Positions 1 to 64,000 of a stretch of DNA of 64,000 bases are shown here, piece by piece. The stretch spans positions 1,488,001-1,552,000 of the forward strand of contig ML978129.1 in the NCBI GenBank assembly GCA_010015805.1, read 5' to 3'. The notes beneath the pieces were generated by a model. The model searched no databases. It saw only the letters and a list, made by a program, of their open reading frames with translations, and was not told where the DNA came from. The DNA comes from Rhizodiscina lignyota (lineage: Eukaryota). Both the position numbers and the translations under genes were made by a program. Every line of letters begins with the position of its first letter. Positions within the stretch are counted from its first letter, which is position 1.

Positions 1-1144
1 CGGCCGAGCTAGAGCGTTTACGTGTTGTTGCAGCCAAAGACTTCTGCTCAATGTAATCTGCGCTATAAATTACGTAGACTTTCCGAGCTTGATTGGCAGT
101 AACCAGGAATATGAGAGGCTTGCGTTTCGAGCTACTGCCGGGCAGCTCATGACCTGAAGAAACGTACAGAATTTCTTCATCATTGTGAAGGGGATCTGAT
201 TGTCGGACTGATGGCACATTTCGACCCCGCGGCTGTCCCGCTCGAGTACCAGGGGAAGAAACGACCAGGCCCATTTCCGAAAGAGGATCTGTAAGGGAAT
301 AGTGTCGAGGAAGATCATCGGCAGGGGGAGACTTTGCACTCCGGACGAGGTCGTCTAGAGCAAAAGATGCCCGGCTTCCACCACTACCGCGATCCTTCAG
401 TCTCCTGGGATGTGATTGGGCCGAGGAAGGTCGCCTTCGTTTTGGTTGGAGGGCCTCTGGTGACAGGAATGAGTTCTGGGGAGCAGATGGGAGGGCCGGA
501 GTAGACGCTATAGTATCTTGTGTGGGTAAACGGCGCTGTAGAATCAGCCCTCTAGGAGCTGGAAAGGCACGCTCAACCTCGAATGGGAGGTTGACAACAT
601 GACTCGAGCCACGAACGAAGTAGACGTGCGCTTGGAACTTGAGGAAGACAACTAAGGCGCGAGCCGTGCGCTCACCTCTGGTCTTTGCATGTGTGCGACC
701 TTTGAGAGCAAGAGGAGCATCTGGCGGTAGCGTCCCATACCCAGGTTTCTGCCGTACCGTCAAGCTGGTAGTGAACGATGTCTTAGCCTTTGCGCTTCCT
801 TGAGATGTCGGCGCACTTCGAACTCCATCTGTACTGGTCCTAACGGCCTTCTTTGGATCGACAAATTCTCCATCCTCTGAAGGAAACCAAGTCAGGACAG
901 CTTGCTGGACCTTCTGCTCCTCTACTTCGAATCTGAAGACCTTGCGCACAACGCCTCCAGTGCTGTAGACCACACAGTAATCCGTTGATACTATCTCTTC
1001 TTCTCCCAGCCCTTGTGCTCCTCCATCGTTGAAGGTCTCCCATGTATAGTCGCGCTCTGAAGGCTCTGCCGGGAGAATACCTTCGGCGATGAGGTAGGGA
1101 AGTGCGGAGGGAGTGTGGACGCCGAGGGAACGAAGTGCGGCCAT
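1..1144 (-). CDS. APC1: Anaphase-promoting complex subunit 1 (Apc1/BimE), 5' part; runs off the window
   Basis: Manual translation from ATG 1144 (absent from the ORF track because there is no stop in the window): MAALRSLGVHTPSALPYLIAEGILP...GGVVRKVFRFEVE...RALVVFLKFQAHVYFVRGSSHVVNLPFEVERAFPAPRGLILQR. This matches the recalled N-terminus of fungal BimE/Apc1. Confidence 0.88.
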   Translation of the reverse strand, partial: MAALRSLGVHTPSALPYLIAEGILPAEPSERDYTWETFNDGGAQGLGEEEIVSTDYCVVYSTGGVVRKVFRFEVEEQKVQQAVLTWFPSEDGEFVDPKKAVRTSTDGVRSAPTSQGSAKAKTSFTTSLTVRQKPGYGTLPPDAPLALKGRTHAKTRGERTARALVVFLKFQAHVYFVRGSSHVVNLPFEVERAFPAPRGLILQRRLPTQDTIASTPALPSAPQNSFLSPEALQPKRRRPSSAQSHPRRLKDRGSGGSRASFALDDLVRSAKSPPADDLPRHYSLTDPLSEMGLVVSSPGTRAGQPRGRNVPSVRQSDPLHNDEEILYVSSGHELPGSSSKRKPLIFLVTANQARKVYVIYSADYIEQKSLAATTRKRSSSA

Positions 1145-1240
1145 TGTCGTCCTGTTGACTGCATCTGAATATACATTAATGCGCTTGAGGGGGACATACT
1201 GCTCAGTGAAAGTGATGAGGTTGTGCGCGCCTAATTTTGT

Positions 1241-1271
1241 ACGCGTGTGTCCTCGGGCAGTCGCGACGCGT
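1241..1271. promoter_or_regulatory. Two MCB-like elements (ACGCGT) in the 266-bp APC1/NUP37 divergent promoter
   Basis: ACGCGT at 1241-1246 and 1266-1271. This is the MBF-binding consensus in fungi; function here is inferred. Confidence 0.45.
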
Positions 1272-1410
1272 CGTGAACATTTTGTGGAGGTAGTTATAAT
1301 GTCACGCTAGGATCGCCAACCACCAATAAGACTGTACCTGAGCTCTTCACTCTACCTAGGCAGCATTGACATTATAATTCCTTCCCACCTCGCCAAAACA
1401 ACTTCAATCA

Positions 1411-3144
1411 ATGCACCATACCACAATGTCGTCGCAAATCAAGCTCCCTCACCGCGTCCATTGCGCGAAAGTCTACCCTTTGAAAGACAATGGCTTAACT
1501 ATCATAGCCTATGGCCACGACGATGGCATATGTGTAACATGGAGAGCATCGAACACTCAGCAGGCCGAATTCCACATACCGTTGAACGCGGAGGCGTTAC
1601 ACATAGCGTTTCCAGACCTCCTCTCCTCCAGAGGATTACCCCCTGTTCTCCAGAAGCAAATTGTACTAGCAGTTGCATGCTCCGACGCGACTGTGAGAGT
1701 CGTCACACTCCCTCTTAGTGCCCCATCAGAGGAAGAGCAGAAGTCTTTCGCGAGATCAGGTCACAGCGAATACGTGGAACAGGCAACAATTGCTGCTGGT
1801 CCAAAAGGGCATCGTACCGCACCAACCAAGGTCGCGCTCACATGGACATCTCGAGAACCGTACGACCAAGCGGAAGACGAAGAAGATGAAGCCGTGCCAC
1901 AGCATCGACAGACTGAGAGCTCTCTGGAATGGGATCTTCTCCTCGCCTCTGTATCTCCAGATGTCTCTGGTCTCCTATTGGTTACGAGGGTTCCATTGGC
2001 TTCAGGCCCTGATGAACCATTCTTACGAACAACCAGCCTCACTGCATTTCAGCGCTGTTACTTAGCATCCCCAGCGGCAGACTTGGCCTTCAATCCTGCC
2101 CATTACCCTTCAAGGAGACACGCTCAGCTCATCATTGCCGAAAGAGGCGGACTTGTGCGTATATATGATCCTCTGTCGTCCGCAACATCTCAAGCAGGAT
2201 CATATCAAGACGGTGCCGACATTGTGCGCTCAGCACGTCAGGGCGTTTGGCTCGGCGTTCTCTCAACACCGTTTCACTCTCCTTCCTCTACCATGTCTGA
2301 TGTGGCATCTCCATCTCTTTCGATACGAAAGAGAATACTCGCCGCTCAATGGGCTCAACATGGTAGAGCTGTCCTTGTCCTTATGGCAGATGGCGAGTAT
2401 GCTCTCTGGGCTTTCGACGGTGCATCTGGTGCTACAAGCTCCCCTGAATTCCGTGGCTTCATCGCATCGTCTAGCTCGATATCACCCAACTCTGCACCAT
2501 CCCCCGAAAAGATTACGCGAACCTCTCGCTCTATCTTGGCGCCGACGACACCTCGAACACGTCGCGAGCGTGAAGTGAGGCTTTTCAGCTCCTCGTCTTC
2601 GGCTACAGCAGCTACTGTAACCCCTCGAGGCGGCATTTCAGTCTCACAAAGACCCTCTACTGTCGACGGCATCGGCGGCAGCGCAGCAGACGAGTCCATC
2701 ATCATCTGGTATGCCGATGCTGCTTACTCATTACACCGGCCCGCGCTATCCCAAATAGAAGGCGTAGATACGTCCGGGGAGATGCTCACATCCATCGACC
2801 AATTCCCAGCCAACGAGTCTACAAGGGGAACGTCACACACTCAACCAGACCTACTCATAGCCGCAGAGCACCGGCTCCAGATCATCGCCAAGAACCCCGG
2901 CCACCTAAATGGCACACTCTCGAACGCTCTTGTGAGAGTCGAAGACGACGCCGACGACGACGACAACGACAACGACGACGAAGAGATGGCTGATGCCCTC
3001 GAGGACAGGACGGACAAGGAGTTGCTGTTGCGCGGAGAGTTAGACATTGCTGGTATGGACAGAATGCTGGATAGTATGAACGGATCCAGATTTGGCGTTG
3101 CGAGAGGGCGGAGAGTTGGATTTGCTGCAACACCCACTCTCTAA
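1411..3144 (+). CDS. NUP37: Nucleoporin Nup37-like WD40 protein
   Basis: Intronless 577-aa ORF. N-terminal LPHRVHCAKVYP...TIIAYGHDDG, internal FNPAHYPSRRHAQLIIAE and C-terminal LLLRGELDIAGMDRMLDSM...RRVGF resemble Pezizomycotina Nup37. Confidence 0.75.
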   Translation: MHHTTMSSQIKLPHRVHCAKVYPLKDNGLTIIAYGHDDGICVTWRASNTQQAEFHIPLNAEALHIAFPDLLSSRGLPPVLQKQIVLAVACSDATVRVVTLPLSAPSEEEQKSFARSGHSEYVEQATIAAGPKGHRTAPTKVALTWTSREPYDQAEDEEDEAVPQHRQTESSLEWDLLLASVSPDVSGLLLVTRVPLASGPDEPFLRTTSLTAFQRCYLASPAADLAFNPAHYPSRRHAQLIIAERGGLVRIYDPLSSATSQAGSYQDGADIVRSARQGVWLGVLSTPFHSPSSTMSDVASPSLSIRKRILAAQWAQHGRAVLVLMADGEYALWAFDGASGATSSPEFRGFIASSSSISPNSAPSPEKITRTSRSILAPTTPRTRREREVRLFSSSSSATAATVTPRGGISVSQRPSTVDGIGGSAADESIIIWYADAAYSLHRPALSQIEGVDTSGEMLTSIDQFPANESTRGTSHTQPDLLIAAEHRLQIIAKNPGHLNGTLSNALVRVEDDADDDDNDNDDEEMADALEDRTDKELLLRGELDIAGMDRMLDSMNGSRFGVARGRRVGFAATPTL

Positions 3145-3447
3145 GACCACGCGGATGCTTAAGTGCTGCTACATGAGAAGATAGGCAGAAGATAATACCA
3201 ATTGAACAGGTGCTTCACGCACGTGTAATATCTCGTTGAATAACTAAATACTTTGAACTCTACGGATCATCCACCGCGCGACTGGAAGAAACATAATATG
3301 ATGTAAAGCCTCCAATGCTCCTTATTGGCCCTCCCCGCTGCCCCTGCAAGCCTCGTGCGCTCCAGCCAATATGCGCACGGACCATTCCGCTCCACTTTTT
3401 GTTCTATGTAGAAAAGCTCACCCTTCCAACCATTCCTCATCAACCAA

Positions 3448-3708
3448 CATTCGCGTTGTCAGGAGGAGCCCGAAAGACAGACTATTTCATGGCCCAGTAT
3501 TCCTCGCGAGACATCAAGTTGCATGTTCCTTCATGGCCACTTCGGTGGTCAGCGGCCTCACCACCAAAGGACGAGCAGAGGCATTCCATTTCGCTTTGCT
3601 GCATCACCGGAGCCGCTGCCTCAAGAGGTATTGCGGGAGGATGGTGGCAGCGCTTTTCTTGCAGCTTTTTCCACTGCGAGGGACGGCTATTGCGAATGCA
3701 ACATACCA
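3448..3708 (+). ncRNA. Candidate structured non-coding RNA, family unassigned
   Basis: Four nested long-range helices enclose three hairpins, including a cUUCGg tetraloop. Several G-U pairs work only on the + strand. See findings. Confidence 0.6.
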
Positions 3709-4347
3709 TTTTGAATATGTTTTCGTTTTTAGCATGTTGAAGGTGGAAGAATATTGGCGACAGATTTCACACCAAACTATGATGATGTATTTTATGTAGC
3801 GACAGAATAATGGCACGTATAACCATTCCGAGGAATGTAGAACTAAGTTTTCCGAGATGATAATCTCGCTGACGTTGACTTCAAGAGTTGCTCGTCCTCG
3901 GTTGCTACAGATTTCGCCACCCTCTCGAGTAACAGCGTGTGAAATGCGAGAAAGTGCACAGTGATTTCAGGGAGTTTGGAATGTTGAATAGTTCCTTCTT
4001 GAGTTAATTCATAAGTTTATCGTGCCATGCCGTTTTCCAGCGCCAACGCTATGCAAGCTCGGCCCATTGGCCGCAGGTAGCTATGCCTGGACAGTCTATC
4101 CCGCTAGGCTTATACATCGAACTTTTATCACTGCCTTGGGCCTCGGTGCAAAGCCATAAGCTCAGCAGTTAGCACTACTAAATCAGCAACTTGCTCGAGC
4201 GCATGCGAAATGCGTGCGATCGCAAATGCAGCTCTCCACGTAGGGAGCCTTTCCCTTCTGGATGAGCGTGCGTCCAGCCTCCCCAACTCCAATACCGATC
4301 CATCTACCTCTACATTCAAAATCATTGCCTTCGTCTACATTCTTCTC

Positions 4348-6928
4348 TCAACCCACAAATCCTAGACCCTCCAACTCCTTCCTCACCCCCTCCTCGGTCG
4401 AAATCTTTTGTACCTGCGTATTCTCCAACTTCTCTCCTGCGGCCTGCCTCATCTTCAGTTCATCGATTGCCCTCATCTTCTTCAGCAGACTCCGAATCTT
4501 CTTTTCTTGCGGCGAGCCACCCCCTGGGCTCATGATCGCTGAAGTCGGGCTCATAATCGTCGCACCTGGACTCATGATTGTGATATCCGGCGGCGGAGTA
4601 TCCAACGTCTGCACCGTGGGCCGCGTGGGAGGAGCAGCCGCTGGCAGCGGATCGCGCCGTATATCCGCCATCGTATGCTTTGGCTCGCGGTCGCGGCGTT
4701 CGCGGGATCGAGAGGCCTGGCGACTATGGCCACCACCTTCCTTTCCATCTCTCCCACCACGACTCCTGCTGCGCTCGTAACGGCGATCACCACGGTCACC
4801 ACGTTCACCACGATCACCGCTCTCTTTCCATTCCTTATCCTCTTTTCCGCGACTCCTGCTGCGTTCCTGTCCATGGCCGCCACTACGCTCACCACTGCGC
4901 TCCCGGTTTCGGCCGGGACTCCGATTGCGCGGGGAACGTCGTCCGTCTGGGGCGTCCGCGTCGTTGACGCTTAAACCACGCGTGCGCTCTGCTGCCTCTT
5001 TAGCCTTCTTTGCCTCGCGCTTCTTCTTGTTCTTCAGTGCTGTTTTGCTCATTCCCTCTTCTCCTTCACCAGCCCCTACCAGACTCACGCCACCACCTGG
5101 TGCAGCACCTGGAGGCAAGTTCGCATCAACTATCTCAGCGCCTGGGACATGGCGGCGTGGTTTGCCAAATCCATTTACACCAGACGACCCACCTGATGTA
5201 CTAGAGATGCCATTGCTAACATATGCAGCACCACCTTCGTCCTCACGCTTGAAGTGGAGCGGCGTAGAAGTCCCACGGGCACCAGGAGGGCGGTAAGCAC
5301 CTGCGGGTTTCGATGGGGTCTTGACGCGTGCAAGATACTCCAGCGCAGATGCGTGAGGTGTCGGAACTGGATGAAGTGGGTCTTCCAATGGGTGCATATG
5401 AAGAGGTTGAGGGCGCCATGTCACATGGTAAAGCTCTTGCATGTCTTCGTTGTACATGATTCCGCCGCCAACGTGCCACACCCTAATGCCATTGTCCACT
5501 CGAAGTCGCGGCGACGTCGTGGCCGTGAGGATGTGCTTGCCATCAGGACTCCACTCGCAAACAGACGCGTTGCTAGCCTCAATGGTGCAGATCTTGTTGT
5601 AATCTTTGTCCAAGTCGTAGATATCCATCTGGCCGTTCAAGTTTCCAAAACCGGCGACGAGGACAAAACGGCCGTGTGGAGAAAAGAGGATCGTATTTCG
5701 CGGGGCGAGAGGGAAGGTGTGCGTTGCGACTGCACGTTGGTTGAAAATGACCGTCTTGGCTGGCATGTAACCATACACCACGCCAAACTCTTTACTGTTC
5801 GGCGACCAAGACACGTCATGGATAGGGCCCTCCTTGTCTGTATGCAATTAGCTTTGAGTGCTCAGTGTGAGGTGTATGTAAAGGTATACCTAAGGTGATC
5901 CTCGAGTCAAATCCGCCATTTGCGCTCAGGATGTACATGTTCGTCTCCCCATAGTAGTTCTTGTTCGTCTTGTCGACCTCTGTCTGGGCGAGTACAATCA
6001 GGCTTGTGCCAAGCTCATTCCACTTCAATTGAACCTTGTCGCCTTTGAAAAAGGTCTTTTGCGACACGGGCGAAGCGAACTGCGGGACATTGAAGACCTT
6101 GACGGCGGCTGGTTGGCCCTAGTTAAAATTGTCAGTGCGCGGAAGTCGTCATTGTAAAGTGCGGTAAAAACCTTTCGTTCAGGGACAAAGATTGCAACTG
6201 AATTGGTCTTGCCTGGGGAAACCGCAAAATCGGTGACGCCCTCGACAATCAGCTTGTTCCACACAGTCTTGAGATCTCCGCTCTCATAGAATTGAACCTC
6301 GTTGGTGACGGTCCTAGCGCAATACCGCTCGTCGGAGGTATATTGGAGATTCCAGCCAGTCTGGTTGCGCTGCACAAACGAGCCAACCACGCTGCGTTCG
6401 CCTTTCTCACCAGCACCCTCATCGATGGTACGCCAGACTTTCAGATTCTTTGTCGCGTTACCATCCTCGTCCTTCGAGGATCTCTGCCAAGTTATGAGGT
6501 AGGTGCCGAGGGGAGAGAAACCAAGCTCATAGACGTTCTCTGCAGGGAGGGTCGTGACGAGATGGCCAACGGAAGCGTCGATTACCGAAACCCTAAGAGT
6601 CTATTATTAGAGCGGGTAACCAGCAAATGGTGGATGTAGCGCTCACTGTTCGGGCGATGCCCAGGCAAAGAACCTTCCATCAGGCGAGTAACAGCAGCAG
6701 CGCATGTTACCCTCTGGGCTACATGACGCGTTAGTATTGAACGTAAATCAAGCCAGGCCGAATGTTGCGCAACTCACCGAGCAAAGCCTGGGAGAGACTC
6801 GTAGAGAGGAGCCGCATTGAGGATGCCAATGCCCTTCAGGGTCCGAACTGTGTACGTGAGTTAGCGCATCGTAGTTCACATTCTGGAGACAGGCATCACA
6901 TACAAGCCAACTGCGTCGGTTCTGCCAT
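4348..6928 (-). CDS. eIF2A: Eukaryotic translation initiation factor 2A (multi-exon)
   Basis: Spliced start MAEPTQLAFRTLKG; motifs KTNKNYYGET, GPIHDVSWSP, LVAGFGNLNG and TATTSPRLRVDNG; C-terminal KKIRSLLKKMRAIDELK; about 5 introns. Confidence 0.95.
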
Positions 6929-9086
6929 GGCTAGCTAAAGTCACAGCTTAAACAACGAAGTGTGAGTGAGATGGTAGGTCTGGCGGGAATTCCTTTGATA
7001 TGGTCTTCGTGGACGTGGCTGAGCGGTTCGGTGCGTAGAAGGCGTAATATGGCGCCTGGTGGAACGCTGGAGTTTGAGGCCGCGAGCAAGATGAATGGAC
7101 GAGGAATTCTGCACAATGAATAGTCAAATCCACAGTGCTTGAGACTCGAGAGATGTGAGCGCCAGAGGGCGGAGGAGGTGATGGGAGTTGGGGCGGTGGA
7201 AGGGGCGATCCGGACACGCTGAGAGTTGATTGTTCCAAGTTGACGCAGTTGAGTGTGCGCACAATGGCTGCACTTGAATTTCTAGATCACCGCCAAGTCC
7301 CCGCCCCAGCAAGCCAGCCTTCTCGGATCGGAACGCCGCCACTAGCTGTCACACGTGCGGCGATAGACCGATCTGTTATGAAATTCTCCTACCATAATTC
7401 CAGCCTATTGGTTGCAGAGTGGCGGTTGTTTGCCAAAGCTCGTTGTTACGAGCATTTGCTGGCCACCCTTGAATCTTCCGTTCAGACGCTGTCCTTGAAC
7501 AGCCTCACAACCCAGACCTTTCCCTTGACTCAGATCGCCCCAGCTGAGACGGTCAATATTTTCAGTCGTATATCACCAGCTGAAAGGCGGCCGATTACGC
7601 TAAAAATCCCGTCAGCATATGAGTAAGCCTTGGAGCAAAAATTTGCATCTTGTCAGGCAGATCGGAGCGATGAGGCTGCATATGAAAATGCTCTCTTCAG
7701 GCGTGTAGGGAGAAAATAGTAGTATTCAGATGAGGTGTAGCATTGCTCAGAATAATTCAATGACCTCTATATCAACTGACAAGACCTCCTCTGTACCAGA
7801 ACTGTGAAATAGTCAGAAAATGGGATGCAAAGCTAGCGCTACGCCTCATTAAGCCTAGTGCATGCGGCGCCTGAATCTTTCTCTGCGCCTCTCCTCCGTA
7901 ATGAGTAAAGCAGTATGAACCTTAACCTAATGGAAATTCTCGTGTGATATTCAATGCCGTCTCAGATCATCTACTTCGTAAAAAGTCGAAGCTTATCACT
8001 ATTCCAACCCACCTTAAAACGGTCGGCATTGATAATGTGAAGTACCACTATCGGTTTTCTAATTTCTTACCACTACCTTAACGGTGAGATGTAGCTTCTC
8101 CCTCAGGTTTCAATCCTATCTATCCATCATTGGGATCCATTCGCCTTCATCAGGTTTCGGGAGCGGCCAGGACTGTGGTGACTGAATGTCTCCTTAGTCC
8201 CAACCATACCTCCTACGAAACGATAGAAGAAATGGGCCGATTTCGGGCCGATCACAATCGGATATCCCTGATATATCACTTTCTTGTTCAGACGTCGCGC
8301 GATGTTGTTGTTCTCTCCCTACGAGCGCCCGATATCACCCAGCCTAGCCTCTGTGGACGAGGGCATTATGTGTTATTGTAATCGCAATTGCAGCCATTTA
8401 CTTTATAGAATGCAGCCTTTGTAGACCCCTTCGGGACCCATGCGCAGACCTATGATCATGTTAGCATAGAGCTCGAATTAATTTAAAGTCTTGCAGCGGC
8501 TTCGTAAACCGATGAATTAGCGGGACTCGCGAGAATGAGCTTCTTTGCATTGCAAATATGCAGCTTCCAAGTTGCTCGGCACGCAGCGTGCAATCTCCTC
8601 AGACACTTGCCTTCCAGATGAATGTGATGCCAAGACAGTGTTAGCTATGTTTTTCAACCTCTCTAGATCTCTTCATCAATCTCTCCCCAACTCGGTTGAA
8701 TTGTGCCTTCCTATTCCATTACTGTCTTGTGGTGTTAATGGAACTACAGCCAAACCGTGTCTGCTAAATCCAGGCGGGAACCAAAACCAGTGAGTGTTTT
8801 CTGTTCTCGTCTTAAGATAGGTTCCGTTGACCACGCTAATAAGGTGTTCGTTCAGCACTGCTCCAGATAGCGAAGCTAATATTGCGTCATACCGCCGCGT
8901 TCTCCCTCACCCAAACACAGCAGCTACTTGATAAAAAAATTCTGCGCCTTCTCACAAGCTCTCCACGTCCTTCATAACCTACCACGACACGCTGGTATTC
9001 CAATCTTCGACGATAGTTAGGAATCCAGAGGTCTTCCACAAATGGATCGCGCGCAGGGGAGTGCACCAGGCTTCTCGTCGACGAAT

Positions 9087-10839
9087 ATGGATCCAACACC
9101 TCCGACTGTAAGTCATCCCACTGACGCAACCTGAAAACATAGTATGAGGGCATTAGGAAATCAAAAACACGTCCTCAAGTTCCACGCCTCGCGGTGATGC
9201 CATACTGTTCGGTTGGCCAATAGTGTCCTTGAAATCGCACCACGGAGAGATCAGCTCCGAAAATCTGTTTATTGTCACCAATGCCAAGCCACGCGTATTC
9301 ATGCTGGGGTTGTCTGGAAAGGTGTTCTCTTTGGAGACCGACGAGCCTGCAGTGGACTGTTCACTACCACATACAGTCCGAAAACACGATGACTCAAAGA
9401 CTGTCAGTATCCGCGGAATGGGAGACCGAAATGATCATTGGGCAGACTTGACTTTCGCTACTACGATGCACGCGAGCAGCTTTATGACCTATCTCTCCCT
9501 CATGCATACACGCCCAGGACTAGCACGAGAAGCACATACAACCCCCCCTTCTGAGGCCAAAGCTGCGCCACAGGCATCAACTCCCTCCAGTAACTCATAC
9601 GAGCGGGAAGTGCTGGAATCGGATGGTCCAAGACCATCCGAGAATGATCTGTATGATAAGCTTGACAAGCGAGCAGCTTCAAATCAACAGATCATTACTA
9701 GCTCTGCATCTGGCCAGAATGAGCGGGAAAAGATAAACACACCTCAAGGAGTCGCCAGCCTGTTTTCCGAACCCCATGTCGAGCCAGTAGAAAGATTCAA
9801 AAAGCCGCCAGAGCCGCTTGAGAACACGATTATATCCCTCATGAAGGAGCATAAGAGCTCTCTCAAGTCAGGGGATATATACGAACTCATGGAAACAAAG
9901 TATGACTACTACGGAAAGCACGCAAACAAAAGCCAATGGAAGGGTAGTGTTCGCTCGGTGCTGTGGGTCTCGCCACTCTTCTCCAAGCCTGACCCGAAGA
10001 GGGGTCAACCATGGACTTTTACAGGTGGACCTACAGAGTACACGTACCAGGGTCAGCGCAAATTACGGATTGAACATGGCCAGCGCAAGCAGCGTATTGA
10101 GCGAAGTCACAAATCCAAGACAAACGTACTGCGACAAGTCGTGAAAGCATTGCTCAAGCCAAGTGGTGTCCAGTCAACACGGCAATTAGCAGATCATATT
10201 GGCGAACATCAGCAATCCATTCGCGCCAGATACAAATCGCAGTCGAGCCTACAGTCGGCTGTTTACTACGTCCTCCGCCACAACCCCGAGGACTTCAAAC
10301 TTTTCCATGAGAGCAAAAACACAGTGCATTCCGCACTGTGGACACTTGTGGAAAGTAATGTCGATCAACCGGATGGCGTCGCACAAACCTCTGACGAACA
10401 GGTACCCGAGTTCCCGCATGCGACGTTCACGGCTGTGAATGGTACCTCCGGCAAGACGGCGACTTCTGTGAATAGCGTTCAGCATACTGGCATCGGAGGC
10501 TCTGAGTCTGAGAAGACGGGCGAGCTTAATAACACGGCGACCATTGACGTGAGAACCCCTGAGACCGGCTTAGGCGGAGCTGCAACTCGACAATCTCTAC
10601 CGGCAGAGACCCAGCTCGAAGTGATGGAGAGGCGTCTTGCAGCATTGACGACAGAGACGAAGCGTCTAAAGAGCGAGATGCGGGACATGAGGCGCAGAAG
10701 CGTGCATCCAGACTTCACGCCACCATCGGATCCCTCTACATTGATCGATGATGGAGGAAGCACTGGATCCGAAGCCAGTCCGGAACCTCGAAGGTCTGGA
10801 CGGAAGAGAAAGCATAGCGCCAAGGCCTCGCAGCAATAG
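9087..10839 (+). CDS. Putative nuclear protein with divergent forkhead/winged-helix domain(s)
   Basis: Exon 1 9087-9107 (MDPTPPT), intron GTAAGT..CATTAG 9108-9156, then in frame with the 538-aa ORF. KKPP..IISLMKE..LKSGDIYELMETKYDYY..QWKGSVRSVL..F.K...WTF follows the forkhead pattern. C-terminal coiled coil and an RRSGRKRK NLS-like stretch. Confidence 0.7.
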
Positions 10840-11610
10840 TTGGCTGGGGATGATATTGGAGGAGCACGTAGCAAGCACGAAGTTGTGAATCTCGTGGATT
10901 GATCGAAGAGAGAGATCTCTGAAGAAGAAATCCTATAATACACGAATGCACGTGCTCACGCGCTAGGACGTTCTGGGCACCTCCTGACAGATGATCAGAT
11001 TGAACATCAACAGAAGTGAATTCTGTTTAACGTCAAGATTGACGTTGGGGTAACTTCGATGGTTGTGGGCGTATGCGAGAAAACGGAGAGCTGGGGCGTT
11101 GTGCAACATTCTGGCTTCGTGATTCTGTCTTCTTGAGTTCTTCTTTTTTTCACAATGGTAAATCAATTGCAATTTGCGACCGGAATGTCAGCTCAAGCGT
11201 GGGAGGAGGCTCGTTAGATTAGAGTAGCTACATCACACAACGGAAATGTTAGCTACTTGCCCTAAACAGTGGATGTCGTTTGCGAATTCTGCGCGTTCCT
11301 CCATGTATTGTTTTGGGGCGCGTGGCGGGTGGCGAATATCACCAAGTTTCCGTCTTCTTTCGTAAAGATCGCATCTCTGAAAGCTTGGCTAAACAGTCTT
11401 TGGGCTGTGTTTATCACATAGGCACAGCTTCATTGAACATCATTTGTTGTATTGGTTGTGGATAGTCTCCACGCTATCCCTTTGTCGCCCCCCGTATCGT
11501 ACAGCCTATCTCGCCTCCCCGTGCACCTGCACGCCCCCATGCTCCGCCATCTCTTCAAACCGCCCGCCGTGCCGGGCCTCCTCCACCCCACCAAGCACTC
11601 ACTCCGGCCC

Positions 11611-13181
11611 CTAGGCCCTCTTCAGCGTCCTCGGCAACACCAGCACCCTCCTGCTGATGTATGCCACGAAACTCTCCATCTCCTCCCTCGAGATGAGCTC
11701 TATCCTCACCTGAGGATATCCTTGACCCTCACCTCCCATCTCCACCACGGGCAGGTCAGACCGCATCGTCTTCAGGTGGAGGTGGATGTGGAGGAATGGA
11801 TGGACCGCTGGCAGGTCCAGTGCGAGGGCGAGAGACTAATTGGGTCTTTGCGTAATGAGTATGGACTACACATGTATTTAGAAAGAGTGTTACTTACGGA
11901 TGGGGGTCCTGGAGCCAAACGCCTCAAGGGGCCAGAGACGTATCGAGCATGTAGAGGACCATGGGGAGCACGTCGCGTTACTGGTCGGCCTCGCGCTCTC
12001 TTCTGGCCCTGAATAGCAGGCGTCATGGTCGGAACAGACGGAGACGGTGCCTGAATAGCGGGCGTGGATAGCTGAACAGACGGAGTGGGTGCCTGAATAG
12101 CGGGCGTCGATATCTGATCAGCAGGCGCCGATGGCGGAACCGAGGGAGTTGATGTCTGAACAGAAGCAGCCGAGGTCTGAAAGCGTGAATTTCCAGCGCT
12201 CTTGTCCATGTCCATAACATCATCATCAGACTCGATGGTGTGATACACGCGTCTGTTCTTGCTAAAGGTGTCGCCCCTCAGTGCATTACTCAGGGCATTG
12301 CGCAAGGCCTCAGTTTTCTCGGCCTCTTCCTTTCTCATACGACGTTGAGAAGCTGATGCCGGATAGGTGCGCACTCCACCACTCTTGTAAACGCGACTGG
12401 ATGGCGCGACTGGATGAGTGATGGGACTTCCAGGGGGGGTGTAGCTTCGCGGAGTGCTGTGCACAGTCGTCGACATATAGCGTGCCGGGTTGATAGGAGT
12501 CCAAGCAGAAGGAGTGAACACATTGGAGCGCAGTTGTTCAGCACCATTGCCTGCAGAGGTAGGAGGCGCCAGCCCATGACCAGTGTTGCCTATAAGGGCA
12601 TCATCTCTAGGCGTGTTGCTTCTCGGAGTGCTGTACACAGTTGTCGGCATAGGGTGTCCCGGGTTGATAGGAGTCCAAGCAGAAGGAGTCCAAGCAGAAG
12701 GAGTCCAAGCAGAAGGAGTCCAAGCAGAAGGAGTCCAAGCAGAAGGAGCGAACACGTTGGAGCGCAGTTGTTCAGCACCATTGCCAGCAGAGGCAGAAGG
12801 TGTCAGCCCATGACCAGTGTTGCCCATAAGGGTATCATCTCCAGACGTGTTAGTCGACGCGACAGGGGGACCCAAAAAGCCCCAGGAGTTACGAATTTTC
12901 TCGATGGTGGCGGCCACGTCCGCAAGACATACGTTTGGCGTATCGTCGGTAGCGAGAACAGACGTCCACGTCAAACGATGGTTGCGCGCTTTCAGGAGTT
13001 CATCACGGGCGGTGGTGAGGTCGGGTTGGATGGAGGAGAGCCTCCACAGTGCAGAGGTAAACCGCTCGGAAAGATCTGAAGCGAAAGGTGGTCGATGGGT
13101 GCTGGGAATGGCGCCATAAGCAGAAACACCCCAAACTAGTATGACACGATTGGCATCTCGTTCAGTGATATCGGCCGCCAT
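11611..13181 (-). CDS. Hypothetical repeat-containing protein (~502 aa, 2 exons)
   Basis: ORF from ATG 13181. A predicted intron 11897-11836 (GTAAGT..TTAG, phase 0) joins a 75-codon last exon ending at TAG 11611. Contains internal Pro/Ser/Thr-rich repeats. Confidence 0.65.
12008..12150. repeat. 42-bp coding tandem repeat (~3 degenerate copies; PAIQAPTPSVQLST-like)
   Basis: CCTGAATAGC(A/G)GGCGT at 12008, 12050 and 12092. Confidence 0.85.
12444..12840. repeat. 174-bp (58-aa) internal tandem duplication
   Basis: 12444-12606 versus 12618-12840, encoding DD.L.GNTGHGL.P..SAGNGAEQLRSNVF.PSAWTPINP...TTV.STPRS twice. Confidence 0.9.
12670..12748. repeat. Perfect 15-bp minisatellite (GGAGTCCAAGCAGAA)x5 encoding (PSAWT)x5
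   Basis: Five identical copies at 12670-12744 plus a partial copy. The sister duplicate has only one copy. Confidence 0.97.
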
Positions 13182-13489
13182 GTTCTCTGCGCGTAGAGGT
13201 TTGTTTTGTCGAAGATGTTGTGGCTATAGTATAGCGTGAAGGGAGAAAGACTCTTCGTGGGGCGAGGTTTGTGAAAGAAAGATCTCTGAAAGAGAAGTTT
13301 TATAGTAGTTGTGTAGAAAAAAAATACGCTTTCTTGGCATGGTGTTGACTTGCTGTTAACTTGGTGTCAACACCACCCGCGCACGTGCACGAACGACACA
13401 AGCCGCAAGAAGCCGAGGATAGTGGCAGAGTAATCCGAGAATATCCAGAACGGACTCAAGAATCTTTATAATGTCTTACTCGCCCATTC

Positions 13490-14974
13490 TCACAGCTTTT
13501 TACAATAGTCCCTACCATGTTCAACCTGATAATTGCATAGCAGAACCTCTAGAATCATGCCCAAAAAACTCGCAATGCATATACCGCCCGAGTCGCTCAC
13601 AGTTGTTACACTCAAACTAAACTCCCTGTCTTCCTTGGGCACGTTATCCGTGATCTCGGCAAATGTACTCACATAGACCAAACCACCAAGCAAGCCCTCC
13701 CAGAAGACGATCATAAATACGATCCAGACGTTGGGCAGAAAATTGAACACTGCATGGAGTGTAAGCAGGATGAGATTGAGCAGCTGAAGGATGGAAGGCG
13801 TATATAGCCTGTGAATGCGAAAGAAAGGGGTCGACGACCGGGATATGAAGACGCCGAATTGGTAGATTGCATTATAGGCCGGGTAGAACTCGCGGTAAGC
13901 TTTGAATGGGGTCTTGGAGAGGGGGAATAGCAGTGTGGGCGCAACTCCTTGGTTGATGGTATACTCAGATATGTAGACAAAGAGGAGTGGAATCATGCTG
14001 TGCGATTATTAGCGCCATCCGATCGTCCTTGGCACTCTTCTTTGCTTACTATGGAACAAAAAGTCCTCTAGATCGAATGAGGTTGCCCTTGAATCGATCC
14101 CAGAAGCCCTGGGCCGAAGAACCAACCGAAGTAAAACTCCGTCCCGAGACTGAGATCACGGAAGCACTCAGTGGCCCATCCCGCTCATCTATCAGATCCT
14201 CAGTTGACAAGAGGCCCTCTGTTGCGTCACCGTCTTCAGAGTCGTCATCCCTTACAGCACCATAGGCGCCGCCCGGAGTTCCAAATTGCTTCAGCGGTTC
14301 TCGCGGCAGCACTACGAAGAAGCTCCACAGCATGATGACCGGGAAGAAGGCAGAGAGGAGGAGCGTGAAATGCACACTCAATCCCAGAGTTGTTGTTGCA
14401 AGCACATACGCTCCTGCGCCTATGAGCCCCGCTCCTCCTGTTCCTGAGCCCCACGCTGCGAGACTGAAGTGTCCGTAGTAATGTGTCAAAGCCAGGAAGC
14501 TGAGCTCCCCACCACCACTGGCGAAACTAGCCAATGCGATTGCAAGCATCTTGGCAGTGATTGCGCCTCCATCGTGTGAGTCAGGAGTGTAGACAATGAT
14601 GAACATGCCACATATCGAGCCTGCGACCACCACGAGGATACGTATCGAGTATGCGACATTTTGGATGAAGTAAGGCGCGATAAGCTTTGTCAGGAAGCCG
14701 GGGAGCACATTGGCCAGGAGAACGACGCCCTTTGGAACAGACGGACCAACGAGATCAAGGGCGGCAGAGAGGATGATGACGTAGAGTACGTTGTTTATGA
14801 GCCCTAGATGTATCTTGTTGGTCGCGTGACAAGGACAGATCGAGGCAATGATAGCAACATACCGAAGAGCCAGAACGCTACGAACACTCTTGGGTCTGCA
14901 CCTTCGAATGTCGACTTGACGCGCCGTCGATATATATCCCATGAGGCGGATGCAGAGCCAGGCCAGGGAAGCAT
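13490..14974 (-). CDS. BTN1: Btn1/CLN3 (battenin) vacuolar membrane protein
   Basis: Exon 1 MLPWPGS...VAFWLFG joins [55 protein letters not shown] and WEGLLGG are CLN3-family motifs; 2 introns. Confidence 0.95.
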
Positions 14975-15539
14975 ATGGGAGACGAGGTCGCGAGGCTCAG
15001 CTTAAGGCGGACAAGGCAGGGAGAAGCGAACAGCTCGCATCGCCAGTTGCGGGGGAGGCGTGGCTAGGCGGCTTTGTAGGCTTTGATAAGTGCAGGTATG
15101 CGGAGTCTTTGCCGCAGAGAGACAAAGTCAGCGGATAGGTGCGCGTGGGCAGATGACGATGCAGTTCGTCAGGGCGATGTCCCCCTTGCCTGCGGCTAAT
15201 GCCACTCGGCGTGCATGACTCGGTCGATCAGCGTCGCATCGCGCTGTGAATCCTTGCTCCTTTATTAGTAGCTGGCAAGTGCGTGCGAGCTAGCGAAGCA
15301 TTATCCTCACCTCCACTTTGCTTTCCCGCTCTCTTCTTCAGACATTCCACCTCCAGGCAATCCGCGCCGCGAGCTCTGCACATCTATGCCGTGCGCTCCT
15401 CGAGCCGCACCTCCCTGTTTCACCGCCGCGCCTTGCACCACATCATGTTGCTCGTCCCCTTGAGCTGATCCTGCCCTCCTCCACATCCTCTGCACGCACA
15501 CTCCGCTGCTCCTCGCCCTCCATCGCCCTCAGCGTCAAG

Positions 15540-18500
15540 ATGGACAGGCACTCGCAGCTCCCCTTCTCGAGGCCTTCTGATCGAATGATCAACAACCCGA
15601 ACCACCAGGGCTCGGCGCAACAGCACACGACGCCGTACTACTCGTCGAGCGCGTCCCAACCTCCTCCGGTCCACGTCCCCTTCTCAGACCCCTTCCGACG
15701 AAGCGATCCATTCCTACCAGGCGCGCATACTTCACGACGAGACACATATGGATATCAGAGCAATGAGGGACACGCCGGCCCAGCTGGAGAGCGGCATGGA
15801 CTGGCAACGAGCTGGGGTTCAAGCGCAGGTACGGATAAGGTTTTTCACATGTTTCAAGACCACAAAAATGCGCATCGCATGGCCGGCACAGCCAGCTGAA
15901 CGTTGTTTACGCGTAACATCGACCATGGCCTGTCAAAGATGGCCCACGGCGCTTTGCGATTGCCTTGAGAAAGGCATGCGCGGTGCCCGGTACCGGTGTG
16001 TCGTGTATGCACGCTCTGCTGGCTGTCGCAGGACATGCTCGATGTGTTGACCTGTCGTCTATTTGCACATTCTTCACACCCTGCACGCAATACCCGTCGA
16101 TTCTTCGCAGCGACGCTCTTTCGTGCTTTTGCAGCGCCAAGCTCCAGCACGGCATTCTCGCCTTTCGCTTGCGCACGGGCCCTGGCTCCTCCCGACCCGG
16201 CGTCACGCTAGCTGCCAGCGCGCGCCAACAACCACTGACGTATCTGCTGACACATGCGCGCGCCAAACAGCAGCTCAGGGACAGCAGCTCCCTGCCCATC
16301 ACCCCTCATATTCCACGGCTCCTCCACCACCCCCGTCTATCAATTCCTCGACAAATGGGCCTGCCCACATGTACGGCTATGATCCATCCCGCCGTCGCTC
16401 GCTCGGAGGTGGCAGCAGTGGTAGTCCGCAGAGCTATACGCCCGGTGGTACGCGTCTCCCGTCCAAACTCCCAAGAAAAAGCAAATCTAACGTGTCTACA
16501 GCTCCACTAGATGGCCCACCACCACCTCCCACCTTTGCATCTCGACAGATGCCTCCTCCGTCGCCTCCACAGCCGCCTCCCCCGTCATTTGCGTCCCATC
16601 AGTCCCACCGTCCTCCACCCCCACCACCCTTCTCCACCGGTCGCGACCTGCCCAGCCTCGGTTCGGTACACCGTCCAGGCTTCTCGATCACGTCAATCTT
16701 GGGGGGAGCGATAGGATCACCAGCTTCCTCGAATGCGCAGACAGGCAGACGTTCCCCTCCACCACCATCTAACTCATCTCCTGCCGGAAGGCCAATGCGC
16801 CCGCCATCACCACCCCGCTCGAGCTTGTACAATAACAGGAATGAGTATGGAGGATGGAGGCGGCCACAGACTCCTGAGCGGATAACGACAAGCTCAGCTC
16901 CGCGACCTGCAGAGCCGCGTCCATACTCTACAAGTTCGCCGCAGGTCTTCGGCACGACTGCAACGTCGCCGGAGTACAGCCATCCACCAACTTCGCTACA
17001 CAGATACAGTTCCTCGCATTCCTCTGATCGACCTCTGGATCTTGGCAATGAAGGCAGAAGCGGCCCCCATCCATGGCGAGTGGAACATACTGCACCACCA
17101 CGGCCAAACAGCCAGCCAGCTTCTGCACTTGGAATGCCTCCTGCAGGGGCTTCACGCGATCTGCTGGACACGGGTAGGTACAGGCCTCCAATGTTTGGAG
17201 CGTCTAGTGCAGAACAGCGGAGGGTTGTCGACGAGGAACAGCAGCGTGTCAGATCAATCTCTGACCCTCGAGCAGGAGAGCGTGATAGGCCTGTTACAGC
17301 CCACCCATTAAGTGGTTCTGCATACAGTCCTCCTGTTAGCCAGAGATATGGCGGTACACATCATAGTCCAACCAGCCAGCTGCAACATAGCCCTCACGAA
17401 CGTACAGCAGAGATCAACTCCTTCACCAATGGCCGGCAAAGGCCTGAAGAAGTCATCCATCCTTCTCCATACGGCGGTTTCAGAACCCATTCGACAATCC
17501 CTCCAAATACATCATTCGGAAACTCAACTTCAAATTCTCCACCAAAACCTAGCTATAACTCTACTCCGCAGCCCATCGCTTTTAGTGAGCCTCGTCACCA
17601 TCCGACCGGGCCATTTTCCAGAGCAGTGGATGCATACCAGAGTAGGCCGACGAATGGTCTTGATGGACGTACAGAAGAGATTCTCGGCCCTGCTGTGGAC
17701 AGTCAACCTCGATCACATCCGTATGAGCAGCCTCACTCTCGTCTAGGGGAGGAGATTCAACATCAAAGATCATATCTCAATGTCAGCCCAGAGACAGTAC
17801 GCAGACAGCTGGGACGCGCATCTCCTTTACCACAGGCCGTTCAGGGTGCATCAGCGCAGCGCAAAGGCCCAGGAGCTGATCCAAGCATCAAGGATGAATT
17901 CGGTCGCATGTTCGCAGGTCTTGGCAGTGGCCTTACGAGTGGTCCTGGCGGCAACGGAATTTCAACGCCATCGCGTGGAAGTCCCCTTCCACAGACACGG
18001 CCGGATAACGTAGAGACAAATATTGCAGATCTCGACCTGCAGATGGTTCGCTCTGGATCGCGTGGTATGAAGAAAAACAAGCGCCTCAAAGATGAGGATA
18101 GTAGGGTAGATGGCGAGATGGTTGATCGTGCAGGAACGCCATCTGGTGTGAAGCGCGCCAAGCATGCGCACCATCATCACCCGCATATTCTTCAGTAAGT
18201 CGATTTTTCAGTCCAATTTCCGAAGAGCGAGTGAGCTAATTGCCACCAGCCACCACCATCACAAGCCTGAAGACGAACTTACCTCACAGCCGCGCAGCTC
18301 CACGCCAACGGCATTCACGAGCAAGCTCAGCACGTCCCTCAATTCGACGCTACCGCAAACAAGCACTTCAGTGGTGCACCACCATCACTATCCACCACAC
18401 GCTCACAATCACACTCACCAGCATCTCCATCATCACCATGGTAATGCAGCGCCGAAAGCGCCAGAACCTGTTGCTGTCGCCGCGCCGCCTCCACCGAAAC

Positions 18501-19426
18501 GTAAGGTCACCATCAAATCGAAAGTCCTGCTCAACTCGGTGGCTCACCTCCCTCGTTCGCACCTGGGCTCGAAGCTCTACACTGTGGCATACGAATTGCC
18601 TGCGCGTTGTTCGACTTCCTTGTTCAATGTCAATGCTGGACCTCTTGGATCGTCTGACAAATTCGGATATACGATGAAGCCAGAGCCCATACCCCGGTTC
18701 GAGGAGGAACAAGCAAACTCCACTTTTACGATTCGGGTGCCAAGAGCATACCTTGTGTCAGACAAGCGTGAGGAGATCACGCGCCGCCGCTTCCTCTGGG
18801 GCGCGGATGTGTATACTGACGACACTGACCCCATTGCCGCCGCCATACACGCGGGCTGGATCCGCGGCGAGTGGGCGCAAGACGTTGATGAAGAGATGCT
18901 CGAGCTCGCCTCTGGTACCGCTGAAACGGACAAGCCGTCTCGTGGAAGAAAGGCTGTCCAGCCAGAGATGGAAATTCCCAATATAATGACCGAGCCGCTA
19001 CCCACGGGCCCGATTGTGCCGCCGAAAGACATGGATGCGCACATCACGGTGCTACTTTTACCACCGCTACAGAAGTATGCAAGTCTGACGAGAAACGGGA
19101 TTAGGAGTCGGGAGTGGGGTGGTAATCATGATGGATTGAGCTACATGCTGTTGAGGATTGAGTGGGTTGACGAGGGCATCTGGGGCGGTAGCAGGGGTGA
19201 AGAACGCAGTGGCAAGGCGAGGAGGAAGAGATTGGCGGACTTGGCGGAGGAGAGACTGAGGCTGGAGGAGATGATCCAGAAGGCGAAGGAACGAGAGAGG
19301 GACAAGAAGGGGAAGAAGAAAGGAGATGTACAAATGAACGGCAACGAGAAGGCGGACGATGGAGCGAATGGGACCAACGGGATCGATGAGGGCGGCGCAG
19401 TGAGCACCGCAGAGGTTGTTGGTTGA
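15540..19426 (+). CDS. RXT3: Histone deacetylase complex (Rpd3L) subunit Rxt3
   Basis: C-terminal Rxt3/LCCL-like domain LWGADVYTDDTDPIAAAIHAGWIRGEW...LLPPLQKY...GIRSREWGGNHDGLSY. Long Pro/His-rich N-terminus. Introns at about 15829-16270, 16448-16501 and 18195-18249. Confidence 0.88.
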
Positions 19427-20150
19427 TTCACGGCTGCACAGCTTTGTCCTTATGAGAGGTGTATGCGTGGATTGCGTATATGCATTCGGCCAGTTGAAAC
19501 AGCCATTCTTGTTATCTGGGAGGCTTTCTTTGTACAGCATAGCGAGCAGTATACCCGACAATCACCACTTCTTGATTGAGCAATTCAGCCAAACTTTGTC
19601 GTGTAGACATTATTCTATATAACTATAAGCGTTACTTTGCATCTGACTTTGTGATACATCGGAGCTTGTACCCCTCTGTCGGGCAAATGGGGCGAAAGGC
19701 CCAGAATTCAGCAGACAAAGCCAAGGTTCCAATTACCGTCGCTGTGGCGCTGCAATACGCCACGCTGCTGCAGAGTGAGTGTGCTTTTTACGTTGGAGAG
19801 GTGCATTTCGCCATAGCCATGCGTGATGCTTATCATAGCGCTGAAGCCAGGGGTACGTATCCACTCACACCCGTCCACTCACGTCCAGCCTTAGCGCATT
19901 CGCCATTCGCTGAAGAAAGGCTCAGTAATTTTTATATCAAGAGCTTTCGTCTCATCCCCGTCGCTTCTCGAATTCTCCTCTGCGCCGTGAGGCAACCTGT
20001 CTGCGAAGACAGCGTTGACCTCCTGAGCCCCTTTCACCAACATCTCTGCGATCTCTTCGGACTCCCCCCACGGAAAAGAGTCACACACCGCGATAAACAT
20101 TGAAAGGACAAGTTGCACGCGACTCCTCACGCTTCTTCTCAAAGGCAACA

Positions 20151-22554
20151 ATGGCGGTGCCAAATTACTCAATGAGCTTTGTACGTGCACATTTCATCAC
20201 TTTACTCCTGCCACCTCGACGCGTGCCCATTCATCTTCCCTGATCTTCACCTTTTCACATGCGCTGCTCTCCTCTGCCCGTCTCGTCCCATCCCAGCTCC
20301 GGCTCTGCCCGACGCGCCATCTGCGCCGGAACTTCCCGCGGCGCGCTTGGACAACGTCATTTCAGTGCTGGCCGCAAGAGGGGGTAAAGAGGAATGCGAG
20401 CACGAGATCAGCAAACGCCTGTGCGACGACCGTTACAATTGCATTGTTTGCAACGCCTGCGGGGCCCGAAAACAACGCCATCCTGCTCAGCGTCCTTTGA
20501 AGAGCGAGGAAATCGAGCATTGGGCGAAATTTCCCATGGGCGGCGTGCTGGAGCTCGATATCCGCCGATCCTGCATCTTCGGTAATTCTAGTCCACATCC
20601 TGGCCCTGCGTGAGCCGAAAAGTTCACACCACGAGACCTCGCACCCCAGCATCGACAAGTCTTCGGTCTGCCTTGGACAGAATAGTGCGTGAACCTGTCC
20701 ACGACAAACGCGAGCAAAAAAGACACGCAGCCAGATCGATTGCGGAGAAACAAGCCGTCCACGAAGGGCTACCCGATACCTTCCTCTTGCCCGCGCACCA
20801 CCTTGTTGGACCTCGGCCTGAAATAGAAGGCGCGTTGCGTGAAGCTCGAGAGCTTGGGCAATCACAGCAGAGACATTGCAAAGGCAATTTACACTGCTGT
20901 AGCAAAGGAGCTGTAGGATTGCACTGGAGTCGTGCTGCCGCCTGGGAATCGACTGACACCACGCTCATTCGCGGATTCACCCCACCACATCGAGCCTCTG
21001 CACACATACACTCTTTCCTTAGCTTTTATTTTCCTTTAAGGACGGCGGCCGGCCGCGATGGCGGTGAACGGCGTGTACAAGCCGGACATGAACCGCGTCC
21101 CGACCGGCGAATTCTTCTTGCCCAGCAGGCGGACTAACGGCTTTGGTGTTCAGGCTGAAGATACGAAGATATGTGTTATCATGGTCGGCCTGCCGGCGCG
21201 AGGGAAGAGTTTAATTGCGCAGAAAGGTATGTGATGCTACTCTCTACCTCTGACTGTCTTTCATCTTCGTCCGGCTGACTTGTGCTGTCGCTGCAGTCGT
21301 TAGATACCTCCACTGGCTCTCCATCAAAGCGAAAATCTTCAATGTTGGACAGTACCGCCGCACCGCAACACCAAATCCTACCGCTGAGTTCTTCGACACG
21401 TCGAACTCAGAGGGCGAGAAGCTGAGGATGGCGGCGGCGGAGGCAGCAGTCAGCGACATGTGCAGATACTTCGCGAACGGAGAGGGACTCATCGCCATCC
21501 TAGATGCCACAAACTCCACAAAGGCGCGACGGCGCTGGGTGCAAGAGCGATGTCGGTCGGAGGGAATAGAGACATTATACGTGGAGTCGAAATGCGACGA
21601 GGAATCGACGATAATGAGCAACATTCTAGAGGTGAAGACGACGAGTCCAGACTATGTAGGCCAGGACCCAGAGGTCGCAGCGCAAGACTTTCGGAACAGG
21701 ATACGCAATTACGAGAAGGTGTATCAGACCATTGACGAGGATGAGAGCGATATGACGTATGTGAAGCTGATTGATGTGGGCCAGAGGGTTATCATCAATC
21801 AGATTCAGGATTATTTGCAGAGCAGAGTGGTGTACTATCTCATGAATCTGCATATTAGGCCGAGGTCAATATGGCTGTCAAGAGTATGCGATCTCTTTGC
21901 GCACCCATTGTTTCGTAGTATAATGAAGTCGACTCTAACATTGAGCAGCACGGAGAATCGAAATATAACCTCGAAGGCAAGATCGGCGGCGACGCAGATA
22001 TCAGCGATAGAGGCGAGCTATACGCGAAAGCGCTACCAGGTCTCGTGAAGAAATCCGTCGGCGACAACCGCAAACTCACAGTATGGACGTCTACACTCAA
22101 GCGCACCATCCAAACCGCGCGCTTCCTCGAGTTCGAGAAGCTGGAGTGGAAAGCGCTCGACGAGCTCGACAGCGGTGTGTGCGACGGTCTAACCTACGCG
22201 GAGATCGAAGAGCGCTACCCGGATGACTTCAAACAACGCGATGAGGACAAGTACAACTACCGCTACCTCGGCGGCGAGAGCTACCGCGACGTCGTGATCC
22301 GGCTGGAGCCCATTATCATGGAGCTTGAGCGCAGCGAGAACATACTGATTGTGACGCACCAGGCGATTCTACGGTGCATCTATGCGTACTTCATGAACGT
22401 GCCACAGGAGCGCAGTCCGTGGATGGAGGTCCCGCTGCATACGCTCATCAAGTTGACGCCCAAGGCGTATAGTACGCAGGAGGAGAGACTGAAGGCCGAT
22501 ATCCCGGCCGTCAGTACTTTCAGAGAAAAGGGGAGCAGCGCGAAGCATCAGTAA
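20151..22554 (+). CDS. FBP26: 6-phosphofructo-2-kinase/fructose-2,6-bisphosphatase
   Basis: P-loop MVGLPARGKS, FNVGQYRR, LDATNST, phosphatase RHGES, GESYRDVVIRLEP. Predicted first exon 20151-20180 (MAVPNYSMSF) spliced to 21154; an alternative ATG lies at 21058. The 5' end is less certain than the body. Confidence 0.9.
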
Positions 22555-23370
22555 CTGTGTCGCTGGGGTATTTCAATTGCATGACGGATGGATATTGGAG
22601 GAGGTGAAGCAGCGCGAAGCATCGGTGAATGCATGCCGCTGCATCTTGGGTATGTCCATTGCGCGGTGGATAAAGATACGAGGGATGAGTTTATGATAAT
22701 GAACGGATCTGCAAAAGAGAGCTGGAAAATCGAGCAATCGCAATGGACCAGGAGTTCACAAAAAATGGATGTTAGAGACTTGTGCAGCAAAAGCGGTCGT
22801 CGGCCTCGCTGCCACCCCTCTTGCGAGTAGCGGAGACCGTTTGGCGAGGAAGCAACCCACACCCTTCACCACAACATACTCAATTGTACAGTACCATCTC
22901 CCCCATGAAAATACACTCATAATCCCACCTTTCTTCCATCTCGTTAGATGCGCGAAGACGTGAGGTTCAGCGTATAACACCTATTGACACGTTTGGTGTT
23001 CGTGTCGTGATTTCTTCATATATATATTTCTACATCACGACTTCTACATTGTTTCTTCCATCGCCCTTTCTGCATTGGACATCCAACTCTCAATCGTGGA
23101 CACAGCTTTTCGAACAGAATTTTCTGACTCCCGGCTCTCCACCACTTAATCCTGTGAGTACTCATTCCTAGGGAAGGAGAGGCCATTTCAACAGTCCATC
23201 ACAACCAGCCATCACCTCCCTCGCTCTATCAAATCTTCCAACATCTCATCTCTGACCGCGACAGATCCACTTGTATGTTGCAGCAGATGCTCGAAGCACA
23301 GCTCAGCTCATCATCGAAACCTAATATCCGCGATCAAACCTTCAACAGTGTCTAATACACTCACAACATT

Positions 23371-25167
23371 ATGTACACCACTGGCAACGAAATGGACTCT
23401 CCGTCGAGCACCCGCAAGATCCTTACGCCTGTATCCCGCAGGGAAAAGTCTGCATCGCCATATTCTGACAGTGGCATTGAAAATACGACCGGAGTCCAGT
23501 CGCAGTATGTCTGGATGACGCCTTCATCCACTATGTCACCTTTCACGCATACCCCATCAACACTACCTGCCGGCACACGAGATCAGGATGCCGACGACAA
23601 GATGGATGGGGACTCGGATGGCCGCCCAGGATTGCCGGCTATCCCCGCTACACTGCAGCAAGAGACCGAGTTTCACGCGCGGTATCTAGAAGCTGAGAGC
23701 ATGACCATACCTGCTCCCACGAAGAGGTCAACCCACGGCAAAGGCTTTGCCTGCAAAATACCTCATCACCAGTGTAGCATATGCCTGACAGACCTCCTCG
23801 AAAATTCCATCTACTTAGTCCAAGAGATGCGCGATGACCTTTGCGAGCGCCGGGGTGAGGCACCTATCCACTCGACCATCGCCTTCATCGACTCGACCTC
23901 TCTCGGTGCTGACGGAAGGGCGAGGGAAATCGTCGTCACTGTCCGCGAAGTCGACTGTGGGTGTGAGGAGTGTGTTGCACGCCCCAAGGAGCGACCTGGC
24001 AGAAAGAAGCTGGGCATGGTATACACGACTGATGATCAGGGCCGTGATATCATCCCAGAGAGACGGTTTATGCTGAAGAAAGAGAAGGGCGGTCTAGTGG
24101 CAGAGACAGAGATGAGGCAGTGGACGGCGGAGGCGATCGCAAATTTCCAGACCGGTAGCGGCACCGAGAGCAGCGACGATGACGAAGAACACCACCAGCA
24201 TGACCCATATGCTAAACAAGACCTTGACGAGGATTCGGAGGCTTCTGCAGAGTCGACCAAGAGCAGCAGTGACAATGGCGTACCGCGTAATATGGGGAAG
24301 CGGGCCGCTGGCCAGAGGAAGGCGAACGGTGGAAACAGCCAAACAAAGAAAAGTCCAGGCACAATGCCGAAGAAGCAGACGGCTGTCACCGCACAGTCAT
24401 CGCCGAATGCGCAAAGCACACCTTTGCGCAGGTCCACACGACAGACAAAGCGTAAAGCCACTGAGGAGGCAGAGACTGTGAACACAAAGAGGGTGAAGGT
24501 TGACTCTCCCGTTCAAGTGTCCATAGCACTTGCAGGAGCAACGACAGAAAGGGATCGAAAGCGAAAGCGCGAGCAAGTCGAGGTACAGATCGCGCCCAAA
24601 CCAACACGGGTTGTGAGGCTTAAGATAAATTGGCAGAGGAAGGATGCGCAAGGAACGAATACTGCTTCCAACACGGTGTCCGACCTCACGCAAGGAGTGC
24701 AAACATCCAACACAACTGCTGGCTCGAAGCACAAGGTGGAAGAGGTGGAAGAAGCAGAGCAGTCTGCATCAAAGAAGGTCAAGTCAAAAGGCAGGAGCGA
24801 GGAAGAGGCGCCGAAGGAAAAGCCAACTGTTGGCAGAAAACTCGCCGTGCCGAGAGCGAAGAAAGTCCCCACACCGAAGAAGAGCAAGACCAGCTCCAAG
24901 GGTGTGGCCGCAGAGGAGGCCCCAGCGATTAAGCTAACCGCCGCTCCAACACAGAAGGCGGCAGATGTGCAGAAGGGTGCTGCCACACAGAATGGCAACA
25001 AAGGCAACAAGGACAAGACTCCGGAGAAGAGGGTCGGCGATATGGATGCGGGTTTAAAGAGCGAGGCAGGGAAGGGGAGCAATACTCCACGCCGGAAGCC
25101 AATGTTGAAGATTACGTACAAGGCCTACGAGGCAGCTAAGGCAGCACGGGCCGAGGATGGTGTTTGA
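23371..25167 (+). CDS. Hypothetical protein with a Cys/His cluster and a Lys-rich disordered C-terminus
   Basis: 598-aa intronless ORF; CKIPHHQCSIC and DCGCEEC motifs; several basic NLS-like stretches (RKRKRE). Confidence 0.7.
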   Translation: MYTTGNEMDSPSSTRKILTPVSRREKSASPYSDSGIENTTGVQSQYVWMTPSSTMSPFTHTPSTLPAGTRDQDADDKMDGDSDGRPGLPAIPATLQQETEFHARYLEAESMTIPAPTKRSTHGKGFACKIPHHQCSICLTDLLENSIYLVQEMRDDLCERRGEAPIHSTIAFIDSTSLGADGRAREIVVTVREVDCGCEECVARPKERPGRKKLGMVYTTDDQGRDIIPERRFMLKKEKGGLVAETEMRQWTAEAIANFQTGSGTESSDDDEEHHQHDPYAKQDLDEDSEASAESTKSSSDNGVPRNMGKRAAGQRKANGGNSQTKKSPGTMPKKQTAVTAQSSPNAQSTPLRRSTRQTKRKATEEAETVNTKRVKVDSPVQVSIALAGATTERDRKRKREQVEVQIAPKPTRVVRLKINWQRKDAQGTNTASNTVSDLTQGVQTSNTTAGSKHKVEEVEEAEQSASKKVKSKGRSEEEAPKEKPTVGRKLAVPRAKKVPTPKKSKTSSKGVAAEEAPAIKLTAAPTQKAADVQKGAATQNGNKGNKDKTPEKRVGDMDAGLKSEAGKGSNTPRRKPMLKITYKAYEAAKAARAEDGV

Positions 25168-26255
25168 GAGGGTGGATGGACAAAGGTGGGACTGGAGGGA
25201 CCGTACTTCAATTTCTGGTTTGTCGACTTAAGAGTCGTTCGAGGTGGCTTCCTCAGTCACTACATGTAAGGAGCTGGTGTCGCAGCACTCAGCCAAGAAG
25301 ACAAGGGTATCCGCAAGCTTCAAGGGGTTGCTGGATATAAGCGCGTATATACGTATCTCACTACACTTATAGTTATTCAGCTCATCCTTCAGTTGATTGT
25401 GCAGGCCACCTGGACTTACTTTACCATTACCCCAGCCAGATGGAAGCATCCCCATGGCTAAGACTGGCGAAGTTCATTGGCGAGATAGGTTGATGTTAGA
25501 CATTCTGATAAGACGATGCTGAACATTTTAATAAGATAATACTGAGCATATAAAACTATCCTATCATATTAGAAAGCACCTTGAACAGTTTAACTAGCGG
25601 GCTCACGTCCATTCTTCTTGGATACTCTCAATGAGAGCGACCCTCATGAAGGAATGTCCAGTCGAAGCGCGCAATAACTCTTATATACCTTGAGGAGACG
25701 TTCCTTCCCCGTGCTCCTCGTCCACCGCTCAAGCCAGCGTTCTATCTCATGGTCGTTGAATGCTCATTCTAGAGTACTACAGTGCGTCCAACGGTCGAAG
25801 TAGGTGACAAAAAAGTCAAGTCGTGGCTACATGATGTTCAACTACGAGGATCCATACCCTCACCGGTTGATATACGTTATAAACACTAAAGCTGCGTATT
25901 TTAGATAAAGCCCTAGAAAGAGCAGATTCTTTGCAAGTTGCAACTTGCCTGAGCCAAGAGAATGACCTCCCTTCTCATCCGATCGTCCTCACGCATTGCA
26001 CGACTGTGTTGGAAAGTTATATTATAGAGACCATTAGCAGTGTTCAAAGATATCACCAGAACATAGTGATTTAAGGGGTTATTCAATATGTGTGGTAGTT
26101 CATGCAATTTACTACCTAATCATTCCTCTTATAGTTCGCCGGGTGGGTGGTGTTACAGCGAGCAACCAAACAACGCGTCGAGGAACAGTCCTAGCTAGCA
26201 GGAGGCTCTTATATCTAGAGCAGTCTCTATAAGAAATTTGCCTCCATTGGCTACC

Positions 26256-27593
26256 TCACTTCCTGCCACTTCCACTAAGCTCTTCCCATTGTACGCCCAC
26301 CCACTCCTCGAGATACCCAACTTCCCCAACCTTTGCGTTCTTCGCTCCGCAGTCCTTCTCGCAGACTCCAAGGATGACTGTTCCCCAGTCCATCCCTTCC
26401 AGAGCTGCGTTCGCAGGCTCATCCGTCTCTAGCATCTCGATAGCATGAGGTGTCAACTGAAGCTCAAACGTCCTCTTTGCGCCACAATTCTGACATGACG
26501 GTATACCCACACCTCCTGAAGTAACTACCTTTGCGGCTGTTGATTGTGAGCTGCTGTGAGTAAATCGGCGACCGACGGCATCGGTCGATGAGTACAGGAG
26601 CGGTTGTCCATTGAACTCGTAGCGCAGTGCTTGCTCAGGATTATGGCTCAGCCTATCCGCAAAACGCTGAAATGTTTTGTCCATGCTACTCTCGAAAAGA
26701 TCTTTATCCTCGTTACCTCCACCGCCTCCAGTATTGCTGCTTGCCCCATCAATATCCATCTCGGTTACATTTGCTCTAGTAGAAGCGGCAGGAGTCTCTT
26801 CTGACAAAGTTTCATAGTCGGCATCAAGACTGTAGCATGTGAACGGCCGAGGGAACGAGGATTGTGCAGGCCACGCCTCTAGAAGACCGACAGGTTGGGC
26901 TGGAGGAGGTGGAGATGACAGTCTGACTTTATCAGCGAAGGTCTCGGAAAGACCATTTGTAGCATCGTCTTGGGTTGGCTTCTGAGGAGGCTTCGCGGCG
27001 AGTGATGACGCCGTTGAGAACGGGTTGGACTGGGTCTTCGGTGTACTTGTAGAAAATGGGTTTGCCCCTGCCGTGGTGCTCCCAGATGAAGGTGCGACTC
27101 CAAAGAGAGCTGCTCCAAGGTCGGGTTGCTTCGGCTTCTCACCGGCCTCAGCACCACTGGACAAACCCAGCTGTTGTGGTTTTCCATAAGTTGTAGCCTT
27201 CGTTATCTTTGTGCCTCTGAAGCCGCGTATGCTGCCTTCCTTTCTCCTGCAAGGTTTGCGTCGGCATGTGAATAGGTATAATCGTCTTTCGTGATCAGGG
27301 AATCGTTCGGGGAGGTTGCCATTTAGCTGGAGCATGAGGGTCATCAGATCATTGCAGATTTTGCATTTTGCTAGGTCTCCCGGAGGTGTTGTTTTATCAT
27401 CAAGCCATGTCTGATCAATAAGTCAGTTAAGTTCAAACCGTTATACTGCTCGAGAGGATTTACATACCGGGTATCCTCCGAGCTGGCTGACCGTGTCCTC
27501 TGTAGATCCCTGGGATGCATACCCCAGAAGCACACTGGTCTCTGTATAGTTGCCCTCATCATCTAGAGAGCTATCGCTGTCATAGGAAGCCAT
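26256..27593 (-). CDS. TSR4: Tsr4/PDCD2-like 20S pre-rRNA accumulation protein
   Basis: MASYDSDSS..ETSVLLGYA..SQLGGYP|TWLD; LQLNG, FQRFADRLSHNPEQALRY, FELQLTP and MDWGT are PDCD2 motifs; one intron. Confidence 0.92.
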
Positions 27594-27644
27594 TTCGTGT
27601 CGTAGACGTTGCGCGTGGAGGGGTTTTTGCTCGGTGATCGGGCG

Positions 27645-27773
27645 GAAAAAAAGTTGACATGACGTTGTGTCCCAAAAGGGAAATACGCGACTGTTCAATT
27701 TCCTTTGCCTCCCTCCATCATTCCTTTCACACTTTCATTCAACACAGTGAATAGGTATAGAGAGAAATTTTCA
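27645..27773. promoter_or_regulatory. RRPE-like elements in the 227-bp TSR4/SGT1 divergent promoter
   Basis: GAAAAAAAGTT at 27645 and GAAATTTTCA at 27764 (reverse complement TGAAAATTTC), typical of ribosome-biogenesis genes. Confidence 0.4.
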
Positions 27774-27820
27774 AATAGAAAAGAGCTTGGAGTCCTTTTC
27801 CATCTTCGAAGTCCAGCGGA

Positions 27821-29626
27821 ATGGATTTCACACCCCAGGACGATTTCAAATGGTTCGGCGAAGGCTTCGAAGGCTTTCCCAAACGACTGCCGGACGACAC
27901 TGTCGAATATATCATCTACGTAATCGACTCGAAGCTCAACGATGCTCAAGTGCGATCCCAGCTGTTAAGCATCCAGAAGACAGCGTCGGATCTGGTTAAA
28001 CAGCATCTGAGAGATTACATCTGGCAGCGCGACTCCTTCAACTTAGAACTACTACGCGAAAATAGTAGGCAAGACAGCCTTGTCTTACATCTTCAAAGCG
28101 AGCTAATCATTGGTGCTAGATAAATGGCTTCTCCGTGGGACGACAAACTACGGAGACTCAGTAGCCGATGAATGGGTTATCGTTTACATGCTCCGGGGGC
28201 TCAGCAGGACATTCAATAATGCCTGGATCCGCGTTTTCGACACAGACGGCGAGTTCTTGCTTGGCGAGGCCGCAAATGCTCTACCAAAGTGGCTGAACCC
28301 AGAAATCGCTGACAACCGAGTATGTCTATACTTCCCATGATGTCTCTTGGTTCCCCTTCTAACCCTCTACAGGTTTGGCTAAACTCCGGACGACTTCTGA
28401 TCATCCCTCCTGGCGCGTCAGTCGCAAAACCAGGATCGGTCGGATCTTTGAAGTCAGATATGAAATCCCTCAAAATAGAAGAAGCTATTTCAATCATATC
28501 CAAGGATTCCAATCAACTGACACACACGCCGGAGATTGAAGATGAAGCATTCTATCGCATTCGTTCATATCCGGCTGGCATCTCCGAGAACCTCCATCAT
28601 GCCCTCGTTACGATTCCTCGCTCGACTGCATCCATCTTACACAGAAGTCCAAGCTACATCAGTGCCGCTGTTGAAGCTTTCTACCTTCGAGATCCTATCT
28701 CTCTGCGGCCGCTGAAGGCTGCAAACAAAGATGGACTTAAATTCCCACCAGATGACCTCGTTACCGTCAGCATACGCTTCTCCAAAGTCCAGTATGCGCA
28801 GCTACGTGGTCAAGAATTCGACCCGCCGCCCATGTGGAAGTCAACCCTCGCAGATTCCAGACTCGAGGAGAAGCGATTCATGGCACTCGACATTGGGATG
28901 AAGATCACCTGTGGCTTTGAAATGCTGCTTTCCGATCCGGCGAATAGGGATAAAAAAGCGGTACGCGAGATTAACGTTCTGCTCGAAGACATTGCTAGCG
29001 AAGGAGATTTGCCCACAGACGAAGAAATGGCAAAGTGGGATCGAAAAGAAGACGATGACAAGTGGCTCGACATCAACTTCGAAGATTTCGAGCAGGAGCT
29101 CTCCGGTCATGCCCGCAACGGACAGGACAGCAAAGATCCATCAATCAATACCGATTCAAATGCAAATACCGGCTTCGGGGATAAATCTGCGCAAGAAAAC
29201 CTCCGCAAGATGGTATCGCGCTTCGAGGCTTTCCTGAACTCCGAAGACGCAGAAAACGCGGAGCACATTGACGACATGGACTTTGATGACGATGATGAAG
29301 GCTCGGACGACGATTCAGACAATGACGAGGCCGACGACATTGACGAGGAAGAATTTGACCGCGCCATGCGCGAGATGATGAAGCTACCACCCGAGCAGCG
29401 AGCAGATGCAGCACCAGACGTACTACGGCGCGCGGTAAGGGAAATTGAGGAGTACAACGAGAGCGATGACGAAGCGGCTGAGGATGCTGAGGAAATCAAG
29501 AAGATGGCGGAGGCGATGGAGCGGGAGTTGAGGGGGTTGGGAGCGCTGGATATTCACGGCGATGAGATGGCGGATCTCATTGGTGGGAAAGGCAAGGGGA
29601 AAGAGAAGCAGGTACTTGAAAAGTGA
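27821..29626 (+). CDS. SGT1/Ecdysoneless-family protein
   Basis: GFPKRLPDDTVEY, YIWQRDSF, GTTNYGDSVADEWVIVY, DGEFLL.EAANALPKWLNPE..DNRVW, AAVEAFYLRDP and GMKITCGFE; 2 introns. Confidence 0.9.
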
Positions 29627-29887
29627 AGAGAAATGCGAGAGCGAGATGAAAACTCCTAAGTTGGAAAATGGGTATCTTAATATCGTATACTCTGTACAAG
29701 AAGTGGTATCTACAATTACACCAAAGCAACATGCGTCTCGTGCATCCCATCTAGCAAAGGGAACAAATCTCTCAGCCGTGCCTTTCCCAAATCAGTACGT
29801 AAATAAAAATTCTCGATCCAACCCCGTGAGAACGCCAACCGGACAAAATATATAACAACTCAATCCAGCCCTAAAACCTGTCAAATG

Positions 29888-31680
29888 CTAAAAGAACAGA
29901 TCGTGAGCATACTGTTCGTCAGGGCACATATCCGGCCAACTGATCCACTGGCCTCTATCTGTCCACACTCCACCGGCCATCTTTGTCCGTGGCCTCTTCT
30001 TAAAATCGTCCCAGTCGGTCTCGTCCCAAGCTGGACCATGCTTCTCCATCGCCGCAATGATCAGATTTCTCACGCGCGGCTGCATCCAGAGATCAGGCCA
30101 CCTATAATCACGGTTCTCCTTGCCGCCATTGTGATGCACCATTACGGGTACGGTACCCATACACAGGTGGCTATAAAGCGGCACTTCGCGCCACGTCTTC
30201 GACGTCCATACTTTCTTGTCGGGTAGGTTTGTGCGCTCGAGGAGGTGGAAGGGGTTGGAGAGGTTCGCGATATCGTAGGGTAGGTCGGTGGGTACACGCA
30301 CGGGGCAATCTAGCTTACTGTGGCGGCTGAATTTGGACTGCGCTTGCGCGTGGAAGGTGGTATTCTCGGGGTGGTCCCAGATGAGCCACTGCGAGTCGCG
30401 GTTGATGTCTGAGTTCATTGTCTGGTGGCCCAGTTCTGAGAAGTAGTCGAGGCCCATACCGAACTCGTAGTCGGTGTCTTCGTCCGGCACAAACGGTGTG
30501 ACGCTCACGCTGGGCTTTAGAATGTTGTCGATGTACAGGCCCTGAACGAAGTTGTCCCTTGGCTTGGTTGCCATATACGGGTGCCAGAATTTTTCCCATG
30601 CGCTAACGTGTTTGAGACGTTGGACTTCTCGAGCGTAGTTTTGCTCTCCCATTATCCGCGCGAAGATTGCTTGGTCGGACGCACCGTAGATAGGCTTGTC
30701 TTTGTGGTCATCGGCTTTTTCTTGAGCGCGCTCGAAGAGTTTTCGCATCATGCCCACTGGGCCTATGATATAGCCGGAGTTTATGTATCGCTGCTTCATG
30801 CTGTACCAATTGTTGTGGCCTAGAACGGTGTCTGTGTTGTTGTAGTAGAGGTCGTCTGGCGCGTACGAGTACGGAACAGTGTAGCAAGCAACTTCCCAGA
30901 GCGCATTTGGGGCGCATCGCTTGCCTGCACCGAAGATGATCTGTTGCCGTATCCCTTCATTCTCGTAAGCCGGGCCAAGTTCCTTCTGAAGCCGCGCATT
31001 GTGGCGCGCGTTGATGCGATGATAGCGTTCAATAAGAACCTCTACAGGAAGCTGGAAATGGATGTCGTAGGCGTCGATCATGAAGACAAGGTCGTCATCT
31101 TGGCTCTTTTGCAATGAGTTGAGATATTTGAGTGTCTTGGAGATCTTCATCAAGTGACTGCCACCTCCAAGGCCAGTTTCATCGAGCTTCTCTTTCCATG
31201 CAAGAATTGTTGGCGAAGGGTATCCCAAAATGCCGGCTGAAAGTAAAGTCTTGCAGAGGTTGGAATTTGGATCCGTCGCAGGGATGAGAAAATGAATATT
31301 GGCGTCGTTGACTTTGTCTCTTGACGTTGTGCATTCTGTCTCCATAAAGTCCAGATGGTCGAGGGACCATTTCTGCGAATGGGAGGCGCTCGAACCATTG
31401 ACTGGCCGGGATGTGAATAAAGATGGTCCCTGAGCAACTTTTCAGCGATATGCGGAGCGGTGGAAAAATTGAGGTAACTCACCCTGCTCATAAGAGAAGA
31501 TGCGGCCCAAAAGAGTTGAAGTCCGATCAAGATAAACACGACAAAGATCAATCTCATAGGTCTTCGTCGCGCCAGTCTTGTTACCTGACCTGACACTGAG
31601 CGACCCCATTCCGATGCTGTTGGACTGCTCGGAACGCTGAGGACATGGTAGTTCGCAGCCTTCTTCTCGTCAGAGAACAT
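29888..31680 (-). CDS. Type II membrane protein with a PLOD-like glycosyltransferase (GT-A) domain
   Basis: Exon 1 with an N-terminal TM anchor (LIFVVFILIGLQLFWAA), phase-0 intron GTGAGT..CTCAG, then LCKTLLSA..LGYP, DDLVFMIDAYD, YINSGYIIG, SDQAIF and VHHNG motifs. Confidence 0.7.
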
Positions 31681-34047
31681 ATTTGAATTTACCCCGCGAA
31701 AAGGGAAAAGATTTGAGTTGCGGCTGCCTCGTATTGATATACACAGTGCCACAAGACGCCATGGTATCCGCTATAGGCCCTACGGAACGCCCCCTGGTGG
31801 TCGACGAGCCACGTAGCGCATCAACAATTTTGTATTCCTGCTGCCACACCCCACGGGCCACGGCGCATCTCTCTGCATGATGAGTGGAGTCGAAAAGCCC
31901 CGTTCCTGATTTTGCCCATAGTCTCTGAACGCGTTTGATGTGTACCTACTCCGAAGCGAGCGAATCAACTGAGGTCGAGGCGGCCAGATGTGGATATGAT
32001 TCAGGAACGCTCCCGGATATGGCATGATGAGGCGCTTTGGTCGGTGGAATTATCGGTCATCGACTGCTTAAACTAGGCAATTTGGAGAAGAGCGATAGGC
32101 GGCCCACATTGTGGCGCATCGTGTAGAGCAGATCACAAAAAGCTTGGCCAAAATCGATCGGGACCTGCCCGCCTTGAGCTTGACACCTTTGCCTGTCTGT
32201 TGTACCATCTAGGTACTCATCAGACTAGCTAGATCAGAATATCGCCGAAATGGCCATACCAGTATCAGAGTTGTTATCGGTACCTCATGAACGGTTATAG
32301 CTTGCAGTCAAGAAGTTTTCGATGCATTGTCGTGATCCTGCTACCATCCTCCCTGTTCGCGTTCAAGACGGAGTAAGGTAGCTCTGCAGATAGCGGTAAT
32401 CCTGATTGGAAGACATGATAGCGGCTGTCCCCTCAAGACTGCGCGTGGCGCACGGAGCAGAATCAGGATCTGGATGGCTAACAAAGCGACGGCATCTGGA
32501 GACGAAAGCAAACGAAGATGACTGGATAATCTTGGTCCCAAGCGGGAACTGCAACGAAAAGGGGGAAGCGGCCAAGTAGGACAAGAAATTCTTTCCTGGT
32601 CCCAAGACTCCAGCCCCTTCAAAAGGATCCGAAGACAACTTTCGTGCGAGTCAGGAGTTCCGTATCTTTCAAGCGAGATTAAATTGCGAAGAGGCTTGTG
32701 AATTTTTCCAGTTCCAGTAGTTTTGCGTCTCAGTAACAAGAAAAGGACGTTGGAATCGCAGAATCATTGAGCATGCTTGCTACTCGGTTCTTCCCGGCAG
32801 TCAGAGCAAAGAGATCGCCATGTGGGCCTGTCCGGAAATAGTAATAGTAATTACCGGTATCCCCTCTAGCTGCTGAACGATAACATTGACGGATTGCCGG
32901 TTTTCATGCGAAGATCTCCTTCTTTCGCAAATCCCAAACTTTGGTAGTTGAGATTGTGAGAATTCCATACTGCGTACGACAAGCTCGTCGATTTCGTCCG
33001 TGATGATACGCCAATTGTCTGCAGCCTGCGGTTACGACGTTGCCGTCTTGGGGCCTTGGGGGTGAGTTATTGAAGGTCGGATACATGTGCGAACTCCTGA
33101 TAGGCGTTGGAACCTATAAAGCAGTAAAAGGAGAGCGGCCTAATGAGAAAATTACCACTTACCTCCAATCCGTTCGAATCGCTATTATATAGCACGTGAT
33201 ATTTTTTATTATTATTTCCAACTTCATCTCATCTTCCAAGAGACCACTTTGCCAGCTAAAGACATCGATGGATACGTACTATCCCTTTACTTTCGGTTTC
33301 TATATGTATCTTCATTCAGACTGAGATTCAACAGAGGGAATCATTATTATGATGTTGCGAGAAGGTGGACATCAGCACTAGAGGCATCCCTTATTAGTCC
33401 GCATTCGACCTTTGCCAACAAAATCTCTGTCCTTCGATTTTCTTTAACATCTACATGTTCTTGGAGCCCTTCCGAGACGCTCTAAGCCCGAGAAGAAATA
33501 TGGTAGGTGGATGTTTGGCTATACGAGCCACACCTGCGTGTCGTGTAAAGATCGCGTATGCTTGGGTCGCTAGGTGCGATCTGTGTGAGTGAGCAGTCTT
33601 ATATTCACTATGCTGCTGAGATTCAAAGGGCTAATGATGTCTTTCTGGTCACTTAGCGGAGAGCTCGTTAAAGGTCTTGTAGCCTGAGAATTGTTCCGTT
33701 ATGTGAAAACTGTGAGTTCCGCAGAATTGGGAAGCTGCCTTGGTATCATCCTTTGTGAGGAGTCGAATATCTGAATTGATGAAGTCCCATTTCACGCACA
33801 AACACACACCTGCAGGGGATGTAGGCAGCCGCCGTCGTGACTGCCGTTTCGATTTGCGTGACGTCACGCGACAAACCTCGCCTTTGTAGAGGTAAGTACC
33901 TTTTGCTTGGAGGTCTCCTCTCTGCACGACTTTGATTCGAATTCTCGCTGTCGCTCCTCCGACTTTCATTTCAGTTCTGGGCACGATTTCGCCCATCCTG
34001 CCTTCAATCCTCTCGGGTCACCACTCTCCGAAGTAGCAATCGCCACA

Positions 34048-35118
34048 ATGGGCTACTGGGGCTTCAAACTCTTTCAGTCCGATCATGAGATCAAACTTCT
34101 GCAAGAGGTTCTAAAAGATGCAGAGAAAATGTTCGGATACACCGACGATGGACCTGATCCGTATGCCTTTCCGCGAAACTTGAGTGCGAACAGGGGCGCA
34201 GGACTACGACGCATGCTTGAGAAGTACGAGAAAGACCCAGAGAAGTCGATGAGTGGTCGCGATCATAAGATCATCATCTTGATTGCCTCGGCGATGGAGG
34301 GTGGTGTTGCATACCTTGATGAAGACATCCGCGAACTTGCTCGCATGAAGACCGAGAAGCTCGGTATTCCACAAGAGTCAAAGGATCAGATGTGCAAGGC
34401 ACTCGACAACTACATACCTTTCGTGGCCTGGGAATTTGACAGCCTTGGACTGAACGATACCCTAGTTAAGTTTGAACTCGACCGCATTGCTCGCGGCATA
34501 CCTACAGAGTAAGGTTGCCTCTGATGTCGCATTTGCTGATTGTATACTAATGTGACCAGTGCTCCCGGCGGCATCAACGTGATTCCAGATGTCAGCTGCT
34601 GCCCAGGAATGGAACAGCACAAGCTATCTACGTTGCACTCCGTCAAGTCCATACTCGACAATATCAGCCCTGAACAGCACAAGCTAGTTGAGAGTTTTAT
34701 GATTGCCGGTCAATCAGGATCTGCTCCGTCTCAAGAGGCTATCAAGGCAACGTCCGACATGATGAAAACCGTCTATGGCTCTCAGACATCCATGACAGAA
34801 GACGAGATGACGCAAATGCTGGATTATGCTTTCCCGAAGAATCGACATGGTGTCCACGTTGCACCCCGAGTGTGCAAAACTTGTGGCATTCATGAAACTG
34901 AACTCAAGAATAATGGGAAGCTCAAGCGGTGTGCCAAGTGCCAGAACGATCAATCCTTGTACTGCAATCGAGAATGCCAGAAGAAGGACTGGAAGGATCA
35001 CAAGCGAGTCTGCGGGAAGGAGAATCGGACAGAACCGTCTTCCGCTCTTCGGCCAACTCGATACGTTGGTACTGACTACGTCGGCGGCCATGCGATGATC
35101 TACGCTCGAACGCAATGA
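34048..35118 (+). CDS. MYND zinc-finger protein with an MGxWG...FQSD N-terminal domain
   Basis: CKTC..LKRCAKC..YCNRECQKKDWKDHKRVC; one intron at about 34510-34559. Confidence 0.85.
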
Positions 35119-36241
35119 TCGGTAAGGACAACCTGAAGTTGGGAGGAAGTTGTGGTGTGCGACAAGTTTGATGAGGACAAATAGTCCAAGGTTGCACGCT
35201 CTGGGGTTGTTCCAACTTCTTGCTATACACTGCAGAGGTTGACATGAGGATGGCGATGACTGGCTGCACTTCTACATTAGAGACAGGAGTGGTTCAATTT
35301 GCTGAAACGCTTAAATACAAAGCCAAAGCCTTTCAATCTTAAGAGCTGATTTATTGACCGGCCATTACTCCGTAAAACACTCGTAAGCCTCCATGATCAT
35401 CATTGTCGCGCAAGGCTGTTTACGATAGGCAGCCGAACCGAATCCGAAGGGAAACGGAGCAGAGAGCCCCCATCGATATACCAAGAAGTGAATATGGCAT
35501 AGTCGATCCAAATGCATTGATTCTTCGTCCAATTTAGAAGAGAATAGGAATGTGGAGTGAAGAAAGCGATCACGTTGCGGATCAGCGCGGAGACAGCTCG
35601 CCGAAGCAAAAGCGCCCTGGTGTCTCGAAACAGTTCCTGCAACAAGCCACTGTCATCAACCACATCTGATGCAGCCCGCAACCCAGATGCGGTATCGTCT
35701 GTTTATCATCTTTCCAGCGTCGTTCCACACCTGTCCTCTTTCGTCGGCGTCCTTGAACAGGAGAGGTGCAGGTGCCTCCTTCTAAAACTAATTCGCATGA
35801 AGTCTTCTCGCCCGAACATGGATGCGTTCAGACGCGGAGTGCTGAGTAGAGGCTCGAAATGCTCAATGTTTCCAAAGCCCCACAGCCCATTGATCTATCT
35901 CAGCTATCAGAGCTCAACTTCTTGCCCTCTGGACCCAGAGACCATTGCCGTGGATATGTGCGACACGCTTTCTCACGCCGACAATCTACCCTGACAGCTC
36001 TCGCTCTGCATTCGCAGCGGCTTTTCCTTTTCATTTATCCTTTAGCTCTCACTCGTACTCTTCGCAGACATTTACTTTCTCTAGTGCTAAAGTCGAGGGA
36101 CAGCAAGCCGGACTCCTCCTCACCACTCTCTTCTTCCGCGATGCCTCACTTCCATTCGTAGTGGACGGCGACTGGCGACAGTGTTGTTTTGATTGGTCTT
36201 TTCTCGCGCCTATTCGGTATTCATCTCGATCGCGGGTCGCC

Positions 36242-37820
36242 ATGTCTCTACCCGGCAGCATGCCAGCTGGCATGACTGCTATGGATATGGCGAATTATAC
36301 ACCAGATCGTATGGGAGTTGAAGGAGAAGGCTTTTCTGGATCGGGAAGCTTGTCACCTCTACCCGGAGTTCTTCGACATGGCCTTCCTGCGGTGTCCTTC
36401 TTCGGCTTCCTGTCGTTCTTTCTCTCATTATCGCTTTTAATATACTTGCTTTGGAAGCTCCGACTATGGCGTCAACAAGCTGATACGCCCCATCCATTCA
36501 ATCAATTCATCATACTCATATTAAACTTACTCTTCGCCGACATTCAGCAGTCGTTGGCCTTTCTGCTCAACGTCCAGTGGGTCGCGCACGACATGATAGA
36601 CGTCTCCAGCCCGACATGCTTTGCTCAAGGCTGGTTTGTGAGCACAGGTGAGAAGAGGTGCACCTTAACTCTTTTGTTCCCACTCACTCTATCTAGGCGA
36701 CCTCGCCAGCGGGGTCTGGTGTCTTGCAATCGGATTGCACACCTTCGCATCAGTACTCTTTAATAGAAGACTTTCACGATTCGGATTCTACGCCACTATA
36801 GTGTCACTTTGGTCCTTCATCTATGGTTGCGCGATACTCTCTGTGGCATTATACCCAAAGGACATTTATGTTCGGGCTGGGGCATGGGTAAGTCACCTAT
36901 TTCAAATATGTTCGAGTACCGCTGATCTTGTATCCAAGTGCTGGGTTAATGACCAATACTCCGACATTCGTCTCTACCTTCACTATCTTTGGATCTTCAT
37001 TGCAGAGCTGGGAGTGATCATCATCTATCTCGCCATCTTTCTCGTCCTTCGCGTTCGTATCCGGGCCGGCTTCTACTCGGAGACCTTTGCTAAGAGGGCA
37101 AAATCCGTTGCAATGCTCATGGCCGTCTATCCTGCCGTATACGTAGTTTGCACACTGCCACTCGCATCCGCACGAACGGCTGCAATGGCAGGCCGCGATG
37201 TATCTCTTGCACATTTAGTTGTTGCTGGCGCCATGATCACCAGCAATGGTTGGCTTGATGTCCTACTATACGCCATGACGCGCAAAATCCTCATTTTCAG
37301 CGATGATCCGCCAACTGAAGACTGCGGCATTGCTACGTTCCAGCTCCCTTGGGAATCTACAACCCGCTTCGGAACGTTCACTTTCATCACAGCGGACTGT
37401 GAAAAGAGCTCCAAGTGCGGGAGCATCTTCCGATCATTATCACTTACACGCAAGAGCAGCAAGTCCAGCAGTCAGGAGTCGCTTGCGCCAAGCGGAATTG
37501 TCATGCATGTCAGTTCTGACGAGACGACTCAGACTAACGACGACCCTGCAGGCAAAGAACCGAGTTTGGGCTTTGCCAATTATAGCCGCAGAGAGCTTAA
37601 AGAGAAGAAGATGGGATTGTTCTCTCCGCATACGCAATCTCTAAGCCGTGGGAAATCCGTAAGAGCCCAGACTACGGTCGACGTTACGAATACTCCGATG
37701 GATGTGGAAGACCTAAAAGAGATGCGGGAAACAGAGAGGAGAGAGGAAGACGCAATGCATATGCCATTGGACGAGGACGACATGAATCTGGACTTCCAAA
37801 CAAGACCGGAAGGATTGTAA
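36242..37820 (+). CDS. Git3/cAMP-receptor-like G protein-coupled receptor
   Basis: About 7 hydrophobic helices; NLLFADIQQS, CFAQGWFVSTGDLASG, AGAWCW, YPAVYVVCTLPLA and NGWLDVLLY; 2 introns. Confidence 0.85.
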
Positions 37821-38594
37821 GATTAGGGATTCTCTGCGATCCCATTGAGGGAATCATAGTCGGTCTTTAATAAAAAGCACTGGTGCTTCAACAATGTAAC
37901 CTTCGGGATAAAAGTTTAATGAAAGCAGACTTTCCTTCTTGGACTTGTGCAATCAACCAATCGTATTTTGTTTCGCTTCTTCATTTACATCGTATTTAGG
38001 CAATGCCGTTCCATCCCTCACCTCATGCGCCCTCCGACTCGGCCATCAACCCCTTCAAACCCTCCAACTCCTTCAATCGCACCGCAAAATGGCTCCCTAT
38101 GGCTTCCTGCCCTTCGCTCTCCTCCGCAGCTTTCATAACCGTCTTGGTTTCCTCCTCTTCCTCCTCAATAGCATGAACTCCTCCTCTCACCAAACCAGCA
38201 AATTGATCAAGCGCTTCTGCCTCGTTGCGGGGATGTGGCGCTGCTTAGTGCAGATTCTTACCAATTTTGCTCGTCGACGCCTGGTTTCGCATCATGCATA
38301 ATGCCAGCTTTGGCGAGCCAGTCCATCGTCTTCTGGAGAGGCGAACATCTAGTAAGGCGCAGTATTCGTATTGCCGCCTATCTACGTATTTATCTTACAC
38401 AGTGTTTGTTAAGAAGCAAGATGCAAGGCAGCCGTCTGCATAACCCTCAAGGGGACAGCAATAAAGCAATCGGGCGAATATTTCTAGCCCGAGTTCGTAC
38501 CATCTGTAGGCTGTCATTAGCCCACACAGTAAAAGAAAAGGAGCAGCCACATCCAGGCGCTCAAGACGTATCATTCCTCATTCCGGCGCATATA

Positions 38595-41012
38595 TTAATG
38601 CAAACAAGCAGCCGATCCACCTTCAAATGCAAACCTCCTCAAATTCATTCTGTTACGCTGCTCGTCAGGCGACACTAACCCGGCCTGATCACCCTCTTCA
38701 TCACTTTGACCACTAGACTCGTCTTCACTATTTGGCACAAGCATAAGATCTTCACTACCTTTCGCGCGCTTCGTGATTTGGATGTCTCGACTTACAAAAG
38801 ACATGTTCGTTGCAGGACTTCCTGCAACAACGACGGTCTCTGCAACGCGCTGCCATGCTGAGTCCTCAATTTCAGGCTCCTCGGTAGCCTCATTCTTTTC
38901 TTCTGTTGTACCAGGGCTGCCCTGGCACTTATCATTCTCAGTGTATTGCTCATCGGCGTGCACTGTGAGCTTCCTTGACGAAAGTCGTCCGCCAACAGAC
39001 TTTTTCGACTTGTATGAGAACTTCTCTCGTAAGCCTTGGATCTCCTTGGCCAGATAAGCGTCGAAGGTAACTGCCTCGTGGGAATCATCTTTCGTCTTTG
39101 GGGATTGCGCTTCTTGACTGCCTCCAACTGATGTTGCTGGCGTTGAAGATCGTCCAACTCCTTGCGAGTCTCCAGAATCACCAGATCCACGGCTAGTATT
39201 CGAGTCTTGACTGTCATCTTTGTTGTTCCGTCCCAGGACCCGAGCGCCGTCCTCAAAAACAGTCATGTGCTTCTTCACCCTACGAGGCGATGGTTCAGCC
39301 GTGTTGATCGTAGAAGAGTCGGCAAGCTCTGCCATCGCGTCTTCAATTGAATCATCGGACCACAAATTGACTTCGGCTCTTGCGGTTCTCTTTCCACCCT
39401 TAGGTGATCGCTTTACGGGAGTCGACGCCGAGCGCCTAGGAGATTTGAAGAACTTGCTTCGCTCCTCAGTCTCACCAACGCCAGCTGGAGTCGGCGTGTC
39501 TCCCAATGGAACTTCGGAACAAAGACGCATCCGTTTCGCTGGTTGCGATGTCGCTCCGTGTCTCACAGCAGAATCTGAGAACACTCGTCTCGATGGTTGC
39601 GAAAAGGTGGCCGGAAGTGAATTTCGATACACTCTTGGCTGTAGTGGAGGTCGAGGGTTTGGAGCTGGGCTCGCAGACCAGGCACCGTTATTTTGCTGTT
39701 GCTCGAGCAGCTGCTGTTGACTTGGAGAAGGCGTGAAGCTGTTTGGATCTAGCTCGGCAAGCGGAATGCGGCGAGCTTTGAAGAACGAGTCAATGGTAGT
39801 CGACTTCTTGCCATCAGGGGTCTGGATATTGTTCTCCTGGCCAATAAAACCCGACAATGACGTCCTGGAGCCTGAGCGTGGAGTGATGAATCTAGCGAGA
39901 GGAATAATCGGTTCCTTCGTATGAGGGTGTAGATTTCCCTTTGAGACTCCAACTGCAATGCTTGCATCGACACACTGGCCGATAAACGGCAAGTCTTCCA
40001 GAGCAATGGTGTCTGGGACCACAGTGCAGTTCACCAGTTTCTGCTCCAGAGGGCAAAATACCCATTGATACAAGAATGTTCGATCGGCGTTCTCGAAATT
40101 CTCCAAGTAGTCCTTTGGTATCGAAAATTTTCCGTCAAATTGAAGAGCCCGCATGATTCTTTCCACAGTCTTATGTCTCCTCACTAGTCCATGGGCGGTC
40201 TTCAGACCCAAGCTCTTGATGTTTGGCAGATAATCGCACCCGCTCAAGATTGCCATTCGTCGAAATTCGACGTCACTCCAGCCAACCAGGCTGCCTTCCT
40301 TGCAAGCAGTGAAGTCGTCGCGCCTAATCATCACGCATTCGCCATATTGATCGAGTTTCGTCAGCAGGACCCGCGCGCCGAAAACAAGTAGATCAGAGTC
40401 CTCGGAGATGATGCCATCAATGATGCCTTTGCGCTCCAGATATGCCAGTTGACTATCCGCCTCGTATGGTGCGACCACATATTGGATGCCTGCCTTCTTC
40501 AACTCCTCAATAAGCATACGCGCCATTTCTGGAGTCACATCCACCGCCTTCTGCAACTCTTGCTGTGCTTGTGACGCTTTTCCTATGTTCAAGAGATCGA
40601 GGCCAGCCTTGCGAGCTTCTTTTCGGCGGGCGGCGCGCTCGTGTTCGGTGCCAGCTTTGCTGGGGAGGTAGTCCCCATCGAAGACCAGATATGGCTTGAT
40701 CCCGAAATGCACTAGCATGCGGACTCGGGACATGGCGAATTCAACATATCTACGATTATGTTAGCCTCGCGTACCATCTATTGCGAGTGCAAATTGGGCT
40801 GTACTTAGTCGTTGGCCTGCCCAAGGCAAGGTCGACAGCGCACGATACAGTGCCTCGGTGAAGCCATCCGTAGGCATCGACGCCTAACGTCTGGCCTGCG
40901 AACTTCTTCAGATGGCACGGTTTGTGGATCGATTTGAGAAACTGCAAGAGGCCTGCTATGCATCAAAATTCGCTGAATATCAAGTGTACCCGCGCTCACC
41001 TTGAACGCCCAT
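38595..41012 (-). CDS. EXO1: Exonuclease 1 (XPG/Rad2 family)
   Basis: MGVQG|LLQFLKSI..GVDAYGWLHRG, LVFDG, VAPYEADSQLAYL, SEDSDLLVFG and LSGCDY; 2 introns near the 5' end. Confidence 0.95.
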
Positions 41013-41177
41013 CTTGCAGTCGAAGATGACGGTTGGACTCTAAAATTCCGACGAATATCACTTGCTTGATCGCATTGCCTGATAGGACGGATAGGCCTTG
41101 AAAATACGCGGTGCAAGATGTAGGATGAAGTGAAGGTCTGAAAGATGAGTGAAAGTTGAGTGAAAGTTGAGTGCAAG

Positions 41178-41213
41178 ACGCGTGCGAACTTCAAGCGAAG
41201 AGCGAGTGACGCG
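41178..41213. promoter_or_regulatory. MCB-like elements upstream of EXO1
   Basis: ACGCGT at 41178-41183 and ACGCG at 41209-41213, consistent with G1/S regulation of DNA repair genes. Confidence 0.45.
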
Positions 41214-41573
41214 CTGCCAACATCCTTGCATCGAGGACGACAGGGATACTCTCCAGCGATACCTCCCCCCAAACCCTGTCTAGTCTAGTCTAGGTACATA
41301 GTACCCCCGTACCTATGTATGTACAAAAGATTAGTAGTCTGCGCTGCGGCACCGACCTTCGACAAGCCTCGGCCTTCCGAGGTAACCAATGGCACGATTG
41401 GCTTTTGTCAGTCCCATGAGTATAGAGATGGAGCATTGCTCATTTATTCTTCTCTTTAAGTCTCTCATCCTTTCTTCCATTAGGTCCTACAATTCCTAGG
41501 TGCCTTTGAGCCGAAGCAGCTGATACTGTATCAATTCTCTTTGCGATTTCCACTGCTGTCTCTTTGGTTCAAC

Positions 41574-43112
41574 ATGCCACACGAGACACTTACGCGCGAA
41601 TCTGTGGCGTCCCACAACTCTGCTGACGACCTCTGGATCATAATAGATCACAAAGTATACGACCTCTCCGACTTCGTCGATGCGCATCCTGGCGGCTCCG
41701 TTGTCCTCGAGCAAGTTGCAGGCACAGACGCAACTACCGCATTCTACAACCTCCACAGACATGAAGTCTTGCAAAAGTTCAGTGACTTCTGCATTGGCGT
41801 GCTAGAAGGGGAGAAACCAGAAGTGGTGGATCCGCAGCCAGGAGACCTGAGTGTGGTGCCATATGCCGAACCGCTATGGCTGAGACCGCAGTTCAAGAAC
41901 CCATATTTCAAGGATAGCCACAGGAGGTTGCAGAAGGCGATGAGAGAGTTTGTGGACAAATACGTCAAACCAGAAGCACGAGAGAAGGAGCAGGATGGCA
42001 CATACGTCTCGCAGGAGCTCATCGACCGTATGGCGGAGACAAATATACTCGCAATGCGCATGGGACCTGGCAAACATCTTCACGGACGGCAATTGCTCGG
42101 AGGCGTGGTGCAGGGCGAGGAGTTCGATTACTTCCACGACCTGGTTGTATCGCAAGAGATGTGCCGTACAGGCGCGAGAGGCTTCAATGATGGCAATATG
42201 TCAGGCATGGTCATCAGTCTTTCTGCGGTTCATCAATGGCTCAATGACAAGGCTTTGATGAAGCAAGTCTCCGACGACGTCCTCTCTGGAAAGAAGAAGA
42301 TAAGTCTAGCCATTACGGAAGCTTTCGCGGGAAGTGATGTAGCTGGCATAAGGACGACAGCCGAGAAGACTCCAGATGGCAAGCACTACATAATCAATGG
42401 CACGAAGAAATGGATTACGAACGGCATGTTCTCTGATTATTTCGTCACGGGGTGTCGCACGAAGAAAGGATTTTCTGTCATCCTCGTCCCTCGAAGCGAC
42501 GCTGTCGAAACGAAACCCATAAAGACGTCTTACTCTTCTGCTGCAGCCACCACATTTATTGAATTTAACAACGCGAAGGTGCCCGTTTCGCATCTCCTTG
42601 GCGAAGAGGATAAAGGTTTCACTGTCATCATGAGCAACTTCAACCATGAAAGGTGGATGATGTGCTGTGCAACAATTCGAACCATGCGCACAGTGACCGA
42701 AGAATGTTTCAAATGGGCGAATCAGCGCCTTGTCTTCGGCAAGAGGTTAATAGAAGAGCCTGTCATCCGGCAAAAGATAGCCAAGATGATCTCGCACTGC
42801 GAGGCTGATCAGGCTTGGTTGGAAAGCATCACTTATCAGATGAACAACTTGAGTTATGCACAGCAGTCTAAGGCCCTTGGTGGGCCAATTGGCTTGCTCA
42901 AGTCATTCGTAACTCGAAGCGCACATGAGATTGCCGACGAGGCTGTCAACATATTTGGCGGGCGAGGTCTGACACAGACCGGTATGGGTTCCATCGCCGA
43001 GCAGTTCCATCGGACATACAAGTTTGATGCGATATTGGGTGGAGCAGAGGAGGTTCTGGCCGATCTCGGTGTTAGACAAGCGCTCAAAGGTTTCCCAAAA
43101 GCTATGCTTTGA
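41574..43112 (+). CDS. Acyl-CoA dehydrogenase with an N-terminal cytochrome b5 domain
   Basis: HN..DLWIIIDHKVYD..HPGG (b5 domain); LAITEAFAGSDVAG, NGTKKWITNG, NFNHER and ILGGAEE. Confidence 0.93.
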   Translation: MPHETLTRESVASHNSADDLWIIIDHKVYDLSDFVDAHPGGSVVLEQVAGTDATTAFYNLHRHEVLQKFSDFCIGVLEGEKPEVVDPQPGDLSVVPYAEPLWLRPQFKNPYFKDSHRRLQKAMREFVDKYVKPEAREKEQDGTYVSQELIDRMAETNILAMRMGPGKHLHGRQLLGGVVQGEEFDYFHDLVVSQEMCRTGARGFNDGNMSGMVISLSAVHQWLNDKALMKQVSDDVLSGKKKISLAITEAFAGSDVAGIRTTAEKTPDGKHYIINGTKKWITNGMFSDYFVTGCRTKKGFSVILVPRSDAVETKPIKTSYSSAAATTFIEFNNAKVPVSHLLGEEDKGFTVIMSNFNHERWMMCCATIRTMRTVTEECFKWANQRLVFGKRLIEEPVIRQKIAKMISHCEADQAWLESITYQMNNLSYAQQSKALGGPIGLLKSFVTRSAHEIADEAVNIFGGRGLTQTGMGSIAEQFHRTYKFDAILGGAEEVLADLGVRQALKGFPKAML

Positions 43113-43368
43113 TTGCAACTGGGCTTATTTGGCTTTGAATTGTGTAAGATTCTAGAAGAAATGAACACAATTGTGTCCGACTGGTGAATATCTGCCCTCT
43201 CGTTCAGCACATTTGTGCAATTTGCGCATTCTTCAGCCATCCCGTTTCCATGCTGTACATCTCGCCGCGCCAGAAGACGAAAATAGAGAAAACTGTACAA
43301 ATCGAGGTTGTCATACCTCCCATGTCCACTACAGTTAACCTCCACTCTTGTCAGAACAGTCTGAGTGT

Positions 43369-44310
43369 TTAAGGTACACCTCGTCCAGAACGTGTCGCTT
43401 TCGCCAACTCGCTCTGAGCTGTGTTATCCGCATATCTCTGGTACAGCGGGAGAAAGTGCTCTCTTTCGCTTGTTGTCGCCTTGACACTATCGCGTCCTTC
43501 AATGGCCTTGACCCATTTTCTGTACCTGTTCCATACCTTCTCGTGCTCACCACCTTGACCTTCGGCCGGGATACCAAGCCCGCCTTTCATCAGGTCAAAT
43601 ACCCACAGCCGCACCTGAGGCATGTCGTTAGCGTTGGAAGATATTATATGAGTCCGTATCATGCTTACCGCCCAAGGTCCCATTTGGAAATCCACCAACC
43701 TGGGTTCTTTGCCCGAGAAATACGGTCCTTCTTCATCCATCTCCGCTGTCCATTCGCGCAGATGGCCGAGGAACTCCTGCCGCTTCTCATCCAAACCCTT
43801 CGTGTCACTGCTCGGCTGGAATTGGAGAAAGCGATGGAAGCTTGGAATGATCCGTGTGGTCACATAATCGGTCCAGATCCTTAGCCTTGCCCTTTCATGT
43901 GGGTCGTCAGGACGAAGGTTTGGTTTGTGATCCGGATATTCGTCTTCGAGAAATTCCATCACCACAGTCGACTCATAGAGCGGCTTGTTGTCGTGCTCGA
44001 GCGTTGGAACCAATCCTCGAGGGTTAAGCCGAAGAAGTGAATCAGGTTTGTGATAAGGGTTGACCTCAATGTACTGATAAGGGATATGTTTCTCCTCGAG
44101 AACCAGCCAGACTCGTTGTACGAATGGACAGAACCATCCTGAGTACAGCTTCAACGGAGCATCTCCCTGGTGTGCCTATCTAGTTCGTTAATCGAAAATG
44201 ATCGGAATACACAAAATACATTCCGTTCGTACATCGACTGTCTTCTTAGCCTCGGCTGAAGCGTGAGGATAGAACTCGGCATCAGGAATGCTCTGTTTTG
44301 GAGCGGACAT
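43369..44310 (-). CDS. Glutathione S-transferase (Cys-type, omega-like)
   Basis: Exon 1 MSAPKQSIPDA..KTVD, then LKLYSGWFCPFVQR, LNPRGLVPTL and LYESTV; 2 introns. Confidence 0.9.
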
Positions 44311-45655
44311 TGTGAATCAAGAGAGGATTGAAAATTAGTAAATACTTTCAATCACAGCAACATGTAAGTGAAGAAAGGGTAGAAAGGGCGCAATTTATAA
44401 GCAGACATGAAATTGGAAGGAACTGTTACGGAAATCGGCATTATGACGCCATTCGAAGAGTTCCACCATCATGACAAGTCAAATGTGGGCTCTTATTATG
44501 AACTCGCGGGTTTGAAGGTGTTTAAGGTTCTCACTGTTCGGTCTGAAATGCTTAGATTGAGAGAGCAACATAGACCTCTCCCCTGAGGTCTTTAATGACG
44601 AGGGAATTGAGCTGTTACTTAAAATAGTTAGCTCCATAATATTAACAGCGTAAAGTATATAGACTTAGTAGTATCCCGTCTCTACCTAACACGAACTCCG
44701 ACATAATCTCAAATACTTTGCGTAATTTTCACAACTTCACTTCTGACATCGTCTCTTGTTTCTAGTTTATATCAGTGAGAGGGTGCTAATTCAAGCATCT
44801 CAGACTGTTACTCTCTCAAATAGCCAGTGTCACTGTTCGAACTCGAACACGAGGCTGATCTTCGCCAGTCCAAAGAACGATTGAACAAATCACACGATAA
44901 GACTACTTTATTGCTTCGGGTACCATTTCGAGGATGCCGTGATTGCAATTATCCAGGGAGACTTTCTTAACGCTTCTTTCATATCTGACTGACTCGAACA
45001 TCCCCCGCTCTCCAGAGAGCCTGAAAGGAGATGTCCTCACTGTCCCGTCCGGAAGATAATCTGCCACCCATTGGAAAACTTTCAAACCACCGAGTCATGA
45101 AAACATACGAGGCGAGAGGTCCGATCAAATGCCGTATACGATTTCGTTTAAGCACTATTTTCTGCCCTACTCACTCCCCTAGGTCCTGGATATCCCACAC
45201 ATTCATTTTGCCTGAATGCAACGGTAGAGGCCGGCCATGGAGATCATCAGATCCTATATATCAGCATAACAACGCTGGACAGTCTTTGAACTGTTCAAAA
45301 AGTGCCGATCTATCCTAACCCAGCGCGTTCCTGCAGATGTTCCATTGTTTCCCCTCTTCTTGCACCGCACTGGCTGGCCGAGGAACGAATAGAATATTAC
45401 GGCTAAAGTCTTCTTGCGATGCGTCGGACATTGTCAGGAACAACATGCATCGTACGAGCAACGCTGCGCTCAACAGCCTCATCACATGGACTACATTGAG
45501 TTGTGGAGATCCCCGCAGCATGTCTTGGGTGCTGCCCTTCGCATTACTGCTTGCTACCTATAAATTTCGGCCGTGTTTCCTGTGTCCGCTGATGATCAAG
45601 GTATTACTCTATTTCTTGTTTAGTCATTGACTGCATTTACACGCTACTATCCAAA

Positions 45656-46879
45656 ATGTTTCATTTGATTTTGGTTTCGTTCGCGCTGTATGCATGCTTT
45701 CCGTATGCCACGGCAGCACCAGGATGGCCAGGCAGCGCATACGGCGGAGGACTGGTCAAAAACGTAACCGTCTTCGTACCTCCAACGGAATGGCCACTAC
45801 GTAAAACTCCATACGCTCGCACAGTTCTTCTGAATCAGGATTGTGAGAAGGACGAAGTTCTGCTCACAACGTGGGCACAGCAGCCTCCTGGTAATCCATA
45901 CTGGTACATTTACGAGTCAAAAGATCATGGACGATCTTGGTCGGAGATCTCTAAGGCATATTTCCATGCTACTAGCAAAAGCGGTGGGGGCCGCATTGAG
46001 CAGCCATATTTCTTTGAGCTAGCAAAGCCAGTTGGGAAGTTTCCGGCAGGAACAATTCTCCTTACAGGAAACGCCATCCCGGCCGACCTACAGTCGACCA
46101 ACATTGAGGTACTAGCAAGCTACGACAAAGGGCATTCGTGGGAATACGTCTCAACTGTCGCTGTCGGCGGAGCTCCGAACGCGACCAATGGCGCAACGCC
46201 AGTGTGGGAGCCGTTTATAATGATGTACGACAATCAGATCGGCGTATTCTATTCCGATCAGCGGGATCCAGCTCACGGGCAGAAGCTCGCGCATCAGACC
46301 TCGACAGATCTGGTGCACTGGGGTCCGGTTGTGGATGACGTCGCATACGCCAATTACACGCTTCGGCCAGGAATGACCACCATTGCGAAGATGGGCAACG
46401 GCAAATACATATTCTCATACGAACTTGGCTTTGCGCCCGAGGATCCCATCAATGCGCCGTATGCCGTACATTATCGCATTGCCGACAGTCCGTTTGAGTT
46501 TCAGCAGGCGACCCCGTATCTGTTGAAGTCCAACGATGGAAAGATTCCAAGCTCATCACCGTATACTGTTTGGACTCCCGTTGGTGGACCCAAAGGTACA
46601 ATTGTTATGAGCGATGGCAGCTTTGCTGAGCTATTTATCAACAAGGAATACGGCGACCTAGACTCTTGGGTCACTGTTAAGAGCGGACATGGAATTGGAT
46701 ATTCGAAAGCATTAACAGTCTTGCCAGATCAGGGTGAGAGTATTATTTGGCTGACAAATGGCGGCATGTATGGATTCAACGATACCATTGTGACGGGTGG
46801 TGACTTTAAGGTTCCGGGAGCACCTTCGCGTGAGGATACCATCTCAGCGTGCCGTGGACGTGGTTTCACCGTGAATTAG
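45656..46879 (+). CDS. Secreted glycoside hydrolase family 93 (exo-arabinanase-like, BNR repeats)
   Basis: Signal peptide; Asp-box motifs SKDHGRSW and SYDKGHSW; VWEPF..YSDQRDP.HGQKL.HQTS.DL..W and RPGM. Confidence 0.87.
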   Translation: MFHLILVSFALYACFPYATAAPGWPGSAYGGGLVKNVTVFVPPTEWPLRKTPYARTVLLNQDCEKDEVLLTTWAQQPPGNPYWYIYESKDHGRSWSEISKAYFHATSKSGGGRIEQPYFFELAKPVGKFPAGTILLTGNAIPADLQSTNIEVLASYDKGHSWEYVSTVAVGGAPNATNGATPVWEPFIMMYDNQIGVFYSDQRDPAHGQKLAHQTSTDLVHWGPVVDDVAYANYTLRPGMTTIAKMGNGKYIFSYELGFAPEDPINAPYAVHYRIADSPFEFQQATPYLLKSNDGKIPSSSPYTVWTPVGGPKGTIVMSDGSFAELFINKEYGDLDSWVTVKSGHGIGYSKALTVLPDQGESIIWLTNGGMYGFNDTIVTGGDFKVPGAPSREDTISACRGRGFTVN

Positions 46880-46995
46880 AGAGACTAAGGATGGGACGCA
46901 GAGATCAAAGTGATGCAAATAAAGTCGTAAACTTGCATTAAACCTGCTTTCTTTACATGACATGGTGCGTGAGGCGGCGGCAAAACCTTGTCAGC

Positions 46996-49380
46996 TCATC
47001 TCTTCCGTCTTCTCGCAAGCCCATTCAAAGCATGGTTTTTCCCTCCAAGGCCGCCATTTGTCATGCTCATAGGCACTCTCCACGTGTCATTCTGATGTAT
47101 CTCCTCCTTCGACGCCATCTTGTCTGCTTCGTTTAATAGCCTCCAGAGCGCTGCAATAGGAAATCGCCTCGCCGGGAGCATGCTATATTGCAGACTGTAC
47201 AGGTTCTTGCGATGGATCGGGGGGACAAAGCGGCCGCTAACAAGACAGAGGAGGACGCCGGGAGACACATAATGCTTCTTGATCCGGGTGCCGAGCTGGA
47301 AGTATTCATTAAACATTAGACCGAGCGGTAGGGGGATAGACTGTTCAGAGACAGACGTTAGTTCACGTGAGGCAAATTATGGGGAGGATGGTATACCTTT
47401 AGATATATGTACGATGTCGGTGCATTTGTCGGCACATTAGGCTTTACAGCCGCCGACATCTCACGGGTATCTCGAAGTTGAAACCGAATGCCACCTTCTC
47501 GAAGTTAGTAAGGATCTCCAAACTCCGAAGTATAACAAGCGCATACCTGGTAAACGCCTGGAATCCTTGAATCGTAACATGAGCGCAAAGAGCGGGAAAT
47601 GATTTAGCAAAGCCAACAGCGTATCCAGTCCAGCTTTGACGCAAATGACACCCATTCGGGCGCCAGCAAATGTCGCATAGAATACAAATACAGTTGGGAG
47701 GAGGAAGAAAAGTAATGTAAACAGAATCGTGCCCAGGAGGAGTTGGTCCAGATCGTAATCGCAGCTATCGATACGATTCCGGAGCACGTTTCTTTTTTTG
47801 CCGCGAAAGAGATGGAAGAGGGATATGATGATGGTAAGCTGCCAGTTGTAAATGCGAGCGGATGCGATGTAGAAGGAGTATATGTGTAGAGTCAGGAGCG
47901 ACAAAAGGTCCGATAACAGCGACATTGGCATGGTAGCTCCTGCAAATGCCGAGAAGCCTATGAAGCGGATAACCCCCGGTAAGTAGGGACGAAAGGTTGA
48001 CATGGTGCCTGGGGCAGTTAGGTATCAAAATGGAAGACAGACTCGGTTTAGACTTACTAGACCAATACTCAATGACCCACAGAAACAAGTCGCCAAGAAA
48101 GGTCGCCAGTTCCGTGTTGAGCTTCAGACCAGCTGGCCAATCCATGAGCCAGGCAATCATCCGCTGCAACCCTTCGATGGTCCAGGATGTGAGTGCGTTG
48201 TCGATTTGATTTGCAACAAAATCTGCGTTCTCAATGATGTAGGACCCTAACGCGATCCCGATGATCACATCGTTTGCAACAAGCCAGAGGCTGTTGTAGA
48301 AACGAATGTATTCAGGATGACTCGTCGTTACACTCTGCCACGTGCTCTTCCGCTTGCTCAATGTAAGGTACTGGATCGGCCAATAGCAGAACTGTTGCAG
48401 ACGAATGTCGACCTGTTGCGCAGTTGCAGAAACGTCTTTCAACGCTGCCCACTCAGGAAAAGGGCGCCATTCTAGGACTCGCAAGAGGAGCTCCCCAGCA
48501 ATTCGATGCGCGATGAGACCGAGTTTGAAGACCTGAGTCATAACTGGAAAGACGTATTCTGTTAAGATGTACCAAACAGCCACAATAATCAGGTCCCAAA
48601 GGTTAGTTGCAGATTCAACTACCCTTTCGCTAACGCTCAAAGCACGCTTTATGCGGGCTCCGACCAGACCGATGTTCTTTTGGAGCAACGTCGCAATTTC
48701 AAACGAGCAGTTCATCTGCTCGATGATGATGGGCAGTGCAAGCTCCTTCTGTGTCCGCGTATGCTTCACGACGGAGTGCCACCTTAGTTTGTCCACCAAA
48801 GCAAGCTTTCGCTGCCTTTCCCTCTCTTCCTCCTCTTCGATGCTGTCGAATGGAGGGACAGCTTTGGTTGCAGATCCCGACTTATCGCCCAGCGCGAGAG
48901 CGATTGGTTTTAGAGAAAGATATTGCATCCTTGTTGGGTCTGGTCTGTCGTATAGTATGACCTGGACCATCGGGCTGGTGTCGCTCGGACAGTACAATTG
49001 TGGAAATCGAAGGCTTGGTGAGGTCTTTACTGTGAGATCATAGGGATCAAAGGCGACCGGGTGCGTAGTGGGGTTTACAGTCCCCAATACTCGGAGTGGA
49101 GACGCACCACATTGATCTAGGAGGCTGGATATAGGATACCGGCTATTGCGAAAGAGTGTGCCAATGCGCAACGCATTCTCAACATTGGGTGCCTATGAGT
49201 TTCCAATCAGATGTTGCCACGGATAGACATTACGCGTTGCCTCACCTCCACCTCCTGGAGTATCGTCACGACTAGAGCGTCGTAGTCTGAATTGCGCCAT
49301 CCCACTAGCACGCCTGGAGTACTCTCGGTCGGAGCGTCTGAAGGCCAGAACAACCGCATTAAGCCATTGCTCATGACCAT
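46996..49380 (-). CDS. GPI1: GPI-GlcNAc transferase component Gpi1/PIG-Q
   Basis: MRLFWPSD..GVLVGWRNS; LMDWPAGLKLNTELA.FLG; SLFHLFRGKKRNVLRNRIDSCDYDLDQLLLGTILFT; several introns. Confidence 0.95.
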
Positions 49381-50294
49381 ATCACCATAGCGATTAATGC
49401 TAGAATGAACCGCGACGTCTTAGCTGTTCTCGAGCAGATATGCCGCCTGCACCAGTCCGTGGATGCTACGCGCCCAGGTAAGTGTGTGCCAGCAGAATGT
49501 GGGCGGAGCGGACGAACGAGGCTTCTTTCCCAAGCCGCGATTCGCTCAGCAGGGATAATGAGGATGAAAAAGAAGACGGACAGGATGGCAAATCCTTTAG
49601 CAGTTCGAGTCTATTGCAGGTACTGGGTCAGTTGAACATGTTCAGCCCGTGGGGAGCTGGCGCTGGAGAGAGGGCCTGAAACGTACGACGACACCGTGAT
49701 CCCAGGCAAAGATGGCGAGTTCATAGAGCTGATTGACGAGGTCCCAGCGCGCTGTGATATATCCAGCTACGAAGATGCCAATCGCGAGAGTGGAGAAAGG
49801 GTGCATGTATTTGTGAGGGCGTAACCGGGACGGCGAAGTAGTCTGGTGGATGTCGAGGTGGTTATTGAAACGAATCGGCGCGACAAAGGAGGCTAGAGAG
49901 GTTCATCCTGTCTTGTCGACGACGCAAGCGAAAAGCTGTCGCCAGCAGTCAATGTGCAATTGCGGCTCTCCGTACGTAGTGGCTTCCGCGTGCAAGGCTG
50001 GAGCCCAGGCCTTAGCGCGGTGCACGGGTAATCTCTGCAGCATCCCTGTCGCATCCCTGCCGACCTTGAACCGCGTCTTCAATGGAAGCTTGGAGCTCGA
50101 ATTCCTTCTTCTCTTCTTCAACCTCGCAACACAAAGAACACCCAAACTCAGTACTCCGTACAAAATTCGCTCTGCTGTGATCCGAGGCACCTTTGCGCAT
50201 TGTAAACCCTTTTCATCCTTCAACGACGTTCAGTCTACACCTCTTTCATCACTTCACTCTCAATCTTCACCTGCGTCACGCTCCAACACCACGA

Positions 50295-52230
50295 ATGGTG
50301 GTCTGCAAATTCTGGCAAGCGGACAAGTGCAGATTCGGAGGTGAGTTGCATATGGAAGCCTACTCCACGTGGTTCTTCAGCTAACCCGTCTGTTAGACGC
50401 GTGCAGATTTGAACACCCAAGTCGACAAGGCGGACAACAAAATCAGCGCCCGCCTCAAAATCAGCATCTGAAAGTCCAGAATCCCGGATTCGGTGGACGT
50501 GGAGGAAAACCCCAATCTTCACATAGTAAGTCAGTTTGCTTCACAGTTTCCTTCCAAAATGAACCTGCATTTATTACACTCTTCAGCACCCAAAGAAATT
50601 ACGGCAAACGATGGCCCCCGTAAGAGTTATTCGCGCAAAGGCACCAGCTTCTTTCTTTCCCTTGAATCGGACCAATTCGGTGGTGTTCCTCTCATTGAGG
50701 GTATCGAAGAGGACTCGTCGTTCTACGACGAAGATTTTCTTGTACATACGTCCTGAGGAAGAAGTTCATCAGGAAGAAATCCTCCCTGATGCAGAAGTTC
50801 ATCAGGAAGAAGATCTCAATGAAGAAGTATCTGACGTAGAAGATCTAGGGCGACAAGACAATCGCCATGACAACCGCTATGACAACCGTCAGGATGGCCG
50901 TCATGACCATCACAACCAAGGCCAACAGCGCTTTGACATGAGAAATCTACCGTACAACCTCGATACTAGAGCGATTCGTCACGAACTTACCAATGAGCTA
51001 CCCATCTGGCCACTCTCCTGCTATGGACCGGGCACCAACGCTCCAAGAATGTTGCTTCACGGATCCATCGAACGGTCTCCGGAGGAGGCGAGAGCTATGT
51101 TCTATCTAGCAGGGCTTCAGGGCAACGTCGACGCCGCAATGCAACACGAGCAAGATCTCTCAATTCAAGCACGCTCGCAGATTAACGCTATTCTGAATGA
51201 CATGGAAGGAGCCTGCAAATACGTTGTGGATGGCAAAGACGGACATCCAAACCGGCTAGACATTGTGCGAGATTCAGTCCAAGGCTCGTTTGGCAACATC
51301 GCTCAAGGTCCCCATAGCGTCTTCGCTAGGGACAGAGACAGAAGCAGACCAGACGCAAATGAGATAAAGCCGTTCCCACACATGCAGGCTGGACCAACAT
51401 CGGGTGGATTCGACAACAACAATGCAGGTGGCCTGAACGCTTTTGGGCAGCTGCCAGCCCAGTCTTCTCCATTCGCACAACCTGGCCCATTCGCGCAGCC
51501 CCAACAGCACTCGCAACCATCCGCTTTCAACCAGCCAGCAGCGTCAGTCTCAGCTTCCCCCTTCGGTCAGCCTTCCATGCTTGGACAGCCTGTCTTCGGT
51601 CAACCCTCTATGCCCCAACAGCAACCGTCCTTCACTCAAACTTCTCTGCTGCAGCAGCAATCGCCTTTCAGCCAACCTTCCATGTCACAGCTACAATCGT
51701 CGTCTGGCCAAGCATCAAATGCTTTCGGCCAAGTTCCACAACAAGACCCCTCTTCATTCGGACAGGCCACAGCGCCAGTTCAGCAAACTGGATTCGCCCC
51801 TGCTCAATTTGGACAGTCAGCAATGCCTGCAAATCCAAACAACTTCGCACAAACTCCTCCCACTTCTAACCCCTTCGGTCAGCAGCACGACCAGTCACAG
51901 CAGTCGGTACAGCAGCCCAACGCCTTCTCTCTGCCTCCAGCTCCTCAGCCAAATGGCGTCCAGCCCCGCGGGCATATGTGGACCGGGGCCCCGCCCGTGC
52001 ACCCGGCATATGGCCCACTATTCCGCACACCAGGTGCCGGTCGCTTCTTCCCCTTTAGGCCGGCATACGATGAAGGGACAGAAGCACCGGCCGCGGAGTA
52101 CGGCGAGGAGGGCTCAGAACGCAGGAGGGTTCTGGAGGAGACTTACAGAAACGCGGTGGAGGCGGGAAAATTCGAGGGCATGGTGCCGGAAATCCCCCCA
52201 TTGGACGGTTGGTGCGACAAGGATTGGTAG
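50295..52230 (+). CDS. AMO1: CCCH zinc-finger FG nucleoporin Amo1 (Nup42/NLP1-like)
   Basis: MVVCKFWQADKCRFG|DACRFEHP; PIWPLSCYGP..ERSPEEAR; FGQ/FAQP repeats; C-terminal F..MVPEIPP; introns 50341-50397 and 50526-50848. Confidence 0.85.
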
Positions 52231-52320
52231 GCGCGGTTGGTAGGTGTGGCTGGTGGGCGTAGTTGGTGGGTGTGGCTGGTGGGCACGGTTCGGTTGGATT
52301 GTTGTCTGCGAGGTGGGCGG

Positions 52321-52419
52321 CCTGGACTTCTACCCCAAGGGCTGCTCGCGGTTGATCGTCCCCTCCCTACGGGAGGGCGAAGGTCCCGCTTGAGCAGCCA
52401 GGGGGGAAGGAGTACCAGG
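52321..52419 (+). other. ~100-nt imperfect GC-rich hairpin downstream of the AMO1 stop
   Basis: CCTGG/CCAGG, ACTTCT/AGGAGT, CCCC/GGGG, GGCTGCTC/GAGCAGCC, GCGG/CCGC, GATC/GGTC and CCCTCCC-TAC-GGGAGGG are nested colinearly. Confidence 0.7.
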
Positions 52420-52960
52420 CGCCCCCTCGGGCAGACTTTAGACTTGTTTTCAGGTGGAATTGATGAGTTTGTTGAAGTGCACAGACTGCACAGTAAAAGT
52501 TTACACGAAGTATCAAATATCAAATATCTTTATCCAAACTTTATACTCCCCATATTCACCCAACTGTTTAACGTGTATGGTATTGTACTATCGACGATGG
52601 TCTCGCCTGAGCTGAAGGACAAAGGTTGTGTTTTCTGTACCCTTTCGATGCCCATCGGGCTCAGAGCGGCATTTGTCACGATTGAGTAGGGCTGCATGTG
52701 GCTTCATCTCTTCTGCACAGCTTGGCACAGAAATGGTGAGATTATACGCCTAGGTTACTAGTAGTACTATCACACTGCCATGGTTTGAAATGAGATATCT
52801 CAGGTTGCCAAACACACCCGTAAGCTGAAAATTCTTGATATTACATCTTAGAGGACTGGAAGAGGGACAGAAATCACAACTGCATCCTAAATAGTAAAAG
52901 ACTAAACTTTCTACCGATGAATGAACCTCCACCCATGAATCTAAGGTCTGACTTAGTGGC

Positions 52961-54322
52961 TCAATGCTCACTTTGGCGTTGGGGAAATTGTCCGATGCTG
53001 CCGGGAAGCTCGCTCACCGGAACACTGTCGGACTCGTATCTTTTTGTCGATTCATCGAGTTCCTGTGACGGATGCTCTGTAAGGGGGGGCTTCTCATACT
53101 GATGGCTTCCGCTGGGGCTGGCGTCGGAGTCTAGTTCGGCGGCCTTGGACATCGTCGCCCGTCTCCTGCGCCTCCACCAGTATGCGAGTGCGGCCAGTAA
53201 GGTAATCAACGCAATCGCTCCAATGACTGGTCCTGCTATCCATGCCTTGTTGTTTGACGGTCTCCGACCTCCGGACGTTGTCTCGGACGTTGTGTTGGAC
53301 GTTGTCGATTTCTGAACAGCCCCGAGAATGAACCCCACTGAGGATGAGTTGACACCGTCAGTCTCGTTCATCAGGTAGCAGTTCTCATATCCATTGTTCA
53401 TATACGTGTCGAATGCGGCGGCGATACAGTGACGACTGTTCCCTTTCGATGTTTCGCTCGCACAGTAGTCCATGCAAGAGTGTACATTATCGAAGTGGCG
53501 AGCAGAGTAGTTTCTGCCTAAAGGTAAGACATCGCATGTGAGGTCAAAGGTCAGGTTCGCAGCTGTCGTGTACTGTCTTTTCGATGGACACTGATCTGTG
53601 AGGTTCGTAATCTGTGCTGGCGCCCATATCCCCTGCGGAGAATATATTAGATTTGAAAGCGGTGAATTCGGTAATTTCGGATAGCAGTTATCCCAACCTC
53701 CGCTCATGTTGAAGTCCCAGACGACGCCGGCGCAAAGCGGATGGTTGGCTGAACAGTGGTTCAAGCATTCATCTAGCGTCTCTGCATGCCATCTGCATAC
53801 TGGATCCGTGTTTGGGCAGAGGTCGAACCCTGGATTGTCGGTATTGCAATTCACCTGAAAAGAGAGGCCGTTGTTCGCACGCCGGAGTTCTCCCTTAGTG
53901 CAGTTGGACGGAAATTCTTGCAATTCTGCGGCAGAGGCGCTTCCGAAGTGGTAGTCCGAGTCGCTGGATGAACCCTCTATGATGGTGTTGTTATCGAGTT
54001 GGAAACACGTCGAATTGGAAACCTGGTACATTACTCTCGCGCACAACACATGGGGGTGTAGTGAGCATTGGTTCAGACAGTCCTCCAGGCTGCTTGCCCA
54101 GGATTGAAAATATGGTGGTGATTCTGACAGCTGTGGGCGCGCGTAGCAAGTTGTTTGGAACGTCATTCCGTTCGGAGTTCTGTAGTTCACAGAGGGGCAT
54201 TCCGATACTGAAGAAGCATTCTGCCTCTTCTCAAAGGGATTGATTGGAACATCGTCGACGACCAATATTGTCCCTCTGGCCAAGACTATTATGTGCAGCA
54301 GCAAAAGAAGAGCGAGAAACAT
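52961..54322 (-). CDS. Type I membrane protein with three PAN/apple-like Cys repeats
   Basis: Signal peptide, Kex2-like KR site, 3x C..Y/R...NG.tF...C...(L/V)..C...C.....C...(NC)Y, Ser/Thr stalk, TM WIAGPVIGAIALITLLAALAYWW followed by RRRRR, and a tail with ELD/ELP motifs. Confidence 0.8.
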   Translation of the reverse strand: MFLALLLLLHIIVLARGTILVVDDVPINPFEKRQNASSVSECPSVNYRTPNGMTFQTTCYARPQLSESPPYFQSWASSLEDCLNQCSLHPHVLCARVMYQVSNSTCFQLDNNTIIEGSSSDSDYHFGSASAAELQEFPSNCTKGELRRANNGLSFQVNCNTDNPGFDLCPNTDPVCRWHAETLDECLNHCSANHPLCAGVVWDFNMSGGWDNCYPKLPNSPLSNLIYSPQGIWAPAQITNLTDQCPSKRQYTTAANLTFDLTCDVLPLGRNYSARHFDNVHSCMDYCASETSKGNSRHCIAAAFDTYMNNGYENCYLMNETDGVNSSSVGFILGAVQKSTTSNTTSETTSGGRRPSNNKAWIAGPVIGAIALITLLAALAYWWRRRRRATMSKAAELDSDASPSGSHQYEKPPLTEHPSQELDESTKRYESDSVPVSELPGSIGQFPQRQSEH

Positions 54323-55422
54323 GTCTGCAATTGTCCCATTGCACAGAATCGCAACAGTTCAGAGAAAAAAGATGTGAAGTAACGACAGACAATATAAAAT
54401 CTACTGAAACTCGGTTTATGGGATGAATTGATGCCAGTCATAAGAGTGCCATCCTCCGAAGTTCAGTTTACATAGCCGAATGTTCCCAGAGGAATAATAA
54501 TTGCGGAGCATTTGACATAGGTGGGCATAGAGCCGCACACTTGGCCGTTGGCTTGCGGAGTATTGCCTGCAAATCCCTTGGGCGCCTGGTTGGAGCCATA
54601 TGCTGGAAGAAGCTGCAATGAGCTGAAGCATTACCAAATTAGCCGATGGCCAAAACGAGAAAAATGGAGCGCTCCGAAGAAGAAGGATTTCTCGGCGGCA
54701 ATCATATTCCATTTCCATGATTCATCCTGCTGAGAGGTGAGGGAGTAAAATTGAGTGGCTTATTATATAGTCTGGCAGTTGGTGAACAAAGGAGTGAGGA
54801 CGGATTGAAAGGGTCGATCGAACGGTTCTCTTGAAAGGGGGCTGAACCTCGGCATTTATCACTCTTTACGGATACGAAGACCTAAAAACTTATATTCAAT
54901 CAGAATATCATGCGATCAAACCTACCGTGCGATCGCCGTTAAGCACTTCTTCAATCTATCATTCTGAAAGCAATGCTTCTTGATCGGAGTCCGATTTGAC
55001 TCCGGGACACAATGTCTCGCGTCGCGGCGTTCGCGAGCTGGAATGGCTCTGCAGTGGCTTCAATTGGATCTGCAGGCCTGTCATGAGTCGTGAATCGTGA
55101 CGCATAATCTCGAACAGGACGTATCTAATTATAAGATGCCAATACACCGCTAGTAATTCCCACCTATGATTCTTCTGACTTTTACGAGACATTGCACGGA
55201 TCTCCGTATGCGGCGCATTGGTTACGGTAGCGCTTGGACTAATTATGGTGAAGAAGAAGGCTCAATCCAATTTTAGGTATATCTTTTCAAGAGTCGACCA
55301 AGATTAACTGCTGATACTAGACAAAGAATGGCAAAGGTATGCAAGTACCTTCTCAAGAACTCATGTAATAATTTAGCCTTTCATTTGTACGCTTGACAAG
55401 CCATCACCTGGATATTTACGAA

Positions 55423-57498
55423 TCAATACAAGTACACAAGGCAACTCTCGGGCTCATAAGCCAACCAGTCGCCATGATAAATCAACATGGGGGCACCGAT
55501 TCTCTCTGCAAAAACGCTCTTGTATTCGAATCGATCTTCCGCCAAGTGCCTGGTGGGCTTGACATGACGGGCTGGAGCACGCATCTCGACCGGTAAGATG
55601 GTGCAGTATGAAGGGGTGATCGCCAGAAGGATGAAAGTTGTGCGTTGCGGAATGCTTGGAGGCTCATCCGCATCCAGATGCTCACCGCTCTTATTTGCGT
55701 CGGACTGCCGTGGATGAGTGTTTGCCGAAAGTGTTGCTGCCTCCTCATCGACTCCAGTCGGTTCGGTGTTTGTCGAAATTGTAGGGGACCAGTCCATGGA
55801 GATCATACCACTCGAGAAAGTAAGTACTCGGTTACACTCTCTACCGAAGCTCTCTTTGACATCTTTTACGGGATAATCGCTAGTGAGCCAACGGAAAACT
55901 TCGTGTTCCCGAAATGCATCGCTGACATAGGACAGTATATTGCTGCTAACTCTCCAGCATGGATAAAATTCTGTTGTTGCCCTGCGGACCCAGCGCCCGT
56001 GTAGTTCGGGGTAATGTTCTAGTAACTGTGCATCATACACCTTTTCCTTCCACGTGTATATTCTCGGCGTCGTTGAACTGGTTGTAGGTCCCGATTGTCC
56101 GGCAAATATTAGGCCTGAGCTCTCGGCGGTGGAGGAAGAAACTCTCGTCCAGCCAGCCCAGGACCAACTTGGAAAGGCAGGGATACGTACAAATTGGCCG
56201 TTCATCTTCCATGTGAGCATGATTCCCAGGTTGATCAATGGACAACCCCAAACAAAGACGCCTACGTGGTTGGTCAACGCGCTTGTAACACCTTCAAACG
56301 CTCTTAGCTTGTCGTTCAAGAACCTCATGTTCCTCGTGACATACAGAGCCAGGAGTTTCATAAAGACATTTTCAAGCAAGTAATCGGCGGATCTGTGGGC
56401 AGCGGAGGGTATAAGAGCATCAGGTAGCAGCGAACGTTCCTTGCCACCGATCTTCTCCGTGAACATTCCGGGCAGATCTTCTTGTCTCATCCCATCAGCG
56501 CAAGAGTAGAATATCTGTCGTGAGGTGAAGATCAAGCGGCGGTGGGAAAGAGCGTACTCCTGCAAGGTCCAAGCTCGTGAGTTCCATGTGGAACTGAGGA
56601 TTTCGTTCCGTCCCAACGCCAATGTCGTGCCGATCTGGACTCCCTGTGCTTGGCCGATGTACTGGACCGCCTCGCGGGATTGAATTGAAGGTATACCATG
56701 ATTGGAGTCATCCCCGGCTGCAACGATTATCGTCAAATAAGCCATTCGGTAGATTGCATCCATATTTTGAGTCTGGGATGTGACCTCTGCAGGTGAGTCC
56801 TGGACAATACAGAGGCTGTCAACCCAGAGATACCGCAGTCCCAGCAATTGACACACGGATATGGCATCTCTGATCGTTGCAGGGAGCTGAACGTCCAACA
56901 AGCTTCCAGGATCCTTCCAATCAAAAATCTTTGCAAGACTGAGCTTGAGCTGATCGACTTTGCCCCATACATAACTCAGGGCCGTATAGCGACACTCTCG
57001 TGGCATCCGTACGATGCAATGCTTTTCGACGTCGATAACGCGAAACCCTACAAATTTTTTCTCCCACCTAGGTCTTGAAGTACAGTCTACATGGGAACTA
57101 TCGCAGATCGCCAGCCACGATCGAATAAGTTCGCCGTTAAAGTTTGTGGATAGAACCCGTCTTGCCTCAAGTCGATACCTTTTGGAAACGGACGTCCTGT
57201 GGAGTGCGATCGGTAGCACGAAATAAGGGGAGATTACCGTCTTGGACGTCTTTGGAACTTCAAAGGTGAATGACAATGCGAATTCATTCCGAGCCGGGCG
57301 TTTCAGAGTGCCAATAGCGTCCCATTCCCTCGTCATCTCGGCGCCGGTCGCGCGCTTGAACATCCAGAGGATCGCTCGACAGATATCGCAGGCGCGATTG
57401 CTCGAGACCTGTCGGTAGGTCCATCTCAGAGGTAAGTGGCTAGTCCCAGAACTAAACGCCTCATGGAGGTTGAGGTACTCGCAGGCATGGATCGTCAT
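55423..57498 (-). CDS. HET-domain (heterokaryon incompatibility, TOL-like) protein
   Basis: RVIDV, YTALSYVWG, LPATIRDAI, YLWVDSLCIVQD, MDAIY, WNSRAWTLQE and FPSWSWAGW. Confidence 0.95.
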   Translation of the reverse strand: MTIHACEYLNLHEAFSSGTSHLPLRWTYRQVSSNRACDICRAILWMFKRATGAEMTREWDAIGTLKRPARNEFALSFTFEVPKTSKTVISPYFVLPIALHRTSVSKRYRLEARRVLSTNFNGELIRSWLAICDSSHVDCTSRPRWEKKFVGFRVIDVEKHCIVRMPRECRYTALSYVWGKVDQLKLSLAKIFDWKDPGSLLDVQLPATIRDAISVCQLLGLRYLWVDSLCIVQDSPAEVTSQTQNMDAIYRMAYLTIIVAAGDDSNHGIPSIQSREAVQYIGQAQGVQIGTTLALGRNEILSSTWNSRAWTLQEYALSHRRLIFTSRQIFYSCADGMRQEDLPGMFTEKIGGKERSLLPDALIPSAAHRSADYLLENVFMKLLALYVTRNMRFLNDKLRAFEGVTSALTNHVGVFVWGCPLINLGIMLTWKMNGQFVRIPAFPSWSWAGWTRVSSSTAESSGLIFAGQSGPTTSSTTPRIYTWKEKVYDAQLLEHYPELHGRWVRRATTEFYPCWRVSSNILSYVSDAFREHEVFRWLTSDYPVKDVKESFGRECNRVLTFSSGMISMDWSPTISTNTEPTGVDEEAATLSANTHPRQSDANKSGEHLDADEPPSIPQRTTFILLAITPSYCTILPVEMRAPARHVKPTRHLAEDRFEYKSVFAERIGAPMLIYHGDWLAYEPESCLVYLY

Positions 57499-57946
57499 CG
57501 GCTTCGGTCAGCATTGGTTGAATAAGATGAAATCCCGCTCTAACAGAAACTCGAGGATCACATCTTAAAGATACTGTTCAACTGAAATCATGTCTCATAA
57601 GACAATGTATGTACATGACGGTATGAAAGGAATAAGGACGCGATCCAGTGTTGCGACGCGACCGCGTTTTGACTTCTCTAAGCGCCCAGTCGCATGCTGG
57701 GTTAGAATATTGCTTCGCCACACTATATCGTAGTCTAAGGCCAATCGATGTTACGAACAAGAGTTTGATTTGCTGAGAGCGACGCCATCTCTGCAGCGCA
57801 CAAAGAGTAGGCTAGAGCTGAACAGTAGGTGGGAGCATGGTTAGGGGCATGGGGCGGGGCTTCGTTGTTGCCTTGCAAGCCCGATTAGGTTTAGCGCCGA
57901 GGAGTCTTCTAGTTCATGCAAACCGCAGACGAGCTTCCAGCCCTTT

Positions 57947-58129
57947 CTAGAACAAAGCCATGAACTTGTCGATCAAGTTGAGCGCAAGCCCGACCGCCCC
58001 TACAGTCATGTCGACGTAGAAATTCATCCTTCGGCGGCGCTCGTTCTCGGCAGCAGCAGCTTCAAGTATCCCAATGGTTCCTTCGAGGACGACTCCCGCC
58101 AAATTCTTGTTTTCTTCAGCGGAAGGCAT
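57947..58129 (-). CDS. Small 60-aa protein with a hydrophobic/amphipathic C-terminal helix
   Basis: ATG in a typical fungal context (AACCAACAATG) behind a C/A/T-rich leader; protein-like composition. No family recognised. Confidence 0.5.
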   Translation of the reverse strand: MPSAEENKNLAGVVLEGTIGILEAAAAENERRRRMNFYVDMTVGAVGLALNLIDKFMALF

Positions 58130-58835
58130 TGTTGGTTTCCTTTGTTAAGTGTGAGATTGTTTAAGGTGCAAGATTAAAAGGTGAACAGTGAGTTAACTGC
58201 GACAGGTGTGGGTGGTCCCGAGTCGTTTGTTCGAGGCTGATGGAGAAAGAATGCATTTCGAGAAGCAGAAAGGAATTGGATTTGGTGAGATTTGATGAAA
58301 CTGTGTTGAATTTGAAGTGTTGCGAGTCCATCACTTCACAGCAAAATAGATGAAGCATGGAGCCTTCTATTCAGTGTAGCTAAAGTTCTGAGATGTGCTC
58401 TACTAGACCTCAGAGGGCCCTTAAGCGGGACAAAGAAATCACTTAAGGTAAAACAATGGTTATTGTGCCTTGGAACCTCCGAAAGCTGTCTTAAAGTGTT
58501 TACGGCACGGAATACTTTGCGAAACACTCTTCCACTAATAGCAATATTATTGCCGAGATGAGGGTAGTTTTCGCCGTTTACCATTGTTACCGCCAGATAT
58601 CTCCGAGCAGGTCTTCGGATGGAGAATTACTAGCGTGCAAACGCACCCCACATTTTCATTCCAACCTCGCTTCCGCGGAAAGGGCAAGCCCGATCTCAGT
58701 AGTAGCACGTTGCATGTCGATGATGGCATCTCCTGCTGTGAATTGTTGTTTGTCTTTGTTCATCAGGTACTACCAAGTCATTTGTGCCTTATCCAATATC
58801 CAATCCTTCGAACAACAATTTCAATAATTGAGAAA

Positions 58836-59729
58836 ATGTCACAGCACGGCCCTGTGGAAGACTTCTCCATTAAAGGCAAGATCGTTCTCGTTACTGGTGG
58901 TGGTAGTGGCATTGGTTTCGCCTTCGCACGTCTCTGCCACGAAAAGGGAGCCCGAGTGCTGATTGGCGACCTCAAGCTCCTCGAGGAAGCCCAAAGCTAT
59001 GTCTCGTCGCAATCAAAGGCCGAGATATGCTTCGAGGCATGCGATGTGACATCGTGGAAGTCGATGCACAATCTCATATCTTTCTCCGTCAAGACATTCG
59101 GTGATGTGCCTGATGTGTACGCGCCTGTGGCTGGAGTCTTGGATCCATCTTGGTCTAATTTCTGGGACGATACGGAAGCGGAAACCTACAAGACAATACA
59201 GATCAACTTACATCACCCTATCAAGTTGACTCGCCTTGCGATTCGTGCACTAGCGTCTGCCAACAAGAAAGGGGTGGTCTGCCTCGTATCATCATCAGCT
59301 GGTATCCGCGGCAACTACATGATTCCGGTTTACGTGGCCACAAAGCACGGCGTAGTTGGCTTTGCCAAGTCCTTGAGCAAAGCCGATAAAGATGAAGGTG
59401 TCAAAATCGTGTGCGTTATGCCTGGAACGGTGAAAAGCGCGCTGTGGGAGGATCGAGACGACAATATCTCGACAGCGACCAAGTACAGCGAAAGAACCCT
59501 AATGGCCCCGAGCACGATCGGAGACATAATGCTCAGGATGGTAGAGGGTAGTGAGTATAGCGGTGGCACATGCGTATTGAAGACTGCTTGGGAAGAGAAG
59601 GTGGTCGAGGAGGGATGGCGTAAGCAAGAAACCAAATACGATCCGAGCCCACGACCTGAACCAGATTTAAGTCATATCACCGATGTCATCAACGGTGAAC
59701 GGGGAAAGAAGTGGGAGCCACTCGCGTGA
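58836..59729 (+). CDS. Short-chain dehydrogenase/reductase
   Basis: TGGGSGIG, CDVT, catalytic YVATK, PGTVKS. The likely start is MSQHGP at 58836. Confidence 0.92.
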   Translation: MSQHGPVEDFSIKGKIVLVTGGGSGIGFAFARLCHEKGARVLIGDLKLLEEAQSYVSSQSKAEICFEACDVTSWKSMHNLISFSVKTFGDVPDVYAPVAGVLDPSWSNFWDDTEAETYKTIQINLHHPIKLTRLAIRALASANKKGVVCLVSSSAGIRGNYMIPVYVATKHGVVGFAKSLSKADKDEGVKIVCVMPGTVKSALWEDRDDNISTATKYSERTLMAPSTIGDIMLRMVEGSEYSGGTCVLKTAWEEKVVEEGWRKQETKYDPSPRPEPDLSHITDVINGERGKKWEPLA

Positions 59730-59844
59730 AATTGTAGAGGTAGAATCTGATAATCAATTACCCTCGAAGACCTTGTCTTGTCCTTTGTGGCAGTCTTGCA
59801 GAATTGATCCCAAGACTCTTGAGCCAGGCCACTACGCCCGCTCA

Positions 59845-61537
59845 TCACGCCGGCCTCCATTCATAATGGTGTTTCCCCTTCTTTACCTCACCGGGATCAT
59901 CTGGACCTCCGACTATATCGAAAGAGTGCGCACCGAAGAAGTCCATCTCGGCTTCCATGAATTGCGTCGGTAATTTCGGTCCAGCACAGAACTTAAGGTA
60001 TTCCAAACTATTTTCTCGGGTTAGCAATCCCAAATGCATCACGGACGGAGGTTCGCACCTAGCGGAAAGCGATGGGACGTAAGCATCCCACTCTGTCGCT
60101 TTCAAAATGATCTGCTTCAAGGCGGGATAAGTTCTGTGTAGATCAGCTGCCACTTCTCGGATGAGCTTGATGTTCATAATCCGCTGGTGTGCTGCGTTCG
60201 AAAGAGCCCTCAGTAACATGTCTGAGATGTAGTCGGACTGAATGATGCAGCCTCCACGCCAGCACTTGACTAGCATTGCGAGGTCGACGTTCCAATTCTC
60301 ATCCTTCGATGCTCGTGCAATGAGTTCCAGTCCTTGACAAAATGAGCAGAGGAACGAAGCGTAAACTGCTAAGCGGAGGGTTTCGATGAATGCTGCTTTA
60401 TCCTCGCTCGGCACTAGTTTAGGCTGCGGTATGTGTAGCGCTTCGACGACCTTCAGTCGTTGAGCTCGGTCGGCGCTTGCGACGCGAAAGAATTGGGATG
60501 CAGCGATTGTTGGTATAGAAACGTGACGATCAGCGCCTTCTTCCACGCTCCAGAAGAATGTTCCTGTATCACTGTTAGATCAGCATGAAGCAAATACTTT
60601 ATAATGAGGTCTCTCGCCTTCAGTATTGTCGGCGTCCTGCACAACCTTGTCTACAATATCATCAAGCACATAGCCTTCCGTCCCGACGCCTTCTCCTCGC
60701 CCGTCACCTTCTGGAGTTTTCCGCCGCTGGCATATTTCGGATCCAATCTGAATAAGATAATTATCTTTAAGCTCTCCTTGGCCTATCGATGTAGAAAGCT
60801 TAGTCAGTCCCTGAATTATATTCAAACAAGATCCACTCACTGTTCCAATCTTCAAACACTTTGCCAATTTCGTCGTTCTCCATTCCCAGGCACTTCTTCA
60901 TCAAGCCCCATGCTTCACATGCACCGCTCAGAATTCCGGTCTCGACACCGTTGTGAATCATTTTGACATAGTTACCAGATCCTCGCGGGCCAATGTAGTC
61001 CACACACGGTTCGCCTGTCCTTCTATCCGTGGCTGCCACCCTCCTCAAGAACGGCAGCACAGAACGGACTGCCTCCTCGTCACCTCCGGGCATCAGGCTG
61101 CCCCCACGTCTCGCAGCCTGATATCCGCCGCTAATGCCCATACCAACCCAATTTACACCATGTTTGGTAAGGCGATCCTGCCGCCGCTCGGTCCTGCGGT
61201 AGTGCTCGTTCCCAGCATCCAACATGACGTCGCCTGCTCTCAGCAAACCGGCCTGTTCGAGCTTGTCGAGGACAGAGTCCGCAGCACCGTGCGTGATCGA
61301 GAATAAAAACAGACGCCGTGAAGATCCCAAGCTCTTTGCAAATTCCGTCAGATCGTGAAACCCGGCGACATCCTTCCTTTCATTCTTGTCTTCCTTTGCC
61401 CATTTCACGGCACGGTCGACGGACGCGGCATTAATGTCCCATATGGATACTGCCATGCCCCGTTCGCTGAAACCCACGGCCATGGAGGAGCCCATGTTTC
61501 CGGCACCGATTATACCGATACGCTCGTAGTCAGCCAT
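59845..61537 (-). CDS. 6-phosphogluconate dehydrogenase (decarboxylating), divergent paralog
   Basis: GAGNMG, DAGNEHY, GMGISGG, SLMPGG, YVKMIHNGVE, WRGGCII and MDFFGAH; 3 introns, one of them GC-AG. Confidence 0.92.

Positions 61538-64000: not shown

Follow-up and report, generated by a model that had tools for sequence, protein, structure and literature searches.

The NUP37-eIF2A locus and its relatives

The window, by which we mean the whole 64,000-nt stretch of Rhizodiscina lignyota DNA that was analysed, carries APC1 at ORF 2-1144 on the minus strand (identified by Pfam search) and eIF2A at ORF 4348-5847, also on the minus strand (Pfam PF08662, 3.3e-58). Between them, ORF 1411-3144 (+) encodes a NUP37-like protein of 577 aa. 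This protein has no match in a Pfam or PDB sequence search; it was recognised by an ESM Atlas feature score of 0.97 together with a structure match, to NUP37_N clusters of Ascomycota. The convergent NUP37 and eIF2A genes are separated by a gap of 1.2 kb, where a preliminary description had placed an unannotated structured RNA at 3448-3772. The letters quoted there are those of the window, and the gene context that it gave, NUP37 on one side and eIF2A on the other, is correct.

Relatives were sought among 80 fungal metagenome loci encoding eIF2A. NUP37 is the convergent neighbour of eIF2A in loci L011, L012 and L016, with APC1 beyond NUP37 in L012 and L016. L011 and L012 form a near-identical pair, as do L016 and L017, leaving three independent lineages once the window is included. 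These lineages are distant, with best eIF2A segments 59-65% identical and NUP37 30-35% identical. The gene order APC1 (-), NUP37 (+), RNA (+), eIF2A (-) is kept in L012 and L016, two distant lineages. The arrangement differs in L024, L036, L040 and L041, where a NUP37-like N-terminus is on the upstream side of eIF2A; the locus has thus been rearranged in other fungi.

A blastn search of the gap against the 80 loci gave no match in the syntenic loci. Reading the gaps side by side brought out a conserved block on the plus strand, the strand of the preliminary description; outside that block, blastn cannot align the gap. Profiles made from the relatives alone were searched against both strands of the window's 64 kb (128 kb in all). 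A profile made from L012 and L016 only had its top match at 3449-3517 (+), with an E-value of 0.0011 and a next best of 0.37. A second profile, made from the 3′ domain of L012 and L016, had its top match at 3589-3703 (+), with an E-value of 0.0018 and a next best of 1.2. Two adjacent segments are thus matched independently, in the same order and strand and at the syntenic place, which establishes homology over about 3449-3703. A plus-strand, RNA-like element at about 3451-3706 is common to the window and two other fungal lineages, L011/L012 and L016/L017, syntenic and on the same strand in each. In all three lineages it lies about 235-310 nt 3′ of the NUP37 stop codon, on the NUP37 strand.

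With model R1, the element is found in only 4 of the 80 loci (in 51 of the 80, the sequence extends 800 nt or more downstream of eIF2A), and neither the remaining 76 loci nor the rest of the window yielded another copy. In the loci other than those with the element, NUP37 is not the neighbour of eIF2A. A regular-expression near-match in L024 gave no score with model R1, and a specific pattern for the 5′ hairpin described below had no matches among genome contigs and none among viral contigs.

Several motifs lie upstream of the element. Two CCAAT-type motifs (3336-3372) and an A/T-rich, TATA-like stretch (3383-3397) are found 55-115 nt before the 5′ hairpin, and TATA-like stretches precede the hairpin in the relatives by about 65 nt (L012) and 25 nt (L016). 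Judged by their letters, these motifs are possible promoters of the RNA's own.

The preliminary description had found no hallmark motifs of U1-U6, SRP, RNase P/MRP, U3 or the telomerase template. Rfam 15 has no match at gathering score in the whole 64-kb window. At E-values up to 10, the region 3250-3950 yielded five weak matches (best E 0.14), all far below gathering score, the best score being 16.9 bits against the 75 needed. At E-values up to 1, L012, L016 and L011 yielded none. RNase P/MRP, SRP RNA, the snRNAs, U3 and telomerase RNA were considered and rejected, having no Rfam match and no hallmark motifs visible by eye; no telomere-template permutation was seen by eye in 3440-3720. The snR30/U17 RNA has two conserved motifs in the internal loop of its 3′ hairpin, at a fixed distance from the ACA. 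By eye, there are partial likenesses to these in single lineages, on the wrong strand or in the wrong hairpin, and none is conserved in all three. A box C/D RNA on the minus strand was likewise rejected, as the would-be boxes, compared by eye, are not conserved in the three lineages. The overlapping ORFs, earlier dismissed as spurious, do appear to be so, with low-complexity translations and no Pfam family for the two long ones (141 and 142 aa). The conserved block also contains 1-nt indels in alignment A2, which argues against coding.

The 5′ hairpin, its internal loop and the H box

The 5′ part of the element is predicted by RNAfold and RNAalifold to form a hairpin, HP1, at 3451-3509 (+). 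In the RNAfold structure, its lower stem, P1, pairs 3451-3455 with 3505-3509, its distal stem pairs 3466-3469 with 3492-3495, and its upper stem pairs 3472-3474 with 3486-3488 beneath a variable apex. RNAfold gives an identical HP1 in the window, L012/L011 and L016/L017, and RNAalifold predicts it unguided on alignment A2. Over the 13 pairs, 97.4% of cells are paired and 3 pairs show compensatory double changes, whereas sliding the 3′ partners by 1-3 columns leaves 26-49% of cells paired. The observed level of covariation was reached in 15 of 500 column shuffles, a weak test because there are only three distinct rows. The folding energy of HP1 alone is no better than that of its shuffles (z -0.78).

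An internal loop, positioned as a guide loop would be, is framed by P1 and the distal stem. Its 5′ strand, UUGUCAGGAG at 3456-3465 (+), has an A-G-G and a last G that are invariant in the three lineages, and its 3′ strand, AGUAUUCCU at 3496-3504 (+), holds an invariant AGUAUU, both in alignment A2. Only 1-2 nt after P1 comes the H box (consensus ANANNA), which reads ACAUCA at 3511-3516 (+) and occupies the same alignment columns as AUAUCA in L012 and ACAUUA in L016. The spacing from the distal stem to the ANANNA is 15 nt in the window and 16 and 15 nt in the relatives, in agreement in all three lineages with the H/ACA guide-loop spacing rule of 13-16 nt as quoted by Jady et al. (PMC8763049). 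The preliminary description had instead paired an ACA at 3701 with an ANANNA-type motif at 3703-3708. The ACA is conserved, but the motif beside it is not the H box; the conserved one is at 3511-3516.

The 3′ half and the competing nested helices

From the H box to the ACAU, RNAfold gives the same layout in all three lineages: a middle hairpin domain, followed by a large domain closed one nt before the ACA. In the window, the middle hairpin domain (HP2) covers 3519-3578 (+) and includes a cUUCGg hairpin at 3534-3551; it is variable in the relatives. The 3′ domain covers 3581-3699 (+), closed by GCAUUC (3581-3586) with GAAUGC (3694-3699), and includes most of the profile match at 3589-3703. The ACA box is at 3701-3703 (+), within an ACAU that is invariant in alignment A3, and the mature 3′ end, which in box H/ACA RNAs lies three nt past the ACA, is predicted near 3706. 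The closing stem and box read GCAUUC/GAAUGC-A-ACA in the window, GCAAC/GUUGC-U-ACA in L012 and UCAACGU/ACGUUGA-U-ACA in L016. In L012/L011 this stem has three alternative 5′ partners that shift with small changes of input, so it is not settled in that lineage. The 3′ part in the window is not a simple hairpin; the middle hairpin is extra, and the domain after it is branched and about 120 nt long, a model of the domain that comes from single-sequence folds compared over three lineages only. No clear second guide loop is present in it.

Two hairpins lie within the 3′ domain. Hairpin a (3598-3651, +), from the MAFFT alignment A3 and RNAfold, contains an asymmetric internal loop with GAG (3610-3612) opposite GAGGA (3637-3641). 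In all three lineages the loop has G-A on both strands, and the flanking stems differ in sequence while staying paired. The kink-turn consensus consists of a three-nt bulge and then tandem sheared G-A pairs, set between two stems. L016 fits this pattern, the window has one nt extra, and the stem in L012 is irregular. As modelled, the loop of hairpin a looks K-turn-like, with tandem G-A/G-A pairing possible. Hairpin b (3652-3687, +; RNAfold) has a loop at 3665-3673 (CUUUUUCCA) similar to that of its counterpart in L016. Both hairpins contain G-U pairs that favour the plus strand, and G-U pairs were also the grounds on which that strand had been chosen earlier.

Other features of the 3′ half and its surroundings were seen along the way. 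The stretches 3636-3656 (GGGAGGAUGGUGGCAGCGC) and 3677-3697 (GCGAGGGACGGCUAUUGCG) contain similar motifs, and both are like a conserved block that occurs once in the relatives. In the MAFFT and nhmmer alignments, that block falls on the first motif, at 3636-3656. An Sm-site-like AUUUUG (window 3708-3715) is found 3′ of the ACA in the window and L016/L017, not in L012/L011. Farther on, 3772-3798 resembles L016 at a similar distance past the ACA, and the plus strand has a box C-like AUGAUGA at 3779-3785 and a CUGA at 3870-3873. In Rfam, 3750-3875 has weak archaeal C/D matches only (sR9, E 2.7; sR14, E 5.6). Going by its sequence, this region may hold another small RNA or a signal for processing or termination, or the likeness may be due to chance.

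The preliminary description had built the RNA on another plan, in which four nested helices closed a junction with three hairpins. All 30 pairs of the four helices are standard, 5 of them G-U, and the hairpins are found at the coordinates quoted for them. The unconstrained minimum-energy fold of 3446-3706 (-86.5 kcal/mol) contains three of the four helices, and enforcing all four on the same stretch gives -84.4 kcal/mol, at a cost of only 2 kcal/mol. The H/ACA-type fold of the window reaches -81.2 kcal/mol, a loss of 5 kcal/mol relative to the minimum. Set against shuffles, the folding energy is no better than chance either for 3448-3772, where 6 of 100 shuffles fold as well (z = -1.48), or for 3448-3698, where 60 of 200 do (z = -0.46); the minus-strand fold has z = -0.81.

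The nested helices compete with local stems that are conserved, namely the lower stem P1 of HP1, hairpin b and the stem that precedes the ACA. The analogue of helix 1 is worth -10.1 kcal/mol in the window, whereas the values for L012/L011 and L016/L017 are -2.7 and -4.0 kcal/mol. P1, a local stem, is worth -7.7 to -15.8 kcal/mol across all lineages. The 5′ hairpin stays local in the whole-RNA folds of the relatives, where the first 75 nt contain no far-pairing nucleotides in L012, none in L011 and 5 in L016, those 5 lying after the H box. As an architecture, the four nested closing helices are not conserved, and the outermost is specific to the window. From these models, they are a thermodynamic alternative in the window rather than a conserved structure. 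The hairpins at 3534-3551 and 3598-3651 are retained in the conserved model.

Class, rival explanations and a candidate target

The plus-strand element at 3451-3706, about 255 nt in length, is probably an unannotated box H/ACA guide RNA, either a snoRNA or scaRNA-like. The class is indicated by the guide-loop hairpin, the H box at the right spacing and the terminal stem with its ACA. Lower and distal stems framing an invariant loop, an ANANNA, and a 3′ domain that ends in a stem and ACA are all conserved. Most likely it is an H/ACA-class guide RNA that is ordinary in kind and atypical in its middle hairpin and branched 3′ domain. A stand-alone, structured, plus-strand ncRNA outside Rfam, as first proposed, is still the best reading, from homology and predicted structure. 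The suggestion of an "atypical large H/ACA-like RNA" pointed in the right direction, as the guide loop, the H box spacing and the ACA fit it; the alternative suggestion of a "new fungal class" is superfluous because the features fit the known box H/ACA class.

An RNA of this kind would assemble with the Cbf5, Nop10, Gar1 and Nhp2 proteins. Its 5′ loop would pair with a target RNA on either side of a uridine, which would thereby be presented for conversion to pseudouridine. Assembly and stability of the particle would be the main role of the 3′ half, large and branched as it is, with the G-A/G-A loop. The best candidate for a target would be the 5′ end of U1 snRNA (U5/U6).

The main rival to the H/ACA reading is a structured NUP37 3′ UTR element. 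Whether part of the UTR itself or of a transcript farther downstream, the conserved sequence would then act in cis on the NUP37 mRNA, for example on stability, localisation or termination, and would not be a free guide RNA. The element does sit on the NUP37 strand at the distance past the stop codon given above in all three lineages, it turned up at no locus where eIF2A lacks NUP37 as its convergent neighbour, and several conserved 3′ UTR structures have been reported in Pezizomycotina by Gao et al. 2021 (PMC8216456). However, the geometry of loop, H box and ACA would have no reason to exist in a UTR element, the invariant single-stranded letters of the loop resemble antisense guides, and the loop is invariant even though NUP37 itself is so diverged between lineages. 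We consider a UTR element unlikely. Membership of another ncRNA class, with a K-turn-like loop bound by an L7Ae-family protein or with an Sm-class identity, and with H/ACA features that are coincidental, is quite unlikely. It would account for the G-A/G-A loop and flanking stems conserved in all three lineages, a loop that to our knowledge is not usual in eukaryotic H/ACA RNAs, as well as for the branched 3′ half and the AUUUUG that follows the ACA in the window and L016. Yet L012/L011 have no AUUUUG, the H box spacing is kept in all three lineages, and at E-values up to 10 there is no Rfam match to snRNAs, RNase P/MRP, SRP, U3 or telomerase RNA.

It is very unlikely that there is no RNA gene here at all. 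The similarity would then reflect conserved DNA (paired CGCG-containing protein-binding sites) or chance, and the fold first proposed would be a product of chance. In favour of this, folding energies are no better than those of shuffles, each profile E-value is only about 1e-3, and the two invariant CGCG blocks, being palindromes, would read as DNA sites too. Such an explanation leaves out that the two segments were matched independently in the same order and strand at a syntenic spot, that compensatory changes preserve stems, and that the stems of hairpin a differ in sequence and stay paired, with G-U pairs among them.

Under the H/ACA reading, the conserved loop was compared with a single candidate target, the first ten nucleotides of U1, whose 5′ end sequence is printed in a 2021 review (PMC7960923). 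Eight Watson-Crick pairs can form in H/ACA geometry in all three lineages. Presentation of U6 would use 5 upstream and 3 downstream pairs (U1 1-5 and 8-10), with two guide letters unpaired at the top of the loop; in L012 and L016, presentation of U5 would use 4+4 pairs (U1 1-4 and 7-10). Alternative pairing of this kind, here at U5 or U6, has been shown for dual guide loops of human H/ACA RNAs. Random 10-mers matched in all three lineages in 1 of 200,000 cases with Watson-Crick pairs only and in 98 of 200,000 with G-U allowed. The invariant second U of AGUAUU is unexplained by U1 pairing. U1 is a lead only, because a thousand or more rRNA uridines could give such a match by chance. From this pairing, we regard it as a doubtful though possible reading that the element supplies the guide RNA so far missing in fungi for pseudouridylation at the 5′ end of U1, and one that also has a conserved K-turn-like loop.

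In humans, Psi5 and Psi6 of U1 are guided by ACA47 and U109, and the 2021 review states that in yeast it is still unclear whether the same two positions are RNA-guided or made by a stand-alone enzyme (PMC7960923). Among the papers listed by searches on fungal U1 guides and on a fungal snoRNA catalogue, none names a fungal U1 guide, and "U1 snRNA" does not occur in the main text of "The fungal snoRNAome" (PMC5824354).

Several known RNAs bear comparison with the element. The animal U1 guides, namely human ACA47 (SCARNA16, for U1 Psi5) and U109 (SCARNA18, for U1 Psi6) and Drosophila pugU1-6, are described as box H/ACA RNAs with a guide loop that base-pairs to the very 5′ end of U1 (PMC7960923, PMC3884663). 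The loop of the element could form 5+3 or 4+4 Watson-Crick pairs around U6 or U5 of this putative target. Yeast snR81 is listed as the H/ACA guide for U2 Psi42 (PMC7960923), and would share with the element as proposed that it is a fungal H/ACA RNA acting on a spliceosomal snRNA, with a different target. Among the yeast H/ACA families, snR81 included, there was no Rfam match to the element. Archaeal H/ACA sRNAs carry a K-turn in their upper stem, and so combine, like the element, an H/ACA-type guide with a G-A/G-A kink-turn-like loop. The element differs from these sRNAs in the place of the predicted loop, which belongs to a side hairpin within the 3′ domain rather than to the part of the 5′ hairpin above the guide loop.

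The closest published descriptions are perhaps those of Gao, Jones and Rivas 2021 (PMC8216456), who describe "Intergenic structures 1, 3 and 4 (H box)" and "H/ACA snoRNA 3". As presented there, these are conserved intergenic RNAs of Pezizomycotina/Ascomycota that, like the element, have one well-conserved hairpin with a guide-like interior loop and then an H box; they too were absent from Rfam when described, and the remainder of each is weakly conserved. In structures 1, 3 and 4, according to those descriptions, no second hairpin or ACA was seen, whereas the element here has a conserved 3′ domain and an ACA. Judged by the published descriptions, the element may be one of these structures.

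If the element is a simple H/ACA snoRNA, the gain is one of annotation: one more guide missed by Rfam-based pipelines in filamentous fungi, to which a covariance model ready for use and a conserved gene order (APC1-NUP37-RNA-eIF2A) would be added. A conserved G-A/G-A loop in a eukaryotic H/ACA-type RNA, if it forms as modelled, would also make binding by an L7Ae-family protein (Nhp2 or Snu13) worth a look. Finally, if the target is U1, then U1 Psi5 and Psi6 would be RNA-guided in filamentous fungi, and the question of the yeast mechanism as put in the 2021 review (PMC7960923) would become directly testable.
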